From a virus, in the IMG/VR virus record IMGVR_UViG_3300050821_002963, positions 1 through 64,000 of that record: 64,000 nucleotides of DNA. The stretch is one strand, 5' to 3'. Under the pieces are notes generated by a model that was given only the letters and a program-made list of their open reading frames with translations, searched no databases and had not been told where the DNA came from. Position numbers and translations under genes: made by a program. This document shows, one piece after another, positions 1 through 64,000 of this stretch; within the stretch, counting starts at the first letter, position 1; each line of letters begins with the position of its first letter.

Positions 1-102
1 CCCCCTCGTATCCCTGCGCTAATTCTTCAAGCATTTCCCTAACGTCATCTTCGCTTCGGTAAGACGTGGCAGTTTCGTCGACTCGTCACCCATACTCGAG
101 TC

Positions 103-2145
103 GTGTTTGAAAAGCTCAAGATTCTGCACGCCAATCTGTACTCGAGAATAGTTCGGTTTCTCCGGGCGCGAGAAATAGTGAAGGTGATGAAGATTCAGCA
201 TGCAGCAGAGCTGAGTCAGATTCCCACGAATATGTGGGCGCAGCAGAAGCAACAGCATGCGCAGGAAATCGCGGCGGTAAAATCCGGACAGTTTCCCATC
301 GTAGACAGACGGTCCTGGCAGTATCCTTACATCCCAGAAGCTCTACACAGACTGAATCAGCCTATCCTCAAGAACACGCCTTACAATCTCCGTCGGTTTT
401 CGGAGACCCCAATCCCTCGTAGAGCTTTGAATCTGGTTAAGAATGCCATTCTGAGTTTGCACTGGCGGGTCACGATAGATGATGACTTCGATGACGACGA
501 CCCGGACCTCCTGAAGAAAGTAAAAATTGCGGAGGATTGTCTACAGCATCCAAACAATCAGGATTCCTACAGAACATTAATGGAAGCAGTGATTGAGGAT
601 TACCTGCTGGGTGGGTACGGCACGATGGAGCCTCAGATTACTCCGGACTACCGGAGGCCCATCAAGTTGTGGGCGGTGGATGGTTCCACGATTAGAATTT
701 ATGCAGACTGGTCTGAATCCACTTTGGACAGACCACATTACGCTCAGCTCACTGGATTAAAAGGTGAGCGCGGCATTGTTTCCTTCCTGGACGACGAGCT
801 TATCTATATCAGGGACAACGTCCGGTCCTCAACTCCATTTGGTTTGGGCAAGATGGAAGTTTGCTTCCTGACCATCAACGCTTTTCTTGGCGCACAAGAC
901 ATGTCCTCGCGCGCAGCCTCTGACCAGATTCACAAGACGTGGTTGTGGTGGACGACAAACCTACCGCCGGGGCAGTTCGAGACGGTACAGCGGCATATTA
1001 CCAATGAGGCGGAAGGCCAGGCAAAGATTTCCCTTTCCACGGGAATGCCAAAGCCAGAAGTAATTGAAGTGCAGGCGGTGACACCGGAAGACCTGCTATT
1101 GGATTGGCAGACATTCTGTATCAGGGTCATAGCAGCTGGGTTCGATCTGTCTCCAATGAGCTTGGGCCTGGAACGGGATGTGAATAGGTCCACGGCTGCG
1201 GTAATGTCGGAGCAAGATTTTAATTCGGCTATAGTCCCAGCTGCAAGGAAGTTTGAAGAAGCAATTACCAGATACATCCTGCATCGGGGTTTGAAGTGGA
1301 AAGAGTTGAAGTTTGAGTTCGTTGGGTTGGAAGACCCTGACGAGCTGATTCAGACTTCGATAATGAAACAGTTATATTCCATCGGCTCGATTACTCCGGA
1401 TGAGATTAGAGAACGGTTGCAAATCGGAGAAGCAATCCCAGGTGGGTGGGGACAATTAACTCAGCCCATGATGCAGTTGCTTACACAAGCAGCGGTTGGT
1501 AAAGGAGCCCCCGGTCAGGCCGGGCCTCCGGGTGGGGCATCTGGTGGTAGTGGTGGTATGGGAGGAATGGGTGGGGGCAGCGGCGGCTTCTCGATGGGCT
1601 CAATGGGTATGTCGGCGGACATGGACTACCTATTCGAGACGGGTAGGAAACGTCCGGCTCTCCCTGAACGTACGAAGAGGACACCACAGATTGTGGCATC
1701 GTTGGATGATTCCCCGTTCAAGGCAGAAGACCTAGCAAACATGGACCCGAATGAGCTGGAGCTCTATCGGCAAGCGGGCGTTATTCCTTATGACCCACAG
1801 GATCTGCAAGATCAGATGGAGCAACAGCAGCCTGGAATTATGCAGGTAATTTCCCAGGAATTGCTGGAGTACTTCGAGTGGCTGGAAGAACAGGAAGAAG
1901 ACGCGGAGCAGAAGCCGGCCAAGGTTACCAATAAGGATCAGAAGGAACAGCAGCAGATTTACAAACAGAAGCAGAAGCAGGTAAGCGACCAGGAAAAGGC
2001 GACACGGACTTCGGAGAAGTACCGGGTTGGATACGATACGAGGAACTATAGCAGTCCGAGACCAAAGAAAAATTCCCGGTTGCCGAAACCAAAGAAAGTT
2101 GGAAAGCAGCAGAGTGATTCCGAGTACAACGGTCGGTCACGATGA
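103..2145 (+). CDS. Phage portal protein with long Gly-rich and charged C-terminal extension
   Basis: Portal-like motifs (LWAVDGSTIRI, DELIYIRDN..S.TPFGLG, IAAGFDLSPMSLG, ITPDEIRERL); first gene of the head operon. Start could instead be ATG 187. Confidence 0.85.
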   Translation: MFEKLKILHANLYSRIVRFLRAREIVKVMKIQHAAELSQIPTNMWAQQKQQHAQEIAAVKSGQFPIVDRRSWQYPYIPEALHRLNQPILKNTPYNLRRFSETPIPRRALNLVKNAILSLHWRVTIDDDFDDDDPDLLKKVKIAEDCLQHPNNQDSYRTLMEAVIEDYLLGGYGTMEPQITPDYRRPIKLWAVDGSTIRIYADWSESTLDRPHYAQLTGLKGERGIVSFLDDELIYIRDNVRSSTPFGLGKMEVCFLTINAFLGAQDMSSRAASDQIHKTWLWWTTNLPPGQFETVQRHITNEAEGQAKISLSTGMPKPEVIEVQAVTPEDLLLDWQTFCIRVIAAGFDLSPMSLGLERDVNRSTAAVMSEQDFNSAIVPAARKFEEAITRYILHRGLKWKELKFEFVGLEDPDELIQTSIMKQLYSIGSITPDEIRERLQIGEAIPGGWGQLTQPMMQLLTQAAVGKGAPGQAGPPGGASGGSGGMGGMGGGSGGFSMGSMGMSADMDYLFETGRKRPALPERTKRTPQIVASLDDSPFKAEDLANMDPNELELYRQAGVIPYDPQDLQDQMEQQQPGIMQVISQELLEYFEWLEEQEEDAEQKPAKVTNKDQKEQQQIYKQKQKQVSDQEKATRTSEKYRVGYDTRNYSSPRPKKNSRLPKPKKVGKQQSDSEYNGRSR

Positions 2146-3662
2146 GCGAGACTTGTCAGACAGGCAATTGCAATGTAACGCCAGAGATTTGGGGCGGTCG
2201 TAAGGTAGACATAACGGACTTGGATGTAAAAGATGCATCGCACCCCAACGTCAGTCCTTTTACTGGTACATTGCTGCGGGTGGATGAGGCTTCGGACCAA
2301 GCGCCTCATGGTTCGGATGGTCACAGAATTTTTGTTTCGAAAGAAGCGGCTGAGAAACAGTTAGCAACTCTGCCGGGGATGGGCATTAATTATCAAAAGG
2401 ATTTGACTGGTCACAATCCAACGCAGAAGGTGGGAGTTATTACCAAAGCCTGGATTGATGGAGACAAGGTCAAAGTAGAAGGTAATATTTGGAAAAAGGA
2501 TTTTCCAGAGGCAGCCAGGACGTTCAAGGCAAATCGGGGGCGGCTGGGGATGTCTATGGAATTAGGTGATGTTTACGTAAGGGACAAGGATGAAGACGTG
2601 TGGCATCTGGAGGACTTTCGCTTTACCGGCGCGACGGTGCTCCTAAAAAACCATGCGGCATACGAGAGAACAGAACTGGCGGCTCAGAAGTATTTTGTCA
2701 ACGCTATGGCTGCAGCTAAGGCTGCGTCTGGCGTATTCAGTGAAAACGGAGGAACGATGGCCGAGAAGGATAAAAAAGAAAATGCTCAGAGCCAAGGCCA
2801 AGTTCTGGTTACCGCTATTTCTGCAGCTCTCGGAAGTGTCTTGAAGGATGCATTTGACAACTTTTCCAAGAAGCAGGATGAGGCGAATCAGATTACTGCC
2901 AAGGCCCTGAAGTCGGTTAGCGCGTCCCAAGAGGAGCTGGTAAAGGGATTGCACGAACTGGCACTTAACGGTGTGGATGCGTCCGCAGAAGTGGAAGATG
3001 TGGATGCTGAAGCCGAGGAAGTGGAAGAAGTGGAAGCCAATGCGGATGCGACTATGACCTCTGGAAAGAGCCATGACGCTACCGATGCCACGGACGCCAC
3101 GGATGTGGATGCGGAAGTGGACCCAACGTCCTATACGTCTGGTGAACAGGATGACACTGGTTCTGGTGCTACGCCAGGTGACCTGAATCCCAACACCGAC
3201 AGCAATTACAACGAGCAGTCGAAGGGCGCGGCTACTTCTAGATTGGCGCGGCCCGGTGGAAAAGAAATCAGCAGAGGTATTGCGGCAAGGAAAGGAACGG
3301 TGAGACAGTCCATGGCAGCGGCGAAGGCAATTCGGTCCCTCACAGCTCAGTTGCTGGCAGAACGGAAGGACAAGCAACAGCTGAAGAACCGGTTGGCTTC
3401 GGTGGAAGCTTCTCTTGAGCGGTACGTCGAGAGAGTGGAACGGAAGTCTATCTCGCCGGAAATTTCGGCTTTGCTGGAGAAGTCTGGTTACGATGTGAGA
3501 GAGATGTTGGGCTCTCGGCAGCGGTTGTCGGTTCACGAAGTGGATGAAATGCTGGCGAAGTCCGGGGTTACCTTGGACCCAGCCAACAGAATGGCCTTCA
3601 AGAACCAGTTGCTGCAGAACGGATTGATGGAGCAGGGCGAAGTAAAGCGTCTCACACACTAA
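2142..3662 (+). CDS. Prohead protease / scaffold fusion
   Basis: Between portal and capsid; H..KVGVI..AW and LGMSME..D motifs of herpes/HK97-type proteases; acidic linker, then a coiled-coil C-terminus. Confidence 0.7.
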   Translation: MSETCQTGNCNVTPEIWGGRKVDITDLDVKDASHPNVSPFTGTLLRVDEASDQAPHGSDGHRIFVSKEAAEKQLATLPGMGINYQKDLTGHNPTQKVGVITKAWIDGDKVKVEGNIWKKDFPEAARTFKANRGRLGMSMELGDVYVRDKDEDVWHLEDFRFTGATVLLKNHAAYERTELAAQKYFVNAMAAAKAASGVFSENGGTMAEKDKKENAQSQGQVLVTAISAALGSVLKDAFDNFSKKQDEANQITAKALKSVSASQEELVKGLHELALNGVDASAEVEDVDAEAEEVEEVEANADATMTSGKSHDATDATDATDVDAEVDPTSYTSGEQDDTGSGATPGDLNPNTDSNYNEQSKGAATSRLARPGGKEISRGIAARKGTVRQSMAAAKAIRSLTAQLLAERKDKQQLKNRLASVEASLERYVERVERKSISPEISALLEKSGYDVREMLGSRQRLSVHEVDEMLAKSGVTLDPANRMAFKNQLLQNGLMEQGEVKRLTH

Positions 3663-3701
3663 AGAACGGTGTCAGAGTAACAAGACGATAAGGAGGAGAA
3701 G

Positions 3702-4688
3702 ATGGCAGGAAGTATCAAGCAGGCGCAATTCGTTGGGGACTTCTCAGCGGCTGCGGACTTTCTGGCACCGGGTGCGATTGAGATTAACAGATATCAAGCT
3801 GAAATCTTCGACCTGGTACGCAGACGGTTCGTGTTCGGACAGAGAATTTCCCAGGTACCAGCGACGGGGCAACCGTCCCGGTACTTTGAACAGCTGGCAA
3901 TTCCGACAGCGGCTTTCACTGATCCAAGAGTGATTTCGCCTTCGGCTACCCAGCCACAGAGAGTCGAGAGAGTGGTTACGCTGAAAGCCCTTGTGGCCCA
4001 GATTAACTACGGTATTTTCGACATCGAAGTGAACCAGCAGCAGGGACAGTTCGCGTATCTGGAAGCGAAGGACTTGACGGATACGGTGGACTCGGTATTG
4101 AAGTTGCATGATACCAATCTGTGGAATGGAAACGATTCGAGTCTTATCATTCCAGCTACGACACAGTATTTCGGTGTGTCTGGTCAGATTGTTTCTGCGG
4201 CGACGGTTGGTTCCTATGCACCAACGTTCCCAATCGGGAGCACAGCTTCACTGGTGGACGGGTACAAGACGGCAGTGGCCCAGATGGTTACCAGACAGGA
4301 CTACGAAGTTCGTCCTTCGGCTATCTATCTGAATCCTTTGCTGGCTGATATGTTTGACCAGGAAGCCAAGACGGTGCAGTTGTACTTTAACGAAGTGGAA
4401 GTTATTCCGGGTGTGACGGTGAAGGCTCTGCCAACACAAGCCGGGGTGCTGCCACTAATTCCAGACGCTGGTTTGGGTGTGGTAGCTTCCGGTGCGCAGA
4501 CCCAGTATGTTGGGTTCGCCATCATGGAAGAGTTCATTGAATACCACTGGCTCACGTCCCCAGTTCCACGCGTTTTCCAGCTTGGTCTGCTGGGGAACTT
4601 GGCAGGACAGTTCGTCGTGCTCAAGTTCGGTTCGGTGGTTGTGAAGGGCCCTGGTTATGCACATCGTGCGGTAATCACGGTAAGATAA
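3702..4688 (+). CDS. Major capsid protein
   Basis: Strong RBS (AAGGAGG), 328 aa, follows the scaffold, followed by a strong hairpin; HK97-fold-like pattern (RPSAIYLNP). Confidence 0.85.
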   Translation: MAGSIKQAQFVGDFSAAADFLAPGAIEINRYQAEIFDLVRRRFVFGQRISQVPATGQPSRYFEQLAIPTAAFTDPRVISPSATQPQRVERVVTLKALVAQINYGIFDIEVNQQQGQFAYLEAKDLTDTVDSVLKLHDTNLWNGNDSSLIIPATTQYFGVSGQIVSAATVGSYAPTFPIGSTASLVDGYKTAVAQMVTRQDYEVRPSAIYLNPLLADMFDQEAKTVQLYFNEVEVIPGVTVKALPTQAGVLPLIPDAGLGVVASGAQTQYVGFAIMEEFIEYHWLTSPVPRVFQLGLLGNLAGQFVVLKFGSVVVKGPGYAHRAVITVR

Positions 4689-4700
4689 GGAAAGGTGGAA

Positions 4701-4728
4701 TGGGGACTCTGGATATCGGGAGTCCCCA
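4701..4728 (+). terminator. GC-rich hairpin after the capsid gene (terminator or mRNA stabiliser)
   Basis: TGGGGACTCT / GGAGTCCCCA 10-bp stem; no U-tract. Confidence 0.5.
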
Positions 4729-4737
4729 GCTCCGCGA

Positions 4738-5538
4738 ATGAATCCATATCAGCCACAGTTTATCGCGGAAGAAGACTTTATCAAGTTCGGGCTACCTGAC
4801 GTAACTCAGCAGCCGGACATCGTGACGGTTGTGCAGAGAGCTTCTACTTTCATAGATGAGTTCTGTGCAAGGGCGGATGTGGATGGACAAGGTTCACTGG
4901 CTTACACGACTTACACGGAAAGGTTACAGCCTCCGGTTGGAAGGAACATAGCTAGGGTTTCTTTCAGACCAATGGTGGCGGTGGATGCGAATACGGTCAA
5001 TCAGCTGATTGCATCGGGTTCGGTGGATGGGGAAACGAACTATTTCTATACGGGAGTTCAGGCGTCAACGTTTATCAGAGTGGGAGCAAATGTATTGTCT
5101 CCCATTATTTCTTGTTCGGGCCGGTATGGATACGCCAGACGAGGGCAGACGCAGGTGTATCCGGATTTGAATTACGCTGCGAACGTTTTACAGATTGCGA
5201 GTTTCTTCGGTGGGCCGCCACAGTTTACCCCGATTGACGTGACGTCCATTGACTTCGACCCGAGAACGGGTGAGTGCTGGTTTCCGGCTGGATTGTACTT
5301 GAGTCAGTATACGGAGATTGCGATGACGTATACATCGGGCTTCAATCCTTTGGCAATGCCACCGGCTATCAAACACGCAACTGCATCTCTGGTAAGAAAT
5401 CTTTTGAGTCGGGGTGGGGGCGCGACGGGCCTGAAGGGTTTCAGTGCGGGTAGAATCCGGGCAGAGTTTACGGATGACCTGATTGACGTGAATATTCAGA
5501 ACATGCTCCAGGCGTACAGGACAGCGAGGGCATCGTGA
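4738..5538 (+). CDS. Head-tail adaptor
   Basis: Position; RASTFIDEFC.R and TYTSGF...PPAIKHA motifs typical of head-tail connectors. Confidence 0.7.
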   Translation: MNPYQPQFIAEEDFIKFGLPDVTQQPDIVTVVQRASTFIDEFCARADVDGQGSLAYTTYTERLQPPVGRNIARVSFRPMVAVDANTVNQLIASGSVDGETNYFYTGVQASTFIRVGANVLSPIISCSGRYGYARRGQTQVYPDLNYAANVLQIASFFGGPPQFTPIDVTSIDFDPRTGECWFPAGLYLSQYTEIAMTYTSGFNPLAMPPAIKHATASLVRNLLSRGGGATGLKGFSAGRIRAEFTDDLIDVNIQNMLQAYRTARAS

Positions 5539-6068
5539 GATTGGATGGAGCAATCAATCTGTATGCGGAAGGCATGGGTTTCAAGAAACCAAGCTTTGGC
5601 CATCATAGCGGTGGCGGGCATCACGGTCATGGGCTGAAGAAGGGTGGGAAGTGGTCTCACGTTAAGAATCATGCGTTGCGGTCTCCAACACAGGCGGCTT
5701 GGTCCACGGATGCAGAACAGGCTTTACGGGTTCCTACTCAAGCATCTGGTACAAGTGAAGGCGCCACAAAGGGTTGGGATGCAAGAGGTAGAGGCAGAGC
5801 AAATGGAAAAACATTTTTACACAAAGGTTTTCATGAAACATTGACTAAGCTCGGGTACGAGCATCAGCACACAGATTTCGCAACAGGAAAAGGGGCATTA
5901 GCTAATGTTCCAAATTCTCAGTACTACAATCCTAAAAGTGGCAGAGCGGTAAATGTAACAGAGGATGGTACGTGGGATTCACACAGAATGGATAACATTT
6001 GGAAGAAAGAGAGAGGAAGTAATCCAGGAGAGTTCTTTCAGAAGTATCATATGAAGAAGAAGGAGTAG
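5535..6068 (+). CDS. Basic His/Gly-rich hypothetical protein, possibly an internal head protein
   Basis: ORF coupled to the upstream gene by GTGA overlap; lies in the head operon. Confidence 0.45.
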   Translation: MRLDGAINLYAEGMGFKKPSFGHHSGGGHHGHGLKKGGKWSHVKNHALRSPTQAAWSTDAEQALRVPTQASGTSEGATKGWDARGRGRANGKTFLHKGFHETLTKLGYEHQHTDFATGKGALANVPNSQYYNPKSGRAVNVTEDGTWDSHRMDNIWKKERGSNPGEFFQKYHMKKKE

Positions 6069-6073
6069 TAGGA

Positions 6074-6550
6074 GTGGGCGGAGCTTCAGCATGGGGGATA
6101 AGAAGTCTAGCGGATACATTCCTGCGCTACTGGCAGCCTGGTCTCCCTTGCTACCTGAGGAGACAGAATGTACTGGTAGCGGATGCGGACTATGCGAAGT
6201 TGGGTTTCATGCCATCGGTTACGGGTGGAGACAGTGGAATCAATGATACGTTGATAGCTCCGCCACCGGATGTGTCAGAGATTTCGTTACACAACATTGG
6301 TATCATGGGCGGCAAGCTGGAGTTTGGAGCAAATCAGTTTTTGATTTCTCATTCTTTCGTACAGGACCAGATGAAGGCGTACAAGTTGCAGGACCCGTAC
6401 AAGGTGTGGAGAGACGATTCGGTAATGGGGTTGTTTTATAATCACCGGCTTTTCTCGATAGAGTCGGTTACTCATGAAGAAGTAGGTAGCGGGACGACAT
6501 TGTGGCGGCTTCTGTGTAACAAGCATGAGCCTAGTTCACCGGGAGAGTAA
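6074..6550 (+). CDS. Head closure (stopper) protein
   Basis: Size, position and beta-rich C-terminus. Confidence 0.5.
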   Translation: MGGASAWGIRSLADTFLRYWQPGLPCYLRRQNVLVADADYAKLGFMPSVTGGDSGINDTLIAPPPDVSEISLHNIGIMGGKLEFGANQFLISHSFVQDQMKAYKLQDPYKVWRDDSVMGLFYNHRLFSIESVTHEEVGSGTTLWRLLCNKHEPSSPGE

Positions 6551-6551
6551 T

Positions 6552-6809
6552 ATGGCGGAAGACATAAAAGTAAATGACCAGGTCATCGTCAGGCAGAAGT
6601 TGCGGAATGGTAACTTGGTAAAAATGGGTTCTGTGGTTAGGTTGGATGGAGACAAAGCTTTGGTTTCCTTTCCGACTCTTTATACACAGTCGGTTGTACC
6701 AGTGTCACAGTTGGAAAAGACCAGTACGTCGTTCAGCGGTTACAGTCGAGTTCAGCCAAGCGCGGTTCGGAGAGGGCTTACTACTCTTCGTTATTGGCTG
6801 GGACGATAA
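6552..6809 (+). CDS. Small SH3/KOW-like hypothetical protein
   Basis: IKVNDQVIV...GSVVRLDGDKALVSF pattern; RBS GGGAG. Confidence 0.45.
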   Translation: MAEDIKVNDQVIVRQKLRNGNLVKMGSVVRLDGDKALVSFPTLYTQSVVPVSQLEKTSTSFSGYSRVQPSAVRRGLTTLRYWLGR

Positions 6810-6828
6810 ATAGAAAAGGAGAACAGCA

Positions 6829-7077
6829 GTGTCGAACAGCACAAATATCATTGGAGACCTGAAGACGGTTGCGGCTGCGGCCCCAACGTCCCAGTCTTTG
6901 GCGGATTCGATTGCGGCAGCTGGTCCTATCACTGACTTGATTGGCATGATTAACACGTGCTTGGTCAAGGCTCAGGAGTTGAAGAACCAGTTGACGGCTA
7001 TCAAGGCGGCTTCGGATTCAGGTGACTCGAACTACTTTACGACAGTGAACAACATCATCGGAACTCTAGGGTCCTAA
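6829..7077 (+). CDS. Hypothetical protein, probably virion-associated
   Basis: RBS AAGGAG; Ala-rich helical ORF in the structural operon. Confidence 0.5.
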   Translation: MSNSTNIIGDLKTVAAAAPTSQSLADSIAAAGPITDLIGMINTCLVKAQELKNQLTAIKAASDSGDSNYFTTVNNIIGTLGS

Positions 7078-7078
7078 G

Positions 7079-7642
7079 ATGTTTTTTCTGGATGTTCCTT
7101 TGCCGGTCATGAATAACGCGGCGGTAAAGGAAATTAAGAAAGTCCTGAAGAGTTACCAAGATGCTGCGTTGGATGGACCGGTAAGGGGCGGTGTCGTTTC
7201 CACGGGAGATGCCGCCTCATACGCTTTAGTCTGGGAGTGGGGAAATGCTAGACAGACCAAGCAAGGTCCAAAGACGGTGAAGGGAATGAATCCGGACGGG
7301 TCCTCGGTCTGGCTTTCTATTCAGGCTCCTTTTGGCTACATCAGAATTCATGAAGCGGAGTACATCAGAATTCTGGAGCAACAGATTTCGGATGCTGACT
7401 TTAAGCAGGTCGAATCTGGCAAAGACATTAGGAAGGTGCTGAAGCAGGTGGCAGCTACGGCTGGAGCAAAGATAGCAGATGTAATCCGGTCGGTAGCTCC
7501 AATAGATTCTGGTGACTTAAGAGAGTCTATCAAAGCAGCTACTCCGGACGACCCGGATTTGGATATCACGGACGACGAGATAGAACTTGGCAGGACAGAA
7601 TTCACGCACGCGATAAATAGAAACTTGAAAAGGCTAAAGTGA
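7079..7642 (+). CDS. Neck / tail-completion protein (HK97 gp10-like)
   Basis: YALVWEWG and APIDSGDLRESI motifs. Confidence 0.65.
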   Translation: MFFLDVPLPVMNNAAVKEIKKVLKSYQDAALDGPVRGGVVSTGDAASYALVWEWGNARQTKQGPKTVKGMNPDGSSVWLSIQAPFGYIRIHEAEYIRILEQQISDADFKQVESGKDIRKVLKQVAATAGAKIADVIRSVAPIDSGDLRESIKAATPDDPDLDITDDEIELGRTEFTHAINRNLKRLK

Positions 7643-7645
7643 GGA

Positions 7646-8152
7646 ATGATGGGACAGGCTCCAGTACCAATGACGAATCCAATAAGAGGACAGAACAGAG
7701 GTAGAATAGAAGGAAAAGTTTACATGAATCGGAAGTTTTACGATCATGACTTTTCCGGTATGGATCTAACACATGCGGACTTTCGGGGAGCGACTTGCGT
7801 CAACTGCAATTTCGATAACTCGGATTTGAGTTATGCAACCTTCGAAGGGGCGAACTGCTATCGGTCCAGCTTCAGACAATCCAAGTTGTATCATGTGAAC
7901 TTTAAGGATACGGTTTTGGCTGAGGCGGAAGTAGATCCAAGAGATTTTTTCGCGGCGACGATTACGTTGAGCTGCGATACCTTTGATAGAACAAAGTTGG
8001 GGAAGATGTACTCAGTGTACTGGTTATTCCTTTTGACTCTGGCCGACATAGACCCGACCTTGAAACAAAAGGTACTGGGAGTTTTGGGAGAAACGATTGG
8101 AGAGGAACGTGTCAAGCAGTTGGAGAGAAGTTTTGCGGATAGAACGCTGTAA
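7646..8152 (+). CDS. Pentapeptide repeat protein
   Basis: HDFSG MDLTH ADFRG ATCVN CNFDN SDLSY ATFEG ANCYR SSFRQ repeats. Confidence 0.85.
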   Translation: MMGQAPVPMTNPIRGQNRGRIEGKVYMNRKFYDHDFSGMDLTHADFRGATCVNCNFDNSDLSYATFEGANCYRSSFRQSKLYHVNFKDTVLAEAEVDPRDFFAATITLSCDTFDRTKLGKMYSVYWLFLLTLADIDPTLKQKVLGVLGETIGEERVKQLERSFADRTL

Positions 8153-8164
8153 GGGAGAACGACA

Positions 8165-8698
8165 ATTATTGACGCGGTCGATTCCTATTTCCAGTACGTC
8201 TCCGGTCGGATGGCAGCAGTAAATCCAGACCGGCAGGTGGTTGGAATTTCGGACGCAATGGACTGGCCACAGAAGGGTGTGGTCATGAATGCTTTTTATC
8301 TACTGGTGTTGGGTCAGCGTCCAATTACCGGAAAGAGTTTTTGGTCGGCGGCTATTCCGGTCATAGTACACGAGTTGCAGTGGGTGTGGTTAATTGCCGG
8401 GTCAGACTTGACTCAGGGAAAAGTAGGACGAAGCCGGGGCGACCGGTACCGCACAAACATGACAATGAGGTCAGAGTTGTTGCAAGCCAGCTACGCTTGG
8501 TTTTGCCAGAAACAAGAATGGACAGTGACTGGCAGTACGCCATCGGGCTTGGCTTTGGAACCTACTCCAGTAGACCCAGTTGAATATGTTTGGTGGACAC
8601 CGCTAACGTTTCTGAACAGATTGGATAAAGACTCCGGTGTAGCTTACGGAGCAGCGTCGGTTCAGTTAACGGATATGACAGCGGAGATTACAGTTTGA
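8165..8698 (+). CDS. Tail terminator protein (start may be ATT 8165 rather than ATG 8210)
   Basis: Immediately upstream of the tail tube; frame is open from 8153; SD AGGGAG at 8152-8157. Confidence 0.55.
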   Translation: MIDAVDSYFQYVSGRMAAVNPDRQVVGISDAMDWPQKGVVMNAFYLLVLGQRPITGKSFWSAAIPVIVHELQWVWLIAGSDLTQGKVGRSRGDRYRTNMTMRSELLQASYAWFCQKQEWTVTGSTPSGLALEPTPVDPVEYVWWTPLTFLNRLDKDSGVAYGAASVQLTDMTAEITV

Positions 8699-8826
8699 TA
8701 GGAAAGAGGCAGAGAGGCCGGTCGACGGCTAGGGCCCTTAGTAGTAGCCTTACTCCCTGCCGAGTAAGAAAAATAAAGACAGGAAGGTAGAAGAGGAATT
8801 GAATCGGCAGTGTGAGGTCAGTACTA

Positions 8827-9909
8827 ATGGCTCTTTCAAAGTCTCTAGTACAGCCGTTCCGGAAAAATACCTTACTGATTGGTGCTGGATGGAGAGCATT
8901 CTTTGCTCCATATAACCCAGCCCTAGGTTCGGGAGTAGCCTCAACGGCGTTGGGTCCAACGATGTTGGACTTGCAGACCGGTGGTCCTTTTAGTACTTAT
9001 ACCCTTCCAGCTGGTTGGACAGACTTGGGATGGATTAAGGATTTTAAGCTGACGCCGGGTTCTAAGATTGGTCAAGTGCGGTCCGGTTACAGAGGAGCGG
9101 TCCGGGCTGAGTATCGCGGTGAAGTTGGAGAAACGTTCGAGTGCAAATTCAGAGAGTCTTGCAGAATGCAATGGAAGGTCGCGACGGGGACAAACCCATT
9201 TAACTTGTTGAATGGTTCGACTCCGAGCACGGCCGGCCCTCTGTCGGCATCCGGCGCACCAAAGACAGCAATGGTTTCTTATTCGCCTAGCTTGGCTTTG
9301 AATGCGACGACAATTACGGTGTCTTCAGCTTCAGCTATCAACGTTTCGGGCGGAATGTTTATCGTAGCTGACCAGGACTACGTGCCTGGTGGTTCCGGTA
9401 TGACGGGCATCGTTGGTTCCATCGGCGTGCCACTTCAGCCAGGTCAGGTTACAGACGTGGACTATCTGCGCAGAGTCTCAGACTTTGTGTCGAGAGTTGT
9501 ATCGGTACAAGGAAACGTTCTTACTCTGGACCAAGCATTCGTTGGCGGCGGTTCTAGCTTGACGCAGTTGGCTCCTGGATTCGCTACTCCAGCGGCTGGC
9601 TCGAACGTCCAGGTGGTTTCTGGATGGGCAGCGAGAGAAGGCGGAACGTTTATTACTGAGTGGTCTTGCCTGTTGATTGCGGACACGGAAGATGGTGCTC
9701 AGCTGGCGGTTTACTATCCGCACGTGGCCCCGAACCAATTTCGGGATATCGCGGCTTGGACGATTGAGAATCAGGGAACAACCGACCAGACCGGCTACGA
9801 GATTGACGCGGTGTTCGAGGCACTGGCATTCGACGACCCACTCGACGGTGAGACGGTTGTTGGGTACAAGGCTTACTACCCGCGCTTGGGCCAGAACGTA
9901 GCTATCTAA
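8827..9909 (+). CDS. Major tail tube protein
   Basis: GWTDLGWI motif typical of siphoviral tail tubes; upstream of chaperone and tape measure; followed by a UUCG hairpin. Confidence 0.8.
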   Translation: MALSKSLVQPFRKNTLLIGAGWRAFFAPYNPALGSGVASTALGPTMLDLQTGGPFSTYTLPAGWTDLGWIKDFKLTPGSKIGQVRSGYRGAVRAEYRGEVGETFECKFRESCRMQWKVATGTNPFNLLNGSTPSTAGPLSASGAPKTAMVSYSPSLALNATTITVSSASAINVSGGMFIVADQDYVPGGSGMTGIVGSIGVPLQPGQVTDVDYLRRVSDFVSRVVSVQGNVLTLDQAFVGGGSSLTQLAPGFATPAAGSNVQVVSGWAAREGGTFITEWSCLLIADTEDGAQLAVYYPHVAPNQFRDIAAWTIENQGTTDQTGYEIDAVFEALAFDDPLDGETVVGYKAYYPRLGQNVAI

Positions 9910-9930
9910 TTCTGTTGCGTAGTGAACTGT

Positions 9931-9956
9931 GGTGGGGCCTCTTCGGGGGCCCCATT
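9931..9956 (+). terminator. UUCG-tetraloop hairpin after the tail tube gene
   Basis: GGTGGGGCCTC-TTCG-GGGGCCCCATT. Confidence 0.6.
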
Positions 9957-9979
9957 CAGACCTTAGAATGGGGGAAGTT

Positions 9980-10660
9980 ATGGAAGACGAGAAAGTGGCT
10001 GTGGAAGAAACTGCTGTTGCGGAACAAACTCCAGAAGAGCTGGAGCTGGCAAGAGAATTAGAGCTTAGAGAAACCCTCCAAAAAGAGTACGACCTTCGCT
10101 TCGAAACTGAAATCAATAAAATCTCTGCTCAGATTAGACAAGAAAACGAAAAAGTAGTCAAGGATGCTATCGAAAGATACCGCAAGGAACTAGCTCCGCC
10201 TACAGAAGAAGACATGCAGAAACTTCTGACTCAGGAGTATGTTGAGTTCAAGGTGGATGTAAAGACCAAGGATGCTAAGGGCGAGACGGTTATCAAGAAT
10301 TTTGTTATCTCCGAGCTGTCGCAAAAAGTAGAAAAGAAAATCTACAAGAAAATCAAGGACATCTTGATTCCTTTCAGCACGGAATTGACGGCGCTATCCA
10401 TGAACTTGATGGAAGGGGATGCGGCTAAGAAGATTGTTCAGGTTATGAATACGTTTGAGCCTGTGTTGGATGTGATGTCTGGAATTGCGGCGATAGCCTT
10501 GAATCCCTACGGAGAAGATGAGGACGTCACAGAAGACTGGGTAATGGGTCATCTTAGCTCTACGAGAATAGCAAAGATAGTAATGGCCCAGATTGAAGCA
10601 AATAGGATGCGGGATTTTTTCTCGCTTCTCTTCCGCGGTTCGAAAGCCCTGACGAATTAG
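9980..10660 (+). CDS. Tail assembly chaperone (gpG-like)
   Basis: Between tail tube and tape measure; slippery site near its 3' end. Confidence 0.8.
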   Translation: MEDEKVAVEETAVAEQTPEELELARELELRETLQKEYDLRFETEINKISAQIRQENEKVVKDAIERYRKELAPPTEEDMQKLLTQEYVEFKVDVKTKDAKGETVIKNFVISELSQKVEKKIYKKIKDILIPFSTELTALSMNLMEGDAAKKIVQVMNTFEPVLDVMSGIAAIALNPYGEDEDVTEDWVMGHLSSTRIAKIVMAQIEANRMRDFFSLLFRGSKALTN

Positions 10661-11016
10661 GGCACTCTGCTTATCCTGCTGCCGCGGCACTGGCAGCTCA
10701 GATAGAGATGTTCGGATTGTCGAAGAGAGAATTAGAAGAGAAGTTCAAAAAATCTGAGCTAGTGATTCTCGCGTGGCGCTCACAAGAGATGTCACACAAT
10801 CTGTCTGAGAAGACGAAAGATATGGGACAGGGCCAAGGACAGAGAACAAGTAAGGGTAAAAGAAGAGTACAAGACCCATCCATCCCAGAAGGACTGCCGG
10901 ATAAATTCTTTGATGAAAACGGAGAGGTAAATCTTAGCAAGGTTAGTGGAGAAGAGGCGTGGCGATACCTTAGTATGCAAGGCATAAGGTTGCCAGTGAT
11001 TGGTAGAGGTCGCTAG
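10615..11016 (+). CDS. -1 frameshift extension of the tail chaperone (gpGT-like)
   Basis: Slippery heptamer T TTT TTC at 10615-10621; the -1 frame is open from 10606 to the stop at 11016. Confidence 0.8.
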   Translation, partial: FFLASLPRFESPDELGHSAYPAAAALAAQIEMFGLSKRELEEKFKKSELVILAWRSQEMSHNLSEKTKDMGQGQGQRTSKGKRRVQDPSIPEGLPDKFFDENGEVNLSKVSGEEAWRYLSMQGIRLPVIGRGR

Positions 11017-11027
11017 GGAGGCCGGCG

Positions 11028-14000
11028 ATGGCTGGTCCAACAGTAAAAGAGATTCTCTTAAAATTTGGTATTGATAACAGCAATTGGAAGAAGGCAATTC
11101 AAGATTTAGCGAACCTTCTTGATCAGACCAACAAGAACGCTGCCAAGCAAGCAGCAACTGCTCAGAAAAACCTAGACGCTCAAAAAGCGAAAATACAACA
11201 GATTCATGATGCTCAGAAGGCTGCAGCTGCGGTAATTGATAAGCAGGTGGCTCAGCAGGAACTTCTGATTTCCAAGCAGAAGGCTCAGAAAGCTATTGCG
11301 GATGCGAGACTGGCTTCTGAGAAGGCCAATGCAGCACAGGTAAAAAACCAGGTCTTAGCACAGCAAGCCCTACAAGCAGTACAAAGAACAGCGCAAACAC
11401 AGATAGCAACACAGTTGGCTCAGCAGAGACTGATAACGGCCCAGATTAATGCCCAAACGGCTGGATTGAGACAACAAGCAGCGGCGCAAAGAGCGGCTCA
11501 GCCTAGACGAGGTGGTGGGGGCGGTGGTGGTGGAAGAGAGGGAGGCGGTGGTGGATTCCTTGGTAGAATAGCTGGTGGGTTATTTGGTGGTGGTCCTTTC
11601 GGAATGATTGCTGGTGCGGTGGCATCGGCGGAAGGTTTCGAACATGCTTTGGAAATGGCTTTGGAGAAACTAAAGGAGTTCTCCAAGGAAGTAGGGCCAC
11701 TTCAGCAGGTTCGGGAACAGTTTGAGAAGTTAGCGGCTTCCAGAGGTATCTCGGCTCCGGCTAAGTTTATAGAAGAACTGAGAGGAGCCACTCACGGGTT
11801 GGTTAACGATATGCAGTTGTATCGGAACGCCAACACGTTCATGCAGTCTAGTATTCATGCCTCCAACGAAGATATAATTTCGCTGACAAAAGCTACGGTT
11901 GGTTTGGCACGTGCTCAGGGTAGAGACGCGACAGAGGCGGTTCAGCATTTGCAGCGTTTCTTTCTGACTGGTCGGGCTATGACTTTAGCGTATGCCACTG
12001 GTATCCAGATGGCGAACTTGCGCGTAGGGCAGCTTGGTCATGGCACAGATACGACTATAAGAACGCAGATACAGTTTAAGCAGGCTCTGGAAGCGGTCAC
12101 AGAGCAATATAAGATGATTGGTGAGCCTGCGGAGACCTATACTGAGAAACTGGAAAAGGTTGGAGTCGCGGCCTACAGAGTTTTGGAAGAGTTCATGTTG
12201 GGGTTGGAGAACTCTGCCGGGTTCAAGGCCTTTTTGGAGCAGTTGGATGAGATTGCGACACAGCTGGGAATGTTCTCTGAAAAGGCAGCCGGATTTGGGG
12301 AGAAGTTTGGAGACATTTTTGCTGGGGCTGGTATTGCTCTGGAAGGGCTAGCCGGTGCCTTTACTCTTATTAGGCCACTACTGGAAGGTGTTGTTAATCT
12401 AGTAGACGAACTGGCCAGAGAATTTACAGCACTGTCAGTAAGCTCAGATGATACAGCCGGAAGTTTTGACAAGATAAATAATGCTGCCCACCCCTGGCTG
12501 TCTTTCTTCACAAAGCTGACAGCTGGCATAGAGATAGTCATAGCCGGATTTACAGAGATGTCAGATGTTATTCTGACCGTTCTTGCTAGTATTGGTTCCG
12601 GCGTTATCAAATTTTTCCACGACATGTCCTCTTGGAAGACGATAGGTGAGCTGTGGAAGCCGAACAAGGGAGTACAAGAGGAGTGGGATAAGTTCTTTGA
12701 GCGCGAGAAGAAAAGAGCAAAGGACTTAGAGGACTCAGTTGGTAGTCTGTACGATAAGCTGAATGATGTTGGCAGACTAAAGCCGGGTGACTATAAGATT
12801 AAGTTCTCAGCTCCGACAGAGTTGTTCACAGATCAGCAGAGAATAGACGCGGAAAAGAAATACGCCAAGATTAAAGAGCAGTTGGTGATTGAGACATCCA
12901 AGACTGAGTTGGAGTACACCAAGCTCCGCATAGCAGACGAGCAAGAAATAATCAAGCAGCAGTATGAAAAAGGCTTGATAGCTCATGCTGACTACATAGA
13001 TAAAAAGAAGGCACTGGATAAGCAAGAGATACAAGCCAGGATAAAAGATGAGAACGCTGAGTACGCTGCTAGGGCAGAGGCTTTACAGGCAGAGGTACAT
13101 CAGCAAAAGGAACTGGCTTATCAGAAACAGATTGATGCGGCCCTGGATAAGCAACTTCGCTTGGCGGATTTGGATTCAAAGAGGGTGGAAGCGCAGGCAA
13201 GAATTAATTCTGCGAAAGATCTTTCTCCGGGTCAGAAGGCCGTAAAAACAGTAGAGTTGGGGGACCAATATAAGGGTCTGCAACAGCTGGTAAACAATTC
13301 TTACAGTGCGGCTATTCGGGTTTCCAGCGCAGAGATAGCGGAGATTCAGGCCAAGGAGAAGGTCGAGGCTCAGAAGCATCAGTTGGATTTGGCCAAGATT
13401 GCCAACGAAGGGGCTGGGAAAGAACGGGCTAGTAACGAAGAGTTAATAAAAGACATCCTCGACGCCAGAAAGAAACTGACGGATGAGCTCGAGAAGATGG
13501 AGAAGAGTCGGATTGACAGGGAACGAGCTGTCACAGAGAAGCAGTTTGCAGACCAAGCCATCTCTGCTCAGGAGTACCTGCAAAAGAAAGAAAGCTATAT
13601 CGAGCAGGATTACGATGCGGTAGTAAAAGGAGCCAAGGCCCAGTTGGATGTAGAGAAGAACTCTGTAACTGGCCAGGCGGCATACGCACAGAAGTTGGTG
13701 GAAGCGGCTGAGACGAGAGAAAAAGCTCTTACAGCTTTGATGGACAGTGAATGGGATATACGAACGAAAGCGGCCAAGGAGGCGGTAGACAGGATTACTT
13801 CTGTACTGGAAGCCCAACTTTCGATAGAGCAGGAAGTAGCTAAGTCGAGCCCATTCTCTAATCGGACCAATCAGGTACAGATTATCAATTCTCTGGTAGC
13901 TGCTGAGAAAGCTCATCTAGAGATTCTGAAACAGCAAACGGCTCAGTTGGCTTCACAACCAAAACTGCAAGCAGAGAATCAGGCAGAGATAGCGAAGACG

Positions 14001-17000
14001 CAGCAGAAGCTGATAAAGTACGAAGAAGAACTGATAAAGACAAGGGATTACAGTAAGGACTTAGCAGACGAGGCCAGAAACATGGCTACGGCCGCTTCGC
14101 TCTTTCCAAAGGGTGGAAAGACGGCTGCGGGTCTGGAAAAGTATGCTCAGATAACGGAGACTCTGGGCAAGTTGAATCAGGATTTCCTCAATAGCGTTAA
14201 TGCCAATCGCGGTGGCAGACAGGTACCAAAGACACCAGAAGAAATCTATGCAGCTTTGAAGTCGGAATCAGACAAAGCTGCGGGCGGTTTGAGAGAGTTG
14301 ACGGATTCTGCATCAGCCGCAACGCAGGCGGCGGTAGATACTGTCCACGAAAAACTAGCGGTACTTTTCCCAGCGCAAGTGGATGTGGCCATCCGGGCTT
14401 TGAGTGAGTTTGCAGATGCGTTGGGCAAAGCGACACCAAAGGAAGGCGAAGGAACTTTCTTTGATAAGATGACGTCTAGGTCAGGTGTAAATTCCTTAGA
14501 CGTCTTAGGTGGCAGGGCTGGTGGCGGTAGTATTCTCGAGACAGGGCCATATACGATGCATGCTGGCGAGTACGTATTACCTACCAGCATGGCTTCGGTA
14601 TTCAATTCCTTTATCAAAGCTCTGGGTGACTTCACGAAGTTTCTTGAACCGAAGTTAGCTGCGATAAAGCCGGGAGTGTCTTCGACACCAGTTCGGGCAG
14701 TCGAGCCAGTTAGTCACCCTGAACCACCAACGAATGTTTTTAAAGAATTTCTACTGTCTCTGGAAAACTTCGGCCGGGCACTACTCGGCAAGAAGCCTAT
14801 TCAGCCAAAGTCGATAACGGGCACGTCCGGGGTTAAGCCGCTAGGTAAAACGCCTACGAAACCTAAGATTGGGCAGCCAGGTGTTGCCCAGCCTGGAAAA
14901 ACGACTCTGAAATCTTTGGCGCCGGTAAAGCCAAAGCAAGATACGACAGCCTTAGAGCAAAATCTAAAAACGCTGACTGACGCTATTAACAAGCTAACAG
15001 ACCAGATTACTGGGTCTAGCAGTAAGTCAACGACTCCGCCAGCAAGTTCACCAGCTACCAGTGCACAACAGCCTTCGCTAGGTCAGCTACTAAAGCCAGC
15101 TACAAGTGCTGGTAGTGTTGGGGTATCTGGTCTGCCTACGCCAACGTCCCCACAAGGAGTAATGACTGATTCAGATAAGCAGGATTTGGATGCGAATCTG
15201 AATGCAAATACCACCAGCGGTTTGGGGAACTCTCAGGGTACTTCGGATTCTTTGATGGCGTTGGCTCAGTCGGCCCAGGCTGCGGCTCAGGCTTTGACTG
15301 GTGTAGCTGATTCGGGGGCAGCGAAAACATCTCAGGATGCGGCAGGAGGTGGTGACGGTCAAGGAGCAGATGATGGTGGAGGTGGGGGTGGAAGTGCGGC
15401 TAGTCAACTTGGCACTTTAAGTAAGGGCATTACCTCGATGATGGGTATGGTCGGCGGGGTCATGCAGACCTTTAAGACCACGGGAGCCTTTCAGGGGGCG
15501 ATGGCTGGCGCTGCTTCCTTTGGACAAATCGGGTCTATGGTTGGTGGGCCGATTGGCGGGGCAGTTGGTGCTGTAGTTGGCGGAATAGCTGGTGCTATTT
15601 CCGGGGCCATGAGGGCGGCTACCGAAAGAATGGCGGAGCGGTTGGTAGCAGCTTTCAATGCTGTAATTCAAGAAGTACAGTCTGGGAACCAAACTCTCGG
15701 AGCTGGTATTGCTCTATCTATTCAACAGATTCAAACAACAGTAACTTCTCTGTCCGGGAAAAAGGGTGGAAGAGATGACCTGAAGCAGATACTGCCCAAT
15801 ATGGAGCAGCAGCTGGCTCAGTTGCAGGCTCAACAGAAGGCAGTACTGCAAAGCATGGACCAGCAGGTGACTGCGTTGAATGCTCCCTTGGCCTATCAGG
15901 GGCAGTTGGGTTCTATCCAGACAATTATCACAGCGTACCAGCAGTATATTCAGGCTGGTGGTAATGTGGTTACGGCGAATCAGTATCTGCAAGACTCTTT
16001 CCAGAATTTGGTCACGCAGGGAATGCAGCAGCTGAATCAGGACGAACAGGACGCGGTCAATAACGCTCTGAATTACAACAATCTGTTGCTACAGAGGCAG
16101 ACGTTGATTCAGAACACGAACTCGGAAATTCAGCAAATCATGTCTCAGGGTGTGGCGGTGAGGCAGGTTCCTGAAGGAGTCTCCAAGGCTATCCAGATTC
16201 AGCAGTTGATGCTGAATAGCTCACAGCAGATGGACCAGCTGAACCAGCAGATTTCTGTATCTCAGTACCAGCTGACAGTACAACAAAAGATTTTCGGTTT
16301 GGCAACAACCAGAATTGGTCTGGAAAACCAGTTGGTGATTCTGCAGAACGAGCAGACGAATTACAGCATGCAGCAGATAGAAGCTTTGGGTAACGTGGTT
16401 GGGGCTTTTTCTACTAAGCTACCGACTTCGATGCAGGGGGCAGAGCAAGAACTTGGCTTCGGTGGGGCCTTTGTAAACCCGAGTACGGAGCCTGGATTAA
16501 AGCCAGTGCCTCCGGTGAAGACAGGAATTGCTCAGATTGACTTGCAGAACCAGTTGCAGTATCAGCAAGCCTTAGCGGCGTGGCAGTTGTCTCAGAATTT
16601 CCCGATTGGGTATATTCCAACAAGCGGAAATGTTGGCACGACTCCGGTTCCGACTACGATTGGTAATCCTTCCGTATATTCGGGTAGTGGGGGACCAGCC
16701 AATGAAACCTGGCTCACGCCAGGGTCTACCAGCATTCTAGGGACGGCAACAGGCGCTGCCACATCGTTTAATACGGCTCTTTCTGCTGCCAACGCCCTAC
16801 CATCCAGTGTGATGGGTTCGTTGGGTACATCGGGCCTAACGGTAAATGGTGCTCAAGTAGATACGATAGGGACTTCTAGCGGTACGGCTCTATTAGTTGC
16901 GCCGGAGACTTCCACTAGTCCGTTGCAGACGGTGCCTATCATCACCGGTCCGGGCACGATGCAGGGGACAGGCATAGTCGGAACGGCGGCTGGTGTAGCA

Positions 17001-18008
17001 GGGGCAACGAACACTCTGTTTAACTCTCTAAGCGGGGCAAGCACACAGCTGATTAAGGCAACAGCAGGGCCAGCACCACCAGTAGCTCCAGTTTCTGTAC
17101 CAAAATCAGATTTACAATCGACCTCAGAACAACCAGCAGCGGTAAATGTTATGGGAATGCAGATTCCCGGTGGCATGACACAGACACAATTTACGCAATG
17201 GTACCTGAAAAATAATGGCGATCCCTTTGATTTAGGTGGGGCATTTAAAGCTTATTCCACAGCAAGTCCGGCGCCTACGGCGTCTAATGTAAACCAGAAT
17301 ACTAGTTCTACAGCAGCAGTACAGCTAGCTACGACTGCTACTACAGCTCCTGCTTCTACACAGAAAGCAAACGTAGTCTCGACTCCGGCTGGTTTGGCTT
17401 TGCTGGTATCAACAGTTACGGAGGCAATGAATGGAGTAGCGGCTTCGGCAACCGGTACGTCAGTTACGAAGCCACCAGTTTCGGGTGCGGTGGGGACTAC
17501 GGGTCTACCAGCACTTCCGGCTCCTGTTGCCAGTATGGTTGGGACTATGGCCAACCTGTTTAGCACTATGGTTGGGGTGAGAACAGGGAAAACGCAGCTT
17601 TATAGTCCCCCGAGTACGACACCAGTTTACAGTTCGGTTACGCCAACGTCTCCGTTGCAGACTCCGACAGCACAAGTGTCGTCACCAGTAGTTTCACAGG
17701 TGGTGGCACAGCAGTCGGTGGCGACAAATGCTCTGGTGACAACATCTTTGCAGAGAGTGAATGCGGAGACACAGATAAGCCAGTTGTCGAATGTTAGGGT
17801 GGCCTCAGAGACAGCTTTGGTTAATATGAAGATGACAGAGATTCAGGCGGATATGCAGAGAGTACAGATGCATAACGACTTGTTGACAAGAGTACAGACA
17901 TGGGGTAGTACTTCGACTTCGCTGGAAACCATGTTGCAGCAGGTGTACGATAATAGAGGTCGGCAAGGATTTGGGAAATTCTATGGGGAGATTTCGAATC
18001 CAACGTAA
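11028..18008 (+). CDS. Tape measure protein
   Basis: 2326 aa, Ala/Gln-rich coiled coils, Gly-rich hydrophobic stretches, MHAGEYVLP motif; follows the chaperone. Confidence 0.9.
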   Translation: MAGPTVKEILLKFGIDNSNWKKAIQDLANLLDQTNKNAAKQAATAQKNLDAQKAKIQQIHDAQKAAAAVIDKQVAQQELLISKQKAQKAIADARLASEKANAAQVKNQVLAQQALQAVQRTAQTQIATQLAQQRLITAQINAQTAGLRQQAAAQRAAQPRRGGGGGGGGREGGGGGFLGRIAGGLFGGGPFGMIAGAVASAEGFEHALEMALEKLKEFSKEVGPLQQVREQFEKLAASRGISAPAKFIEELRGATHGLVNDMQLYRNANTFMQSSIHASNEDIISLTKATVGLARAQGRDATEAVQHLQRFFLTGRAMTLAYATGIQMANLRVGQLGHGTDTTIRTQIQFKQALEAVTEQYKMIGEPAETYTEKLEKVGVAAYRVLEEFMLGLENSAGFKAFLEQLDEIATQLGMFSEKAAGFGEKFGDIFAGAGIALEGLAGAFTLIRPLLEGVVNLVDELAREFTALSVSSDDTAGSFDKINNAAHPWLSFFTKLTAGIEIVIAGFTEMSDVILTVLASIGSGVIKFFHDMSSWKTIGELWKPNKGVQEEWDKFFEREKKRAKDLEDSVGSLYDKLNDVGRLKPGDYKIKFSAPTELFTDQQRIDAEKKYAKIKEQLVIETSKTELEYTKLRIADEQEIIKQQYEKGLIAHADYIDKKKALDKQEIQARIKDENAEYAARAEALQAEVHQQKELAYQKQIDAALDKQLRLADLDSKRVEAQARINSAKDLSPGQKAVKTVELGDQYKGLQQLVNNSYSAAIRVSSAEIAEIQAKEKVEAQKHQLDLAKIANEGAGKERASNEELIKDILDARKKLTDELEKMEKSRIDRERAVTEKQFADQAISAQEYLQKKESYIEQDYDAVVKGAKAQLDVEKNSVTGQAAYAQKLVEAAETREKALTALMDSEWDIRTKAAKEAVDRITSVLEAQLSIEQEVAKSSPFSNRTNQVQIINSLVAAEKAHLEILKQQTAQLASQPKLQAENQAEIAKTQQKLIKYEEELIKTRDYSKDLADEARNMATAASLFPKGGKTAAGLEKYAQITETLGKLNQDFLNSVNANRGGRQVPKTPEEIYAALKSESDKAAGGLRELTDSASAATQAAVDTVHEKLAVLFPAQVDVAIRALSEFADALGKATPKEGEGTFFDKMTSRSGVNSLDVLGGRAGGGSILETGPYTMHAGEYVLPTSMASVFNSFIKALGDFTKFLEPKLAAIKPGVSSTPVRAVEPVSHPEPPTNVFKEFLLSLENFGRALLGKKPIQPKSITGTSGVKPLGKTPTKPKIGQPGVAQPGKTTLKSLAPVKPKQDTTALEQNLKTLTDAINKLTDQITGSSSKSTTPPASSPATSAQQPSLGQLLKPATSAGSVGVSGLPTPTSPQGVMTDSDKQDLDANLNANTTSGLGNSQGTSDSLMALAQSAQAAAQALTGVADSGAAKTSQDAAGGGDGQGADDGGGGGGSAASQLGTLSKGITSMMGMVGGVMQTFKTTGAFQGAMAGAASFGQIGSMVGGPIGGAVGAVVGGIAGAISGAMRAATERMAERLVAAFNAVIQEVQSGNQTLGAGIALSIQQIQTTVTSLSGKKGGRDDLKQILPNMEQQLAQLQAQQKAVLQSMDQQVTALNAPLAYQGQLGSIQTIITAYQQYIQAGGNVVTANQYLQDSFQNLVTQGMQQLNQDEQDAVNNALNYNNLLLQRQTLIQNTNSEIQQIMSQGVAVRQVPEGVSKAIQIQQLMLNSSQQMDQLNQQISVSQYQLTVQQKIFGLATTRIGLENQLVILQNEQTNYSMQQIEALGNVVGAFSTKLPTSMQGAEQELGFGGAFVNPSTEPGLKPVPPVKTGIAQIDLQNQLQYQQALAAWQLSQNFPIGYIPTSGNVGTTPVPTTIGNPSVYSGSGGPANETWLTPGSTSILGTATGAATSFNTALSAANALPSSVMGSLGTSGLTVNGAQVDTIGTSSGTALLVAPETSTSPLQTVPIITGPGTMQGTGIVGTAAGVAGATNTLFNSLSGASTQLIKATAGPAPPVAPVSVPKSDLQSTSEQPAAVNVMGMQIPGGMTQTQFTQWYLKNNGDPFDLGGAFKAYSTASPAPTASNVNQNTSSTAAVQLATTATTAPASTQKANVVSTPAGLALLVSTVTEAMNGVAASATGTSVTKPPVSGAVGTTGLPALPAPVASMVGTMANLFSTMVGVRTGKTQLYSPPSTTPVYSSVTPTSPLQTPTAQVSSPVVSQVVAQQSVATNALVTTSLQRVNAETQISQLSNVRVASETALVNMKMTEIQADMQRVQMHNDLLTRVQTWGSTSTSLETMLQQVYDNRGRQGFGKFYGEISNPT

Positions 18009-20938
18009 TGTTGAAGCTGCTGATTAATAACGGGCGTGGGCCGGTAGATTACACACGGTATGTAATCGCTTCTTCTATCAACATCGAAGATTCTATAAAT
18101 ACCCCTACGCTTATTTCGTTCACTTTGGTTAATGCGGACGCGGCTTTTCAGGTGCCCCTCCGGTCTGCTTACGTGTCTCTGATTAGCACAACGTCTCCGT
18201 TATCGGTGACAGGCGCATACATATCTACTGGGTACATTACGAATACGATTCAAAGAAAGTTTTTGGGGGGAAGTCAAAGAGCTGGTTTGGTCCAGAGATT
18301 CCAGCATTATGAATATGACGTGAAGGTTACTTCAGATGAGTATCTACTGAATTGCAAAGCGGTGCCTTTCGTGGCAGCCTATATCAATCAGACGATGGGG
18401 CAGATTTTAAGTAGTTTGGCAAATACGTTGGCACCGGGTTTTTTCGACCTGGCTGGTATTCAGGATGGAGACTTGATTCCTTATTTTGCTTACGACCCAG
18501 CTAGTAAATGGTCGGATGTGGCAAAGCAGTTCGCGGATCAGGCTCAGTTTAGATACAACGCAGTTGGTAAGAAGATTACCTTTGCTCCATATGGTGACGC
18601 TCCTTTGGGAGTTATCTACGATGAGGTAAATCAGCTGCCTGGTCAATTCGTTCCTTCGTCCTTGAATACGGGAGTACTGTCGGTCCCTTTGGTGAATGAT
18701 TGTCTGGTAGTGGGAGAAATAGAACCGCAGCAGATGCGGGATGACTATTTCGTGGGAGATGGGTTCACCGGAAGCTTCTCATTGAAGTACAAGATGTTCC
18801 ACGGCTCTGCAGATATTCTCTTACAGGATGATTGGACAGAGAATCAGCTGAATACATCTCAGTGGACGATGAGAGATTTGCAGAATCAGTTTGTGCTGGC
18901 TGGGGCTTTGAATTCGATTTCTCCTATCGTCGGTGGCAATCCGGTAGCACCAGCAATTCTCGGTACTGAATATATTTTGTCAAACAGCGGAGTTGAGCTA
19001 GGTGGGCATACAATTCTCCAGCATGGAGAAGTCCAGTTCAACGATGTGTCGATTGGAATTATCGGCGGGCTGTATGCTACGTCTGCGAACATGTCAATGT
19101 CTGGTTGCTTGGCTGGGTTTGATATAAGGACGGCACCGAATACGGTAGTGACGGTGACCCCATCGGGAGCAAACGGAGTTCAGATGTGTCCGATTCTCTC
19201 TGGAGCTTTGGTGGGGACTCCGGTAGTATCGAAGCAGAATCATCATTACGTATTGGAGACATACGTAACGGCAAGAAGATGGTCGAGGTATAATCAGATT
19301 TATAGGACCTTGGCTGGGACGGTTTTCGGTGATGATATGCTTCCGGCTTTGGCTGAAGTTACGTATGTAATCACGGATATTGATTTGGCGCAGGCTTACA
19401 ACGTGGCTTCTTTGAATAATCCATTTATCCCTTCGTACACTCCGACTCTGACTAGATACACAGCTAGCGGAGTTAATCTGCCTAGTTTTGCTGCGTACGC
19501 GATTTTCAACTCGGTAGCTCTGAACGTTACTTTGGACTACACGTTGATATGGGATGCACCGACGGCTCTGTTGCAAGTGGCTGGGCTCACCGGAGCCAGG
19601 CCTATAAATGCGCTAGCTCTGACTGGTGGACAGCTGCCTCTGTTTGACCCTAATGACAACTTGGCAATGCCAGATACGACTCCGATTGGTCCGTTGGTGA
19701 ACTATCCACTGGGATTTGGCATGGACCAAGATATTACTGCCACGATTGCCCAGAATGGGGATACAGACCAGTTGCAGTTTTATTCCAACACGATTCCAGG
19801 TGTTGGAGCGAGAGTAAGATTCCAAGCTTGGCAGGCAGGTCACGCATTGGCTAGAGTAAGAGACCCTGTCTCTGTATCCGGGGAAGCCGCTATAGTAGGA
19901 GACGACGGCGTTCGTTCGGCAATCATTACAGATATGCAGCCAATGCCAAGAACAAGCGATGAATGTGATTTGGCCGCAGCAGCTTACATCCAAGACAGAG
20001 AAATAACTCAGTTCGATGGAAATTATACGGTACAGAGTTATTTTTGGGATAGGACAAAAGATTACCCAAGAAGCGGAAGATTTCTATATGTAACGGCTCT
20101 ACAGAGAAGTATCAGTGGGGAGAATTTCCTGGTTCGGTCGGTGACCACGACAGTGCTGGAAATGTTCCAGGAAGTATTGCAGTTCGATATTTCCTTCGGG
20201 CAGGACTTGTATTTGGACAAGCTGCTGAGACGGTTCGTGGATAATCCTCAGAATATTCTTGAGCCGGCGGATACGGCTGTGCCAGTAGACTTGCAGAACT
20301 TGCCCCCACCGGAAGAAGAAGGGCAGTTTACGACTTTTCTGGATAACTTGCAAAACTCGAAAGTAAGCTTTGCCAATGGTACGAGAATTATGGTGGACTT
20401 GGGAGCACCACCTGTTACAGGTGTAGAGGTGAGAAGGTCGGATACCTCTTGGACCTTTAAGACACCGAATCTGTTGACGGTGGCCACGACGCAGAAATTC
20501 CCATTGCCTCGATTGAGTTACGATGATATTTGGTACATGCGACTGGTGAATGGTAGTCAGACGTCTAGATTTACCAGAGTATTTAGAGTGAACTATCCAT
20601 TGGTGCCAACTCCCCCTTCTTCGGTAACCGTGCAACTTGGCTCGGGTCCGGGGTCTACACAAGCGACCTCAGCTTTTCCTTTGGTTACAGTGGCTCTACC
20701 GACGAACTTCGATAAGAATATCTACGGCATGCAGATTGACCGTGGGCCATTATTTCTTGGTGGGGCTACGCATGTGACTATAGTGTCTGACCAGCCTGGA
20801 GATACTCGTATGGTATCTCTGTATGGTTACGATTCTTTCGACGACGCTATTACAGAAGTTTTGACTTTGAATGGGACTAGCCCTGTGACCTCTGTGAATC
20901 TTTACACGTCTATGGGTTGGATAAACGTGGAAGATTAA
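18008..20938 (+). CDS. Large tail tip / hub protein
   Basis: Directly after the tape measure; beta-rich; FN3-like C-terminal part. Confidence 0.7.
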   Translation: MLKLLINNGRGPVDYTRYVIASSINIEDSINTPTLISFTLVNADAAFQVPLRSAYVSLISTTSPLSVTGAYISTGYITNTIQRKFLGGSQRAGLVQRFQHYEYDVKVTSDEYLLNCKAVPFVAAYINQTMGQILSSLANTLAPGFFDLAGIQDGDLIPYFAYDPASKWSDVAKQFADQAQFRYNAVGKKITFAPYGDAPLGVIYDEVNQLPGQFVPSSLNTGVLSVPLVNDCLVVGEIEPQQMRDDYFVGDGFTGSFSLKYKMFHGSADILLQDDWTENQLNTSQWTMRDLQNQFVLAGALNSISPIVGGNPVAPAILGTEYILSNSGVELGGHTILQHGEVQFNDVSIGIIGGLYATSANMSMSGCLAGFDIRTAPNTVVTVTPSGANGVQMCPILSGALVGTPVVSKQNHHYVLETYVTARRWSRYNQIYRTLAGTVFGDDMLPALAEVTYVITDIDLAQAYNVASLNNPFIPSYTPTLTRYTASGVNLPSFAAYAIFNSVALNVTLDYTLIWDAPTALLQVAGLTGARPINALALTGGQLPLFDPNDNLAMPDTTPIGPLVNYPLGFGMDQDITATIAQNGDTDQLQFYSNTIPGVGARVRFQAWQAGHALARVRDPVSVSGEAAIVGDDGVRSAIITDMQPMPRTSDECDLAAAAYIQDREITQFDGNYTVQSYFWDRTKDYPRSGRFLYVTALQRSISGENFLVRSVTTTVLEMFQEVLQFDISFGQDLYLDKLLRRFVDNPQNILEPADTAVPVDLQNLPPPEEEGQFTTFLDNLQNSKVSFANGTRIMVDLGAPPVTGVEVRRSDTSWTFKTPNLLTVATTQKFPLPRLSYDDIWYMRLVNGSQTSRFTRVFRVNYPLVPTPPSSVTVQLGSGPGSTQATSAFPLVTVALPTNFDKNIYGMQIDRGPLFLGGATHVTIVSDQPGDTRMVSLYGYDSFDDAITEVLTLNGTSPVTSVNLYTSMGWINVED

Positions 20939-23900
20939 ATGGCCAATGGAAACATAGCGATTACAGCTGGCGGAACGATTGGAACCATTGCTGCCAGCGG
21001 TTCAGGCATTTCATTTTTGGACCCTCTTTACAAGTATGCAAATTTGACCTTGCCTTTCAGTCCAAACGATCCTGGTTTGCAGTATACTTACGATAATTCT
21101 TCTCTGGCTCCGACTGTTTTTCTGTATGCGAGATTTTTCAACTTACTGAACGAGCCGTCTAATGGAATTTTGATTAACGTAGGGACATCGGTCTTTCCTT
21201 CCGGTGCTTTTGTTGGGGATTGCATAGATGTCAGAAGCAAGGGGGCGGTGGGTGACGGCGTAAAAGATGATACTGCTGCGATTCAAGCTGCTTTGGATGA
21301 AGCAGCTGTAAATGCTAGTGGTAAAGTGAATCAGGTTTCGAAAGGCCTGAGAATATTGCAGTCCAATACCGGGCAAGTTTCCAGTTCGGATAGTACGCAG
21401 TTTACTGGAAACACCGGAAACATGACCATACCTTTGACCAAGCCGACAACGAAAGGTACGCTCTTGTTTCTGGGTTTTGATGCTTTCCATTGGGATAATC
21501 CTCCAGTTGTCAGTGACTCGGCTGGAAATCCTTACACACAATTTATCTCTCAAGTAGATGGTGAACATATTACCTACGGCTATTACACTGTAAACAGCAC
21601 AGGAGGAGCGGTTACAGCTATTGTGGCTGAGACTGGCGCGCATGGAAATTCTTTTATCATTGGTTCCTTTTTAGAGATACAGAGCTTGGTGAGCCCAATC
21701 GCGTTAGATGGAACTCCGGCTTCGAACGCAGCACCTCCTGGTGGGCCTACGTTTAATACTGGAACATTAAGCCTGACAAATGCGAACGCATTGGATACCG
21801 CGATTTCATTCTTATATACGGAAGGTTCTACGTTTCCGAATACAGTGCCACCAGTCGGCTATAATGTCGTGAATAGGGACTCACTGTTGGCAGCTGGTGG
21901 GGCACAAGAAATTGTGGTGGTATACCAAGATATAGCCATTTCTGGTTCCAGTCAGAACTTAGGAGCTTTGTGGAAGATTGACTCATCGAACGTAGGAGCA
22001 GTTGGTTTTACGGTGGCTTTTAAGGCAGCGCCTTTGACGACGACTGTGGCATTTACGGGACCGACAACGGTTTGTATTCCTTTCGGCGTGAACTGTTTGG
22101 TGAGCTACCAGAGCATAGATATGTGCGATGGTATCTGGTATTCACACGCTAGGCGCTGTTTGACGATGGATAATGGGGTAACTCTGAATATAGACGGTAG
22201 CATCATAAAAGCCAAAGAAGACTTGTTTTTACCGGTGCTTTATGTAGACCCGCCATCTACGATAGGCTTTGGTGCGCGACTGGATGGCCAGAGAACCTAC
22301 GTCCTGAATGGTTTTGACTCTTCTGGAAATCCAGCAACAGAAACTTACGTAGTCGGTACCAGCACAGTCAATGGCACAGTTGTTTGGTCAGCACTTACAG
22401 GTGGGACGGTAACCCCGCCTTTCAACTATCCTCAAGGCCCAAGTGATATTGAGCCACCAGACCTCGGTTTCCAAACTGGAATTAACAACGTCGGAGACAT
22501 ATCTATGCTTGTGGTAGGTGGGCAGATTAAGTTTGGTAATGCTACCTGGCCTATCACAAAGCAATCGAACTTTACGATTCAGCCGCCTTCCCAGGTATAT
22601 TTTTATAATTCATTTGGCGACCCTTTTACAGCTACGATTACTTTGACCGGCCAGGACCAGAATGGTAACGATGTAACCGATGTGATTACGATTACGGCCG
22701 CGACTTCTGGAACTAGCAATGTAACTTTTTCTAAGATATATGCCGGAATGTGTCAGACGACGGCTGGGAATAGCACTGTTCAGATGTTCTACTATCCACC
22801 TTTTGCGCAATCAAACCACAGTTTGAATGAGATTGGTTTCTTTGACATTCAGCAAGGTGTTGGACATGTAGCTACCAGTGGTCTTTTTGCGTTAGGAATG
22901 TTTCCTGGTGGTGGCTTTATTGTTGAGAACGTTAACGCCTTCGCGCCCTTTTCACAATTTAACTTTAATATTACTGCTACAGAAAAAGCCGTTTGGTACA
23001 AGTCCGTAGGTATAACAGGCGACTACACAGTGGATATACCAGCAGCCCATACTTATGAGGGTTCTCGGAATACCGGTATTACACTAACTGGGTCTGGGCA
23101 GGTAATTTTGAATGGAGATTGGGCCTACAGAAATGCCGACCAGAACTTTGGACGTTTCGCTCTTGGTGCTGGTATACCATCGGTTGGCTTTGCTAGACTT
23201 TGTGCGTGTGATAACTCTGTGGTTGAGAATCTGGAAATAATTTCTCCCTGTAGAGCGGCAGTGAGCTTCCTGCATAGCGACAATCCTACTATCAGTAATC
23301 TTTACATCCACGATGGCCACGGAGACGACCAAGGATTTGGAATTCCTTTTGATGGAGAGCAGCCAACTCCAGTTGATGGCGTGATTAATCTGGATTTTTG
23401 TAGAAATGCTAGAGTGGTTTTGAACAGACTTAATAATAACGAGTGGGGAGGGATCGCAGATTGGGATTCCTTCCAATCTTTGATTCAACAGAACGATATG
23501 GATGGCGGAAGATACGGCTATCAATTTGTATCTTTCACTCAAGAGTTTCAATGGGACTTTTTCGAAACTGGAGATGCTGGTTTATCTCCGGTGAACAATG
23601 AAATAAGCGGAAACAGAGCGACGATGATGACACAGCCTTCTCCGCCTCCGAATAATCTAAGTCCAACGGAAACAAATAGCGCAGGATTTGGTTGGGGATT
23701 CGGATTCTTTGATGATGGCGGGCCTGGCGAATATCTCGCGGCTCATGGTGTTGGTGATGGGGCTTCTGGAATTTCGTTCCATGATAACGTAGCTAATAGC
23801 AACGTAGCGGACTTTTTGGCCGCGAAAGATATTATCTTCCGTTCGTTGTATAACAACAGTTTTAGTAGTGGCGGAACGACGATTATCAATGGCTTGCAAC

Positions 23901-24118
23901 AAGTATCGAATGAGATTCCTAGTGGTACGATAGATGGGATTAATGATACTTTTACACTAGCTCACACACCATCGCCAGGTACTTTGACTTTAACAGCCAA
24001 TGGGTTACTACAAGATGGAACAGATTACACCTTGTCTGGGAATACGATTACGTTCCTGGCTGGACATATTCCGCCGGTGAACACACAGCTGTTGGCGTCT
24101 TACTCTTTCAGTGGGTAA
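20939..24118 (+). CDS. Tail spike / receptor-binding protein with pectate-lyase-like beta-helix
   Basis: DVRSKGAVGDGVKDDTAAIQAALD motif plus parallel beta-helix repeats. Confidence 0.8.
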   Translation: MANGNIAITAGGTIGTIAASGSGISFLDPLYKYANLTLPFSPNDPGLQYTYDNSSLAPTVFLYARFFNLLNEPSNGILINVGTSVFPSGAFVGDCIDVRSKGAVGDGVKDDTAAIQAALDEAAVNASGKVNQVSKGLRILQSNTGQVSSSDSTQFTGNTGNMTIPLTKPTTKGTLLFLGFDAFHWDNPPVVSDSAGNPYTQFISQVDGEHITYGYYTVNSTGGAVTAIVAETGAHGNSFIIGSFLEIQSLVSPIALDGTPASNAAPPGGPTFNTGTLSLTNANALDTAISFLYTEGSTFPNTVPPVGYNVVNRDSLLAAGGAQEIVVVYQDIAISGSSQNLGALWKIDSSNVGAVGFTVAFKAAPLTTTVAFTGPTTVCIPFGVNCLVSYQSIDMCDGIWYSHARRCLTMDNGVTLNIDGSIIKAKEDLFLPVLYVDPPSTIGFGARLDGQRTYVLNGFDSSGNPATETYVVGTSTVNGTVVWSALTGGTVTPPFNYPQGPSDIEPPDLGFQTGINNVGDISMLVVGGQIKFGNATWPITKQSNFTIQPPSQVYFYNSFGDPFTATITLTGQDQNGNDVTDVITITAATSGTSNVTFSKIYAGMCQTTAGNSTVQMFYYPPFAQSNHSLNEIGFFDIQQGVGHVATSGLFALGMFPGGGFIVENVNAFAPFSQFNFNITATEKAVWYKSVGITGDYTVDIPAAHTYEGSRNTGITLTGSGQVILNGDWAYRNADQNFGRFALGAGIPSVGFARLCACDNSVVENLEIISPCRAAVSFLHSDNPTISNLYIHDGHGDDQGFGIPFDGEQPTPVDGVINLDFCRNARVVLNRLNNNEWGGIADWDSFQSLIQQNDMDGGRYGYQFVSFTQEFQWDFFETGDAGLSPVNNEISGNRATMMTQPSPPPNNLSPTETNSAGFGWGFGFFDDGGPGEYLAAHGVGDGASGISFHDNVANSNVADFLAAKDIIFRSLYNNSFSSGGTTIINGLQQVSNEIPSGTIDGINDTFTLAHTPSPGTLTLTANGLLQDGTDYTLSGNTITFLAGHIPPVNTQLLASYSFSG

Positions 24119-24122
24119 ATAG

Positions 24123-24695
24123 ATGGGGCAGAGGATAAATCTTTCTTATCAGGTGCAGGGGATTCTTCCGCCAGCGAATGGTGGTGTGAGTTCATCACTC
24201 GCCACTTTGCAGTTTGCTGATAATGAAACCCCTTCCGGTGTGACGGATGGGGTTAACTCGACATTCCTTTTGGCTAACGCTCCGAGTCCTGTGGGTAGTT
24301 TGCTATTCGTTGTGAAGAACCCAGGAGGAAACGGTTTCGTTCTTTTACAGACTATAGACTATACGTTGGCAGGGAATGTTGTGAATACAACAGCACCACC
24401 AGCCAGTGGAGCTGCCATCAGGACTTGGTACCGATACTCTCAGTTCCCAGCCTTGTTTGGCGGCGAGCTGATGGTGATGAGTGATACCATCAACGTTGTG
24501 CTCTCGAATGGTTTTCAGTTCTCAGACAGTTTATCATTTGGGCCGGATGGCCTAGCCCTTGGTTTGCGGCCTGTTGTTCTGAAGCTGTATGACCGGATGA
24601 TTCTGAATGACGCCTTTGTTATGCAGGTAAAGGCAGCGCAGGTTGTTTCGGATACGATGTCGTTGAGCGACGCTTTTGCAAAGACACTGCACTGA
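24123..24695 (+). CDS. Tail-associated protein sharing a domain with the spike C-terminus
   Basis: ETPSG.TDG.N.TF.LA..P...DYTL.GN domain also ends the previous ORF. Confidence 0.6.
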   Translation: MGQRINLSYQVQGILPPANGGVSSSLATLQFADNETPSGVTDGVNSTFLLANAPSPVGSLLFVVKNPGGNGFVLLQTIDYTLAGNVVNTTAPPASGAAIRTWYRYSQFPALFGGELMVMSDTINVVLSNGFQFSDSLSFGPDGLALGLRPVVLKLYDRMILNDAFVMQVKAAQVVSDTMSLSDAFAKTLH

Positions 24696-24705
24696 ACATT
24701 TTTCT

Positions 24706-24733
24706 TTGAAAACGACGGCTCTTCCTGTATAAT
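24706..24733 (+). promoter_or_regulatory. Sigma70-like promoter opening the replication module
   Basis: TTGAAA-N16-TATAAT in the intergenic gap. Confidence 0.6.
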
Positions 24734-24776
24734 AGTTCTGCTAAGGACCCCAATTAAAAAATAGAAAGTTACCTCA

Positions 24777-25346
24777 GTGGCTAGCAAAGTCGTGAATGTA
24801 CAACTCACGCACAGGAAAGCTTGTCTCCTTGGTGGGCCTGAAGTTTGGAAAGTAATTCCAAGTTTCCCACGTTATAAGGCGTCAAGCTTTGGCCGGGTCA
24901 AAGGCAAGAAAGTAATTTTGAGCCAGGTCATGTGTGGAAAGTATTTGGCAGTTCATGTTTACGATGGCGAGAAGAAGATTAAGCGTGTACATATTTTGGT
25001 CGCGGAAGCTTTCCATGGACCTTGCCCGCCAGGTAAAGAAGTGAATCACAAAGATACTGATAAGCTGAATAATCGCTCGGGAAATCTTGAATACCTAACG
25101 AGAAAGAAGAACATGGAGCATGCAGTAAAGAATGGGCTTACAGCAAAAGGAGAAAGGCACGGGAATTCCAAGTTAACAGAGGCAGATGTGAAAGAGATAA
25201 AGAGAAAGTTTGGACCGTGGTTTATTCCAAGAAAGAAGTTACCAGTTCCTATTCAGCAAGAGCTTAGAAGTATGGCTAGAAATCGTGGAGTAGCAATAGA
25301 TTCAATCCATGCTATTCTACGTGGGCAGCTTTGGAAGCACGTATGA
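24777..25346 (+). mobile_element. NUMOD4-HNH homing endonuclease fused to a remnant of the helicase N-terminus
   Basis: VWK.IP...Y.ASS.GRV, VHILVAEAF, EVNHKDTDKLNNRSGNLEY; N-terminus duplicates LTHRKA.LL of the downstream helicase. Confidence 0.9.
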
Positions 25347-26884
25347 GAACGATACGAGTTTCGTTAACACACAGAAAAGCAGAATTGCTAAGTTCGTATC
25401 CGTCAGAGTTAAATGACATTTTGAAATATCGCAAAGTTGGCTGGGACTGGACACCATCGGGGAAAGCCTACATCCACAATAAAGCAGCAGGGATTGTGGA
25501 CCCAGTTACGGGTGAGATTCCCGGATGGGACGGGTACATTCACCTGATGCGTGATGGTGAAATGGGTGCCGGAGTCTTTCTAGCAAAGAAAGACGAGATT
25601 GAGAAAACCCTCAGCGTCAAATTCAAAATAAAAGACCAGCGGTTACCCCTTGCTTTCGGACCGGAAGAAGTCACCGACTTGGATAAGGAAGGACGTATCT
25701 ACCAGTTGGAGTGTGTGGAAGCAATGGTCAACGCTTCCATGACGGGTGGGTTGGTCCTCCAAGCGACGGGTTCGGGGAAGACGTACACAACAGGGAAGTT
25801 CTTTCGTCGCTTAAAGGGTAATGCCCTATTCCTAGTCGATGAACTTACCCTGCTCAAGCAGGCACAGGACGAGCTAGGAAGCGTTCTGGGGGAAGATATA
25901 GGGGTCATTGGTAACTCAATATTCGACCCCAAGCGGATAACAGTTGGGACCATCCAAACCGTGCACCTGCACAGAAGAGACAAGTCCTATTCCAGTTGGA
26001 CCAAGAGTTTGAAAGTTATCATTATAGATGAGGTGCATTTAGCGCTGAATCGGAGAAACTTCCAAACGGTTCGCAGTATCAACCCACCAGCAATTTTCGG
26101 ACTAACAGCCACATTGGAGTTGAAGAAGAAGCATATCGCTATGCAGGCGTACGACCTGTGCGGTCCGGTTATCTATCAGTACCCTTTGAGTCAGGGAGTA
26201 GAAGAAGGTTACCTGAGTAGGGGAGTTGCGGTGCAGGTCCTCTGCGATTCGGGGAAACCTGCTCCAGTACGGAGGGGAAATAAAAGGTTCTGGTTCCTGA
26301 ACAGAATGTTGGGGAGGAAGGATTACCAGAAAGAGTATAGGGAGTACATCGTTGAGAGTGAGAAGAGGAATGAATTAATCCTCAGTTTGGTACAAGCGTG
26401 CCACAGTCGGGGGAAGTACATCATTATTCTGGTGGAGAGGGTTAAGCATTTGGAAACCTTGAGTGCGATGTTCGATGGGATTCCACACCTGTTACTCTAT
26501 GGAGACAAGTCGGTAGAGGAAAGAGTAGAGGGGAAAGACCTGTTTGAGAAGGGTAAGGTAAGGGTCATCCTGACCAACAAGATATTCAAAAAGGGAGTCA
26601 ACATTAAACGTGTAGACGTTATCCTGGACGGAGCTGCGATGAAGTCAAAGAATGACGCAGCGCAGAAATACGGACGGGGAGTTAGGTTGTCAGATGAGAA
26701 GTTGGGATTGATTTACCTGGACATTGGGGACGTTGGGAACAGATTTGAGAAAGCTGCAAAGAGTAGAATCAGCGCAATCAAAAAACTGGGAGTTCCGATA
26801 TATAAGGTGGACCCCCAGATTGGAATTCTCAAAATTCTGGATTTAGCTGAGAAGAAACTGAAAGTAGAAGTTGAGAAAAGTTAG
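25343..26884 (+). CDS. Superfamily 2 helicase (UvsW / ResIII-like)
   Basis: ATGSGKT, DEVH, GLTAT and QKYGRGVR motifs. Confidence 0.92.
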   Translation: MRTIRVSLTHRKAELLSSYPSELNDILKYRKVGWDWTPSGKAYIHNKAAGIVDPVTGEIPGWDGYIHLMRDGEMGAGVFLAKKDEIEKTLSVKFKIKDQRLPLAFGPEEVTDLDKEGRIYQLECVEAMVNASMTGGLVLQATGSGKTYTTGKFFRRLKGNALFLVDELTLLKQAQDELGSVLGEDIGVIGNSIFDPKRITVGTIQTVHLHRRDKSYSSWTKSLKVIIIDEVHLALNRRNFQTVRSINPPAIFGLTATLELKKKHIAMQAYDLCGPVIYQYPLSQGVEEGYLSRGVAVQVLCDSGKPAPVRRGNKRFWFLNRMLGRKDYQKEYREYIVESEKRNELILSLVQACHSRGKYIIILVERVKHLETLSAMFDGIPHLLLYGDKSVEERVEGKDLFEKGKVRVILTNKIFKKGVNIKRVDVILDGAAMKSKNDAAQKYGRGVRLSDEKLGLIYLDIGDVGNRFEKAAKSRISAIKKLGVPIYKVDPQIGILKILDLAEKKLKVEVEKS

Positions 26885-26892
26885 ACAGGACG

Positions 26893-26920
26893 GGGCGTTT
26901 CGCCCTTCTTCTTGTTTTTT
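26893..26920 (+). terminator. Possible intrinsic terminator overlapping an RBS-sequestering hairpin
   Basis: GGGCG-TTT-CGCCC followed by TTCTTCTTGTTTTTT. Confidence 0.5.
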
Positions 26921-26933
26921 AAGAAGAAGGAAG

Positions 26934-27476
26934 ATGGTACCTGTACCTGTAATAGGTAATATGACCACTGAAATAAGATTAAGAATGATGGCTTTCAGCC
27001 TAAGGGTAGAACGAGCGGTCAGACGTGACTTTGGGGTGCAGTGGTGGCGCCCAAGCGCAGAGGATGAGTTGAGGCTACTCAGACTGGAACAGTTCGAGCA
27101 GAAGTACAAAGTGACTCTGGAATGGATTCTCAAGTTACTCGTTCCAGTGTGGAAGCAAAAGTTCGGCAAGTTCAAAAAGGGTCAGGGTTTGGGTGTAGCG
27201 ATTTCGACTCTGACCGGAAACGTGTCGGAGAGGATTATCCGGGACCAGATTAAAAGAGACTTCCCAGACGGGGAGAACATCCAGACGTGGAAAGCACAGG
27301 AACAACAGCGGCAGTGGTTGCAGGTGGAAGAGGTTGGTAATGTCAGAGAAGACTGGGAACATCCTGCTCAGACCATCAAGCGCTACAGAAGGAGGATGGG
27401 AGCACAGAGGGAAGAGCTGAGAAGGTTCTCCCAGTCACAGCGGAAAAGGAACTATAGAAATAATCCTTGGATATGA
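26934..27476 (+). CDS. Basic hypothetical protein
   Basis: ORF with RBS; start uncertain (26934 or 26961). Confidence 0.5.
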   Translation: MVPVPVIGNMTTEIRLRMMAFSLRVERAVRRDFGVQWWRPSAEDELRLLRLEQFEQKYKVTLEWILKLLVPVWKQKFGKFKKGQGLGVAISTLTGNVSERIIRDQIKRDFPDGENIQTWKAQEQQRQWLQVEEVGNVREDWEHPAQTIKRYRRRMGAQREELRRFSQSQRKRNYRNNPWI

Positions 27477-27931
27477 GGAGAATAAGAATGGGAAGGTTCA
27501 CAGCTTTGTATCGGGAAGAAGAGAGACCATTAAACGTGGCGGAAATCGTGAGAGTCTTCCACCACGTAGAGGAAGACCACAGACGGTTGAAGATGAGTAT
27601 CTGGGTACAGAAGGAGACCGTGATAGAAAAAGTTTTTAGAAAAGTAGTGAAGTGGAATCCCGGCAATTACCCGGACTGCGGTACGAGGGCTTGCTTTGCC
27701 GGGTGGACTTTGGTATTGAACAAAGTACCGTTGAAGTTCTCTGCTGGTGGATACCTGATGGACGATACGGTTAGCAATCAAGCTGGTCAGATTCTCGGAC
27801 TGAACGTCCGTCAGAGACTTCACCTATTCCACGAACACCGCTCGTACGACGATTCAGCCAAGCAGGTAGAAGATTTGAGAAATAGAATCAACGAAGTATT
27901 CGAGGCGGAAGGATTACTGGTGAGGGTCTAG
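27467..27931 (+). CDS. Hypothetical phage protein with CGT.AC.AGW motif
   Basis: ORF; Cys motif of a kind recurrent in small phage proteins. Confidence 0.5.
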   Translation: MDMRRIRMGRFTALYREEERPLNVAEIVRVFHHVEEDHRRLKMSIWVQKETVIEKVFRKVVKWNPGNYPDCGTRACFAGWTLVLNKVPLKFSAGGYLMDDTVSNQAGQILGLNVRQRLHLFHEHRSYDDSAKQVEDLRNRINEVFEAEGLLVRV

Positions 27932-27941
27932 GAGAATAGAA

Positions 27942-29753
27942 ATGGACATGATATTCGAGGGAGAGACAAGAATGAAGACGAACGACATAACGGTCATCAG
28001 ACTAACCAAGGACATAATCATCACAGCCTGGTGGGAGCCGGGTGGGAAGTTGGGTGACGAACCTTTCTTCGTGGTGAGGCAGATGCGGTCTGCGGACACG
28101 AATGCCGGTGAGAAAACTTTTCGGTTCCAAAAACAAGAAGCCATCATGCTCAGCAAATTAATCTTGGCGGATGGCCTGTAATGCCCTGCGGCGGAATAGT
28201 ACCGATGAAGGGCGGAGGCGGCACGGTCCGGACCAAGCTCAGTCCGAACGATGGTGGTTGCTGGATGTGTCATCGCGGAGGTTGTTTGCACATGGTTATA
28301 GAATGGGATGCTTACATCCATGCCCGCTGCGTTGCGGATTTTCTCAAAACAGATGAGGGGGCCTGTATAATAGAACACGGTCACGAAGTCCATTTGAATT
28401 TCGGCTTGGAAAAACCTTTACCAGTCAAGAAGGAGAACAAGAATGATGACTAGACAGGAACATTTAGATTGGGCTAAGCAACGAGCTTTGGAATACGCAC
28501 AACGAGGCGATATCCAGCAAGCAGTGGCTTCGATGCTCTCCGACCTGAGAAAGCACCCTGAGTTAGAACACCACGCTGGGGGAGACTTAGGAATGATGCT
28601 CTTAATGAGCGGCAATATGAGAACTGGCGTTGAATGTGAGAAATGGATTAAGGGATTTAACTGACGCTGGCGAGCTTAGCGAACAAAAGGAGCAATAGCC
28701 ATGAGCGGTTCCAAACATCATGCAGGACCAATCAGAAATAACTGGGATGTACCTCATAGTCCTGGAGTGCCGGATGAAATTGTGTACTACCGAATCTGGG
28801 AGAAGGATCATGTAGGTGGAAGCTATACTTCACCAGCTCCAGACTTTCGCGGGAGTAAGGAAGAAGCGGAAGCGACGATAGCTAGGATTGAGAGAGACGT
28901 TCCGTCTTTAAGAGGGCAGTTGGTGGTGGAGATGGAGACGGGCCATGAAAAAGCAGGCTAAGGGGCCGAAGTTCCGCGTGGGACAAATTGTCTACCTGAA
29001 ATGCTGGCAGGGTAGCGGTTGGGGAAGTCCTTACGCCCGTGTCGAGCAGTACCGCTTAGGCGCTGACGGCTCGCACTGGTGGAGCATCCTCTACGGCGTC
29101 AACTTGACCGAGTATCCGCAGCGTCAGTTACGCGCCCTAACGGTGCGTGAGGCTGGCCCAGCGCGAGGGAGGAAGGCGTGAGCCACTTAACACGAAATTT
29201 AGTACGTATCGGACTAAAGAACGCCGACAAGATTCTTCGAGAGATGCCCAAAGAAGAACGCGACTTCATGCCGTGCTCTGAATGGGACATCATCGAGCAT
29301 CAAGTTCTCTTGGCTCTAGGTGATAACCGATTACTGGAATTAGCCGCAGAGTATCTGATGGCCAAGCCGGAAGAAGATGCAGGCGATTGGTGCGATGCCT
29401 TCAATGCGTTGCATGAAGAAGTATCTCTACAATTCGGCAGCGATGACCATAAAGTTTGGCGGATGGCTCTTATTGACGCAGCAAAGCCATGACTACTACC
29501 CTGCGCCGGGATAGGAGGAACGATGGCTGAGAAATGGTTTCGTATGCAGGACGGTCCGCCGCTGCCGTGGGATGTGGGCATAGCAATTTATCGCGGATTA
29601 TACGAGAAGCTTTGGAGTAGCCAGTCAGCGGAAACCGTCCACAATCGCGGCGGCGGTGGCTACGACGAAATCAAGGAAATGGCCAAAACATATTATGCAC
29701 GCGATTGCCAACGGGAAGCCGAGCGCCAAGGCAAAGGAGACTCACCGCGATGA
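27942..29753 (+). other. Cluster of short, translationally coupled hypothetical genes (27942, 28181, 28443, 28701, 28945, 29178, 29523)
   Basis: Head-to-tail ORFs of 73-104 aa with RBSs and overlaps. Confidence 0.6.
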
Positions 29754-30694
29754 GCAAAGCGGATAAGGAACGGGAAGATATGCGAGACGCTATTGCAGCG
29801 CAGCAGCGCGGCGACAGTAAGCAGCAGGAGGCACGCGAGCGGTGGATTTGCACCGAGTGCCACCACGAACATCAGACCATGACGTACTGCGGCGTCATCA
29901 CTATGGCTGGAGGTTGTATGTGCAAACACCGGTTTATTGAACTTGCCGCCCGCCAAGCGAGCCAGCCCAGCACGCGCGAAGTAACGCAGACCAATTATTC
30001 GCGTCTCTCTGCGATGCTATATCGCTCTCTTGAGCGACTTAGTTTAGCAATCGAAGCGTGCGGGAAGATTGGCTTCGAGGAAAGCAAGCCGATAACGAAT
30101 GCAGCGCATGGAGAGATTTGGCTCGACCTGAATAACGCGCAAAAAGACGCCAAACTGAAATTGAAACATTACGCGCAGTTTGTTGCCCAGCCCAGCCACG
30201 CCAGCGGAGAGCTGGGGCAGGACCAATTCGACCCGATAGTGCACGAGGTCTGCTGCCGATGCGGACATTCTTGCGAATCAGAGCGCCAACGAGCAACCCA
30301 GGCAATGGCTGAGAAGGCAGCGCAGCCTCTGGACGCAGACCAGCTCAAAAGCTGCCTGTGGTTCTTCGCAGATGGCCAGCTTAACTTTGCCGTGACGCTT
30401 GACCGTTTGAACAATTTCCTGCATCAGCGCTCCCTCGCAGGAGCCGAGCCTTCACAGACCGTCTACCAACGCACCCTCGCAGCAGCAGCAAAGTTCATAG
30501 ACGCCAGCCAGTACCAAGTTACCGGACAGATGTTACTGGATGCGCTGGGGGGCGGGGAACCGTCGCACGACAAACTGGCTAGTGCTCGGGCTTTCGTGAA
30601 GCTGTACTTAGAAACGTATGCAGATACTCAAAAACATCCTACAGCGGTGCAGGAAGCCCATTGCATTAGCGAGGCCAGGAAGGTTTTTGATTAG
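29750..30694 (+). CDS. Mosaic hypothetical protein with Cys/His clusters
   Basis: ATGA overlap; CTECHHEH and CCRCGH motifs; (Q/E)P linkers. Confidence 0.5.
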   Translation: MSKADKEREDMRDAIAAQQRGDSKQQEARERWICTECHHEHQTMTYCGVITMAGGCMCKHRFIELAARQASQPSTREVTQTNYSRLSAMLYRSLERLSLAIEACGKIGFEESKPITNAAHGEIWLDLNNAQKDAKLKLKHYAQFVAQPSHASGELGQDQFDPIVHEVCCRCGHSCESERQRATQAMAEKAAQPLDADQLKSCLWFFADGQLNFAVTLDRLNNFLHQRSLAGAEPSQTVYQRTLAAAAKFIDASQYQVTGQMLLDALGGGEPSHDKLASARAFVKLYLETYADTQKHPTAVQEAHCISEARKVFD

Positions 30695-30705
30695 AAGGAA
30701 TTTAT

Positions 30706-30745
30706 TTGCAAGGATGCGACATAAGATTATGTATAATTCTTGCAA
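30706..30745. promoter_or_regulatory. Nested inverted repeat containing a TATAAT box upstream of dnaB-like gene
   Basis: TTGCAAGGAT-GCG-ACATAA-GA-TTATGT-ATA-ATTCTTGCAA. Confidence 0.5.
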
Positions 30746-30821
30746 GCAAGCACGAAGGGTAGTCTCAGCACGAAGATAGAGTCGGAACAAGAACGACGAC
30801 AGACGGTTCGGGGGAAAGTGA

Positions 30822-32198
30822 ATGTCTGAAGAAACATTCTTGTCTGATGCGCATTTTGTGGATGAGCTGATAAAACGCCTAATTCATGATCGCCAATTCT
30901 TGGAGACGGCTTCTCATTTACTTTCAGCGGAAGATTTCTCGAAACTGGATGCACACGAAGGCAATGAAAGAAAAGTAGTGGCTGGTATGGCTCTGGATTT
31001 CTGGAACAGATACAGAGAACCATTGGGGCCGATGCTAAGGGCGGAATGTCTACAATGGTCTCAGAGGTCTGGGGGTTCGGCAGCGAACAAGGCCAGGTTC
31101 TTGGAATATGCAGATACACTGAAGATGAATGGCCACAAGCCTGCACCAGCCGAGGCGGTGCTGGAGAAAGTAAAGCAGTACAAGATAGACAAGGAAATCA
31201 CCAAAGCTATGCTACAGATGCAATCGGGTCTGGAGAAAGGGCTGATGACGCCGGACTTATTCATGGCGGCGGCGAGAAATGTGGTAGACGCGGTTGGTAA
31301 GGACTTTGGTCGGCCAAAGAATATTTTTTCCGATAAAGAACTGGAATTGAGAATAGCGCGGCGGCAGCTACAGATGCAAAGGGATAGGTTCCCGGTACTT
31401 CTCATTGACCCTATCGACAGGATGATTAGGATTATCTCCAGACGACACTTGGGACTGATACTGGCTCCATATAAGAGGGGGAAGACAACTCTCTTCGTTT
31501 GGTTGGGACTAGCCTATGCTTTGCAGGGACTTAACGTACTACACTTCACATTGGAAGACCCAAGAGAGGATATAGAAGACAGATACGATTCAGCTATCAC
31601 TGCCCTGCCTACGACCAGACTGGCTCAGGTACCTGAAAAGGTGCGGGCACGGTTCAAGCTCTATAAAAGGTTGATTCGGTCCAAGGTAAAGGTGGTCGAT
31701 GGGACGAACGGGGACACGACTATCGGTACGGTAGAGAATACTTGGGAGAGGGAAAGAAACAACGGATTCACAGCAGATGTGGTATTGATAGACTACGACG
31801 ACGAAATCCGGCCCATGAAGAAGAGAGATGAAAGGAGAATGGAGTTTGCGGACATCTATCGGGACTACAGATCGTTTCTTGGAAGGAACCAATTAATCGG
31901 TTGGGTAGCTTCCCAGACGACTAGACGGTCGGAAGATATGAAAATCATCTCCGGTAAGGAAATCGCGGAAGATATCTCAAAGATAAGAAAAGCTTCTTTC
32001 GCGATGAGCATGGGCAAGGGAGAGTGGGGAGATAACTCGGTCTTCCTTTGGGTGGCTGCACACAGATACGATAAGCAGTATGTCGGGGCTCACGTTATCA
32101 CGGACTACGACCGGGGCATATTCTACGACAGAGACGAGACTTTGAAAAGGGAGAAAATAGAACGTGCGAAAGCAACAGCGGCAGCAACGAAACCCTAA
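30822..32198 (+). CDS. DnaB-like replicative helicase
   Basis: Walker A APYKRGKT, FTLE, VLIDYDD, ASQTTR motifs. Confidence 0.88.
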   Translation: MSEETFLSDAHFVDELIKRLIHDRQFLETASHLLSAEDFSKLDAHEGNERKVVAGMALDFWNRYREPLGPMLRAECLQWSQRSGGSAANKARFLEYADTLKMNGHKPAPAEAVLEKVKQYKIDKEITKAMLQMQSGLEKGLMTPDLFMAAARNVVDAVGKDFGRPKNIFSDKELELRIARRQLQMQRDRFPVLLIDPIDRMIRIISRRHLGLILAPYKRGKTTLFVWLGLAYALQGLNVLHFTLEDPREDIEDRYDSAITALPTTRLAQVPEKVRARFKLYKRLIRSKVKVVDGTNGDTTIGTVENTWERERNNGFTADVVLIDYDDEIRPMKKRDERRMEFADIYRDYRSFLGRNQLIGWVASQTTRRSEDMKIISGKEIAEDISKIRKASFAMSMGKGEWGDNSVFLWVAAHRYDKQYVGAHVITDYDRGIFYDRDETLKREKIERAKATAAATKP

Positions 32199-32745
32199 AA
32201 TCGGTTACCATCATACGTCTTGGGAATGTTGGAAGCAGATACAGAAGGCTGGGGCTATCCTTCCTTATCGGCACATGAGACACGAACAGGAATTGGTAGA
32301 CTCTGGATTCAAGCCACCAGTTCTGGGGGTTTGGATTTGGACTGAGCCTATGGATTTGGCTTCGGAATACGCCAACGTGTTTTGGCACGTGTGTACTAAA
32401 AGGACGAAGAGAGTCGTGATACTACAGGTCGAGTGGTACGAGAGTGAGAGGTTGCTGACAGGGGATGGGAGAAACTATGTTTCCCTCTATCACAGAATCA
32501 CGTGGGACAATGTGGTGGAGTTTCACGAGAACTCGATAGCGACCATCCTCGGTAGTCCGATACCACTGGCTGGAATAAAACTACTAAGGGAGTACGACTT
32601 TTCAGATCATGTGAGGATAGTCCATGACTTTAATCGTTCCTACGGCGTACAGGCGCCTTTACTACCGGGAAAGGAAACAGAACATTTGCCTGAGGTGTTT
32701 CAAGCCAGCCACAGTCGGCTTGAGATGCGACAAGTGCAGGGCTGA
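32164..32745 (+). CDS. Hypothetical protein
   Basis: ORF only. Confidence 0.4.
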   Translation: MRKQQRQQRNPKIGYHHTSWECWKQIQKAGAILPYRHMRHEQELVDSGFKPPVLGVWIWTEPMDLASEYANVFWHVCTKRTKRVVILQVEWYESERLLTGDGRNYVSLYHRITWDNVVEFHENSIATILGSPIPLAGIKLLREYDFSDHVRIVHDFNRSYGVQAPLLPGKETEHLPEVFQASHSRLEMRQVQG

Positions 32746-33108
32746 AAGAAAACAACAGAACGTTGGGAGGAAGAGATGAGAGTAAAAGTAGGAACTCATA
32801 CGGTGACTGGTGGAGATATATGGGGTAGAGCAGCAGGCATCTTGGAAATGTTGAGAAACCGCGGTGATAAAATACTAGCTGTGGTATGTTGCGAGATGAC
32901 GCTGGTGATTTATCACGAGTATGAGGAGAAGTAGATGAACAACGATTACGCAGAAGATGCGGAAGAGATACTGGACACTGCTATCCAGAAGGTGCCAGAG
33001 GATGCCACGGAAGTGGACATCCATGTTACGTGGAAGACTCTGGAGAGCGATAACCTAGAATCGGAGTACGTGCCGGATGTAACGGTGAAATGGAAGAGGG
33101 GAGTATGA
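32624..33108 (+). other. Three short ORFs below the track cutoff: 32624-32779 (CxxC..CxxC zinc finger), 32776-32934, 32935-33108
   Basis: Read by hand; coupled starts and stops, RBSs. Confidence 0.5.
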
Positions 33109-33109
33109 G

Positions 33110-33226
33110 GTGTTTGACTTCTTCGATATCCTCTCCCAGCACGGGATTGAGGTAAAGGAAAGTTACGGCTCGGAAGACGAGTTCAGAATCAATTGTCTGT
33201 TCTGCACGGACATGGGAGTTAGTTAG
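33110..33226 (+). pseudogene. Orphaned 5' fragment of the primase gene (38 aa)
   Basis: MFDFFDILSQHGIEVKESYGSEDEFRINCLFCTDMGVS*; 22 of 36 residues identical to the primase N-terminus at 33702. Confidence 0.9.
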
Positions 33227-33709
33227 ATGAAAGAAAAGTGGAGGCCAGTTTGCGGGGGAAAGTATCAGATATCTGACTCGGGAAGATTTCGTAATGCTAG
33301 AACAATGCAGCTACTGAAAATTGGTCATGGAGCTACAGGCGGTTATGCGACAGTTGTGTTTTATGATGAACAGGCTCGTCAAGTTACAAAAAGAGTACAT
33401 CGTTTGGTAGCAGCAGCCTTTCTCGGTCCTTGTCCAGTTGGTATGGAAGTGAATCACAAGGATACGAATAAAAGAAACAATTGTTTGGACAACTTAGAGT
33501 ACGTGACCTCGAAAAGGAATCATGCACACGCTAGGAGTAGAGGATTGTGGTCCTCTTGTAGAAATCGCTATTATCTTACTCCAGAATTGGTTTTGAGAAT
33601 TAGAAAGGAAGCAGCAACAAGGACTTGTGCTGACGTTGGAAAAGAATTTGGCCTAGCCCCTCAGACAGTTTCGAATATTAGAAACTACAGAGTTTGGAAA
33701 AATGTTTAA
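33227..33709 (+). mobile_element. NUMOD4-HNH homing endonuclease
   Basis: EKWRPV..YQISDSGR, VHRLVAAAF, EVNHKDTNKRNNCLDNLEY; C-terminal HTH. Confidence 0.92.
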
Positions 33710-34652
33710 CTTTTTTGAGCTGCTAAGCCAGAAGGGCATAGACATTAGGGAGAATGCCTCTAGCCAGGATGAGTATCGTATATGCTGTTTATTTTGTGTT
33801 GATATGGGCTACACACCTGATTTTAAGTTCAGACTTGGGTTCAACGTTCAATCTGGATTGGGGCATTGTTTTAACTGCGGTTGGTCTTCTAGAAAAGTAA
33901 TCATAGAGATTCTGAAAAAGCTGGGAGAAGGATACCAGGAAGTAACGACGGAGAACTACACCAAGCAGACTAGGAAAAGACCGGAGCCAGTTAAGTTACC
34001 AGAAGGATTTGAGCTATTAGCAGACACGGATGAAGACGACCCAATGTTCGGGGAAGCAAGGCGGTATGTGGCAAAGAGGGGAATTACCGAGAATCAGCTG
34101 AAAAAACACCTAATAGGAGCGACGGTAGCCGACTATCGTTACAAGAACAGTATCATCTTCCCCGTACCAATGGCGGATGGGAAGCTGGCTGGTATCGTGT
34201 CGAGAGACTACACGGGAAAGCGGGACCCAAAGTATTTGAACTCCATTGGTACGAAAGTAATCTATAACGTGTTTGGGGACTACTCGGAAGTGGCTGTGAT
34301 TCTCTCGGAAGGGATTACGAAGGCACTGGCCATAGAGAGGGCGGTAGGAGAGGGCATATGCTCTGGTGCGACTCTTGGCCACTCCATAACGGACACGCAG
34401 ATAGAAGGGTTGAAGAAATTCCGGGAAGTAATCCTTTTTCCAGACCCAGACTACGCCGGGCTGGTTGGGTTTATTGGCGTGGCGGCGAATCTGAGACCAG
34501 TGGTGAGGAAAGTAACAATGGCGTGGCCATGGCCACAGAGACAGGCAGACGACTTATCGGTAAAAGAAATCAGAGAGCACCTGAGAAATAGAAAAGAGTT
34601 TACCCCAGCGGTGCAGTTGCGGTTGAAGATGGAGTTGAGAGGTAGGGGATGA
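33702..34652 (+). CDS. DNA primase (Zn finger + TOPRIM)
   Basis: CLFC...HCFNC, PKYLNS, ILSEG, FPDPD.AG motifs. Confidence 0.9.
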   Translation: MFNFFELLSQKGIDIRENASSQDEYRICCLFCVDMGYTPDFKFRLGFNVQSGLGHCFNCGWSSRKVIIEILKKLGEGYQEVTTENYTKQTRKRPEPVKLPEGFELLADTDEDDPMFGEARRYVAKRGITENQLKKHLIGATVADYRYKNSIIFPVPMADGKLAGIVSRDYTGKRDPKYLNSIGTKVIYNVFGDYSEVAVILSEGITKALAIERAVGEGICSGATLGHSITDTQIEGLKKFREVILFPDPDYAGLVGFIGVAANLRPVVRKVTMAWPWPQRQADDLSVKEIREHLRNRKEFTPAVQLRLKMELRGRG

Positions 34653-34813
34653 GTCAGAGTAAATGTTGGCAATGTCATCGGGAAGTTTCGACAACGTGCG
34701 ATTGTTGCGACAAGGCACTTTGTGATTACTGCTACGACCAAGGACAGGGCAAGTGCGACTACTGTGTAGAGAACTGTGACCAGAGGCACAACGATTGCAG
34801 GACGAAAGAATAA
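34649..34813 (+). CDS. Cys-rich zinc-finger microprotein (54 aa, 11 Cys)
   Basis: MSQSKCWQCHREVSTTCDCCDKALCDYCYDQGQGKCDYC...; ATGA overlap with primase. Confidence 0.55.
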   Translation: MSQSKCWQCHREVSTTCDCCDKALCDYCYDQGQGKCDYCVENCDQRHNDCRTKE

Positions 34814-34815
34814 AA

Positions 34816-35706
34816 ATGGCGGAAGTAATCCTAGTGGACGGGAAAATGATGGGCTTCCGGGCTCACTATTCTCATCTGGCTCTAAGAACGAGGCAGGGAG
34901 AATCTTCTGGGATGCTGCACGGGTTTCTGGTGGAGTTGATGCAGATAAACAAGACCAAGCCAGAAGCCAAGATTGTGGTCTGCTGGGACGGACCGGGGAA
35001 GAATTGGCGGCATGGGGCGTTTCCAGCGTACAAGGCGAACAGAACCCATAACGCGGAATACAAGAATCTCATCTCCCAGTCGGAAATTCTTTTACACGCT
35101 TTGCAAGATTTGGGATTGAAGGTGGCGGTCGTTGCGGGTGTGGAAGCGGACGATATGTTGGGGGTGCTTTCCACTAGGCTTTCGGAAAAGAATGACGTGC
35201 TGGTGTACTCATCGGATAGGGATATGTACCAGTTAGCTGGGCCACGAGTAAAGGTGTGGCCTGGATACAAAAGTAATCCGATGGGTACTCAGGAGATAGA
35301 AAAGTGGTTGGGGGCTCCGTTCAGCTCGCTCATGGAAATCAGGGCCATGGCTGGTGATGCTGGTGATAACCTGAAGGGTTTACCGCGAGTTGGGTACAAG
35401 ACGGCGGTAAAATTGTGGAAAGGGGGTACGACGCTCAAGTCCTCTTCGCATGGCTTCGCACAAGAGGACTGGAACAGAATGCTAAAGGAACACAAATTGG
35501 CGTTAATAATCAGGGACGAGAATGCTCCATGCTGGACAGACGTGCAACGATTAAAACTCGGACAGTTGGTGCACGCGATTGTGAGACAGCCGGGTCGAGA
35601 TATGGTTTTGGCAGAGGAAAGGAAGCGGAAATTCTACGAGTTTCTGGGACGTTATGAACTCGAAGAAATCTTTCGCTCCCGAGCGAAACTTTATGCCATT
35701 CCATAA
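34816..35706 (+). CDS. 5'-3' exonuclease / flap endonuclease
   Basis: LVDG, WRH...YKANR, EADD, SSDRD..QL, GDAGDNLKGLPRVG.KTA motifs. Confidence 0.93.
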   Translation: MAEVILVDGKMMGFRAHYSHLALRTRQGESSGMLHGFLVELMQINKTKPEAKIVVCWDGPGKNWRHGAFPAYKANRTHNAEYKNLISQSEILLHALQDLGLKVAVVAGVEADDMLGVLSTRLSEKNDVLVYSSDRDMYQLAGPRVKVWPGYKSNPMGTQEIEKWLGAPFSSLMEIRAMAGDAGDNLKGLPRVGYKTAVKLWKGGTTLKSSSHGFAQEDWNRMLKEHKLALIIRDENAPCWTDVQRLKLGQLVHAIVRQPGRDMVLAEERKRKFYEFLGRYELEEIFRSRAKLYAIP

Positions 35707-35735
35707 TTGACATTAGATAAATGACATACTAAAAT
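35707..35735 (+). promoter_or_regulatory. Sigma70-type promoter
   Basis: TTGACA-N17-TAAAAT. Confidence 0.75.
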
Positions 35736-35786
35736 CGGGCTACGTTGTTTCTCTCAAACAAATCAAATTACGGGAGTCGCGTCTCT

Positions 35787-36341
35787 ATGAGAAAGACAAA
35801 AGAGCAAAGGACGGTTGAATTGGTCGGGCAGTACCGGGGCCTGGCCATGAAGCTTGCGTGGGACTATTGGAAGCGGTTACCAGCAGCCACGAAGATGTGG
35901 GTGGACCCGGATGACCTGATAGCAGAGGCCATCTGTCATATCGTGACGTTCGTGTTGAACGATTACGATAAGAAGCGGGCGAGCCTGAGTACATTTATGT
36001 ATTGCAGTACGAATGGACATCTCATGAACTTCGCGTTGGCCCAGACCGCGGCCAAGAGATATGGATTCCGGGCGGACTTGGAAGACGCGTGGGGAGTGGG
36101 AGTCAAGGAGTCAAAATTCCAGTTGGTGGATGCCCTGAATGCTTTCGAGGCGGTTTACGGTCAGGCTTCGGAAGGATTGCAGGACGAGATTTGTCAATGG
36201 TTTGGCGTGGATAGAAAAGCCCCGAGACGGTCTGCGGAAGGGAAAGAGTTGATTCGGGAGTTCGGTCATCTGGCTTACCAGAACAGACTCTCTGAATCGG
36301 ATTGTCGGCTCTTATTGCGGAGCGGAGTATGGGTTCCATAG
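35787..36341 (+). CDS. Phage sigma-factor-like protein (region 2)
   Basis: YRGLAMKLA...DDLIAEA...YDKKRASLSTF resembles sigma70 region 2. Confidence 0.7.
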   Translation: MRKTKEQRTVELVGQYRGLAMKLAWDYWKRLPAATKMWVDPDDLIAEAICHIVTFVLNDYDKKRASLSTFMYCSTNGHLMNFALAQTAAKRYGFRADLEDAWGVGVKESKFQLVDALNAFEAVYGQASEGLQDEICQWFGVDRKAPRRSAEGKELIREFGHLAYQNRLSESDCRLLLRSGVWVP

Positions 36342-36601
36342 AAGACAAGCAGCTGCTGTGGTGTCTCCTTTGTAGCAACCGGTTCACGGTCCGGGACGCA
36401 GAGGAGGGAAGATATCGGGGAGGGACCGGTATCTGCATGGAGTGCTATACCAGCATGGCGAAAAGTACAAAGACTTGTTTCGGGAAACAATCAGGCGAAG
36501 GCTTGGCGGGGTATGACGAGTCAGCGGAGGAGTGCCTCCGGTTCTGTCCGGACCGGAAAGTCTGTAAAGAGTTCGTCACCATTCAAAAAAGGCTCGGTTA
36601 G
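36329..36601 (+). CDS. Cys-rich small protein
   Basis: CxxC..CxxC..CFG..YD...EC...C.....C. Confidence 0.55.
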   Translation: MGSIEDKQLLWCLLCSNRFTVRDAEEGRYRGGTGICMECYTSMAKSTKTCFGKQSGEGLAGYDESAEECLRFCPDRKVCKEFVTIQKRLG

Positions 36602-36764
36602 GGAGAAAGCGTTCCACTTTCTACAGAAAGACAGGACGTTACCAGAGCTACGTACGTTCATCCGAAAGCTGGGGGCATCACCCCAGGACCTCCTGAGGTA
36701 CCTGAGGAAGTACGAGTTAATCATGGAGTTTCAAGAGAAAGTAACCTGGAAGTATCATGCCTGA
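36513..36764 (+). CDS. Small basic, possibly winged-HTH protein
   Basis: ORF; SPFKKGSVREKAF...TLPEL pattern. Confidence 0.35.
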   Translation: MTSQRRSASGSVRTGKSVKSSSPFKKGSVREKAFHFLQKDRTLPELRTFIRKLGASPQDLLRYLRKYELIMEFQEKVTWKYHA

Positions 36765-37770
36765 GAAGAAAAAAGAGAATAAGCTGGTTCTGGCAAACGG
36801 GCCTGTGCCAAAAGTCGTGCCTCAGTCGGACGAGACCCCGATTGTGTATTTGTCCCATTCGATTGTGCATACCAAAGAACTGGAAAGAGAATTTCTGGAT
36901 TGCACGGGTGTGAGATACAGGTGCTGCTCATTTGTGTATCTGCACCCGGAAGCAATCTACTGGACTCCTAGAGCGTGGGAAGGCTACGAAGTAAATGTGG
37001 AACGGGGCAACCATATCATGATGGATTCGGGTGCGTTCTCGTTCCACACCTTTCTATTCAAGAACAAGAACATTCCTAATGTCAACCAACTCAGGGATAA
37101 GACGATAGAGCTGTACGTGGAGTTCTGTAAAAAGAGACAGAAGGAATGGGACTTCTATGTGACGTTCGACTACGTTAGAGAGGTGGAAGTGGTATGGAGG
37201 ATTACGAAAGAGTTGGAGGCCCATGGTATACGCCCAGCTCCGGTATATCACGGGGACAAGTCATTAGATTGGATGCGACGGTATCTGGATGCCGGTTACA
37301 AGAGAATTGGTATATCGTCTTTGCTGGGAGTGCGGTCGAAGCACACCACTTTGAGATTTTACCTGGACAGGTTATTCAAATTGGTGGAACCTTACAAAGT
37401 AAAGCTGCACGGATTTGCCATGACTTCTCTGTCAACGATGTATGCCTATCCTTGGCACAGTGTGGACTCGAGCAGTTGGAGCCGAACGTCTTCCTACGGT
37501 TGCATTTACCTAGTGGACGAAGGCCGAAACTCTTTACGCTCGATACACGTGTCTTTAGAAAATTCTACGAATACGAATTCGGTTTCCAAACTATCAAAGG
37601 AGAGCCAGAAGTCAGTCCGGGATTATGTGGAGGGCAAAGGCTTCGACTTCGACTTGCTAAGACGGTCGGTGACCTACAGACACATCTTTAACGGTTGGTT
37701 GTTCTCGCACTTAGGGAGTTTCAAAAAACAGATACAGGATACGCACGTAAAGTGGGGGACACTTCTATGA
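36757..37770 (+). CDS. TGT/DpdA-like transglycosylase (7-deazaguanine insertion into DNA)
   Basis: IMMDSGAFS, PVYHG, LHGFAMT, PWHSVDSSSW motifs; coupled to folE. Confidence 0.75.
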   Translation: MPEKKKENKLVLANGPVPKVVPQSDETPIVYLSHSIVHTKELEREFLDCTGVRYRCCSFVYLHPEAIYWTPRAWEGYEVNVERGNHIMMDSGAFSFHTFLFKNKNIPNVNQLRDKTIELYVEFCKKRQKEWDFYVTFDYVREVEVVWRITKELEAHGIRPAPVYHGDKSLDWMRRYLDAGYKRIGISSLLGVRSKHTTLRFYLDRLFKLVEPYKVKLHGFAMTSLSTMYAYPWHSVDSSSWSRTSSYGCIYLVDEGRNSLRSIHVSLENSTNTNSVSKLSKESQKSVRDYVEGKGFDFDLLRRSVTYRHIFNGWLFSHLGSFKKQIQDTHVKWGTLL

Positions 37771-38423
37771 GTAGTCTGATTATGCCGGTAACGACAACGG
37801 TCAAGATACCGGGACTTTCCAAAAAGGCTTTTGAACAGGACGTGGAGTTGGCGATGACGAATATCCTGCTATCACTGGAGAAGAATTCTGGAAAGAAGAT
37901 AGTAGGAGATGGGAACTTTTCTGCTACTCCGTCTAGGGTTGGAAGAGCGTATGTAGAATTGCTGGACGGAATGTTTCATGAAAATGGGGTGAAAGAAATT
38001 CTGGCTACGACGTTTCCAGCGAAAGGCGACGAGATGGTAACCGTTGGACCAGTAGACACGTGGTCAGTATGTGCCCATCATTTCTTACCAGTGCATCTGC
38101 ATGTATGGCTAGCATATATTCCAAGAAAGAAAGTGCTGGGGCTTTCTAAGTTGGCACGGTTGGCAGAGCTATTGGCTAAGCGGCCTGGATTACAGGAGGA
38201 TGTGACATTCGATATTGCTAAAACACTTTATGATGGGTTGAAACCATTGGGGGCAGCTTGTCTTATCAGAGGTAGACATCTCTGTATGGAGATGAGAGGT
38301 GTTAAGAAATCTTCGGTGACTACGACTACATCTTTACAAGGAGCTTTTAAGAAGAATGCTGCGGCCAAGTCTGAGTTCCTAGAAGCAGTCAGAGCAGACA
38401 TGGCAGATAATGGGAGATGGTGA
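37767..38423 (+). CDS. folE: GTP cyclohydrolase I
   Basis: TPSRV, CAHHFLP, GLSKLAR, LQE, HLCMEMRGV motifs. Confidence 0.95.
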   Translation: MSSLIMPVTTTVKIPGLSKKAFEQDVELAMTNILLSLEKNSGKKIVGDGNFSATPSRVGRAYVELLDGMFHENGVKEILATTFPAKGDEMVTVGPVDTWSVCAHHFLPVHLHVWLAYIPRKKVLGLSKLARLAELLAKRPGLQEDVTFDIAKTLYDGLKPLGAACLIRGRHLCMEMRGVKKSSVTTTTSLQGAFKKNAAAKSEFLEAVRADMADNGRW

Positions 38424-39517
38424 TGAACTGGGCGGAGGTTGAGAAGCAACAGTTACTGGATGCGGCATCCATCCTAGAATTGGTGCCACAGAGAGCGGGA
38501 GTTCCTTCCTCAGATTTCGTTAGAGTAAGGCATGGGAAGAAGTATATTGAGATGTCTCTGTCCTCAGTAGTGAATGCTGTGGTCAGGGTAGCGGGCAAGA
38601 ACTTGGAAGAAGCGAAAGACTTCTTCGTGGATAGAAGGTTGCTGATACCTTTTATTCAGGTGGGTAAGGGATGGAAGGGAGATTTCAAATTAGGGCTGGA
38701 GGATAGCAAATGGCTATTGAAACAGGGCAGTCGAACAGCGGAATTGACAATGCGGATGGAGCCGCTGGGGGGATATGGCTCATGGAGGGAAAAGGCTGGG
38801 TTGAAGGAAGTGAAGCTATCGGAAGAGTTGAGGAAGCTATTGCTCGTCTCGCAAGGGTGTGCGACGGCAGACCCATCGCTGCCTTTTCTCAACTGCGTGT
38901 ATATCGGGGAGAAGCTGGTGCTAGCCACCAATGGAACCTTAATGTTTGTTGGTTTGAGGCAGAAACAAGACAGCCTACGCTTCCCTTTTCCGATAGGAGT
39001 GATTCCACTAATAAGTGACAGTCTGGTTCAGGCGGTGGGCGTGGAAGGGGACCAGGTAATCCTGGATTGCGGAATAGGTTTCATCGAAGGCTCGGTCTCG
39101 GCCATCACGCGGAAAGACTTTCCAAAGAAAAGTATCGTCGAGAGGGCACAAGCAGCGAAGGCCTATCCAGTACTGACAAAGTTGCCGGCGGAGAGAGTAG
39201 CGAGGATGCTGGAAAGGTTATCTGGGTATCTGGCCAGTGTCAAGCGAGAAGACCTTATCCTCAGATTGGAAGTTGGGGGTGAGAAAGTAAAGGCTATCGT
39301 TAGGGTGCAGCAGGCGAAGTTTGAGGAGTCAATAGAGGTAGAAGACCTGAAAGGAGAAGGGACTTTGGACTTTCCTTTTGATCTTGTAAAACCTGTATTG
39401 GACTACATAGCTGAGCACGATGAAAAGATTACGATCCGGGTGGATGAGAAGAAGAAGTCTCCTTATCTGATTTCTGGGGCGAGTGTGGCACTGTTGGTGG
39501 CTAGAAGGGAAAAGTAA
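38417..39517 (+). CDS. DnaN-like sliding clamp
   Basis: 366 aa; CATADPSLPFLNCVYI..LVLATNG resembles the beta-clamp domain II motif; directly upstream of the polymerase. Confidence 0.7.
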   Translation: MVMNWAEVEKQQLLDAASILELVPQRAGVPSSDFVRVRHGKKYIEMSLSSVVNAVVRVAGKNLEEAKDFFVDRRLLIPFIQVGKGWKGDFKLGLEDSKWLLKQGSRTAELTMRMEPLGGYGSWREKAGLKEVKLSEELRKLLLVSQGCATADPSLPFLNCVYIGEKLVLATNGTLMFVGLRQKQDSLRFPFPIGVIPLISDSLVQAVGVEGDQVILDCGIGFIEGSVSAITRKDFPKKSIVERAQAAKAYPVLTKLPAERVARMLERLSGYLASVKREDLILRLEVGGEKVKAIVRVQQAKFEESIEVEDLKGEGTLDFPFDLVKPVLDYIAEHDEKITIRVDEKKKSPYLISGASVALLVARREK

Positions 39518-41397
39518 TGGCTTGGCAATCTCTATTGAACTTCGACAAGAAAGAGAAGGCTTTTACTCCTGTCGAAAAGAAGGAAAAGAAGCCTAGGGAG
39601 AAGAAGGCGACTCCTGGTAAGAAAGAACGTGGTTGCGAACACTGTCCGCTGAACGAGGTAAAGGGTCTAAAGAAGGTAAAGAATCTCGACAAGATTAAGG
39701 GCAAAGCCATCATGGTGTGGGCTCAGAATCCTGGCGAGGAAGAGAATAGAGAAGGACGAGAGTTGATTGGAAGAGCTGGTCAGCTCTTGTGGAAGGTAGC
39801 GGCCTCGGTTGGATTGAAAAGAGAAGATTGTGATATTCAGAACGTGGTCAGGTGTTGGACCATCAGTAAGAATGAAATCGGTCAGTGGGAACCGAGAGAA
39901 CCTTCGAAGGAAGAAATACATGCGTGCTCAATCTACAACGAAGAAGCCCTTGAAATTGCAGGCGGAAGAACTAAGGTACATCTTGTCCTTGGCCTCGTTG
40001 CGGCGAAGCATCTTCTTAAGGGAGATTTTAGAAAAGACCAAAAAACGTTCTACTCGGAAAAACTCAAAGCGTGGGTAGTGTGTGCATCGCATCCTTCCTA
40101 TTTCCTCAGAGGGGCCCCAAGGTCGAAGTTGAAAGAGTTTAGGGACTCACTGGCCTCGGTAGTCCAGAAGGCAAATCTAAAAGGTGGTAAGTTTGCTTAC
40201 GTAGAAGGGTTGGATGCAAAAGCGATTGGTGTGAATGAACTGGACGAGGAAGAGAAGAGAATCAGGGCATCTGGTAAGAGGGTCATTTTCGATATAGAAG
40301 ACGGGACGGATGAGATTGGGAACAACGTCATCGTCTACGTTGGGTGGTCCTATGACAGGAACAAGGCCAGGGGGTTGTTCCTTTTTCACGAGAAGCTGAA
40401 GAAGAACAAAGAGATACTGCTAAAGAAACATTCCTTCCTAAAGAGAGTCCTGGAAGACCCAACGATTAAGAAAGGGTTTCAGCACGGAGTCTACGACGTC
40501 TGGAAGTTACTGGAGAATCTGGCGATAGCGGTCAAAGGATTCGACCACGACACTCAATACTCTGAGTACTTTAGGTTCTCCGGGCAGCGTTCCTATGGAC
40601 TGGCTGCGATTGCGGATAGGAGGTTCAAAGAGTTCGCTGGGTATAAGGGGATACTGGACCCATATCGGGATAAAGGTACGCAGTTGGTAAACTTCTTTAC
40701 GCTGCCTCCAAAAATCATCGTTATATATAATGGTGCAGATAACATCCTGACCAAGAGAATAGAAGAAAGCAATGATGGGAAGGTCCCGCAGGGCTTACTG
40801 AAAGTCTACGTACTGTGTGCCCCACAGTTGGCCAGGATGGAAGAGAGGGGACCATTATTCGATTCGGAGTACTCAAAGATACTGGAAGAGTGGATTCCAA
40901 AGAAACTGGAATTCCTACTGAAGAAGCTGCGGGGACTATCCGGTTCGGATAAGTTCAATCCCAATTCGCCGGTTCAGGTGGCAGAGCTCATCTACGACAA
41001 GCTAAAGTTGGGCAGATATCTGGATGACAAATGGAAAAAGGACTTCCCGCGTTCCACGGATAAGGATACGTTGCAGTTGTTGGAGTCTTTCAGTCCGGTA
41101 CCAAGATTGATTACAGACTTCCGTCAGCTCTCAAAGAAGAAGGGCACGTACATGGATGGGTACAAGAAGTCGGCAGAGATGTACGGAGGAAGGTTGCGGA
41201 CAAAGTGGTGGTTGACTGGTACGGTTACAGGTCGGTTGCGGTCTGGTGGGGAGCGCGGAGAGAAGGAAAAATCAAAAGGCATTATCAATCTACAAAATAT
41301 TCATGGAGAATCTGAAATCGAAAACCTTTTGGTATCGGATTTGAGATGGCGAGAGCTGTATGGACTATGGGAGGAGAAAAGACATGGTAAAAAGTAG
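39517..41397 (+). CDS. Family A DNA polymerase, N-terminal part: family-4 UDG-like domain, 3'-5' exonuclease and thumb
   Basis: CEHCPL, NPGEEE, GRAGQLL, NVVRC, HPSYFLR; FDIED, YNGAD; FNPNSPVQV, TVTGRLRS, NLQNI. Confidence 0.92.
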   Translation: MAWQSLLNFDKKEKAFTPVEKKEKKPREKKATPGKKERGCEHCPLNEVKGLKKVKNLDKIKGKAIMVWAQNPGEEENREGRELIGRAGQLLWKVAASVGLKREDCDIQNVVRCWTISKNEIGQWEPREPSKEEIHACSIYNEEALEIAGGRTKVHLVLGLVAAKHLLKGDFRKDQKTFYSEKLKAWVVCASHPSYFLRGAPRSKLKEFRDSLASVVQKANLKGGKFAYVEGLDAKAIGVNELDEEEKRIRASGKRVIFDIEDGTDEIGNNVIVYVGWSYDRNKARGLFLFHEKLKKNKEILLKKHSFLKRVLEDPTIKKGFQHGVYDVWKLLENLAIAVKGFDHDTQYSEYFRFSGQRSYGLAAIADRRFKEFAGYKGILDPYRDKGTQLVNFFTLPPKIIVIYNGADNILTKRIEESNDGKVPQGLLKVYVLCAPQLARMEERGPLFDSEYSKILEEWIPKKLEFLLKKLRGLSGSDKFNPNSPVQVAELIYDKLKLGRYLDDKWKKDFPRSTDKDTLQLLESFSPVPRLITDFRQLSKKKGTYMDGYKKSAEMYGGRLRTKWWLTGTVTGRLRSGGERGEKEKSKGIINLQNIHGESEIENLLVSDLRWRELYGLWEEKRHGKK

Positions 41398-41405
41398 GGT
41401 TAGAT

Positions 41406-41972
41406 ATGAAGATAGGAACGAAGAGTGTGCTGTACGGGGCACACTGTTTTTTCTTGCACCCGTGGTTTGTGGCAGCGGCGTGGTGGCAGTTGTTTGGGTT
41501 TCCGTGGGACCTTAGATTGTGGGTGGCCTTCTTCGTACACGATATCGGTTATTGGGGAAAGCCGAATATGGATGGAGACGAAGGAGAGGAACACCCAAGA
41601 ACGGGTGCTATCCTCATGTACAAGTTATTCGGGCATGAGTGGTGGAAATTTTGTATGTACCATTCTCGGTTTTGGGCAAAGAGACACAATGAAAAACCGT
41701 CAGCTTTGTGCATAGCGGACAAGTTGGCTATCTGCTTGACGCCAAGGTGGTTGTATCTGCCGATGGTAAATTGGACAGGAGAGATTGAGGAGTACATGAA
41801 GTTTGCAGGCAAGATGAATAACTTACCGCCTGGATTATCCCAACGAGCTTGGCACGATGGGATGGTGAAGTATGTCAGGGCTTGGGTGGAAGAACACAAA
41901 GACGGGAAGGAAGATACCTGGACCAAGCCAAAGTCGAAGCAGACTAGTGACAAGAATGGAGTTTGGACGTGA
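41406..41972 (+). CDS. HD-superfamily phosphohydrolase-like protein
   Basis: H...VHDIGY...EEHP...YHS...IADK spacing. Confidence 0.65.
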   Translation: MKIGTKSVLYGAHCFFLHPWFVAAAWWQLFGFPWDLRLWVAFFVHDIGYWGKPNMDGDEGEEHPRTGAILMYKLFGHEWWKFCMYHSRFWAKRHNEKPSALCIADKLAICLTPRWLYLPMVNWTGEIEEYMKFAGKMNNLPPGLSQRAWHDGMVKYVRAWVEEHKDGKEDTWTKPKSKQTSDKNGVWT

Positions 41973-42868
41973 GCCTGCTTTCCAGATTCGGGGATTTGGA
42001 TGTATTTCTATCGGCGGACAACAGCCAGCTGGAAATTAGAGTGCTGGCCCAGATGTCTCAGGACCAGAAGCTGATTGGCTTGATTCAATCGGGAGAGGAC
42101 ATCCATAGTTCAGTCGGTCATGTTCTAACTGGGTGGCCAATAGAGAAAATCAAAAAAGACCGTGATATGAGAACGACTGTGAAGGGAATTCACTTCGGAA
42201 TCATTTACGGGTTGTCGGGGGAGTCCCTGTACTGGAAGCTCAAGACGGAAGCAGCTGAGCAAGGTAAGCAGTTCAACATGAGTAAGGAGCAGGTGATGGC
42301 TCTGCACTCAGCTTACTTTAAGAAGTTTGCGGGAGTAGATAGGTGGCTGAAAGCTCAGGTGGAATTTGCACAGGAGCACGGCTACGTTCCTACGCTATTC
42401 GGATTCAAGAGAGAGATTTCTCCATTCGGGGATGAGGACAGGGCCACGTTCTGGGCGAATCAGTCCAAGAACTCACCTATTCAGGGAACGGCACACCAGT
42501 TGCTTCTCATTGCTTTGGCTATTCTGGAGATTAAGAAAAAGACTTACCATCTGTTACAGAGGTTGGCTATGGAAGGCCATGACGCATTGGTCAGCTTTGT
42601 AGCATTGCGAGATCTACTGGAAGCGTACAAACAGATAATGTACCTATTGGAAACAGACGTTCTCATCTATGTGAAAAAGTGGTGGCCGGAGATAGATTGG
42701 CAGGTACCGCTTAAGGCAGAAGCAAAAGTCGGGTTCAGATACGGGGTTAAGATAGACTACGCAGGTGAGTCGGTTGAGGAGTTCGTTGAGAAGTGGTGTA
42801 AAGAGAATTACGAGTTTGAGAAGAAGTTGAAGGAAGATATCGAGAAACCATTTGAGCTTTCTGTATAA
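41969..42868 (+). CDS. Family A DNA polymerase, C-terminal catalytic part
   Basis: Motif A ADNSQLEIR, motif B RTTVKGIHFGIIYG, NSPIQGTA, motif C GHDAL. Confidence 0.93.
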   Translation: MSLLSRFGDLDVFLSADNSQLEIRVLAQMSQDQKLIGLIQSGEDIHSSVGHVLTGWPIEKIKKDRDMRTTVKGIHFGIIYGLSGESLYWKLKTEAAEQGKQFNMSKEQVMALHSAYFKKFAGVDRWLKAQVEFAQEHGYVPTLFGFKREISPFGDEDRATFWANQSKNSPIQGTAHQLLLIALAILEIKKKTYHLLQRLAMEGHDALVSFVALRDLLEAYKQIMYLLETDVLIYVKKWWPEIDWQVPLKAEAKVGFRYGVKIDYAGESVEEFVEKWCKENYEFEKKLKEDIEKPFELSV

Positions 42869-42877
42869 TATAGAGCC

Positions 42878-43372
42878 ATGATAAAGAAACTGCCTATCGG
42901 GGAAGTGAACATCAAAGAGATAGTGGACCATCTTGCCTTTGAGGAAGAGGACTTACAGACGGCGGCACTGGAACAAGCCAAGTTGTATATGGCTGCTGCC
43001 ACCTATCGTGTCAAACAGATGCGACACAGACAAGAAGCGGAAATGCATCTGGATAATCTTCGTGTGGACTACGGGCTGAAGTTAAGAATGAAGTACAAAG
43101 GACAAAAGGGAACGACAGAACGTTTCATCAACGATATGATTGAGCGAGTGCCCGAGATACGCACAGCAGTTTCAGAAGTAGCCAAAGCGAAGCGGTTCGA
43201 AGAGTGGTCAAAACTTCTCTTGGATGCTTTTGAACATAGAAGGTCTTCGTTAAAGATACTGTCTCAGTTCATCTTTATGCAAGACACTTTTACGGGGAAG
43301 TTCGAGACAGGTAAACTGAAAGCTAGACGGGCCGCGCTGAGGGGTCAGCTTGCTGAACAGGAGGAAGTATGA
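42878..43372 (+). CDS. Helical protein, possibly a UvsY-like recombination mediator
   Basis: Coiled coil ending AFEHRRSSL; near SSB and RecA. Confidence 0.45.
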   Translation: MIKKLPIGEVNIKEIVDHLAFEEEDLQTAALEQAKLYMAAATYRVKQMRHRQEAEMHLDNLRVDYGLKLRMKYKGQKGTTERFINDMIERVPEIRTAVSEVAKAKRFEEWSKLLLDAFEHRRSSLKILSQFIFMQDTFTGKFETGKLKARRAALRGQLAEQEEV

Positions 43373-43581
43373 GCTGGCAAGGACAGTTTACTCTTTGGAT
43401 GCTTTCCGTAATATCATACGCATTCGTGAGTTTGGTTTGCGTAGCGGTATTAAAGCGAGCGGTAATCGCGGGATTAAAGGAGGTGGTACTTTTCTACTTT
43501 ACCGAGAAGGTGAAGTGGTTGGAGGAAGTGGAAAAGAAGTTTGGAGGTAAAGGTAGTCAGTTCGGTTCGGCACTTCACTAA
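43369..43581 (+). CDS. Small membrane protein
   Basis: One hydrophobic segment. Confidence 0.45.
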   Translation: MSWQGQFTLWMLSVISYAFVSLVCVAVLKRAVIAGLKEVVLFYFTEKVKWLEEVEKKFGGKGSQFGSALH

Positions 43582-43608
43582 GAAAGAAGGAGTCTAAAAC
43601 GCTAAACG

Positions 43609-44646
43609 ATGGATAAGCGGGAAGCAATCAAACAGCGGTTGAAGGAACGTACGACCTCAAAGCGGTTCAAGTTGCCGGAAGGCGATACGACATTCCGGGT
43701 TTTACCGAACGCGAAGGGCTTAGATAAATTCGCATTTGTTGAATACGCTATGCATAGCAACGTCGGGGCGAGAAAAGCCTACCTTCGTTGCGGTGACAAG
43801 AAGGCCGGGGAAGGTAACTGCTGGCTTTGCACGAAAGTAGCTGAGTTGGGAGAATCGAAAAAGTCTGCGGCCAGAGAAGCTGCGGATAAGATGAAGAGAA
43901 AGGAAGCATGCGCAGTACAGATTGCCTACGTATCGGATGGAAAGTGGATTGGTCCGGTATTATGGGAAATGCCTGTCTCGATAGCGAACAAGCTGATGGG
44001 CATTATGAGTCGCAAGGAAGTGGAGAATCCTGAGAAGGGTTACAATATCACTATTTCCAGAGTCGGTACGGGAATGACTGACACCAGATACGGAGACATG
44101 GACAGGGACGATGAACCCTCTGCAGCTCCGGCAAAGGTGTTGGCGGCTTTACAGCCATTCGGGGAAGTCGTAAGGAAGTATGACGAGGCTCTCCAGAAGA
44201 AAGAGTTCTTCGGCCATGAGCAGACGGAGGATATTACAGAAGAAGAACCGGCTGAAGAAGAGGAAGTAAAACCGACAAGCAAGAAGAAGCCAGCCGTGGT
44301 GGAAGAAGAGGAAGAAGAAGTACAAGTAGCTAAGAAACCTGCCGCGAAGAAAAAGCCTGTAGTGGAAGAGGAAGAAACGACGGAAGCGGATGAAGACGGC
44401 TCTGCGGAGGACGACCTCTTTGGAGACGGCGACATCCCTAATTTGGATGACGAGACTGAAGGAGAAGAAAGTGGTCAAGAAGAGGAAGAAGAAACCCCTA
44501 AGCCCAGCAAAAAGCCAAGCGGCAAGCCGAGTAAGAAAGTCGAGCCAGAGCCAGAAGAGGAAGAAGAACCAGTCGCAGTCAGTAAAAAGCCGGCTGCGAA
44601 GCCAAAAGCCAAGCCCACCCCACCAACAGACGACGATGGCTTCTGA
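43609..44646 (+). CDS. ssDNA-binding protein (gp32-like) with long acidic tail
   Basis: TFRVLP, H...C...CWLC Zn site, KGYNITISR.G...TRY; tail ends DDDGF. Confidence 0.8.
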   Translation: MDKREAIKQRLKERTTSKRFKLPEGDTTFRVLPNAKGLDKFAFVEYAMHSNVGARKAYLRCGDKKAGEGNCWLCTKVAELGESKKSAAREAADKMKRKEACAVQIAYVSDGKWIGPVLWEMPVSIANKLMGIMSRKEVENPEKGYNITISRVGTGMTDTRYGDMDRDDEPSAAPAKVLAALQPFGEVVRKYDEALQKKEFFGHEQTEDITEEEPAEEEEVKPTSKKKPAVVEEEEEEVQVAKKPAAKKKPVVEEEETTEADEDGSAEDDLFGDGDIPNLDDETEGEESGQEEEEETPKPSKKPSGKPSKKVEPEPEEEEEPVAVSKKPAAKPKAKPTPPTDDDGF

Positions 44647-44809
44647 GGAACAGAAGCTTAACTTTGGTTTGGGACACGACCCGGGTCCAACGACGGAAAA
44701 AGAGGTAGAACATCTGTATAAGGAACCGGACGATACACCAGAACCAGAGCTTGAAGAGGATGTAGAAGAGGAAGAAGACGAGGAGTATATGGACCTACCA
44801 AAAGACTAA
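44636..44809 (+). CDS. Highly acidic 57-aa protein
   Basis: Fills the SSB-RecA gap with coupled ends. Confidence 0.45.
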   Translation: MASEEQKLNFGLGHDPGPTTEKEVEHLYKEPDDTPEPELEEDVEEEEDEEYMDLPKD

Positions 44810-45732
44810 TGGCCAACAAACCAACGAGCTCGGTCTCCTATTCAGCGGAGGCCGAGCTTGCTTTAATTCGGAAGAAGCTAAAGCATTTTACCACCAAGCA
44901 ACCGACTAAGTACTGGTTAGATACGGGAGACAAACACCTGAACTCTACGTTTGGTTCAGAAAGAGATGGGGTTCCGTACGGTAAGCTGTTCGAGTTGGCT
45001 GGTTGGGAATCGAACGGCAAGACAGCACAGATGCTAAAGCTGATGGGTATGGCTCAGAAAGACGGGGCCAAAGCGGCGGAAGTGGATTTGGAAGGTAGCT
45101 GGGACCCTGAGTGGGCTCGGCAGCTAGGCGTGAACCCGGAAGAGGTGTTGGTCTTCCAGCCTGAGATTGGTCTATTCGGAGATGAGAAGGAAGAGAGGAT
45201 GCAGTACGGTGAGGAAGTTTTCGAGGAAGTAGACCTGTGGTTGAAAAGATGCAAGAAGCAGAACCCCAATGGCAGAATCTTTTTGGGGGTGGATTCGATA
45301 GCAGCCATCATGACAGAGGAAGACGAGGTAGCAGGAATTGAGAATCAGAACATGCGGACAAAGATTTCGCAAGCTACCTTTCTATCTAGATTGCTGAGAC
45401 GGTGGGTGGCTCTGGCACGGGCTACCAATGCCATGATGTTCTTTATCAATCAGCTCAGGGTTTCTCCGGGCGTAATGTTTGGCAATCCCGAGTACACACC
45501 AGGAGGAAATGCCGTTAGACTCTACTCATCGGTTCGGGTGAGGATGAGACGGAAGGGGAAGCCAATCTTGAAGGGCGGAAAGAAAGTTGGGATAAAAGGG
45601 AAACTCCAGAACTACAAGAACAAGGCTGGTAATGGTTCGCGAGAAGGGTTCGAATGCGGCTACAAGCTATACTTTGACGGTAAGCTCAAGTATGTAGACG
45701 TGGACGAGATAAAAATCGAGGGGACCGAGTAA
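44809..45732 (+). CDS. recA: RecA/UvsX-like recombinase
   Basis: GVPYGK..E..GWESNGKT, VDSIAA, FINQLR, FGNPEYTPGGNAVRLYSSVR. Confidence 0.93.
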   Translation: MANKPTSSVSYSAEAELALIRKKLKHFTTKQPTKYWLDTGDKHLNSTFGSERDGVPYGKLFELAGWESNGKTAQMLKLMGMAQKDGAKAAEVDLEGSWDPEWARQLGVNPEEVLVFQPEIGLFGDEKEERMQYGEEVFEEVDLWLKRCKKQNPNGRIFLGVDSIAAIMTEEDEVAGIENQNMRTKISQATFLSRLLRRWVALARATNAMMFFINQLRVSPGVMFGNPEYTPGGNAVRLYSSVRVRMRRKGKPILKGGKKVGIKGKLQNYKNKAGNGSREGFECGYKLYFDGKLKYVDVDEIKIEGTE

Positions 45733-45733
45733 A

Positions 45734-47660
45734 ATGGAATCCAGCCTGAGAGCAAAAGCCATCCATCGTAGGATGGGAAGCATATTCCGAGCCTTAGTCG
45801 GTACAGGTAGGTTGAATCCGACGTCAGCTACGCTATCTTTTCGAGAATGGATGCATTACGAAGTGAGGCCGTGTGACAGGCCAATGGTTTTGAAATATAT
45901 GGAAGAGTCGTTGAAAGAAGTAGAGAGACGGGTAAGATGGATTAGGCAGGAGTTGCAAGATACTCAAGTGGAGGTTAGTGATGGCAAAGGACAACAAGTC
46001 CCTATACAGTTGGGACAAGATAATCTACGGGCTGGTATCAGAAGTGGGTTGCGGCACCATGAGTGCGAAGGAGGCCTCAGACAAGCTCAGAGAGTACGTC
46101 CAAGGCATGGATGAGAAGGAGAGGGCAGAGTTCAGAGAAAAGGCCTTGGGTAGAGCCAGCACTATCATGCAAGTAGCGGAATTGTTCAAACAGGAGTTGA
46201 CGTTGATAGGAGCAGGGCAGTGAATGAAGTGAAGATAGCAGTTTGGTTGTTTTGTTTTGGTGGGCTCGTTTATTCTCTGGTTAGGTTGGCAACGGAGAGT
46301 TGTAGACATTGTCACATGGCCAGAATGGATGGGCATACTCGAGATTGTCCTAGGTACAAAAGCAGTAAACGTTTCTATTAAGGAGAAGAACGATGGAAAA
46401 TCTGGTTCGAGAGGCAGTAAAACCTTTGCAGCTAGTTGAAGTAGACATGGCTGAGAAGGTGTTGGCAGACAGAGCGATAAAGGAGTTGGGGTACAGCCCA
46501 CTTGCTAATGCGGTAGCTGAGAAATTGCGGTTGGCTGCCAAAGAAAACTATGCTGAGATTTTTAAGAAACTTGGCATTGAGCCATTCTCCAAAGAAAGTG
46601 TGGAGAAGTACAAGGCAGAGATGCTGAGAAAGGCCAATTTTTCGGGTGTGGTTAGAGAAGCACTTTCTGAAGACTTGGGCGCGTACCTTTTCTTCGCCTC
46701 TGCCTTTGTTACCTTTGTTACCGTTGTTGCTTTTGTAATTGTTGCCGTAGAGGCTGGTATAGCTCACCACGGTTGCCGAAGCACTATCTTGCTGAACTGG
46801 AAATGATGGAACAGCAGTACAGACAGATTAGCTATTACGTCCCGCGGCTGTCTCCAGAAGAGGAAAGATTGCAGCAGATGCTTGAGGAACATCGGGTTAG
46901 CTTCGAACGTTGGTTTCGTCAATACATGAACCAGCAGCTGTGGTCTAGTTATTCTAATCCACATTTCGACCCATGGAAAGTGATACCAATACCGCCGCTG
47001 AAGATACGTTACCGGTTTTGTTCACTTCCTCAAGTATCTGTTCAGGCAGAAAGCGAACTACCTATGGCAACTATGACTATCGGAAATGTAACCGTGTGGC
47101 AGGAGTGGAATTCTCTTTACTATCAGTACCAGCTGCAAGGTACTGCAACAGCTGCCAATTCGATAAGTAACTACGGTACTGGTACGACAGCTCAGGATGT
47201 ATGGATGCAGTGGAACCAGTACTATCAGCAACAGACAGGCATGATGACTCCGCCAGTAAGTAGGGTAGCGGAAATAACTCCGGAACAGTTGGCTCAGCAG
47301 AGAGAGCTAGCTGCTAGACAACAAGAAGAAGCGAGAGTGGCTGCTTGTAAGAGAGACGAAGAACGGGCGGCGGCTAAACAGAAAGCCAAGGAGCTACTGG
47401 TCAGTGCTTTGGAAGCAGAGCAGAAGGCAAGCTTCGAGAAGAATGGTTACTTTGATGTGGTAGTCAAAGATAAGACCTACAGAATTAAGCCAGGCGAGAT
47501 GATTCTGCTGTTGAACGAAAAGAGGGTTGTGTGCAGGTACTGCATCCACCCTGAGCATGGGTCTCAGTTACCCCATGAAGATGTGGCACTGAGTCAGAAG
47601 CTGCTGTTGGAATCATCGGAAGAAACATTCTTGACGATTGCCAACAGACATTCTGTATAA
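45734..47660 (+). other. Hypothetical genes (45734-46114, 45978-46223, 46393-46806, about 46803-47660)
   Basis: ORFs with RBSs or overlaps; no recognisable family. Confidence 0.5.
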
Positions 47661-47684
47661 TTAGCTCAAGGGCGAAGGGAAAGC

Positions 47685-48698
47685 ATGAAGAGAACATTGG
47701 CGCATGTGCTACGGCCAAGAAAGCTTTCCCAGTTAATCGGGCAGCCAAAGCTGGTGGCTCAGATTCGGAATCAGTACAAGTCTGAGCGAGAGCCTCCAGC
47801 TTGGCAGTTTCAAGGTGTAACTGGTACTGGGAAGACGACGGTGGCACGGATACTGGCTTTGTCTTTGCAGTGCACTCATGCCGAGTTTGGTGAGCCCTGC
47901 GATGAGTGCTACGCCAACAGATTGAATTTCTCGATAAGAGATGTCAACGCTTCGCATCTTGGTGGTAAGGAAGATATGGCGAAGCTGGTAGATTCGGCGC
48001 AATACATGCCTGCCCCACCTTCCAGAAGAATAGTTATTATCTTGGACGAGGCTCAGAAGATTTCGGACTCTGGCCAGAATCTCCTACTAAAAGCAATGGA
48101 AGATACCCCGGATACGACAGTCTGGATTGTGGCTACGTCTGAGCCTACGTTGTTGAAGCCTGCCTTTGCTAGAAGATGTGAGATTGGGATTCTTAAGTTG
48201 CTCCAGGTGGAAGACATAAAGAAGTTGATACGCAGGGCTTTCAAGTACACGGCATACACGGGAGAATTGGAACCACTTTTGGATGCCTTGTGTGAAGCAA
48301 AGATTCAGTCTTCCGGCATCATCCTCAATGCAGTAGAGAAGTATGTGAATGGGATGGATGCGGCGGATGCGGTTAAGTTGGTTGGTGGTGAGGCAGATGT
48401 GTTAGCCATCTGTCGAGCGCTGGAGAAGGGAGATTGGAATGAAATCAAAAAGCAAACCAAAGAAGCTACGGGAGATGACCTCAGAGGAATTAGAGCTGCG
48501 GTTGCAGCTTATCTGCGTGGGGCACTTGAGTCGGCAATACCAGGACCTAGAGCTATGGATTGGGCAAGAGCGATTGACACTGTGGCGAGAGTCGATTCTT
48601 ATACAGACGCGACTCAAGGACCTGCAACAGTAGCAGCTTTGTATCAGCTTTGTCAGCAATTCACTGGACCTATAAGAGGGCAGGACGATGAAGACTAA
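47685..48698 (+). CDS. Clamp loader, DnaX (gamma/tau)-like AAA+ ATPase
   Basis: LRPRKLSQLIGQ, GTGKTTVARILA..LQC, PCDEC..., IILDEAQ, NLLLK..E. Confidence 0.9.
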   Translation: MKRTLAHVLRPRKLSQLIGQPKLVAQIRNQYKSEREPPAWQFQGVTGTGKTTVARILALSLQCTHAEFGEPCDECYANRLNFSIRDVNASHLGGKEDMAKLVDSAQYMPAPPSRRIVIILDEAQKISDSGQNLLLKAMEDTPDTTVWIVATSEPTLLKPAFARRCEIGILKLLQVEDIKKLIRRAFKYTAYTGELEPLLDALCEAKIQSSGIILNAVEKYVNGMDAADAVKLVGGEADVLAICRALEKGDWNEIKKQTKEATGDDLRGIRAAVAAYLRGALESAIPGPRAMDWARAIDTVARVDSYTDATQGPATVAALYQLCQQFTGPIRGQDDED

Positions 48699-49454
48699 CA
48701 TGTTGGTCAGATGGATTTTGGAAATTTTTGTATTGGAGGAAGTTTGGAGGCATAGTCATTGGTCAGTGGCATTGACTTTGACTCTCTTTACGGTGCGGGT
48801 TGAGTTGCAGGATTGTGTGAAAGAGATACGTAGAAAGAATGACCAGGATTTGAAAGACAGATTGTTTCGTTTAGCAGGAATGAAATAAGCCCTACGGGAG
48901 GAGTTAAAGCAACAAACAAGGAAGAACGAAATGGCGAGAGGTTCATTGTTTCAATATGCGGTGCTGTACCATCCTAGAGAGAAGAAGGATGCAGCTGGTA
49001 ATCCAACAGAAACAAAGAAGTCAATTCTGGTGACGCCAGTAACGAATATCCTGGCTACGTCGGACAAGGAAGTTGGTATTCTAGCGGCGCGGTCTTTGCC
49101 GGAAGAGTATCTGGACAAGCTGGACGATGTGGAGATTATCGTCAAGCCTTTTTAGTGGCCCTTCCGGTCGGGCAAAAGAAAGAGGCTGGTAAAACAAAAG
49201 CAGCGAATGATGATTTGAAACAGCAGTTAGAAGACATGAAAGAAGCGTGGGAGTCAATGCCGAAGTTCTACGAGAAGCGAAAGGTCGAGAGACGGTTGCT
49301 TGGTGGTCTGGAGTTTTGGGGAGGATTGCAGGCGCCTGGCAGCTACTATGTTGGAGACATCTCCAATGCTGGTGGCAGTGGATTATCTTACACGGTGTCC
49401 AGTTCGGACAGTCCGTCTTACAGCGTGATAGCCTCACAAGCTCTGAAAGGATAA
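48688..49454 (+). other. Three small hypothetical genes (48688, 48931, 49155)
   Basis: ORF track; coupled arrangement. Confidence 0.5.
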
Positions 49455-52250
49455 ATGAAGGCTCTATTCACGGCTGATACTCAGGCGGACTTCGAGAACC
49501 TGGAACTCTGTCGTAGGACAGTAGAAGAGATTCTACGTCTAAGGGACCGGCACGGGTTTCAGGTTCTCGTTCATTGCGGAGATTTAAAGCACGTTTACAA
49601 TCCAATTGACACGAGAGTCATTACGTTTTGGATGCGGGCAATAGAAAAGTTCAGAGAAGCTGGGTTGCGGGTTGTAATCTGTTTGGGAAATCACGATAGG
49701 GTGGGAATGCATGTCGATAAACAAAACTGGTTTCCAGTTCTTAGACGGGCAGGGGCTGATTGCTTTGATGACCCCCATCTTTTGGAATTGGGAGAGGGGG
49801 GTAGACTTGCAATTCTCCCTTACAGAAGAGATTCAGTCTTGCTTAGAAGGGAGGCATCTGACCTTGCAAAACTTGCCAAAGCTGGTAACACGGTGCTCGT
49901 CTTTCACGGCGACATTAAATCAGGACGCTATAACGTCCTATCAAGAAGTGAATCGGAGTTGGTGGCTAGTGATTTATGTCCAGAAAAGTACGTGTACTGT
50001 ATCGGTGGTCACGTACACTTCCAACAAAAAATTGTGGGAAACGTTTTCTACGTGGGTTCTCCCTTTGCAACGGATTGGGGAGAGGCCAATCAACATAAGG
50101 GATATCTCCTATACGATTTCGAACTGAAGAAGTTGAGTCGGGTTAGATCAGAGATTCCTGGTTGGTACGACCCTAGTTGGCCAGGTTTTATGGAATCGAA
50201 ACCAAAGAGTTGGAAAGGGACGCATGTTAGAATCAAAGTCAAGTGTGATGGGATACAGAACGTCAGAGAGAAACTTGCAGCAGCAGAACGTGAAGCGAGT
50301 GTTAAGTATGCTGGTGCAAAGCTTTTCGTCATTCCAGAGTTCACTAACGGAAGCCACGAAGGCCTTGGAAGAATTAAAGCGAGTTTTCCCGACGAAAAGA
50401 AAATACAAGTCTACCTGCAAGAGACGCTCCCAACTGAACTGAAGAAACACGAACAAAGAATAAAGACCTATTTACTTTCCAAGTTGGCTGCGGTTGGTGG
50501 GTTGCAGAGAGAACAGGGAGAGTTGCATTTTTGTTCTTGGAAGGCCAAGAACTTCCTCAGCTACAAGGAGTTGGAGTTCAGAATAGAAGATGGATTGTAC
50601 GTAGTTTCCGGTAAGAACATGGATTGGAAGAACAAATCCAATGGTTCCGGCAAGACAAGTTTTCTCCAGCCCTTGGCGGTAGCTGCTTTTGGTCAGACAT
50701 TCAAAGACCAGAAACATGATGGTTGGATGAGAAGCGGTACGGGTAAGACGGATGAGTCTTGGGTGAAGTTGTGGTTCTTGGACTCAGAGGGACGCGGGTG
50801 TCAGATATGGCGTGGAAGGCAGCCAAAGATTCTGCGGTTGAAAGTGAACAAGGAAATTATAGAAAGCGGCAACAGACCGGAATCCACACAGAAGCTGATT
50901 GAGCAGAGGATGGGATATACTTGGGAGACACTTTCCAACGCTATCTACGTAGACCAGTCGGCTTCGCATCTCATGTTGACGGGAACGGAAGCACAGAGGA
51001 AAGGATTCTTGGCTAAGCTCCAGAATCTGGAAAGATTCGAGCGGGCGGAGAAGCTCATCAAAGAAGAGAAAAACGATTTAGAGGCTCGATATAATGCGTT
51101 GGACTACGAGCTACAGAGGGTTTTGGGGGAAGAAAAGGAGCTCTACCGTACTATCACCGATGCCAAAGCGGTTCTGGGTGTAAACGCGTCTAAAGCCGAT
51201 TTACTCGCCTCTGCAAAAGAGTCGTATTTGACTAAGAAGGCTGAGCTGGATGATTGGGAAGCAAAAGCGGTAAAGAAGACAGAAGAACAGGATTCGAGGC
51301 TGACAAGACTGAGAGAGATTGAGAAGGATTACGAGGTTAAGTTAGCAAAGGTCCAGCTTAGAAGAAGCGATTTGGCGACACGCTTGGAGAGCTTAAAGAA
51401 CCTTAGTGGGGAGTGTCCGACCTGCCTACAAGACGTACCAGCTTATTTAGTGGCTGAAAGTTTGTTAGAGGTCAAACTAGCAATTAAGAATTTGGACGAG
51501 CAGCTAGCTAGCTGGGCTACTTTTCCTCAGCAGGTGGATAAGAAGTTTGCTGAAATAAACAAAGAGGCTGGCAAGTGGGTCAGGAATCAAAAGCTGGCAG
51601 CGATGGTTTCGGATTTGAGAGATGTCTGGCAGGAGTTGAAAGCGGAAGCAAAGGCTCAAGAACAGCAGGTGGAGTTGATTGAGAGGTTGAAGAAGCGTCG
51701 TGAGAAGATGATTAATCATATCTGTGGGTTGGAAGATAAGAAGAAGAAATTCGACAAATGGTTCACGGTAGTCAAGTATGCACAGACAGTTTTCCAAAGA
51801 GATGGATTGCCAGCTTATCTCAATGCTCATGTCTGCCCAGAGTTGAATCAGTCAGCGGCAGAATACTCAGAACTGTTTGCTCAGGGTGAGATTCAAGTTA
51901 GGTTTGAGGTGGACCAGGAAGGTAGCATGGACGTTGTGGTGGTCAATGCCCATGGCGGAGACAAGATAGAGGACCAGTCGGAAGGAGAGAAGAAGCTGGC
52001 TTCTCTGATTACTTCCTTCGCAGTACGGTCGATAGCACCGAAGACGAACCTATTGATATTGGATGAGCCGGGAGATGGACTGGACGCTATCTCGGCCAAG
52101 GCCTTTGCCAAAGGATTGCGAGAAGTGGCTGGTAGATTCTGTACAATAATAGTGGTATCTCATAACGAGCACATCCTTTCGGTCTTGTCAGGAGAGCAGC
52201 AAGTTTCCATTATTAAGGAAAACAAAGTGAGTAGGGTGGTGTCAACATGA
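49455..52250 (+). CDS. Fused SbcD/Mre11 nuclease and SbcC/Rad50 ATPase
   Basis: AD.Q, GDL, GNHD, GHVH, YVGSP; then NFLSY, NGSGKTS, CPTC hook, SEGEK, LILDEP, VSH in one ORF. Confidence 0.92.
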   Translation: MKALFTADTQADFENLELCRRTVEEILRLRDRHGFQVLVHCGDLKHVYNPIDTRVITFWMRAIEKFREAGLRVVICLGNHDRVGMHVDKQNWFPVLRRAGADCFDDPHLLELGEGGRLAILPYRRDSVLLRREASDLAKLAKAGNTVLVFHGDIKSGRYNVLSRSESELVASDLCPEKYVYCIGGHVHFQQKIVGNVFYVGSPFATDWGEANQHKGYLLYDFELKKLSRVRSEIPGWYDPSWPGFMESKPKSWKGTHVRIKVKCDGIQNVREKLAAAEREASVKYAGAKLFVIPEFTNGSHEGLGRIKASFPDEKKIQVYLQETLPTELKKHEQRIKTYLLSKLAAVGGLQREQGELHFCSWKAKNFLSYKELEFRIEDGLYVVSGKNMDWKNKSNGSGKTSFLQPLAVAAFGQTFKDQKHDGWMRSGTGKTDESWVKLWFLDSEGRGCQIWRGRQPKILRLKVNKEIIESGNRPESTQKLIEQRMGYTWETLSNAIYVDQSASHLMLTGTEAQRKGFLAKLQNLERFERAEKLIKEEKNDLEARYNALDYELQRVLGEEKELYRTITDAKAVLGVNASKADLLASAKESYLTKKAELDDWEAKAVKKTEEQDSRLTRLREIEKDYEVKLAKVQLRRSDLATRLESLKNLSGECPTCLQDVPAYLVAESLLEVKLAIKNLDEQLASWATFPQQVDKKFAEINKEAGKWVRNQKLAAMVSDLRDVWQELKAEAKAQEQQVELIERLKKRREKMINHICGLEDKKKKFDKWFTVVKYAQTVFQRDGLPAYLNAHVCPELNQSAAEYSELFAQGEIQVRFEVDQEGSMDVVVVNAHGGDKIEDQSEGEKKLASLITSFAVRSIAPKTNLLILDEPGDGLDAISAKAFAKGLREVAGRFCTIIVVSHNEHILSVLSGEQQVSIIKENKVSRVVST

Positions 52251-52678
52251 AAAAGGAAATCAACGACTTCTCTGGAGAGAACAAGTTTCTCTCCAATTTC
52301 TATCTGCATCCGCTGGCCTACGATGGCCTGATCTACCCAGCAGTAGAGAATGCTTTTCAGGCGCAGAAGACAATGGATGCAGATATCAGACTAACTTTTC
52401 GCGGCATGAAACCGGAAAGGGCAAAGCAACGTGGTCGTCAGTTGGACCTAAGACCAGATTGGGAGTTTCTAAAAGACGACTTGATGCTGGAACTCCTGCA
52501 AATCAAATTCAGGGATGGAGAGTTGGCTAGAAAACTCTTGGCTACTGGTAATGCCAATTTGGTAGAAGGAAATTGGTGGGGAGACGAATATTGGGGAAGA
52601 TGTAACGGCAAAGGCTTGAACAAGCTGGGCGTTTTGCTCATGCAAGTTCGGAGTGCACTAAATCAAAAAGGAGAATGA
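52247..52678 (+). CDS. NADAR (YbiA-like) family protein
   Basis: FLSNFY, ENAFQAQK, RPDW, KF...LLATG..LVEGN.WGD.YWG...G.NKLG.LLM. Confidence 0.92.
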   Translation: MKKEINDFSGENKFLSNFYLHPLAYDGLIYPAVENAFQAQKTMDADIRLTFRGMKPERAKQRGRQLDLRPDWEFLKDDLMLELLQIKFRDGELARKLLATGNANLVEGNWWGDEYWGRCNGKGLNKLGVLLMQVRSALNQKGE

Positions 52679-52681
52679 ACT

Positions 52682-53605
52682 ATGGGCGGTGGAAGATGGG
52701 ATACAGGAAGTTACACCAGGTCAGCTTCGGCTAGGGCTGCCTGTGGTAAAAAAGACTTCGAGTATACGGAGTCGGAGGAAGCCAAGACAAAGGTCCACAG
52801 TAATTTGGACCCAAGACGAATCAACAAGAAACCATTCCAGAAATTGGAAAGTCGGGACAGCGATGAGCATCCGAATTCAAATGCTATCTTTATGTCCTTC
52901 GATGTGACCGGTTCAAATCTGCAAAATGCTCAGGTGGCTCAGAAGAAGCTGCCAAACCTGATGGAGATGCTGATCAGATACATCGACGACCCGCAAGTGT
53001 TGATTGCAGCTAACGACGACGATGAATATGTTGGAGAGAGGGCTCTCCAGATTTCGGACTTCGAGTCGGATAACAGAGTGGATGAGCATTTGAGAAATAT
53101 CATTCTGTTGGGCCAGGGCGGTGGCAACGATCACGAGTCCTACGACTTGGTTCTGTATGCGGCTGCTTACAGGACGGAGATAGACTGCTTCGAGAAGCGA
53201 GGAAAGAAGGGCTATTTCTTCATGTACGCGGACGAACCAGTCCCAACACATTTGGAAGCCTCCGCTGTGAAGATGGCTTTCGGTGGACAGGCGGATGAAG
53301 GTCGGGTGGCAATTACTAAGGTGATTGCAGACCTGAAGAAGATGTATAACGTGTTCATCATTTGGCCACAGAATGGCTACAAGCATGCTCGGAAGCAATA
53401 CGAGACTCTGTTTGGCAAAGAGTGCGTGGTTACTCTCCAGCATCCGAATCTCATCTGTGAACTGGTTGGTTCATTGGTGGGAATAATGGAAGAGAAAATA
53501 TCTGAGAAGGATGTAGTCCATGAGCTAGTAAAGTTCTGGGCTACTCCAGCGGCGGCTGCAGAAGTAAAGACGGCGGTCCATGGTTACTTGGTAGCGAGAG
53601 GCTAA
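52682..53605 (+). CDS. vWA-domain protein
   Basis: MIDAS-like FDVTGS, GGGNDHESY, FMYADE. Confidence 0.8.
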   Translation: MGGGRWDTGSYTRSASARAACGKKDFEYTESEEAKTKVHSNLDPRRINKKPFQKLESRDSDEHPNSNAIFMSFDVTGSNLQNAQVAQKKLPNLMEMLIRYIDDPQVLIAANDDDEYVGERALQISDFESDNRVDEHLRNIILLGQGGGNDHESYDLVLYAAAYRTEIDCFEKRGKKGYFFMYADEPVPTHLEASAVKMAFGGQADEGRVAITKVIADLKKMYNVFIIWPQNGYKHARKQYETLFGKECVVTLQHPNLICELVGSLVGIMEEKISEKDVVHELVKFWATPAAAAEVKTAVHGYLVARG

Positions 53606-53606
53606 G

Positions 53607-54845
53607 ATGGACAAGGCATTTGCTGTTGTTGGCTTGTGTTATGGGGATGAGGGGAAGGGTTCCATTGTCGATTACCTGACGTGGAAGCATAACCAACAGC
53701 ACTCTGCCTTGGTAGTGAGATTCAATGGTGGCGCTCAGACAGCGCATAACGTGGTTCTCCCCGATGGGCGCCATCATACTTTTTCCCAATTCGGTAGTGG
53801 TTCACTACAAGGTGCGGCCACATTATTGACAAAGCATGTGATTGTAAATCCACGGGCGATGATTCGGGAGTGGATGGAGTTGAAAGACAAGATTGGACCA
53901 GATGCTTATCCTATGCCGTACGTGGATATGGGCTGTCTTCTTACGACACATTTCCAGATAGCTTTGAACAGGGTGCAGATAAGAGTGGCTGGTGGCCATA
54001 ATAGTTGTGGTATGGGTATTGGACAGACGCGTCAGGACAATTTGGAATATGGAGATAAGGTTTTGTTCGTGAACGATTTGTTTACGGAGGAGCGGACAAA
54101 GAAGAAGCTGAGGTTTCTGCAGGAAGCGTGTAGAGGAGAAGCTCTGGCGAGATTGAACAGTGGGACAGTCCCAGAAGAGTTTTCGGTTTTGGATGTTGAT
54201 GACGATGAGCTGAATGAGATGGTCTGGATGTTGAGGAAATGGTTTCGCCATCAAATTTATCCTGTTAGAGACGGGATGATTAAGAAGCTATTGGACCAGA
54301 CAAGTTTGGTCATCTTCGAGGGAGCTCAGGGGCTGATGCTGGATGAGACTTATGGAGAGACTGGATACAATACCTGGACAAATACTACGCTTGAGAATAT
54401 GTATAATGTCTTTAGAAATTGCGGCTACCCGGATAACGGCGGAATTAGAATAGGTGTGATGCGGTCTTACATGACGAGACATGGAGATGGCCCTTTGTTC
54501 GGTGAGAAAAATTGGACCTTTGAAGAGCCCTACAATCCTGATTGGGGCTTTGCTGGGAAGTTTAGACATGGGGTGCTTGACCTACAAAAGATTTTGGCCT
54601 TCCTAAAGATATGTCCAGTGGATGGTTTGGCAGTGAATCACTTGGACCATACGTACGAAGCTCATCCAGTTCGGTTGGTGGATGGAGAAGTGACTTGCGT
54701 CTCAAAGATGGATTTTATTGACGTTATAGAAAGAGAGCTTGGTTTGCCGGTAGTGATAGTCGGAGTTGGTTCTACGTACAAAGATAAGAGTGACGGGTTT
54801 CACAAGTTGACAAGGAAAAAAGGAGAGATGTTATGCGAAAAGTAA
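53607..54845 (+). CDS. Divergent adenylosuccinate synthetase (PurA)-like protein
   Basis: GDEGKG, RFNGG.Q.AH, FEGAQG..LD, Y.TRHG.GP; substrate loops altered. Confidence 0.88.
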   Translation: MDKAFAVVGLCYGDEGKGSIVDYLTWKHNQQHSALVVRFNGGAQTAHNVVLPDGRHHTFSQFGSGSLQGAATLLTKHVIVNPRAMIREWMELKDKIGPDAYPMPYVDMGCLLTTHFQIALNRVQIRVAGGHNSCGMGIGQTRQDNLEYGDKVLFVNDLFTEERTKKKLRFLQEACRGEALARLNSGTVPEEFSVLDVDDDELNEMVWMLRKWFRHQIYPVRDGMIKKLLDQTSLVIFEGAQGLMLDETYGETGYNTWTNTTLENMYNVFRNCGYPDNGGIRIGVMRSYMTRHGDGPLFGEKNWTFEEPYNPDWGFAGKFRHGVLDLQKILAFLKICPVDGLAVNHLDHTYEAHPVRLVDGEVTCVSKMDFIDVIERELGLPVVIVGVGSTYKDKSDGFHKLTRKKGEMLCEK

Positions 54846-56065
54846 TTTTCGGGCTGATAACGTTGCTGCTCTACTTTGCAGCATCGGCTTTGGGACAGGA
54901 TTGCGACAAGGTGGTGGCGGATTACAATGGGGCTTTGCACGGCAGAGATGCTCAGGTGGAACAAGCTGCTCAGGCTTTGATAAATGAGGGAGCAGACGTT
55001 CGTATTCGGGTAGTTGGCATCACGGCAAATCTGGATATGGACGAGAAACAGTTTCAGAAGAGCTGTCCTTCCTGGCAGTCAACGGATGGTGGGATGAAGA
55101 ACACCATGATTGTCTTGATGGCTTCTCCAGTTAGCCGGAAGATGGGAATGTACTATGGCAGTAATTGGCATAATGCTTTGGACCAACATTGGGTTAGGAT
55201 TAAGCAAGAGAGTATGGCCCCAAGATTCAGAGATGGAGACTTCGCTGACGGATTCATAGCGGCTGAGAATCAGCTTGCAGCTCGGTTGAAAGAATCAAAG
55301 AGCGAGGCCTTGCATCCTAATCAGACGGTGAATCAAGCTACAGACTTGAGTGGGCTGTGGACAGTCATGAAATGGGGACTTGGAGTTGCAGGGTTGTCAG
55401 CTCTAGTTGTTTTCCTATTTTGGTTTTTTGGTCGGAAGAGAAGAGAGGAAGAAGCTATCAGCCAAGCTCAACAATCAGGAGCAATGTATAAGGCGCGTGT
55501 CAGTGCACTGATTAACGATGCAAGGGACAACAAAGAACAATGGGTTGATAACTGGACGGAAAGATTCTCCGAGATGAGTCAATCGGAGAAACTAAACCCA
55601 GATACGCCCGGACTGTCCAAGGCTGAATACGAAACCATTGCTGAGCAGTGGAAGGATTTCTACGAAGCAGTTTACAATCTCCGGCTTGGAAGTAGTATGG
55701 CGTCGGCAGATAGAGAGACTTCCTCATTTCCACCCAAAGTTAAAAAGCAACACAGCAAACACGTGGCTACGGAAAGAGAAGCGGCAGCTTCAATAGGTGC
55801 AGCTTCGTCTGTGGCTTCCGGTAATTCTATATTTGCTCCTGTGATTATCAACGAGTCGACATACGGAGAGAGGCACGAAGAGGAAAGACATTCTCGTAGA
55901 AGGGACGATGATGACGAAGGGAGCTCAAGCAGTTCTTCTAGTAGTAGCTCAAGTAGCAGTGATTCTGGCGGCTCTTCGGACTTTGGCTCCAGCGACTCAG
56001 GTAGCGGTGGTAGCAGCGATTTTGGTAGCAGTGATTCTGGTAGTGGTGGTAGTTCAGATTTCTAA
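54833..56065 (+). CDS. TPM-domain membrane protein with Ser/Gly-rich tail
   Basis: Signal peptide, M.PRFRDGDFADG, TM helix, tail ending GGSSDF. Confidence 0.75.
   Translation: MRKVIFGLITLLLYFAASALGQDCDKVVADYNGALHGRDAQVEQAAQALINEGADVRIRVVGITANLDMDEKQFQKSCPSWQSTDGGMKNTMIVLMASPVSRKMGMYYGSNWHNALDQHWVRIKQESMAPRFRDGDFADGFIAAENQLAARLKESKSEALHPNQTVNQATDLSGLWTVMKWGLGVAGLSALVVFLFWFFGRKRREEEAISQAQQSGAMYKARVSALINDARDNKEQWVDNWTERFSEMSQSEKLNPDTPGLSKAEYETIAEQWKDFYEAVYNLRLGSSMASADRETSSFPPKVKKQHSKHVATEREAAASIGAASSVASGNSIFAPVIINESTYGERHEEERHSRRRDDDDEGSSSSSSSSSSSSSDSGGSSDFGSSDSGSGGSSDFGSSDSGSGGSSDF
55920..56062 (+). repeat. Poly-Ser and triple DSG(S)GGSSDF peptide repeat
   Basis: Repeated at protein level with varied codons. 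Confidence 0.8.
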
Positions 56066-56082
56066 ATTAAGGGAGAAATAAA

Positions 56083-56769
56083 ATGACTACGTTAATGCAA
56101 AAGCTAAGAGTGGTAACGCTGGGTGCGGCACATGATCTACTGGACAAGGCCATCGACCTGGACTCGCCATCAGCAATTAGGCAATATGTGCGAGACTTGG
56201 AAGAGGCTTTGGATAGGATGCGGAATGAGGCGGCCGTGCAAGCGGGTGGTATCAGGACTCTGGAAAGAGAGATTGGAGACCTACAGTCAAAGATCGAGAC
56301 TGGCAAGCAGACAATCATCAAGCTGAGAGAGGGAGGCCATGATGACTTGGCCAGACCAAAGGCGGCTATGGTGGTCACGCAGCAGAGGACACTAGAGTCG
56401 GACCAGAACAATCTGACAGGGATGAAAAATGGTTTGGCGAGTCTGGATGCTGCTATCACTCAGGTGGACTCAAAGCATCAGGACATGGTGGCTCGGGTTC
56501 GTGAATTGGAGAGAATGGACCGGGACACCAAAGCCAAGGAACAGACGGCTTCTGCACTCCATGCTGCTGGAAGATTAGTTTCCGGTGGGGCTGATATGAG
56601 CGTGGACGACGTCCAAAAGCGGATGCAAGAGCGCAATGACGTCGCTACAGAGAAGTTCAACAGGGCTATGGGCTCTGTACAGACCACGGAAGATCCAGAC
56701 ACTACAGCAGCTGTGGATGACCTGCTAGACAGTTTGGCACCAAAAGCCAAGACAGCTTCCAATGTCTAA
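56083..56769 (+). CDS. PspA/IM30 family protein
   Basis: DLLDKA..P.AIRQYVRDLE, G.DDLAR, long coiled coil, 228 aa. Confidence 0.8.
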   Translation: MTTLMQKLRVVTLGAAHDLLDKAIDLDSPSAIRQYVRDLEEALDRMRNEAAVQAGGIRTLEREIGDLQSKIETGKQTIIKLREGGHDDLARPKAAMVVTQQRTLESDQNNLTGMKNGLASLDAAITQVDSKHQDMVARVRELERMDRDTKAKEQTASALHAAGRLVSGGADMSVDDVQKRMQERNDVATEKFNRAMGSVQTTEDPDTTAAVDDLLDSLAPKAKTASNV

Positions 56770-57088
56770 GTTGGAAGACATTCGTCGGATACCTTTACCG
56801 GAAGGTGCCGAGCGAGTAGAGACTGGGCCAATCAGATTCGGGGACGATTGGCCCGGTACATTCATTCGTGGCGACGACAGTTTCTTCCATCGCTATAATG
56901 TCGCCAGGGCAATCGAGTGGTTGAAAGCCAAAGAACATACGGATTCAAGCATGGACCTGTTTCTAGCCAGGAAAGGCTTGGAAGGTTTGGCAGAGATATT
57001 GGACGCTAGTAATCTCTATGAAAAGGTGCGCGGATATAAATGGACGAACACTTCTCAAAGTACGGCTTCCAAAGAGACGAAGACCTAA
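56762..57088 (+). CDS. Hypothetical protein
   Basis: ETGP.RFGDDWPG.FIRGD motif. Confidence 0.55.
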   Translation: MSKLEDIRRIPLPEGAERVETGPIRFGDDWPGTFIRGDDSFFHRYNVARAIEWLKAKEHTDSSMDLFLARKGLEGLAEILDASNLYEKVRGYKWTNTSQSTASKETKT

Positions 57089-57825
57089 TCATGAAGTTCA
57101 TCGGCGGCTCTCAGTTGCATGGTGCAAAGCTGGAGGGTACGGATGATGAAGATTGGTACGGAGTTTATATTGAGCCGAGAGAACTGGCATTGGGCATAGA
57201 CTCGGAAGAGCATTTCGTCTTTACGACAGGTGGTCAGCGTGGCGGTAACGGTCCGGAAGATGTGGACGTTTGTCTCTACACACTGAGGAAGACAGCCAAG
57301 TTAATTGCCAAGGGTAATCCCTCAGTTCTACATTTCCTCTTTGCCAAGCCAGAGTTTCAGACGGTAGTTTGGGCAAAGTTTAATCAGAACAGAGAAGCCT
57401 TCCTGGCTAAGAATCAGGTGAACCAGTTTTTTGGGTTTGCTGAAGCTCAGCTTAGAAGATTGTACAATCAACAGGGACAAAAGAATGTGCATCGTGGTGA
57501 GCTGGAGGAAGCCCATGGTTACGATACGAAATACGCGATGCATGTGGTGCGCCTTTACGGAGAAGCTTTGGAATTTCTAAGGACGGGCGTAATCACCTTG
57601 CCCAGACCAAACAAGGATGAGTTGATTGCTATAAGACAGGGCAAGTGGAAGTTGCCGGAGTTTCAGAAGTATGCAGAGGAACTGAAAAGACAAGCTGAAG
57701 AAGAGAAAGATAAATCTCCGCTCCCGGATAGAGTGGACAGAAAGGAGATATCGAGGCTGGTTGCCCAAGCGTATGAGATGCATTGGGAGCAGGCCAAGTA
57801 CAGGAAGGTGGCAGCTATGAACTAA
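57040..57825 (+). CDS. Pol-beta-superfamily nucleotidyltransferase (YcgL/RlaP-like)
   Basis: GGSQLHG....DDED.YGVY, KGNP, YDTKYAMHVVRL, L.AIR.G. Confidence 0.85.
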   Translation: MDEHFSKYGFQRDEDLIMKFIGGSQLHGAKLEGTDDEDWYGVYIEPRELALGIDSEEHFVFTTGGQRGGNGPEDVDVCLYTLRKTAKLIAKGNPSVLHFLFAKPEFQTVVWAKFNQNREAFLAKNQVNQFFGFAEAQLRRLYNQQGQKNVHRGELEEAHGYDTKYAMHVVRLYGEALEFLRTGVITLPRPNKDELIAIRQGKWKLPEFQKYAEELKRQAEEEKDKSPLPDRVDRKEISRLVAQAYEMHWEQAKYRKVAAMN

Positions 57826-57863
57826 GGGCGAAATTAAAATACGGGAAGCATTGAGGGCAAGCC

Positions 57864-58271
57864 ATGAACGTCGTCGTGGTTGGTTCAAGAGATCGGAAGG
57901 ATTCTGAGAAGGACAAAGAGACAGTGGAAGAGTTAGTCCAGCAGCTAGTCAAGCAGCATGGCACAAGACTTCACATAGTCTCAGTTGGATGCGACAAGGG
58001 AGTTGGAAGATACGTAAGGGATTATTGCATGGCTAAAGATATCATCTTCGTAGAGAGTCGTATGAAGTTGGAAGGAAAGGCTGGGGCTATTCCAAGGTCT
58101 TTTTTCATTCAGGTGTTTCAGGCACGGAATCCTTCCTTGTTGGAGCTGGGTGATGAGTTCTTTATTTTCAAAGGCCCGTACGATAGTGGCATTGTAGAAG
58201 CACTGGCTCCGCAGGCTGTAAAGAAAGTTGGGCTGACGAGAGTCAAGACGTATGAGTGGGAGGACGTGTGA
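57864..58271 (+). CDS. SLOG (YspA-like) family protein
   Basis: VVVVGSRD, IVSVGC.KG, ARN motifs. Confidence 0.6.
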   Translation: MNVVVVGSRDRKDSEKDKETVEELVQQLVKQHGTRLHIVSVGCDKGVGRYVRDYCMAKDIIFVESRMKLEGKAGAIPRSFFIQVFQARNPSLLELGDEFFIFKGPYDSGIVEALAPQAVKKVGLTRVKTYEWEDV

Positions 58272-58711
58272 ACCGTGTTTTCGTGGACATGGACGGTGTC
58301 ATAGTTGATTTTGAGAAGAAGATGAAGGAGCTCAACTTGCCATCGGTCGACTTCAAGAGGATGGTGGGTGCTTACAGGACACTGGAACCAATGCCAGATG
58401 CTCTGGCGGGTGTAAGGAGTCTGATTGGCATGGGCTACGAAGTATGGATAGCGACGAAGCCTCCTACGGGCGTAGCCTTTGCTTATGCTGACAAAGTGGA
58501 ATGGTTGCTGGAGCATCTTCCAGAATTGAAAAGAAGAATTATCATTACCCACGACAAAGGATTGCTGGGAGATGAGGGAGACTATCTCATAGACGACAGA
58601 CCACATAAGGCGAACTGTAAAGAATTCAAAGGTAGGTTGATTGTGTTTGGTAAAGGTGTTGCGTGGCCGGAAGTCTTGACAATGTTCAGGCAGTATGGAA
58701 ACGGAACTTAA
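58268..58711 (+). CDS. HAD 5'(3')-deoxyribonucleotidase (NT5C-like)
   Basis: DMDGVIVDF, K.EWL, YLIDDRP. Confidence 0.9.
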   Translation: MNRVFVDMDGVIVDFEKKMKELNLPSVDFKRMVGAYRTLEPMPDALAGVRSLIGMGYEVWIATKPPTGVAFAYADKVEWLLEHLPELKRRIIITHDKGLLGDEGDYLIDDRPHKANCKEFKGRLIVFGKGVAWPEVLTMFRQYGNGT

Positions 58712-59025
58712 ATGCTGGGTGGTGAAGTCGATGTCACCAGAATTGCAGGCTCAGTACTGGATTTCCATTGGCGAGCCATTTGTGGACAAGGGTAAATGGA
58801 TAGCGTGGCCGGAACACAAGATGAGTGAGTTTGGAAATTGTCAGAGATGCGGATGGAGGCCAAAGAAATGACGGCAGAACAGATTAGAAGTTGGGACCTT
58901 CCAGCTTATCTAGACAGGGAAGGTAGACAGAGAAGGCAGATAGAAGTGTTGCAAGAGATAGCAGCACAGTTGGCAGAGTTCAATGAAAGATGTGCTCAGA
59001 ACTGTACGAAGATAGAGGAGAAGAA

Positions 59026-59433
59026 ATGAACGAGAATGCAAAAGCATGGATAGCGGCGTTGAGAAGTGGTGAGTACAAGCAGGGGCGGAAAGTTCTTAGA
59101 AACGAGAAGGACGAATACTGTTGCTTGGGTGTGGCTTGCGAGTTAGCGGCCAGGGCTGGGGTAATACCAAAGGCTGAGTTGGTAGTGGCTGAGTTGGTAG
59201 TGGCTGCAGGCAGCAATCCTATCCAGAGAGTTTATCGCTACGATGGGCAGGATTATTATTTGCCTGCATCAGTTGCGTCTTGGCTTGGAGTGGAAACGAT
59301 AGAAGCCAGCTATCAGCGGGAAGGAAGAGCAGCCAATTTGCCGATACACAATGACAACAAGAGAGACAACTTCGAGACCATAGCGGGTGTCATTGAGAAA
59401 GAACCAGAAGGTTTGTTCGTGAAGAATAAATAA
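59026..59433 (+). CDS. Hypothetical phage protein
   Basis: WIAALRSGEYKQG...YCCLGVAC motif; RBS GAGGAG. Confidence 0.65.
   Translation: MNENAKAWIAALRSGEYKQGRKVLRNEKDEYCCLGVACELAARAGVIPKAELVVAELVVAAGSNPIQRVYRYDGQDYYLPASVASWLGVETIEASYQREGRAANLPIHNDNKRDNFETIAGVIEKEPEGLFVKNK
59172..59206 (+). repeat. Perfect 15-nt in-frame tandem duplication
   Basis: GGCTGAGTTGGTAGT x2.3, giving AELVVAELVV. Confidence 0.9.
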
Positions 59434-59434
59434 C

Positions 59435-59463
59435 TTGACAGGTTTCGGTAAGACGGTTATCAT
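59435..59463 (+). promoter_or_regulatory. Sigma70-type promoter
   Basis: TTGACA-N17-TATCAT. Confidence 0.8.
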
Positions 59464-59469
59464 GTAGTC

Positions 59470-59645
59470 GACCAATAGAAAAGTAAACAGCTCTCCAGAC
59501 GGGAACACCCCGAACAGCTGGGAATCTAAGCAGGCGCTAGGTTCCCAGCATCTCTTGTCTGAAGGGTTGAGTTTTAGAAAAAGCACGCCGGTCTATAACC
59601 AGTACGCAGACTAGGTGTCCACTGATGTAGCAAGGTGTGCTTTGA
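59470..59645 (+). ncRNA. Structured non-coding RNA or 5' leader, family unknown
   Basis: Stems 59488-59500/59557-59569, 59517-59528/59538-59549 and 59580-59589/59634-59643 directly downstream of the promoter. Confidence 0.55.
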
Positions 59646-59646
59646 T

Positions 59647-59829
59647 ATGTCACAGCCAGCAACGCCAGGTTTTCCTGTTCCAGTTTCTCCAGCACAGTCT
59701 CCTTCCAAAGTAGTTCAACACGGTGTTCAGCAAAGTTGGGATGGAATCAAAGGTCTGTCCCAGCCGGGTAACACCACGCCAGTAGAAGCCCTCCAAAAAG
59801 ATCCTCGTAAAAATCCGGTTAAGCTCTAG
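59647..59829 (+). CDS. Pro-rich 60-aa protein
   Basis: ORF after the structured leader; SD-like AAGGTG. Confidence 0.5.
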   Translation: MSQPATPGFPVPVSPAQSPSKVVQHGVQQSWDGIKGLSQPGNTTPVEALQKDPRKNPVKL

Positions 59830-59836
59830 AAAGGAA

Positions 59837-60013
59837 ATGATGAGAGACCGGATACTGCAGAACAGACTGAATGGTAGAAAAGGTGGACAGAAAACTGCTC
59901 AGATGTATGGAAAAGAATTCACAGAAGAGAGAGCAAGGATTGCTGGCAACACTTGTCTGATGAGATACGGACGGGAGTTCTACAGGAACATAAGAAAGAA
60001 GAAGGTTGCATGA
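59837..60013 (+). CDS. KGG-repeat (general stress protein-like) microprotein
   Basis: GRKGGQKTAQMYGKEF...YGREFY; RBS AAGGA; absent from the ORF track. Confidence 0.6.
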   Translation: MMRDRILQNRLNGRKGGQKTAQMYGKEFTEERARIAGNTCLMRYGREFYRNIRKKKVA

Positions 60014-60579
60014 GAGCGGCACAGAAGTCCAGGCAAGTTAGGGTAACTTCGGGTAAGAGACCTAGTCCGAACCGTGGAAAAAGCTATATGCCTTTGCCGC
60101 AGCAGGTTCGGGTGATGAAGAAGTATGCAGATGGAAAAAGCATGAGGCAGATTGCAGCAGAAGAGAAGAAGGATGAGGTTACGATTGCCAGGGTGGTGAA
60201 GTCGGAAGAGATGCAGGCATTTGGGAAGTCTTTGTTGGAGAAGATTCTGGGTAGATGCGGGGATAAGTTGGTACTCAGGATTGAGCATGAGATAGAGGAT
60301 TGGGATACGAAGAATGGAGCATGGGTGGCAATGGATTTGGCGGAGAGGATTGGAGCAATCCCACCAAAGATACACAGACAAGCTACAGTGGTTGCGGATG
60401 TTAGTGGTTCAGATGTTGTGGGAGATGTAACGAATCCGGATACTTGGTTGCTGAGGATGGTGCAGTTGGCCAAGGAGAAGGGAAGGGTATTCGGTACGAG
60501 ACTTCCAGATATAGAGGAAGTGCTAACAAAGGAGGAAAGGGAGAAGTACGAGGCGGAGTTGGCGGAGGAACAGGAATAA
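60010..60579 (+). CDS. HTH protein, probable terminase small subunit
   Basis: GKSMRQIAAEEKKDEVTIARVV HTH followed by helical region; position. Confidence 0.5.
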   Translation: MRAAQKSRQVRVTSGKRPSPNRGKSYMPLPQQVRVMKKYADGKSMRQIAAEEKKDEVTIARVVKSEEMQAFGKSLLEKILGRCGDKLVLRIEHEIEDWDTKNGAWVAMDLAERIGAIPPKIHRQATVVADVSGSDVVGDVTNPDTWLLRMVQLAKEKGRVFGTRLPDIEEVLTKEEREKYEAELAEEQE

Positions 60580-60720
60580 TGGCCACAGATTGGTTGCGGC
60601 AAGAAGAGATGGTTCAGATAGAACTGAGTTGCGGACATCCTAATCAGAATGACGGCGAGAAGTGCGAACACTGTGGGGTGGTCATTCCCACTAAGGCGAA
60701 GGCGCCGGAGGATTCTGAGA

Positions 60721-61221
60721 ATGGACGTGTACAGGAAGTACGATGAGCTCCATGGTGTAGAAGACCAGATCGGGCTCAGAGGTTGCTATCAGATTGCTCT
60801 GCTGGATGCAAAGACTGGCAGGGAGTTGCAGAGAGTAAAGATTGACAACGTGGTGGTTACCTCTGGGAGAAGATACGTTCTTTCCAGATTGGTCAGCAAC
60901 GCGCCACAGACGGATACGATGAACGCCATCTCGGTTGGGACCAGCACAACGGCTCCAGCAACGGGAGACACGATTCTGGGTTCGGAAGCATTGAGAATTG
61001 CCATTGCTTCTTTCGACACATCGAACATGACGAGCAATCCGCCAAGCTGGAACGCGCAGTGCACATTTGCGACGAACCAAGCTAACACAACTCTGGGAGA
61101 AGCTGGGTTATTCAACAGCACTGCCAGCAACGTTCAAACGATGCTGTCCCACGTGACATTCGCCATAATCAACAAGACGACATCGAACACGCTGGCGATT
61201 ACCTACACAATCAGCAACTAG
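60721..61221 (+). CDS. Virion structural protein (tail-associated)
   Basis: NVVVTSGR...ISVGT.TTAP..GDT.LG.E...EAGLFN...KT....L.ITYTI motif. Confidence 0.7.
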   Translation: MDVYRKYDELHGVEDQIGLRGCYQIALLDAKTGRELQRVKIDNVVVTSGRRYVLSRLVSNAPQTDTMNAISVGTSTTAPATGDTILGSEALRIAIASFDTSNMTSNPPSWNAQCTFATNQANTTLGEAGLFNSTASNVQTMLSHVTFAIINKTTSNTLAITYTISN

Positions 61222-61268
61222 GCCCCAATGGAAGATGGGGAGAGATTCCATTAGGGGAGGAACTAAAA

Positions 61269-61592
61269 GTGGGTCCACAAAAAATAGGAGAGTACGTAAA
61301 TGGAAATGGAATCAAGCGCTGGCATCTTGGTCTATCATTCTTGATAGCGCTGCTGGCGCTTGGTAACTCTTTTTTCTATCCCAGTAGCAATGGAGTTAAA
61401 GTAGAAGAACATCTGAGATATATAGACGCCAGATTGGACAAGTACGATTCCGATCTGGCTAGGAAAGATGTTCTCTACTCCAGATTTGAACAATACGACA
61501 AACAGCTAACTCGGCAAGAGGATACTATCAGAGAGCAGACCAAAGCGTTAGAGCAGTTGCAGGCCCAGTTGGCTAGGAGCAGGAGGAATTAG
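61269..61592 (+). CDS. Single-TM coiled-coil protein (possible lysis/holin-like)
   Basis: TM helix plus coiled coil; RBS GGAGG. Confidence 0.45.
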   Translation: MGPQKIGEYVNGNGIKRWHLGLSFLIALLALGNSFFYPSSNGVKVEEHLRYIDARLDKYDSDLARKDVLYSRFEQYDKQLTRQEDTIREQTKALEQLQAQLARSRRN

Positions 61593-61595
61593 AGG

Positions 61596-61922
61596 ATGTC
61601 TATGGATAAGATGGGGATCAACTGGAGATACGATACGCTGGTGCTGGTTGTTTCCACCTGGCTACTTGGGTTGTTTAGCTTGGGTGTACTTGTCAGGCAG
61701 TTAAAAGTTAACAACCTAGCGAATCGAGCTACATTGGAAAGGGTGGCGACACAGATCATAGAAGCGAACAGTTCGGAGCGATTATTGATTCAGCAGGCCA
61801 ATGAGATACAGGTTAGACAAAGGGCTATCAACGATAACCTGGACGATAATCTGGTGAAGCTGAAAGAACTGCATGCCGCGTTGCAGAGAGAAGCTGGTAA
61901 GAGAAAGGAGAAGAATGAGTAA
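61596..61922 (+). CDS. Single-TM coiled-coil protein (possible spanin-like)
   Basis: TM helix plus coiled coil. Confidence 0.4.
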   Translation: MSMDKMGINWRYDTLVLVVSTWLLGLFSLGVLVRQLKVNNLANRATLERVATQIIEANSSERLLIQQANEIQVRQRAINDNLDDNLVKLKELHAALQREAGKRKEKNE

Positions 61923-62649
61923 CTTCCATCTGCACAGTCTGGTGGCAGAACAGGAGTTGGGTTGGAACTGGGATGGGAAAGCCTTTTTCAGAATAAGAAC
62001 GGGAGATTGGGATAGACAGGAGCCGGTAGACCCAGCACCGGCATACGGTCACGATAATTATCTGGCGGGGCAGATGCTGATGCTATCAGCAAAGACGTTT
62101 CCAATAGACAGAGACGTGACGATGTATCTATTGGACAGGGAGACAACGGATAGAACAAACGGATGTACTCACATCGGCAACAAGTATTATTCTGGTCTGC
62201 CTAAGGACAAGAACGATGAGTATCCGTGGGATGCAACGATAGTTCTATATGGCAAGAGAATTCCACCACACCCAGCAATGACAAGATATCTGGTGGCACA
62301 CGAATACGGTCATGTGGTCAAGAAGTACATCAGTTGGATGCGGGGAGAGAAGGAAGCAGACGATAAGTTGTACAAGGAGTATGGAGAAGTCAGGGAGATG
62401 GAGCAGGTCAAGAGCTATGGACCTGGCACGTGGCACAAAGCAGTATCGGAGTTGTTTGCGAATGATTTCCGGATGTTGGTTACAGGGGTAGAGAAAGAGT
62501 ATTGGCCTCATCCTGGATTCAAGAGGCCGGAAGAACTGGACAAGGTGCAGTTGTGGTGGACACACGCGAAAGAGCTGGCACACAAGGAGAATGAGAATGA
62601 GAAGGATGTTGTTGGCAGTGTTCCTGCTGCTGAGTTGCGTAACAGCTAG
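61915..62649 (+). CDS. Zincin-like metallopeptidase
   Basis: VAHEYGH and downstream ELFANDF. Confidence 0.7.
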   Translation: MSNFHLHSLVAEQELGWNWDGKAFFRIRTGDWDRQEPVDPAPAYGHDNYLAGQMLMLSAKTFPIDRDVTMYLLDRETTDRTNGCTHIGNKYYSGLPKDKNDEYPWDATIVLYGKRIPPHPAMTRYLVAHEYGHVVKKYISWMRGEKEADDKLYKEYGEVREMEQVKSYGPGTWHKAVSELFANDFRMLVTGVEKEYWPHPGFKRPEELDKVQLWWTHAKELAHKENENEKDVVGSVPAAELRNS

Positions 62650-62971
62650 ACCTCAGGCTCAGACCCAATCGAGACAGTTTTCCATCCAAGTGGTAGCGGC
62701 TGGCTCGAAGCGTTTGGTAAATCTCTCTTGGACGCCTGGTCCACCGGTAGCTTGCGGAACGGTAGTCGGCTACAAGATTTACAAAAGCACAGCCGCGACA
62801 ATAGATACTATGGAGTATCTGGCTTCCACGGCGACAACTATTTATGTAGATCAGGCGGTTACCTCTGGACACACTTATTTTTATCTGGTAACAGCTTACG
62901 TGGATAGTACGAGCAGTTGCTTTCCACCAGAGAGTAATCCATCTAATACGGTCTCGGCGGTTATTCCTTAA
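62597..62971 (+). CDS. Secreted FN3-domain protein
   Basis: Signal peptide; VNLSWTP..VVGYKIY...YVD..V.SG.TY.Y.VTA...ES.PSN. Confidence 0.8.
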   Translation: MRRMLLAVFLLLSCVTARPQAQTQSRQFSIQVVAAGSKRLVNLSWTPGPPVACGTVVGYKIYKSTAATIDTMEYLASTATTIYVDQAVTSGHTYFYLVTAYVDSTSSCFPPESNPSNTVSAVIP

Positions 62972-62983
62972 GAGGGAGTGGAC

Positions 62984-63877
62984 ATGAAAGCATTATTGGC
63001 TATTTTGACGTTGATGGTTTTGTGGGGAGATCCGGTTCCACCGGCAGCTCCGATTCTATCCAGCGTGACACCGAGTAGGATTGCGGTTGCTTCACCGGAT
63101 ACGGGAGTAGCACTAGCTGGTAGCAACTTTCGTTCCAATGCCAGAGCGGTGTTAAACCAGACACAGCCATTGACAACGAATTTCATAAGCTCGACAGCAC
63201 TGAGGGCTATCATACCGGCGGTAAGCTTGAAGACGCCTGGAACGGCTTCCATTTTGGTTTCACAATCGACGGGTTCGAATCAGTCGGCTTCGAAGAGTCT
63301 GTCAATTACGATTGCGGCAGCCCCAACGCCAACGATTACCACAATCAGTCCGGCTCATGTGGTGTTGGGTAGTCCAGCATTTACGCTGACGGTTAACGGT
63401 ACGAACTTTTCCAGTTCGTCGGTGGTCATGTGGGACTCGACGGCACTGGTGACCACATTCGTAAGTGCTGCACAGCTGACAGCAGCAGTTCCGAATACGT
63501 TGTACAATCTGGTCGGCACTTCCAGTATCACGGTCAAAGATACTTCGGGAGTATCGGCACCAGCTACTATGACCAAGGTTGGGGTGCTGACGATTACGGC
63601 GGTAGCACTTCCTGGTGGACAAGTCAATACGGTATACCAGACGACAACGTTGACAGCCACGGGTGGCACGGCGCCATACACTTGGACTCTGGCTACGGGG
63701 AGCAGTTTACCTGCAGGCCTGACACTAAGCTCAGCAGGAGTTATCAGTGGCACACCAACGGGTGTTGGCATAACGACATTTCCTTCGACGGTTACGTTTA
63801 CGGTGGTGGTAACAGACGCTACTGGAACACTGGCAAGACGGAAGTTTACATTTGGTAAAGCGGTTTCGGGGAAGTAA
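62984..63877 (+). CDS. Secreted protein with two IPT/TIG domains and a putative Ig (He_PIG-like) domain
   Basis: P.ITTISP...LTVNGTNF...TTFVS..QLTA; GGTAPYTW....LPAGLTLSS.GVISGTPT. Confidence 0.8.
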   Translation: MKALLAILTLMVLWGDPVPPAAPILSSVTPSRIAVASPDTGVALAGSNFRSNARAVLNQTQPLTTNFISSTALRAIIPAVSLKTPGTASILVSQSTGSNQSASKSLSITIAAAPTPTITTISPAHVVLGSPAFTLTVNGTNFSSSSVVMWDSTALVTTFVSAAQLTAAVPNTLYNLVGTSSITVKDTSGVSAPATMTKVGVLTITAVALPGGQVNTVYQTTTLTATGGTAPYTWTLATGSSLPAGLTLSSAGVISGTPTGVGITTFPSTVTFTVVVTDATGTLARRKFTFGKAVSGK

Positions 63878-64000
63878 AGATGCGAAAAAGAAAAAGCAAT
63901 CCGGTGACTTTGGAGAGGTTGCTGAAGACAGCTCCTGAAAGTCACCGGTTGACGTTGATGGAAGTAAGAGCACTGAATTCAATTCAGAAGCAGTATAAGG

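What the first reader, a model, noticed from the sequence alone, without database searches (positions are those of the whole stretch)
33110..33809. Intron-free HNH cassette that replaces the 5' end of the primase gene with a recoded copy
Seen: a 38-codon primase stub (33110-33226, missed by the ORF track), then an HNH gene starting on the next base, then a complete primase whose ATG overlaps the HNH 3' end. Stub and new N-terminus match at 22 of 36 residues. Of the 21 identical residues after the start, 16 use different codons, including two Ser TCN/AGC swaps, Arg AGA/CGT and Leu CTG/TTA. The stub favours C-ending codons and the new start favours T/A-ending ones, like the HNH. Inference: the mobile unit is HNH plus a replacement 5' end. 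It could invade an essential gene without splicing, with recoding removing the cut site and preventing deletion by recombination. Known analogues are fungal mitochondrial endonucleases that carry duplicate gene ends, and intronless homing in T4-like phages.
Basis: partly seen in the sequence, partly recalled or inferred. Interest (0 to 1): 0.85.

Follow-up and report, generated by a model that had tools for sequence, protein, structure and literature searches.

The report
Endonuclease cassette replacing primase gene start
A selfish DNA-cutting-enzyme gene sits 37 codons into a soil phage's DNA primase gene and keeps the gene working without splicing, because a differently spelled copy of the gene's beginning lies right behind it while the original beginning is left as a short stub.

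Summary
A 38-codon primase stub (33110-33226) is followed on the next base by an I-HmuI-like HNH gene (33227-33709). The HNH gene's 3' end overlaps the ATG of a complete 316-aa primase (33702-34652).

Stub and new start share 21 of 36 residues (22 counting the initiator), and 16 of the 21 use other codons. The longest exact DNA match between them is 5 nt.

- **Stub is native.** It groups with the closest uninterrupted primase P0002 (support 99/92), as the primase body does (99). It matches P0002 at 28 of 36 residues, against 21 of 36 for the new start.
- **New start is probably imported.** The HNH gene and the first ~240 nt of the primase form one low-GC block (0.40-0.42, genome 0.49).
- **Relatives lack the arrangement.** None of 39 related primase loci has the HNH or a second primase start.
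- **No intron** model matches.

A second HNH paralogue at 24777-25346 shows the same layout on a helicase gene.

Limits:
- The "recoding" is no more than ordinary divergence between distant orthologues.
- No donor was found.
- Likelihood tests do not exclude a common origin of both starts.
- Cleavage is untested.

It is the mirror image of yeast WHO elements and fungal mitochondrial endonuclease ORFs. This scan has noted the same design before on other DNA (26 notes, at least 23 genomes).

The parts
33093..33103 (+). Shine-Dalgarno-like purine run (GGAG at 33100-33103) 6 nt before the stub's GTG; native translation start signals of the primase gene
   Evidence: Read directly. The stop of the upstream 57-aa ORF (33106-33108) lies 1 nt before the GTG. 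That it functions as a ribosome-binding site is inference.
33110..33226 (+). Native primase 5' stub: GTG start, codons 1-37 of the original gene, one further codon and TAG. It holds only the first Cys pair of the zinc ribbon.
   Evidence: Matches P0002 at 28 of 36 residues. Sister to P0002 with support 99/92. GC 0.47.
33221..33226 (+). Upstream junction: the last codon that matches the uninterrupted allele is 37 (GTT, 33218-33220). The next codon (AGT) and the stop TAG are of unknown origin. TAG abuts the HNH ATG, a stop-start arrangement.
   Evidence: sequence. P0002 reads DMGVEPD where the stub reads DMGVS-stop. GGGAG at 33214-33218 lies 8 nt before the HNH ATG. Translational coupling is inferred.
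33227..33709 (+). Free-standing HNH homing endonuclease gene (160 aa), NUMOD4 plus HNH_3, I-HmuI-like
   Evidence: Pfam. PHROG 59, E 1.4e-44. PDB 1U3E 'HNH homing endonuclease', E 2.6e-10, aligned over residues 5-110. GC 0.421, the 2nd percentile of 240-nt genome windows.
33702..33812 (+). Replacement copy of primase codons 1-37, the part that duplicates the stub. ATG overlaps the HNH 3' end by 8 nt.
   Evidence: 58 of 105 nt identical to the stub over codons 2-36; longest exact match 5 nt. GC 0.405.
33813..33950 (+). Probable rest of the imported tract (codons 38 to about 83, second half of the zinc ribbon and linker); its right-hand border is approximate
   Evidence: GC is 0.413 here and 0.404 for 33702-33941 (0.3rd percentile), against 0.492 for the next 240 nt. 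P0002's excess identity over 33 other relatives is small up to about residue 96 and large from residue 97 on. The border is inferred, not mapped.
33951..34652 (+). Native body of the primase gene (RNA-polymerase core and Toprim)
   Evidence: Residues 96-316 are sister to P0002 with SH-aLRT 99 and 68% identity. GC 0.49-0.51. All 36 invariant columns of the 35-sequence alignment are present.
24777..25346 (+). Second instance: an ORF whose first ~20 codons are a helicase N-terminus stub, fused in frame to an HNH_3 paralogue that has no start codon of its own
   Evidence: The HNH profiles begin at residue 21-22 of the ORF. The first ~20 residues fit the N-terminal motif of the helicase family. HNH body GC 0.429.
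25343..26884 (+). Second instance: complete helicase whose ATG overlaps the HNH stop (ATGA) and whose first residues repeat the stub with other codons
   Evidence: Flank score 44, above the 95th percentile (39) and below the 99th percentile (55) of the null. PHROG 16 DNA helicase.

Best explanation
This is an end-replacement homing cassette. The unit is an I-HmuI-type HNH endonuclease gene plus the 5' part of a primase gene that lies directly behind it.

**Proposed events.**
1. In a mixed infection the enzyme cuts or nicks the primase gene of a phage without the cassette, near codons 30-40.
2. The break is repaired from the cassette-bearing genome.
3. The repair copies in the HNH gene and about 83 codons of the donor's primase start, up to a crossover near 33950.
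4. The recipient's own first 37 codons are pushed upstream and stay as a stub.

**Consequences.**
- The primase is made from the new ATG, so no splicing is needed.
- The two copies share at most 5 nt in a row, so they cannot recombine to delete the insert.
- The new start no longer carries the native target sequence.
- The stub keeps the gene's original start signals and ends in TAG directly before the HNH ATG. The HNH stop in turn overlaps the primase ATG. Ribosomes are probably handed from stub to HNH to primase.
- In later rounds the stub would serve as the upstream homology arm, as the displaced FBA1 fragment does in yeast WHO elements.

**Shown:** the anatomy; native kinship of stub and gene body; the shared odd composition of HNH and new start; absence of the arrangement in relatives; a second instance.
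**Inferred:** the cut site, the repair route, translational coupling, immunity, and mobility as a unit.
For: - **Anatomy and significance of the duplication:**
- **Enzyme identity:** HNH_3 and NUMOD4 above Pfam cut-offs. Alignment to the solved I-HmuI chain 1U3E, E 2.6e-10, conserved across the HNH block.
- **Stub is native:** 28 of 36 residues shared with P0002, against a mean of 16.2 of 35 for 33 other relatives. Sister to P0002, 99/92. This is the same sister relation as primase residues 96-316 (99).
- **New start behaves differently:** 21 of 36 to P0002. Its end branch is 0.51, against 0.15 for the body. It is placed away from P0002 without support. Where the copies differ, P0002 sides with the stub 8 times and with the new start once (one-sided sign test p 0.02).
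- **Composition:** HNH 0.421, first 240 nt of primase 0.404 (0.3rd percentile of genome windows), next 240 nt 0.492, stub 0.47.
- **Relatives:** 0 of 39 loci with a primase match show the HNH or a second primase start.
- **No intron:** no group I or II intron model at E up to 1 in 32600-34300.
- **Second instance** on a helicase gene.
- **Not an assembler quirk:** a Logan contig of 76,079 nt carries 30800-36400 with 0 differences, though run X1 may be the sample of origin. Run X2, from another sample code, holds two 151-nt pieces inside the HNH gene with 0 differences.
- **Precedents for the mechanism:** WHO elements (PMC7282813, abstract and section 10 read); fungal mitochondrial endonuclease ORFs with a foreign gene end (PMC3630166, passages read).
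Against: - AU tests on the N-terminal 98 columns do not reject a clade of new start plus stub (p 0.30), new start plus P0002 (p 0.35) or all three (p 0.46; only 1.03 log-likelihood units worse). Foreign origin of the new start therefore rests mainly on composition and branch length.
- P0002 is still nominally the best match of residues 2-95 (0.596, against a maximum of 0.585 among the others).
- No donor lineage and no second copy of the unit was found. The best match to residues 1-95 is 60% identical. The closest HNH relatives in viral contigs and isolated phages are 34-38% identical.
- Six other HNH_3 loci (4 isolated phages, 2 viral contigs) and the third HNH gene of this genome show no flank duplication (scores 25-36).
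- The second instance scores only 44, between the 95th and 99th percentile of the null, and shows no composition break in the helicase start.
- The synonymous divergence is not above that of ordinary orthologues.
- There are no cleavage, RNA or population data. The three runs showed no HNH-free variant and no joints.
Confidence: 0.6

Rival explanations
1. One-off repair scar, not a standing mobile unit. An ordinary intergenic free-standing HNH gene lay upstream of the primase gene of a diverged donor and cut the recipient's primase gene. The break was repaired with homology on the downstream side only and an illegitimate join on the upstream side. This left the stub by accident. The stub has no role and the arrangement does not move on as a unit.
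For: - The review PMC2988022 (passages read) reports one-sided homing with illegitimate double-strand-break repair at microhomologies for phage T4, citing Parker et al. 1999. I could not read that paper.
- The third HNH gene of this genome sits between two genes with no duplication, as do 6 of 6 other HNH_3 loci examined. The usual state of this family is therefore intergenic.
- No second copy of the unit was found anywhere.
Against: - In both instances in this genome the upstream junction falls exactly at the first or second codon of the HNH gene, and no donor intergenic DNA came along. That is unexpected for two independent random joins. It is expected if the junction is inherited with the element.
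- Both arrangements keep translation continuous: stop-start in one, an in-frame fusion in the other.
Confidence: 0.2
2. Local tandem duplication of the primase 5' end within this lineage, later insertion of an HNH gene between the copies, and divergence in place.
For: AU tests do not reject stub and new start as each other's closest relatives (p 0.30) or a clade of both with P0002 (p 0.46).
Against: - Synonymous sites between the copies are as diverged as between orthologues at about 50% protein identity (nt identity 0.55 against 0.53-0.58). Yet the unused stub is still an open frame and is closer to P0002 (28 of 36) than the copy in use (21 of 36). Drift in place predicts the opposite.
- The copy in use and about 140 nt beyond the duplicated part share the HNH gene's low GC. 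A local duplication does not explain that.
Confidence: 0.08
3. The stub is a real first exon or first coding segment. The HNH gene lies in an intron, or in a stretch that ribosomes bypass, so the stub is joined to the primase body.
For: HNH genes of this family often lie in group I introns of phage replication genes (I-HmuI; recalled). The T4 MobA element uses a translational bypass (bioRxiv 10.1101/2022.08.31.505936, passages read).
Against: - No intron family matched at E up to 1. The only hit is an unrelated sRNA model at 21.4 bits against a gathering score of 50.
- The downstream ORF is complete from its own ATG and keeps all 36 invariant columns of the family, including all four zinc-ribbon cysteines.
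- A joined product would need the duplicated 37 codons to be removed.
Confidence: 0.03
4. Assembly artefact: two strains of the phage were merged, which created a false duplication.
For: The record is a metagenome assembly. None of the short contigs of runs X2 and X3 bridges either junction.
Against: - The two copies share no exact match longer than 5 nt, so a k-mer assembler has nothing to mis-join.
- A second assembly (Logan contig, 76,079 nt, depth 14.9) has the identical 5.6 kb, although probably from the same sample.
- All three reading frames are intact and tightly coupled.
Confidence: 0.03

Closest known systems
WHO elements of Torulaspora and Lachancea yeasts (Coughlan et al. 2020, eLife, PMC7282813; abstract and section 10 read)
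   Same: - An endonuclease gene sits beside a full-length essential gene and homes by replacing one end of that gene with a cleavage-resistant version it carries.
- The displaced old end stays on the other side of the endonuclease gene and is proposed to act as the homology arm.
- The target gene becomes a chimera whose two parts give discordant trees.
- No splicing is involved.
   Different: - WHO replaces the 3' end of FBA1; here the 5' end of a primase gene is replaced (mirror image).
- The WHO protein is an intein-derived LAGLIDADG-zinc-finger protein in a eukaryotic nucleus. Here the enzyme is an I-HmuI-like HNH enzyme in a phage.
- WHO loci hold arrays of old ends. Here there is one stub and no older relics.
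- WHO cleavage is shown by experiment. Here nothing is.
Mobile endonuclease ORFs (mORFs) of fungal mitochondria that make gene hybrids: Allomyces macrogynus atp6; Glomus sp. atp6, atp9, cox2, nad3 (Beaudet et al. 2013, PMC3630166; passages read)
   Same: - A foreign gene end plus an endonuclease ORF is inserted, and the native end is left as a duplicate.
- The native end is closer to the close relative than the inserted end is. In Glomus the native ends are 91-98% identical in nucleotides to the relative, the inserted ends 64-81%.
   Different: - There the C-terminal end is replaced and the endonuclease ORF lies downstream, often in frame with the gene. The enzymes are LAGLIDADG or GIY-YIG.
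- Here the N-terminal end is replaced, the enzyme is an HNH, and the stub lies upstream with the original start signals.
MobA element of T4-like phages: mobA plus the gene 60 bypass cassette in the topoisomerase gene (Manning and Atkins 2022, bioRxiv 10.1101/2022.08.31.505936; passages read)
   Same: A phage HNH homing endonuclease inserts inside an essential replication gene, deletes 55-75 nt of the target and brings a homologous replacement region that contains its own nick site.
   Different: MobA splits the gene into two proteins, adds extensions to both and needs a 50-nt ribosomal bypass. Here the gene is restored as one complete ORF from a new start, and the old part is discarded as a stub.
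Intronless homing by free-standing T4 endonucleases (Seg, Mob) with co-conversion of flanking markers, and one-sided illegitimate repair (review Edgell et al. 2010, PMC2988022; passages read)
   Same: A free-standing endonuclease gene lies next to the gene it targets. Spread is by double-strand-break repair with co-conversion of neighbouring sequence. Homology on one side only can give illegitimate junctions.
   Different: In the passages I read, the T4 cases are intergenic insertions or gene splits. None is described as a duplicated, displaced gene end.
I-HmuI, HNH homing endonuclease (PDB 1U3E)
   Same: Sequence match E 2.6e-10 over residues 5-110, covering the N-terminal beta domain and the HNH block.
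   Different: I-HmuI is intron-encoded in the phage SPO1 DNA polymerase gene and nicks one strand (both recalled, not from a call). The gene here is free-standing, 160 aa against 174, and its C-terminal part did not align.

Membership tests
HNH homing endonuclease, I-HmuI type (Pfam HNH_3 with NUMOD4) | HNH_3 catalytic domain above the curated cut-off | tested here: met
   57.5 bits against a cut-off of 24.8, residues 55-99. The same holds in all 3 paralogues of the genome.
HNH homing endonuclease, I-HmuI type (Pfam HNH_3 with NUMOD4) | N-terminal NUMOD4 DNA-binding module | tested here: met
   27.8 bits against a cut-off of 23.4, residues 3-44.
HNH homing endonuclease, I-HmuI type (Pfam HNH_3 with NUMOD4) | Conserved HNH-block residues as in a solved member | tested here: met
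   Alignment to 1U3E keeps the H-K-D, N-N and N-L positions of the block. Which of these are catalytic is recalled, not tested.
HNH homing endonuclease, I-HmuI type (Pfam HNH_3 with NUMOD4) | Site-specific cleavage or nicking of the allele that lacks the gene | not testable with these tools
   Needs purified protein and native-type and resident-type substrates.
HNH homing endonuclease, I-HmuI type (Pfam HNH_3 with NUMOD4) | Sporadic presence among related genomes | tested here: met
   0 of 39 loci with a primase match carry it. Its closest relatives elsewhere are 34-38% identical.
End-replacement homing element (yeast WHO, fungal mitochondrial mORF type) | Endonuclease gene flanked by a full-length target gene on one side and a displaced fragment of the same gene end on the other | tested here: met
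End-replacement homing element (yeast WHO, fungal mitochondrial mORF type) | The displaced fragment is the native end, closest to HNH-free relatives | tested here: met
   Stub and P0002 are sisters, 99/92. 28 of 36 identical. Protein level only; no DNA of P0002 could be fetched.
End-replacement homing element (yeast WHO, fungal mitochondrial mORF type) | The end in use is foreign, so the target gene is a chimera with discordant histories | tested here: inconclusive
   For: the composition break near 33950, the long N-terminal end branch and a different placement in the tree. Against: AU p 0.30-0.46 for the alternatives, and no donor found.
End-replacement homing element (yeast WHO, fungal mitochondrial mORF type) | Allele-specific cleavage: native end sensitive, carried end resistant | not testable with these tools
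   Only the sequence difference is seen: the longest shared run is 5 nt.
End-replacement homing element (yeast WHO, fungal mitochondrial mORF type) | The unit recurs in other genomes, or the same design recurs at other genes | tested here: inconclusive
   A second instance on a helicase gene lies in the same genome. No copy of the primase unit was found elsewhere. Earlier notes of this scan report the design in other genomes; I did not check them.
Intron-encoded homing endonuclease (group I or II intron) | A ribozyme fold around the endonuclease ORF, with exons that join to make the product | tested here: not met
   No intron family at E up to 1. The downstream ORF is complete on its own.
MobA-type split-gene cassette | Target gene split into two expressed polypeptides, with a bypass cassette | tested here: not met
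   The primase is one ORF of 316 aa aligned end to end with 34 relatives. The stub holds 37 codons that the new ORF repeats.
DnaG-type phage primase (the target gene) | Zinc ribbon, DNAG_N core and Toprim | tested here: met
   DNAG_N 32 bits against a cut-off of 26. Toprim 20.6 bits, below its 23.1 cut-off. PHROG 47 DNA primase, E 3.7e-42. Four cysteines and the Toprim acidic residues are among the invariant columns.

The most novel reading that the evidence does not exclude
I-HmuI-type HNH genes of phages form true end-replacement homing elements, a phage counterpart of yeast WHO elements that works on the 5' end of essential replication genes. In this reading the stub is a working part of the element, not debris. 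It is the upstream homology arm for the next round of homing. It is also a translational launch pad, by stop-start coupling at the primase or in-frame fusion at the helicase, through which the endonuclease takes over the target gene's own promoter and ribosome-binding site. If this is general, it would account for many orphan mini-ORFs upstream of phage endonuclease genes. It would also give a route by which essential phage genes become chimeras without introns or inteins.
Probability: 0.35. Interest if true: 0.75.

Novelty: new variant of a known kind. Interest (0 to 1): 0.58.

Why it matters
Free-standing homing endonucleases are thought to be confined to gaps between genes unless an intron or intein shields the host gene. 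This locus shows a third way in a phage: land inside an essential gene and bring a spare, uncuttable gene start.

If confirmed, it would:
- explain how essential replication genes of phages become mosaics at sub-gene scale;
- warn annotators that short ORFs in front of endonuclease genes can be displaced gene starts;
- warn that the 5' part of such a gene can distort phylogenies;
- give a simple system for testing target-site immunity and the need for the stub.

The principle is already known from yeast WHO elements, fungal mitochondrial endonuclease ORFs and, in part, the T4 MobA element. The gain is a new host, a new polarity and a new enzyme family, not a new principle. This scan has also noted the design on other DNA.

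Tried and rejected
- **DNA of close relatives.** blastn of 32700-34700 against 50,697 phage records found no match. tblastn of the primase there gave only matches under 25% identity.
- **Look-up of P0002's contig.** P0002 used as a query on viral contigs gave one locus at 37%. The one metagenome scan returned 31 loci, the best at 52%, and not P0002's contig.
- **Donor search.** Residues 1-95 of the primase against 5.8 billion proteins gave a best match of 60% identity. The HNH protein on viral contigs gave 2 loci at 34-35%. On isolated phages it gave 395 records, all under 60%; the 25 best rows listed are 34.9-38.3%.
- **Other primase stubs.** A profile of the first 62 residues against proteins of 20-109 aa gave 6 hits. 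None ends at the DMG site. One 59-aa protein on a 20.8-kb contig ends inside the zinc ribbon and may be a stub elsewhere. Its context could not be fetched.
- **Sequencing runs.** 3 runs were listed and no RNA holder was listed. Laid on 30800-36400, they showed no other letters, no joints and no HNH-free variant. X2 and X3 hold only short identical pieces, none bridging a junction.
- **Older relics.** No further primase-start-like or HNH-like piece lies in 32160-33109 or elsewhere in the record.
- **Promoter and terminator scan** of 32000-35000: nothing on the + strand.
- **HNH_3 in related viral records.** 4 records were searched and only the record of L012 has any. Metagenome loci were not searchable.
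- **Literature.** 8 completed full-text searches found no paper that describes a phage homing endonuclease with a displaced, duplicated 5' gene end. Barth et al. 2023 (PMC10448857; passages by term) and the Skunavirus HNH paper (PMC12724721; passages) do not mention one. This is not proof of absence. Subscription journals are mostly not held, and supplements were closed and not consulted.
- **Rejected ideas.** An intron, special recoding beyond ordinary divergence and an assembly artefact.
Full report
**What is there.** The window is the first 64 kb of a 131,524-base virus record, estimated 82% complete, from soil metagenome data. At 30.8-36.3 kb lies a co-directional replication module: DnaB-like helicase, four small ORFs, the locus in question, a 54-aa Cys-rich ORF, a 5'-3' exonuclease and a 198-aa ORF.

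The locus reads as follows:
- GTG 33110 opens a 38-codon ORF that stops at TAG 33224-33226.
- ATG 33227 opens a 160-aa ORF that stops at TAA 33707-33709.
- ATG 33702 opens a 316-aa ORF that ends at 34652.

The middle ORF is an HNH homing endonuclease. HNH_3 scores 57.5 bits and NUMOD4 27.8 bits, both above their cut-offs. It matches PHROG 59 and the solved I-HmuI chain 1U3E at E 2.6e-10. The last ORF is a DnaG-type primase. It aligns end to end with 34 relatives and keeps all 36 invariant columns, including the four zinc-ribbon cysteines.

**The duplication is real.** Of 36 residues, 21 are identical (22 with the initiator), and 16 of the 21 use other codons, with the named Ser, Arg and Leu swaps. 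In the whole record the stub matches only itself and 33702-33815 (E 5e-13). The flank-to-flank score of 129 compares with a null mean of 30 and a 99th percentile of 55. The longest exact nucleotide match between the copies is 5 nt.

**Which copy is native.**
- The closest primase in 5.8 billion proteins, P0002 (66% identical, 316 aa, uninterrupted, first letter V), begins almost like the stub and reads straight on where the stub breaks off after DMGV.
- Over codons 2-37 the stub shares 28 of 36 residues with P0002 and the new start 21 of 36. The 33 other relatives average 16.2 of 35 with either copy.
- At the 15 positions where the copies differ, P0002 sides with the stub 8 times, with the new start once and with neither 6 times (one-sided p 0.02).
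- In a careful maximum-likelihood tree of the N-terminal 98 columns, stub and P0002 are sisters (99/92). The new start sits elsewhere on a long branch (0.51) without support.
- Residues 96-316 are sister to P0002 (SH-aLRT 99) on a short branch (0.15).

So the stub and the gene body share one history. The new start does not clearly share it.

**Where the imported block ends.**
- GC is 0.421 in the HNH gene.
- It is 0.404 in the first 240 nt of the primase, lower than 99.7% of 240-nt windows of the record.
- It is 0.492 in the next 240 nt, against a genome value of 0.49.
- The stub has 0.47.
- P0002's excess identity over the other relatives is 0.07 for residues 2-95 and 0.17 for residues 96-316. 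It becomes strong from about residue 97.

I therefore place the right-hand border near 33950, about codon 83. This border is approximate and inferred. On this reading the insert is HNH plus about 83 primase codons. Only the first 37 are duplicated, because native codons 38 to about 83 were replaced.

**Results against this reading.**
- AU tests do not reject new start plus stub (p 0.30), new start plus P0002 (p 0.35) or all three together (p 0.46).
- P0002 is still nominally the best match of residues 2-95.
- No donor was found. The best match to residues 1-95 is 60% identical.
- The synonymous divergence is not special. Seven orthologous primase genes at 47-52% protein identity differ in codon at 57-65% of identical residues and are 0.53-0.58 identical in nucleotides. 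The two copies here show 76% (16 of 21, p 0.13) and 0.55. "Recoded" therefore means "from a distant relative".

**Relatives, splicing, artefact.**
- Of 39 fetched loci with a primase match (8 from viral contigs, 31 from metagenome contigs; 3 of them only short zinc-finger matches), none has a match to this HNH. In each, the stub query matches only the primase's own start.
- No intron family matches 32600-34300 at E up to 1.
- A separately assembled 76-kb contig carries the same 5.6 kb with no difference, though probably from the sample of origin. A second sample holds identical pieces of the HNH gene. No HNH-free variant was seen.

**A second instance.** The record has three HNH_3 genes and no GIY-YIG or PF01844 gene.
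- *Paralogue at 24777-25346.* It has no start codon of its own. The HNH profiles begin at residue 21-22. The first ~20 residues fit the N-terminal motif of the helicase family encoded just downstream, as the N-termini of 25 homologues show. The helicase's ATG overlaps the HNH stop, and its first residues repeat the stub with other codons. The flank score is only 44 (95th percentile 39, 99th 55). The instance rests on position and family motif rather than on score.
- *Paralogue at 90890-91393.* It lies between a methyltransferase gene and a sugar dehydratase gene with no duplication (score 30).
- *Elsewhere.* Six HNH_3 loci in other genomes show none either.

**Mechanism.** The best fit is an end-replacement homing cassette, the mirror image of yeast WHO elements (PMC7282813, section 10) and of fungal mitochondrial endonuclease ORFs that bring a foreign C-terminus (PMC3630166).

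The enzyme would cut the native primase 5' region near the stub's end. Repair from a cassette-bearing genome would copy in the HNH gene and the donor's gene start, and push the native start upstream.

Both junctions in this genome fall exactly at the start of the HNH gene. This favours a junction inherited with the element, with the stub as upstream homology arm, over two independent illegitimate joins. The one-off scar model has a T4 precedent, one-sided homing, cited in PMC2988022. It remains a live rival.

The purine-rich run before the stub's GTG, the GGGAG 8 nt before the HNH ATG, the TAG-ATG abutment and the 8-nt overlap at the primase ATG suggest a relay of translational coupling. This is inference.

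**Comparison and novelty.** The principle is published for yeast nuclei and fungal mitochondria. In phages the MobA element carries a replacement of its target segment, but it splits the gene and needs a bypass (bioRxiv 10.1101/2022.08.31.505936). Eight full-text searches found no description of a phage endonuclease with a displaced 5' gene stub (listed under Tried and rejected).

This scan's own notes report the same design in at least 23 other genomes. Those notes are unchecked by me. I take them as a sign that the design is common, not as evidence for this locus.

I class the finding as a new variant of a known kind, of moderate to good interest. The anatomy is solid. The mechanism is plausible and testable but rests on one genome and protein-level comparisons.

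Noticed in passing
window 24777-25440: Second stub-HNH-new-start arrangement, on a helicase gene. The HNH paralogue lacks its own start codon and is fused in frame to about 20 codons of helicase N-terminus. The helicase restarts at an ATGA overlap. Another note of this scan covers it as a finding of its own.
   Followed up: partly
G000 90890-91393 (L002 1501-2004): Third HNH_3 paralogue, GC 0.407. It starts on an ATGA overlap with an upstream methyltransferase-like ORF and lies before a GDP-mannose-dehydratase-like ORF. No flank duplication (score 30).
   Followed up: partly
protein P0232, from another contig of 20,789 bases: A 59-aa protein that is a primase N-terminus ending inside the zinc ribbon, on a long contig. 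It may be a displaced primase stub at a different site in another phage. Its context could not be fetched.
   Followed up: no
window 34649-34813: A 54-aa ORF with 12 cysteines, starting on an ATGA overlap with the primase stop. No Pfam match. It looks like a small zinc-binding protein inside the replication module.
   Followed up: no
window 32164-33108, and loci L019, L020, L016: The spacer between helicase and primase genes varies among relatives, from adjacent genes in L020 to about 2.2 kb in L019 and over 3.7 kb in L016. Here it holds four small ORFs with no Pfam match (one tested) or Pfam/PHROG match (three tested).
   Followed up: no
proteins P0080, P0096, P0101, P0104, P0128, P0182, P0205: Homologues of the 513-aa helicase that are 823-853 aa long and match in two stretches, the best of which starts at their residues 453-579 (those of P0096, P0104 and P0182 at 566-579). 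They may carry an insert such as an intein, or an extra domain.
   Followed up: no
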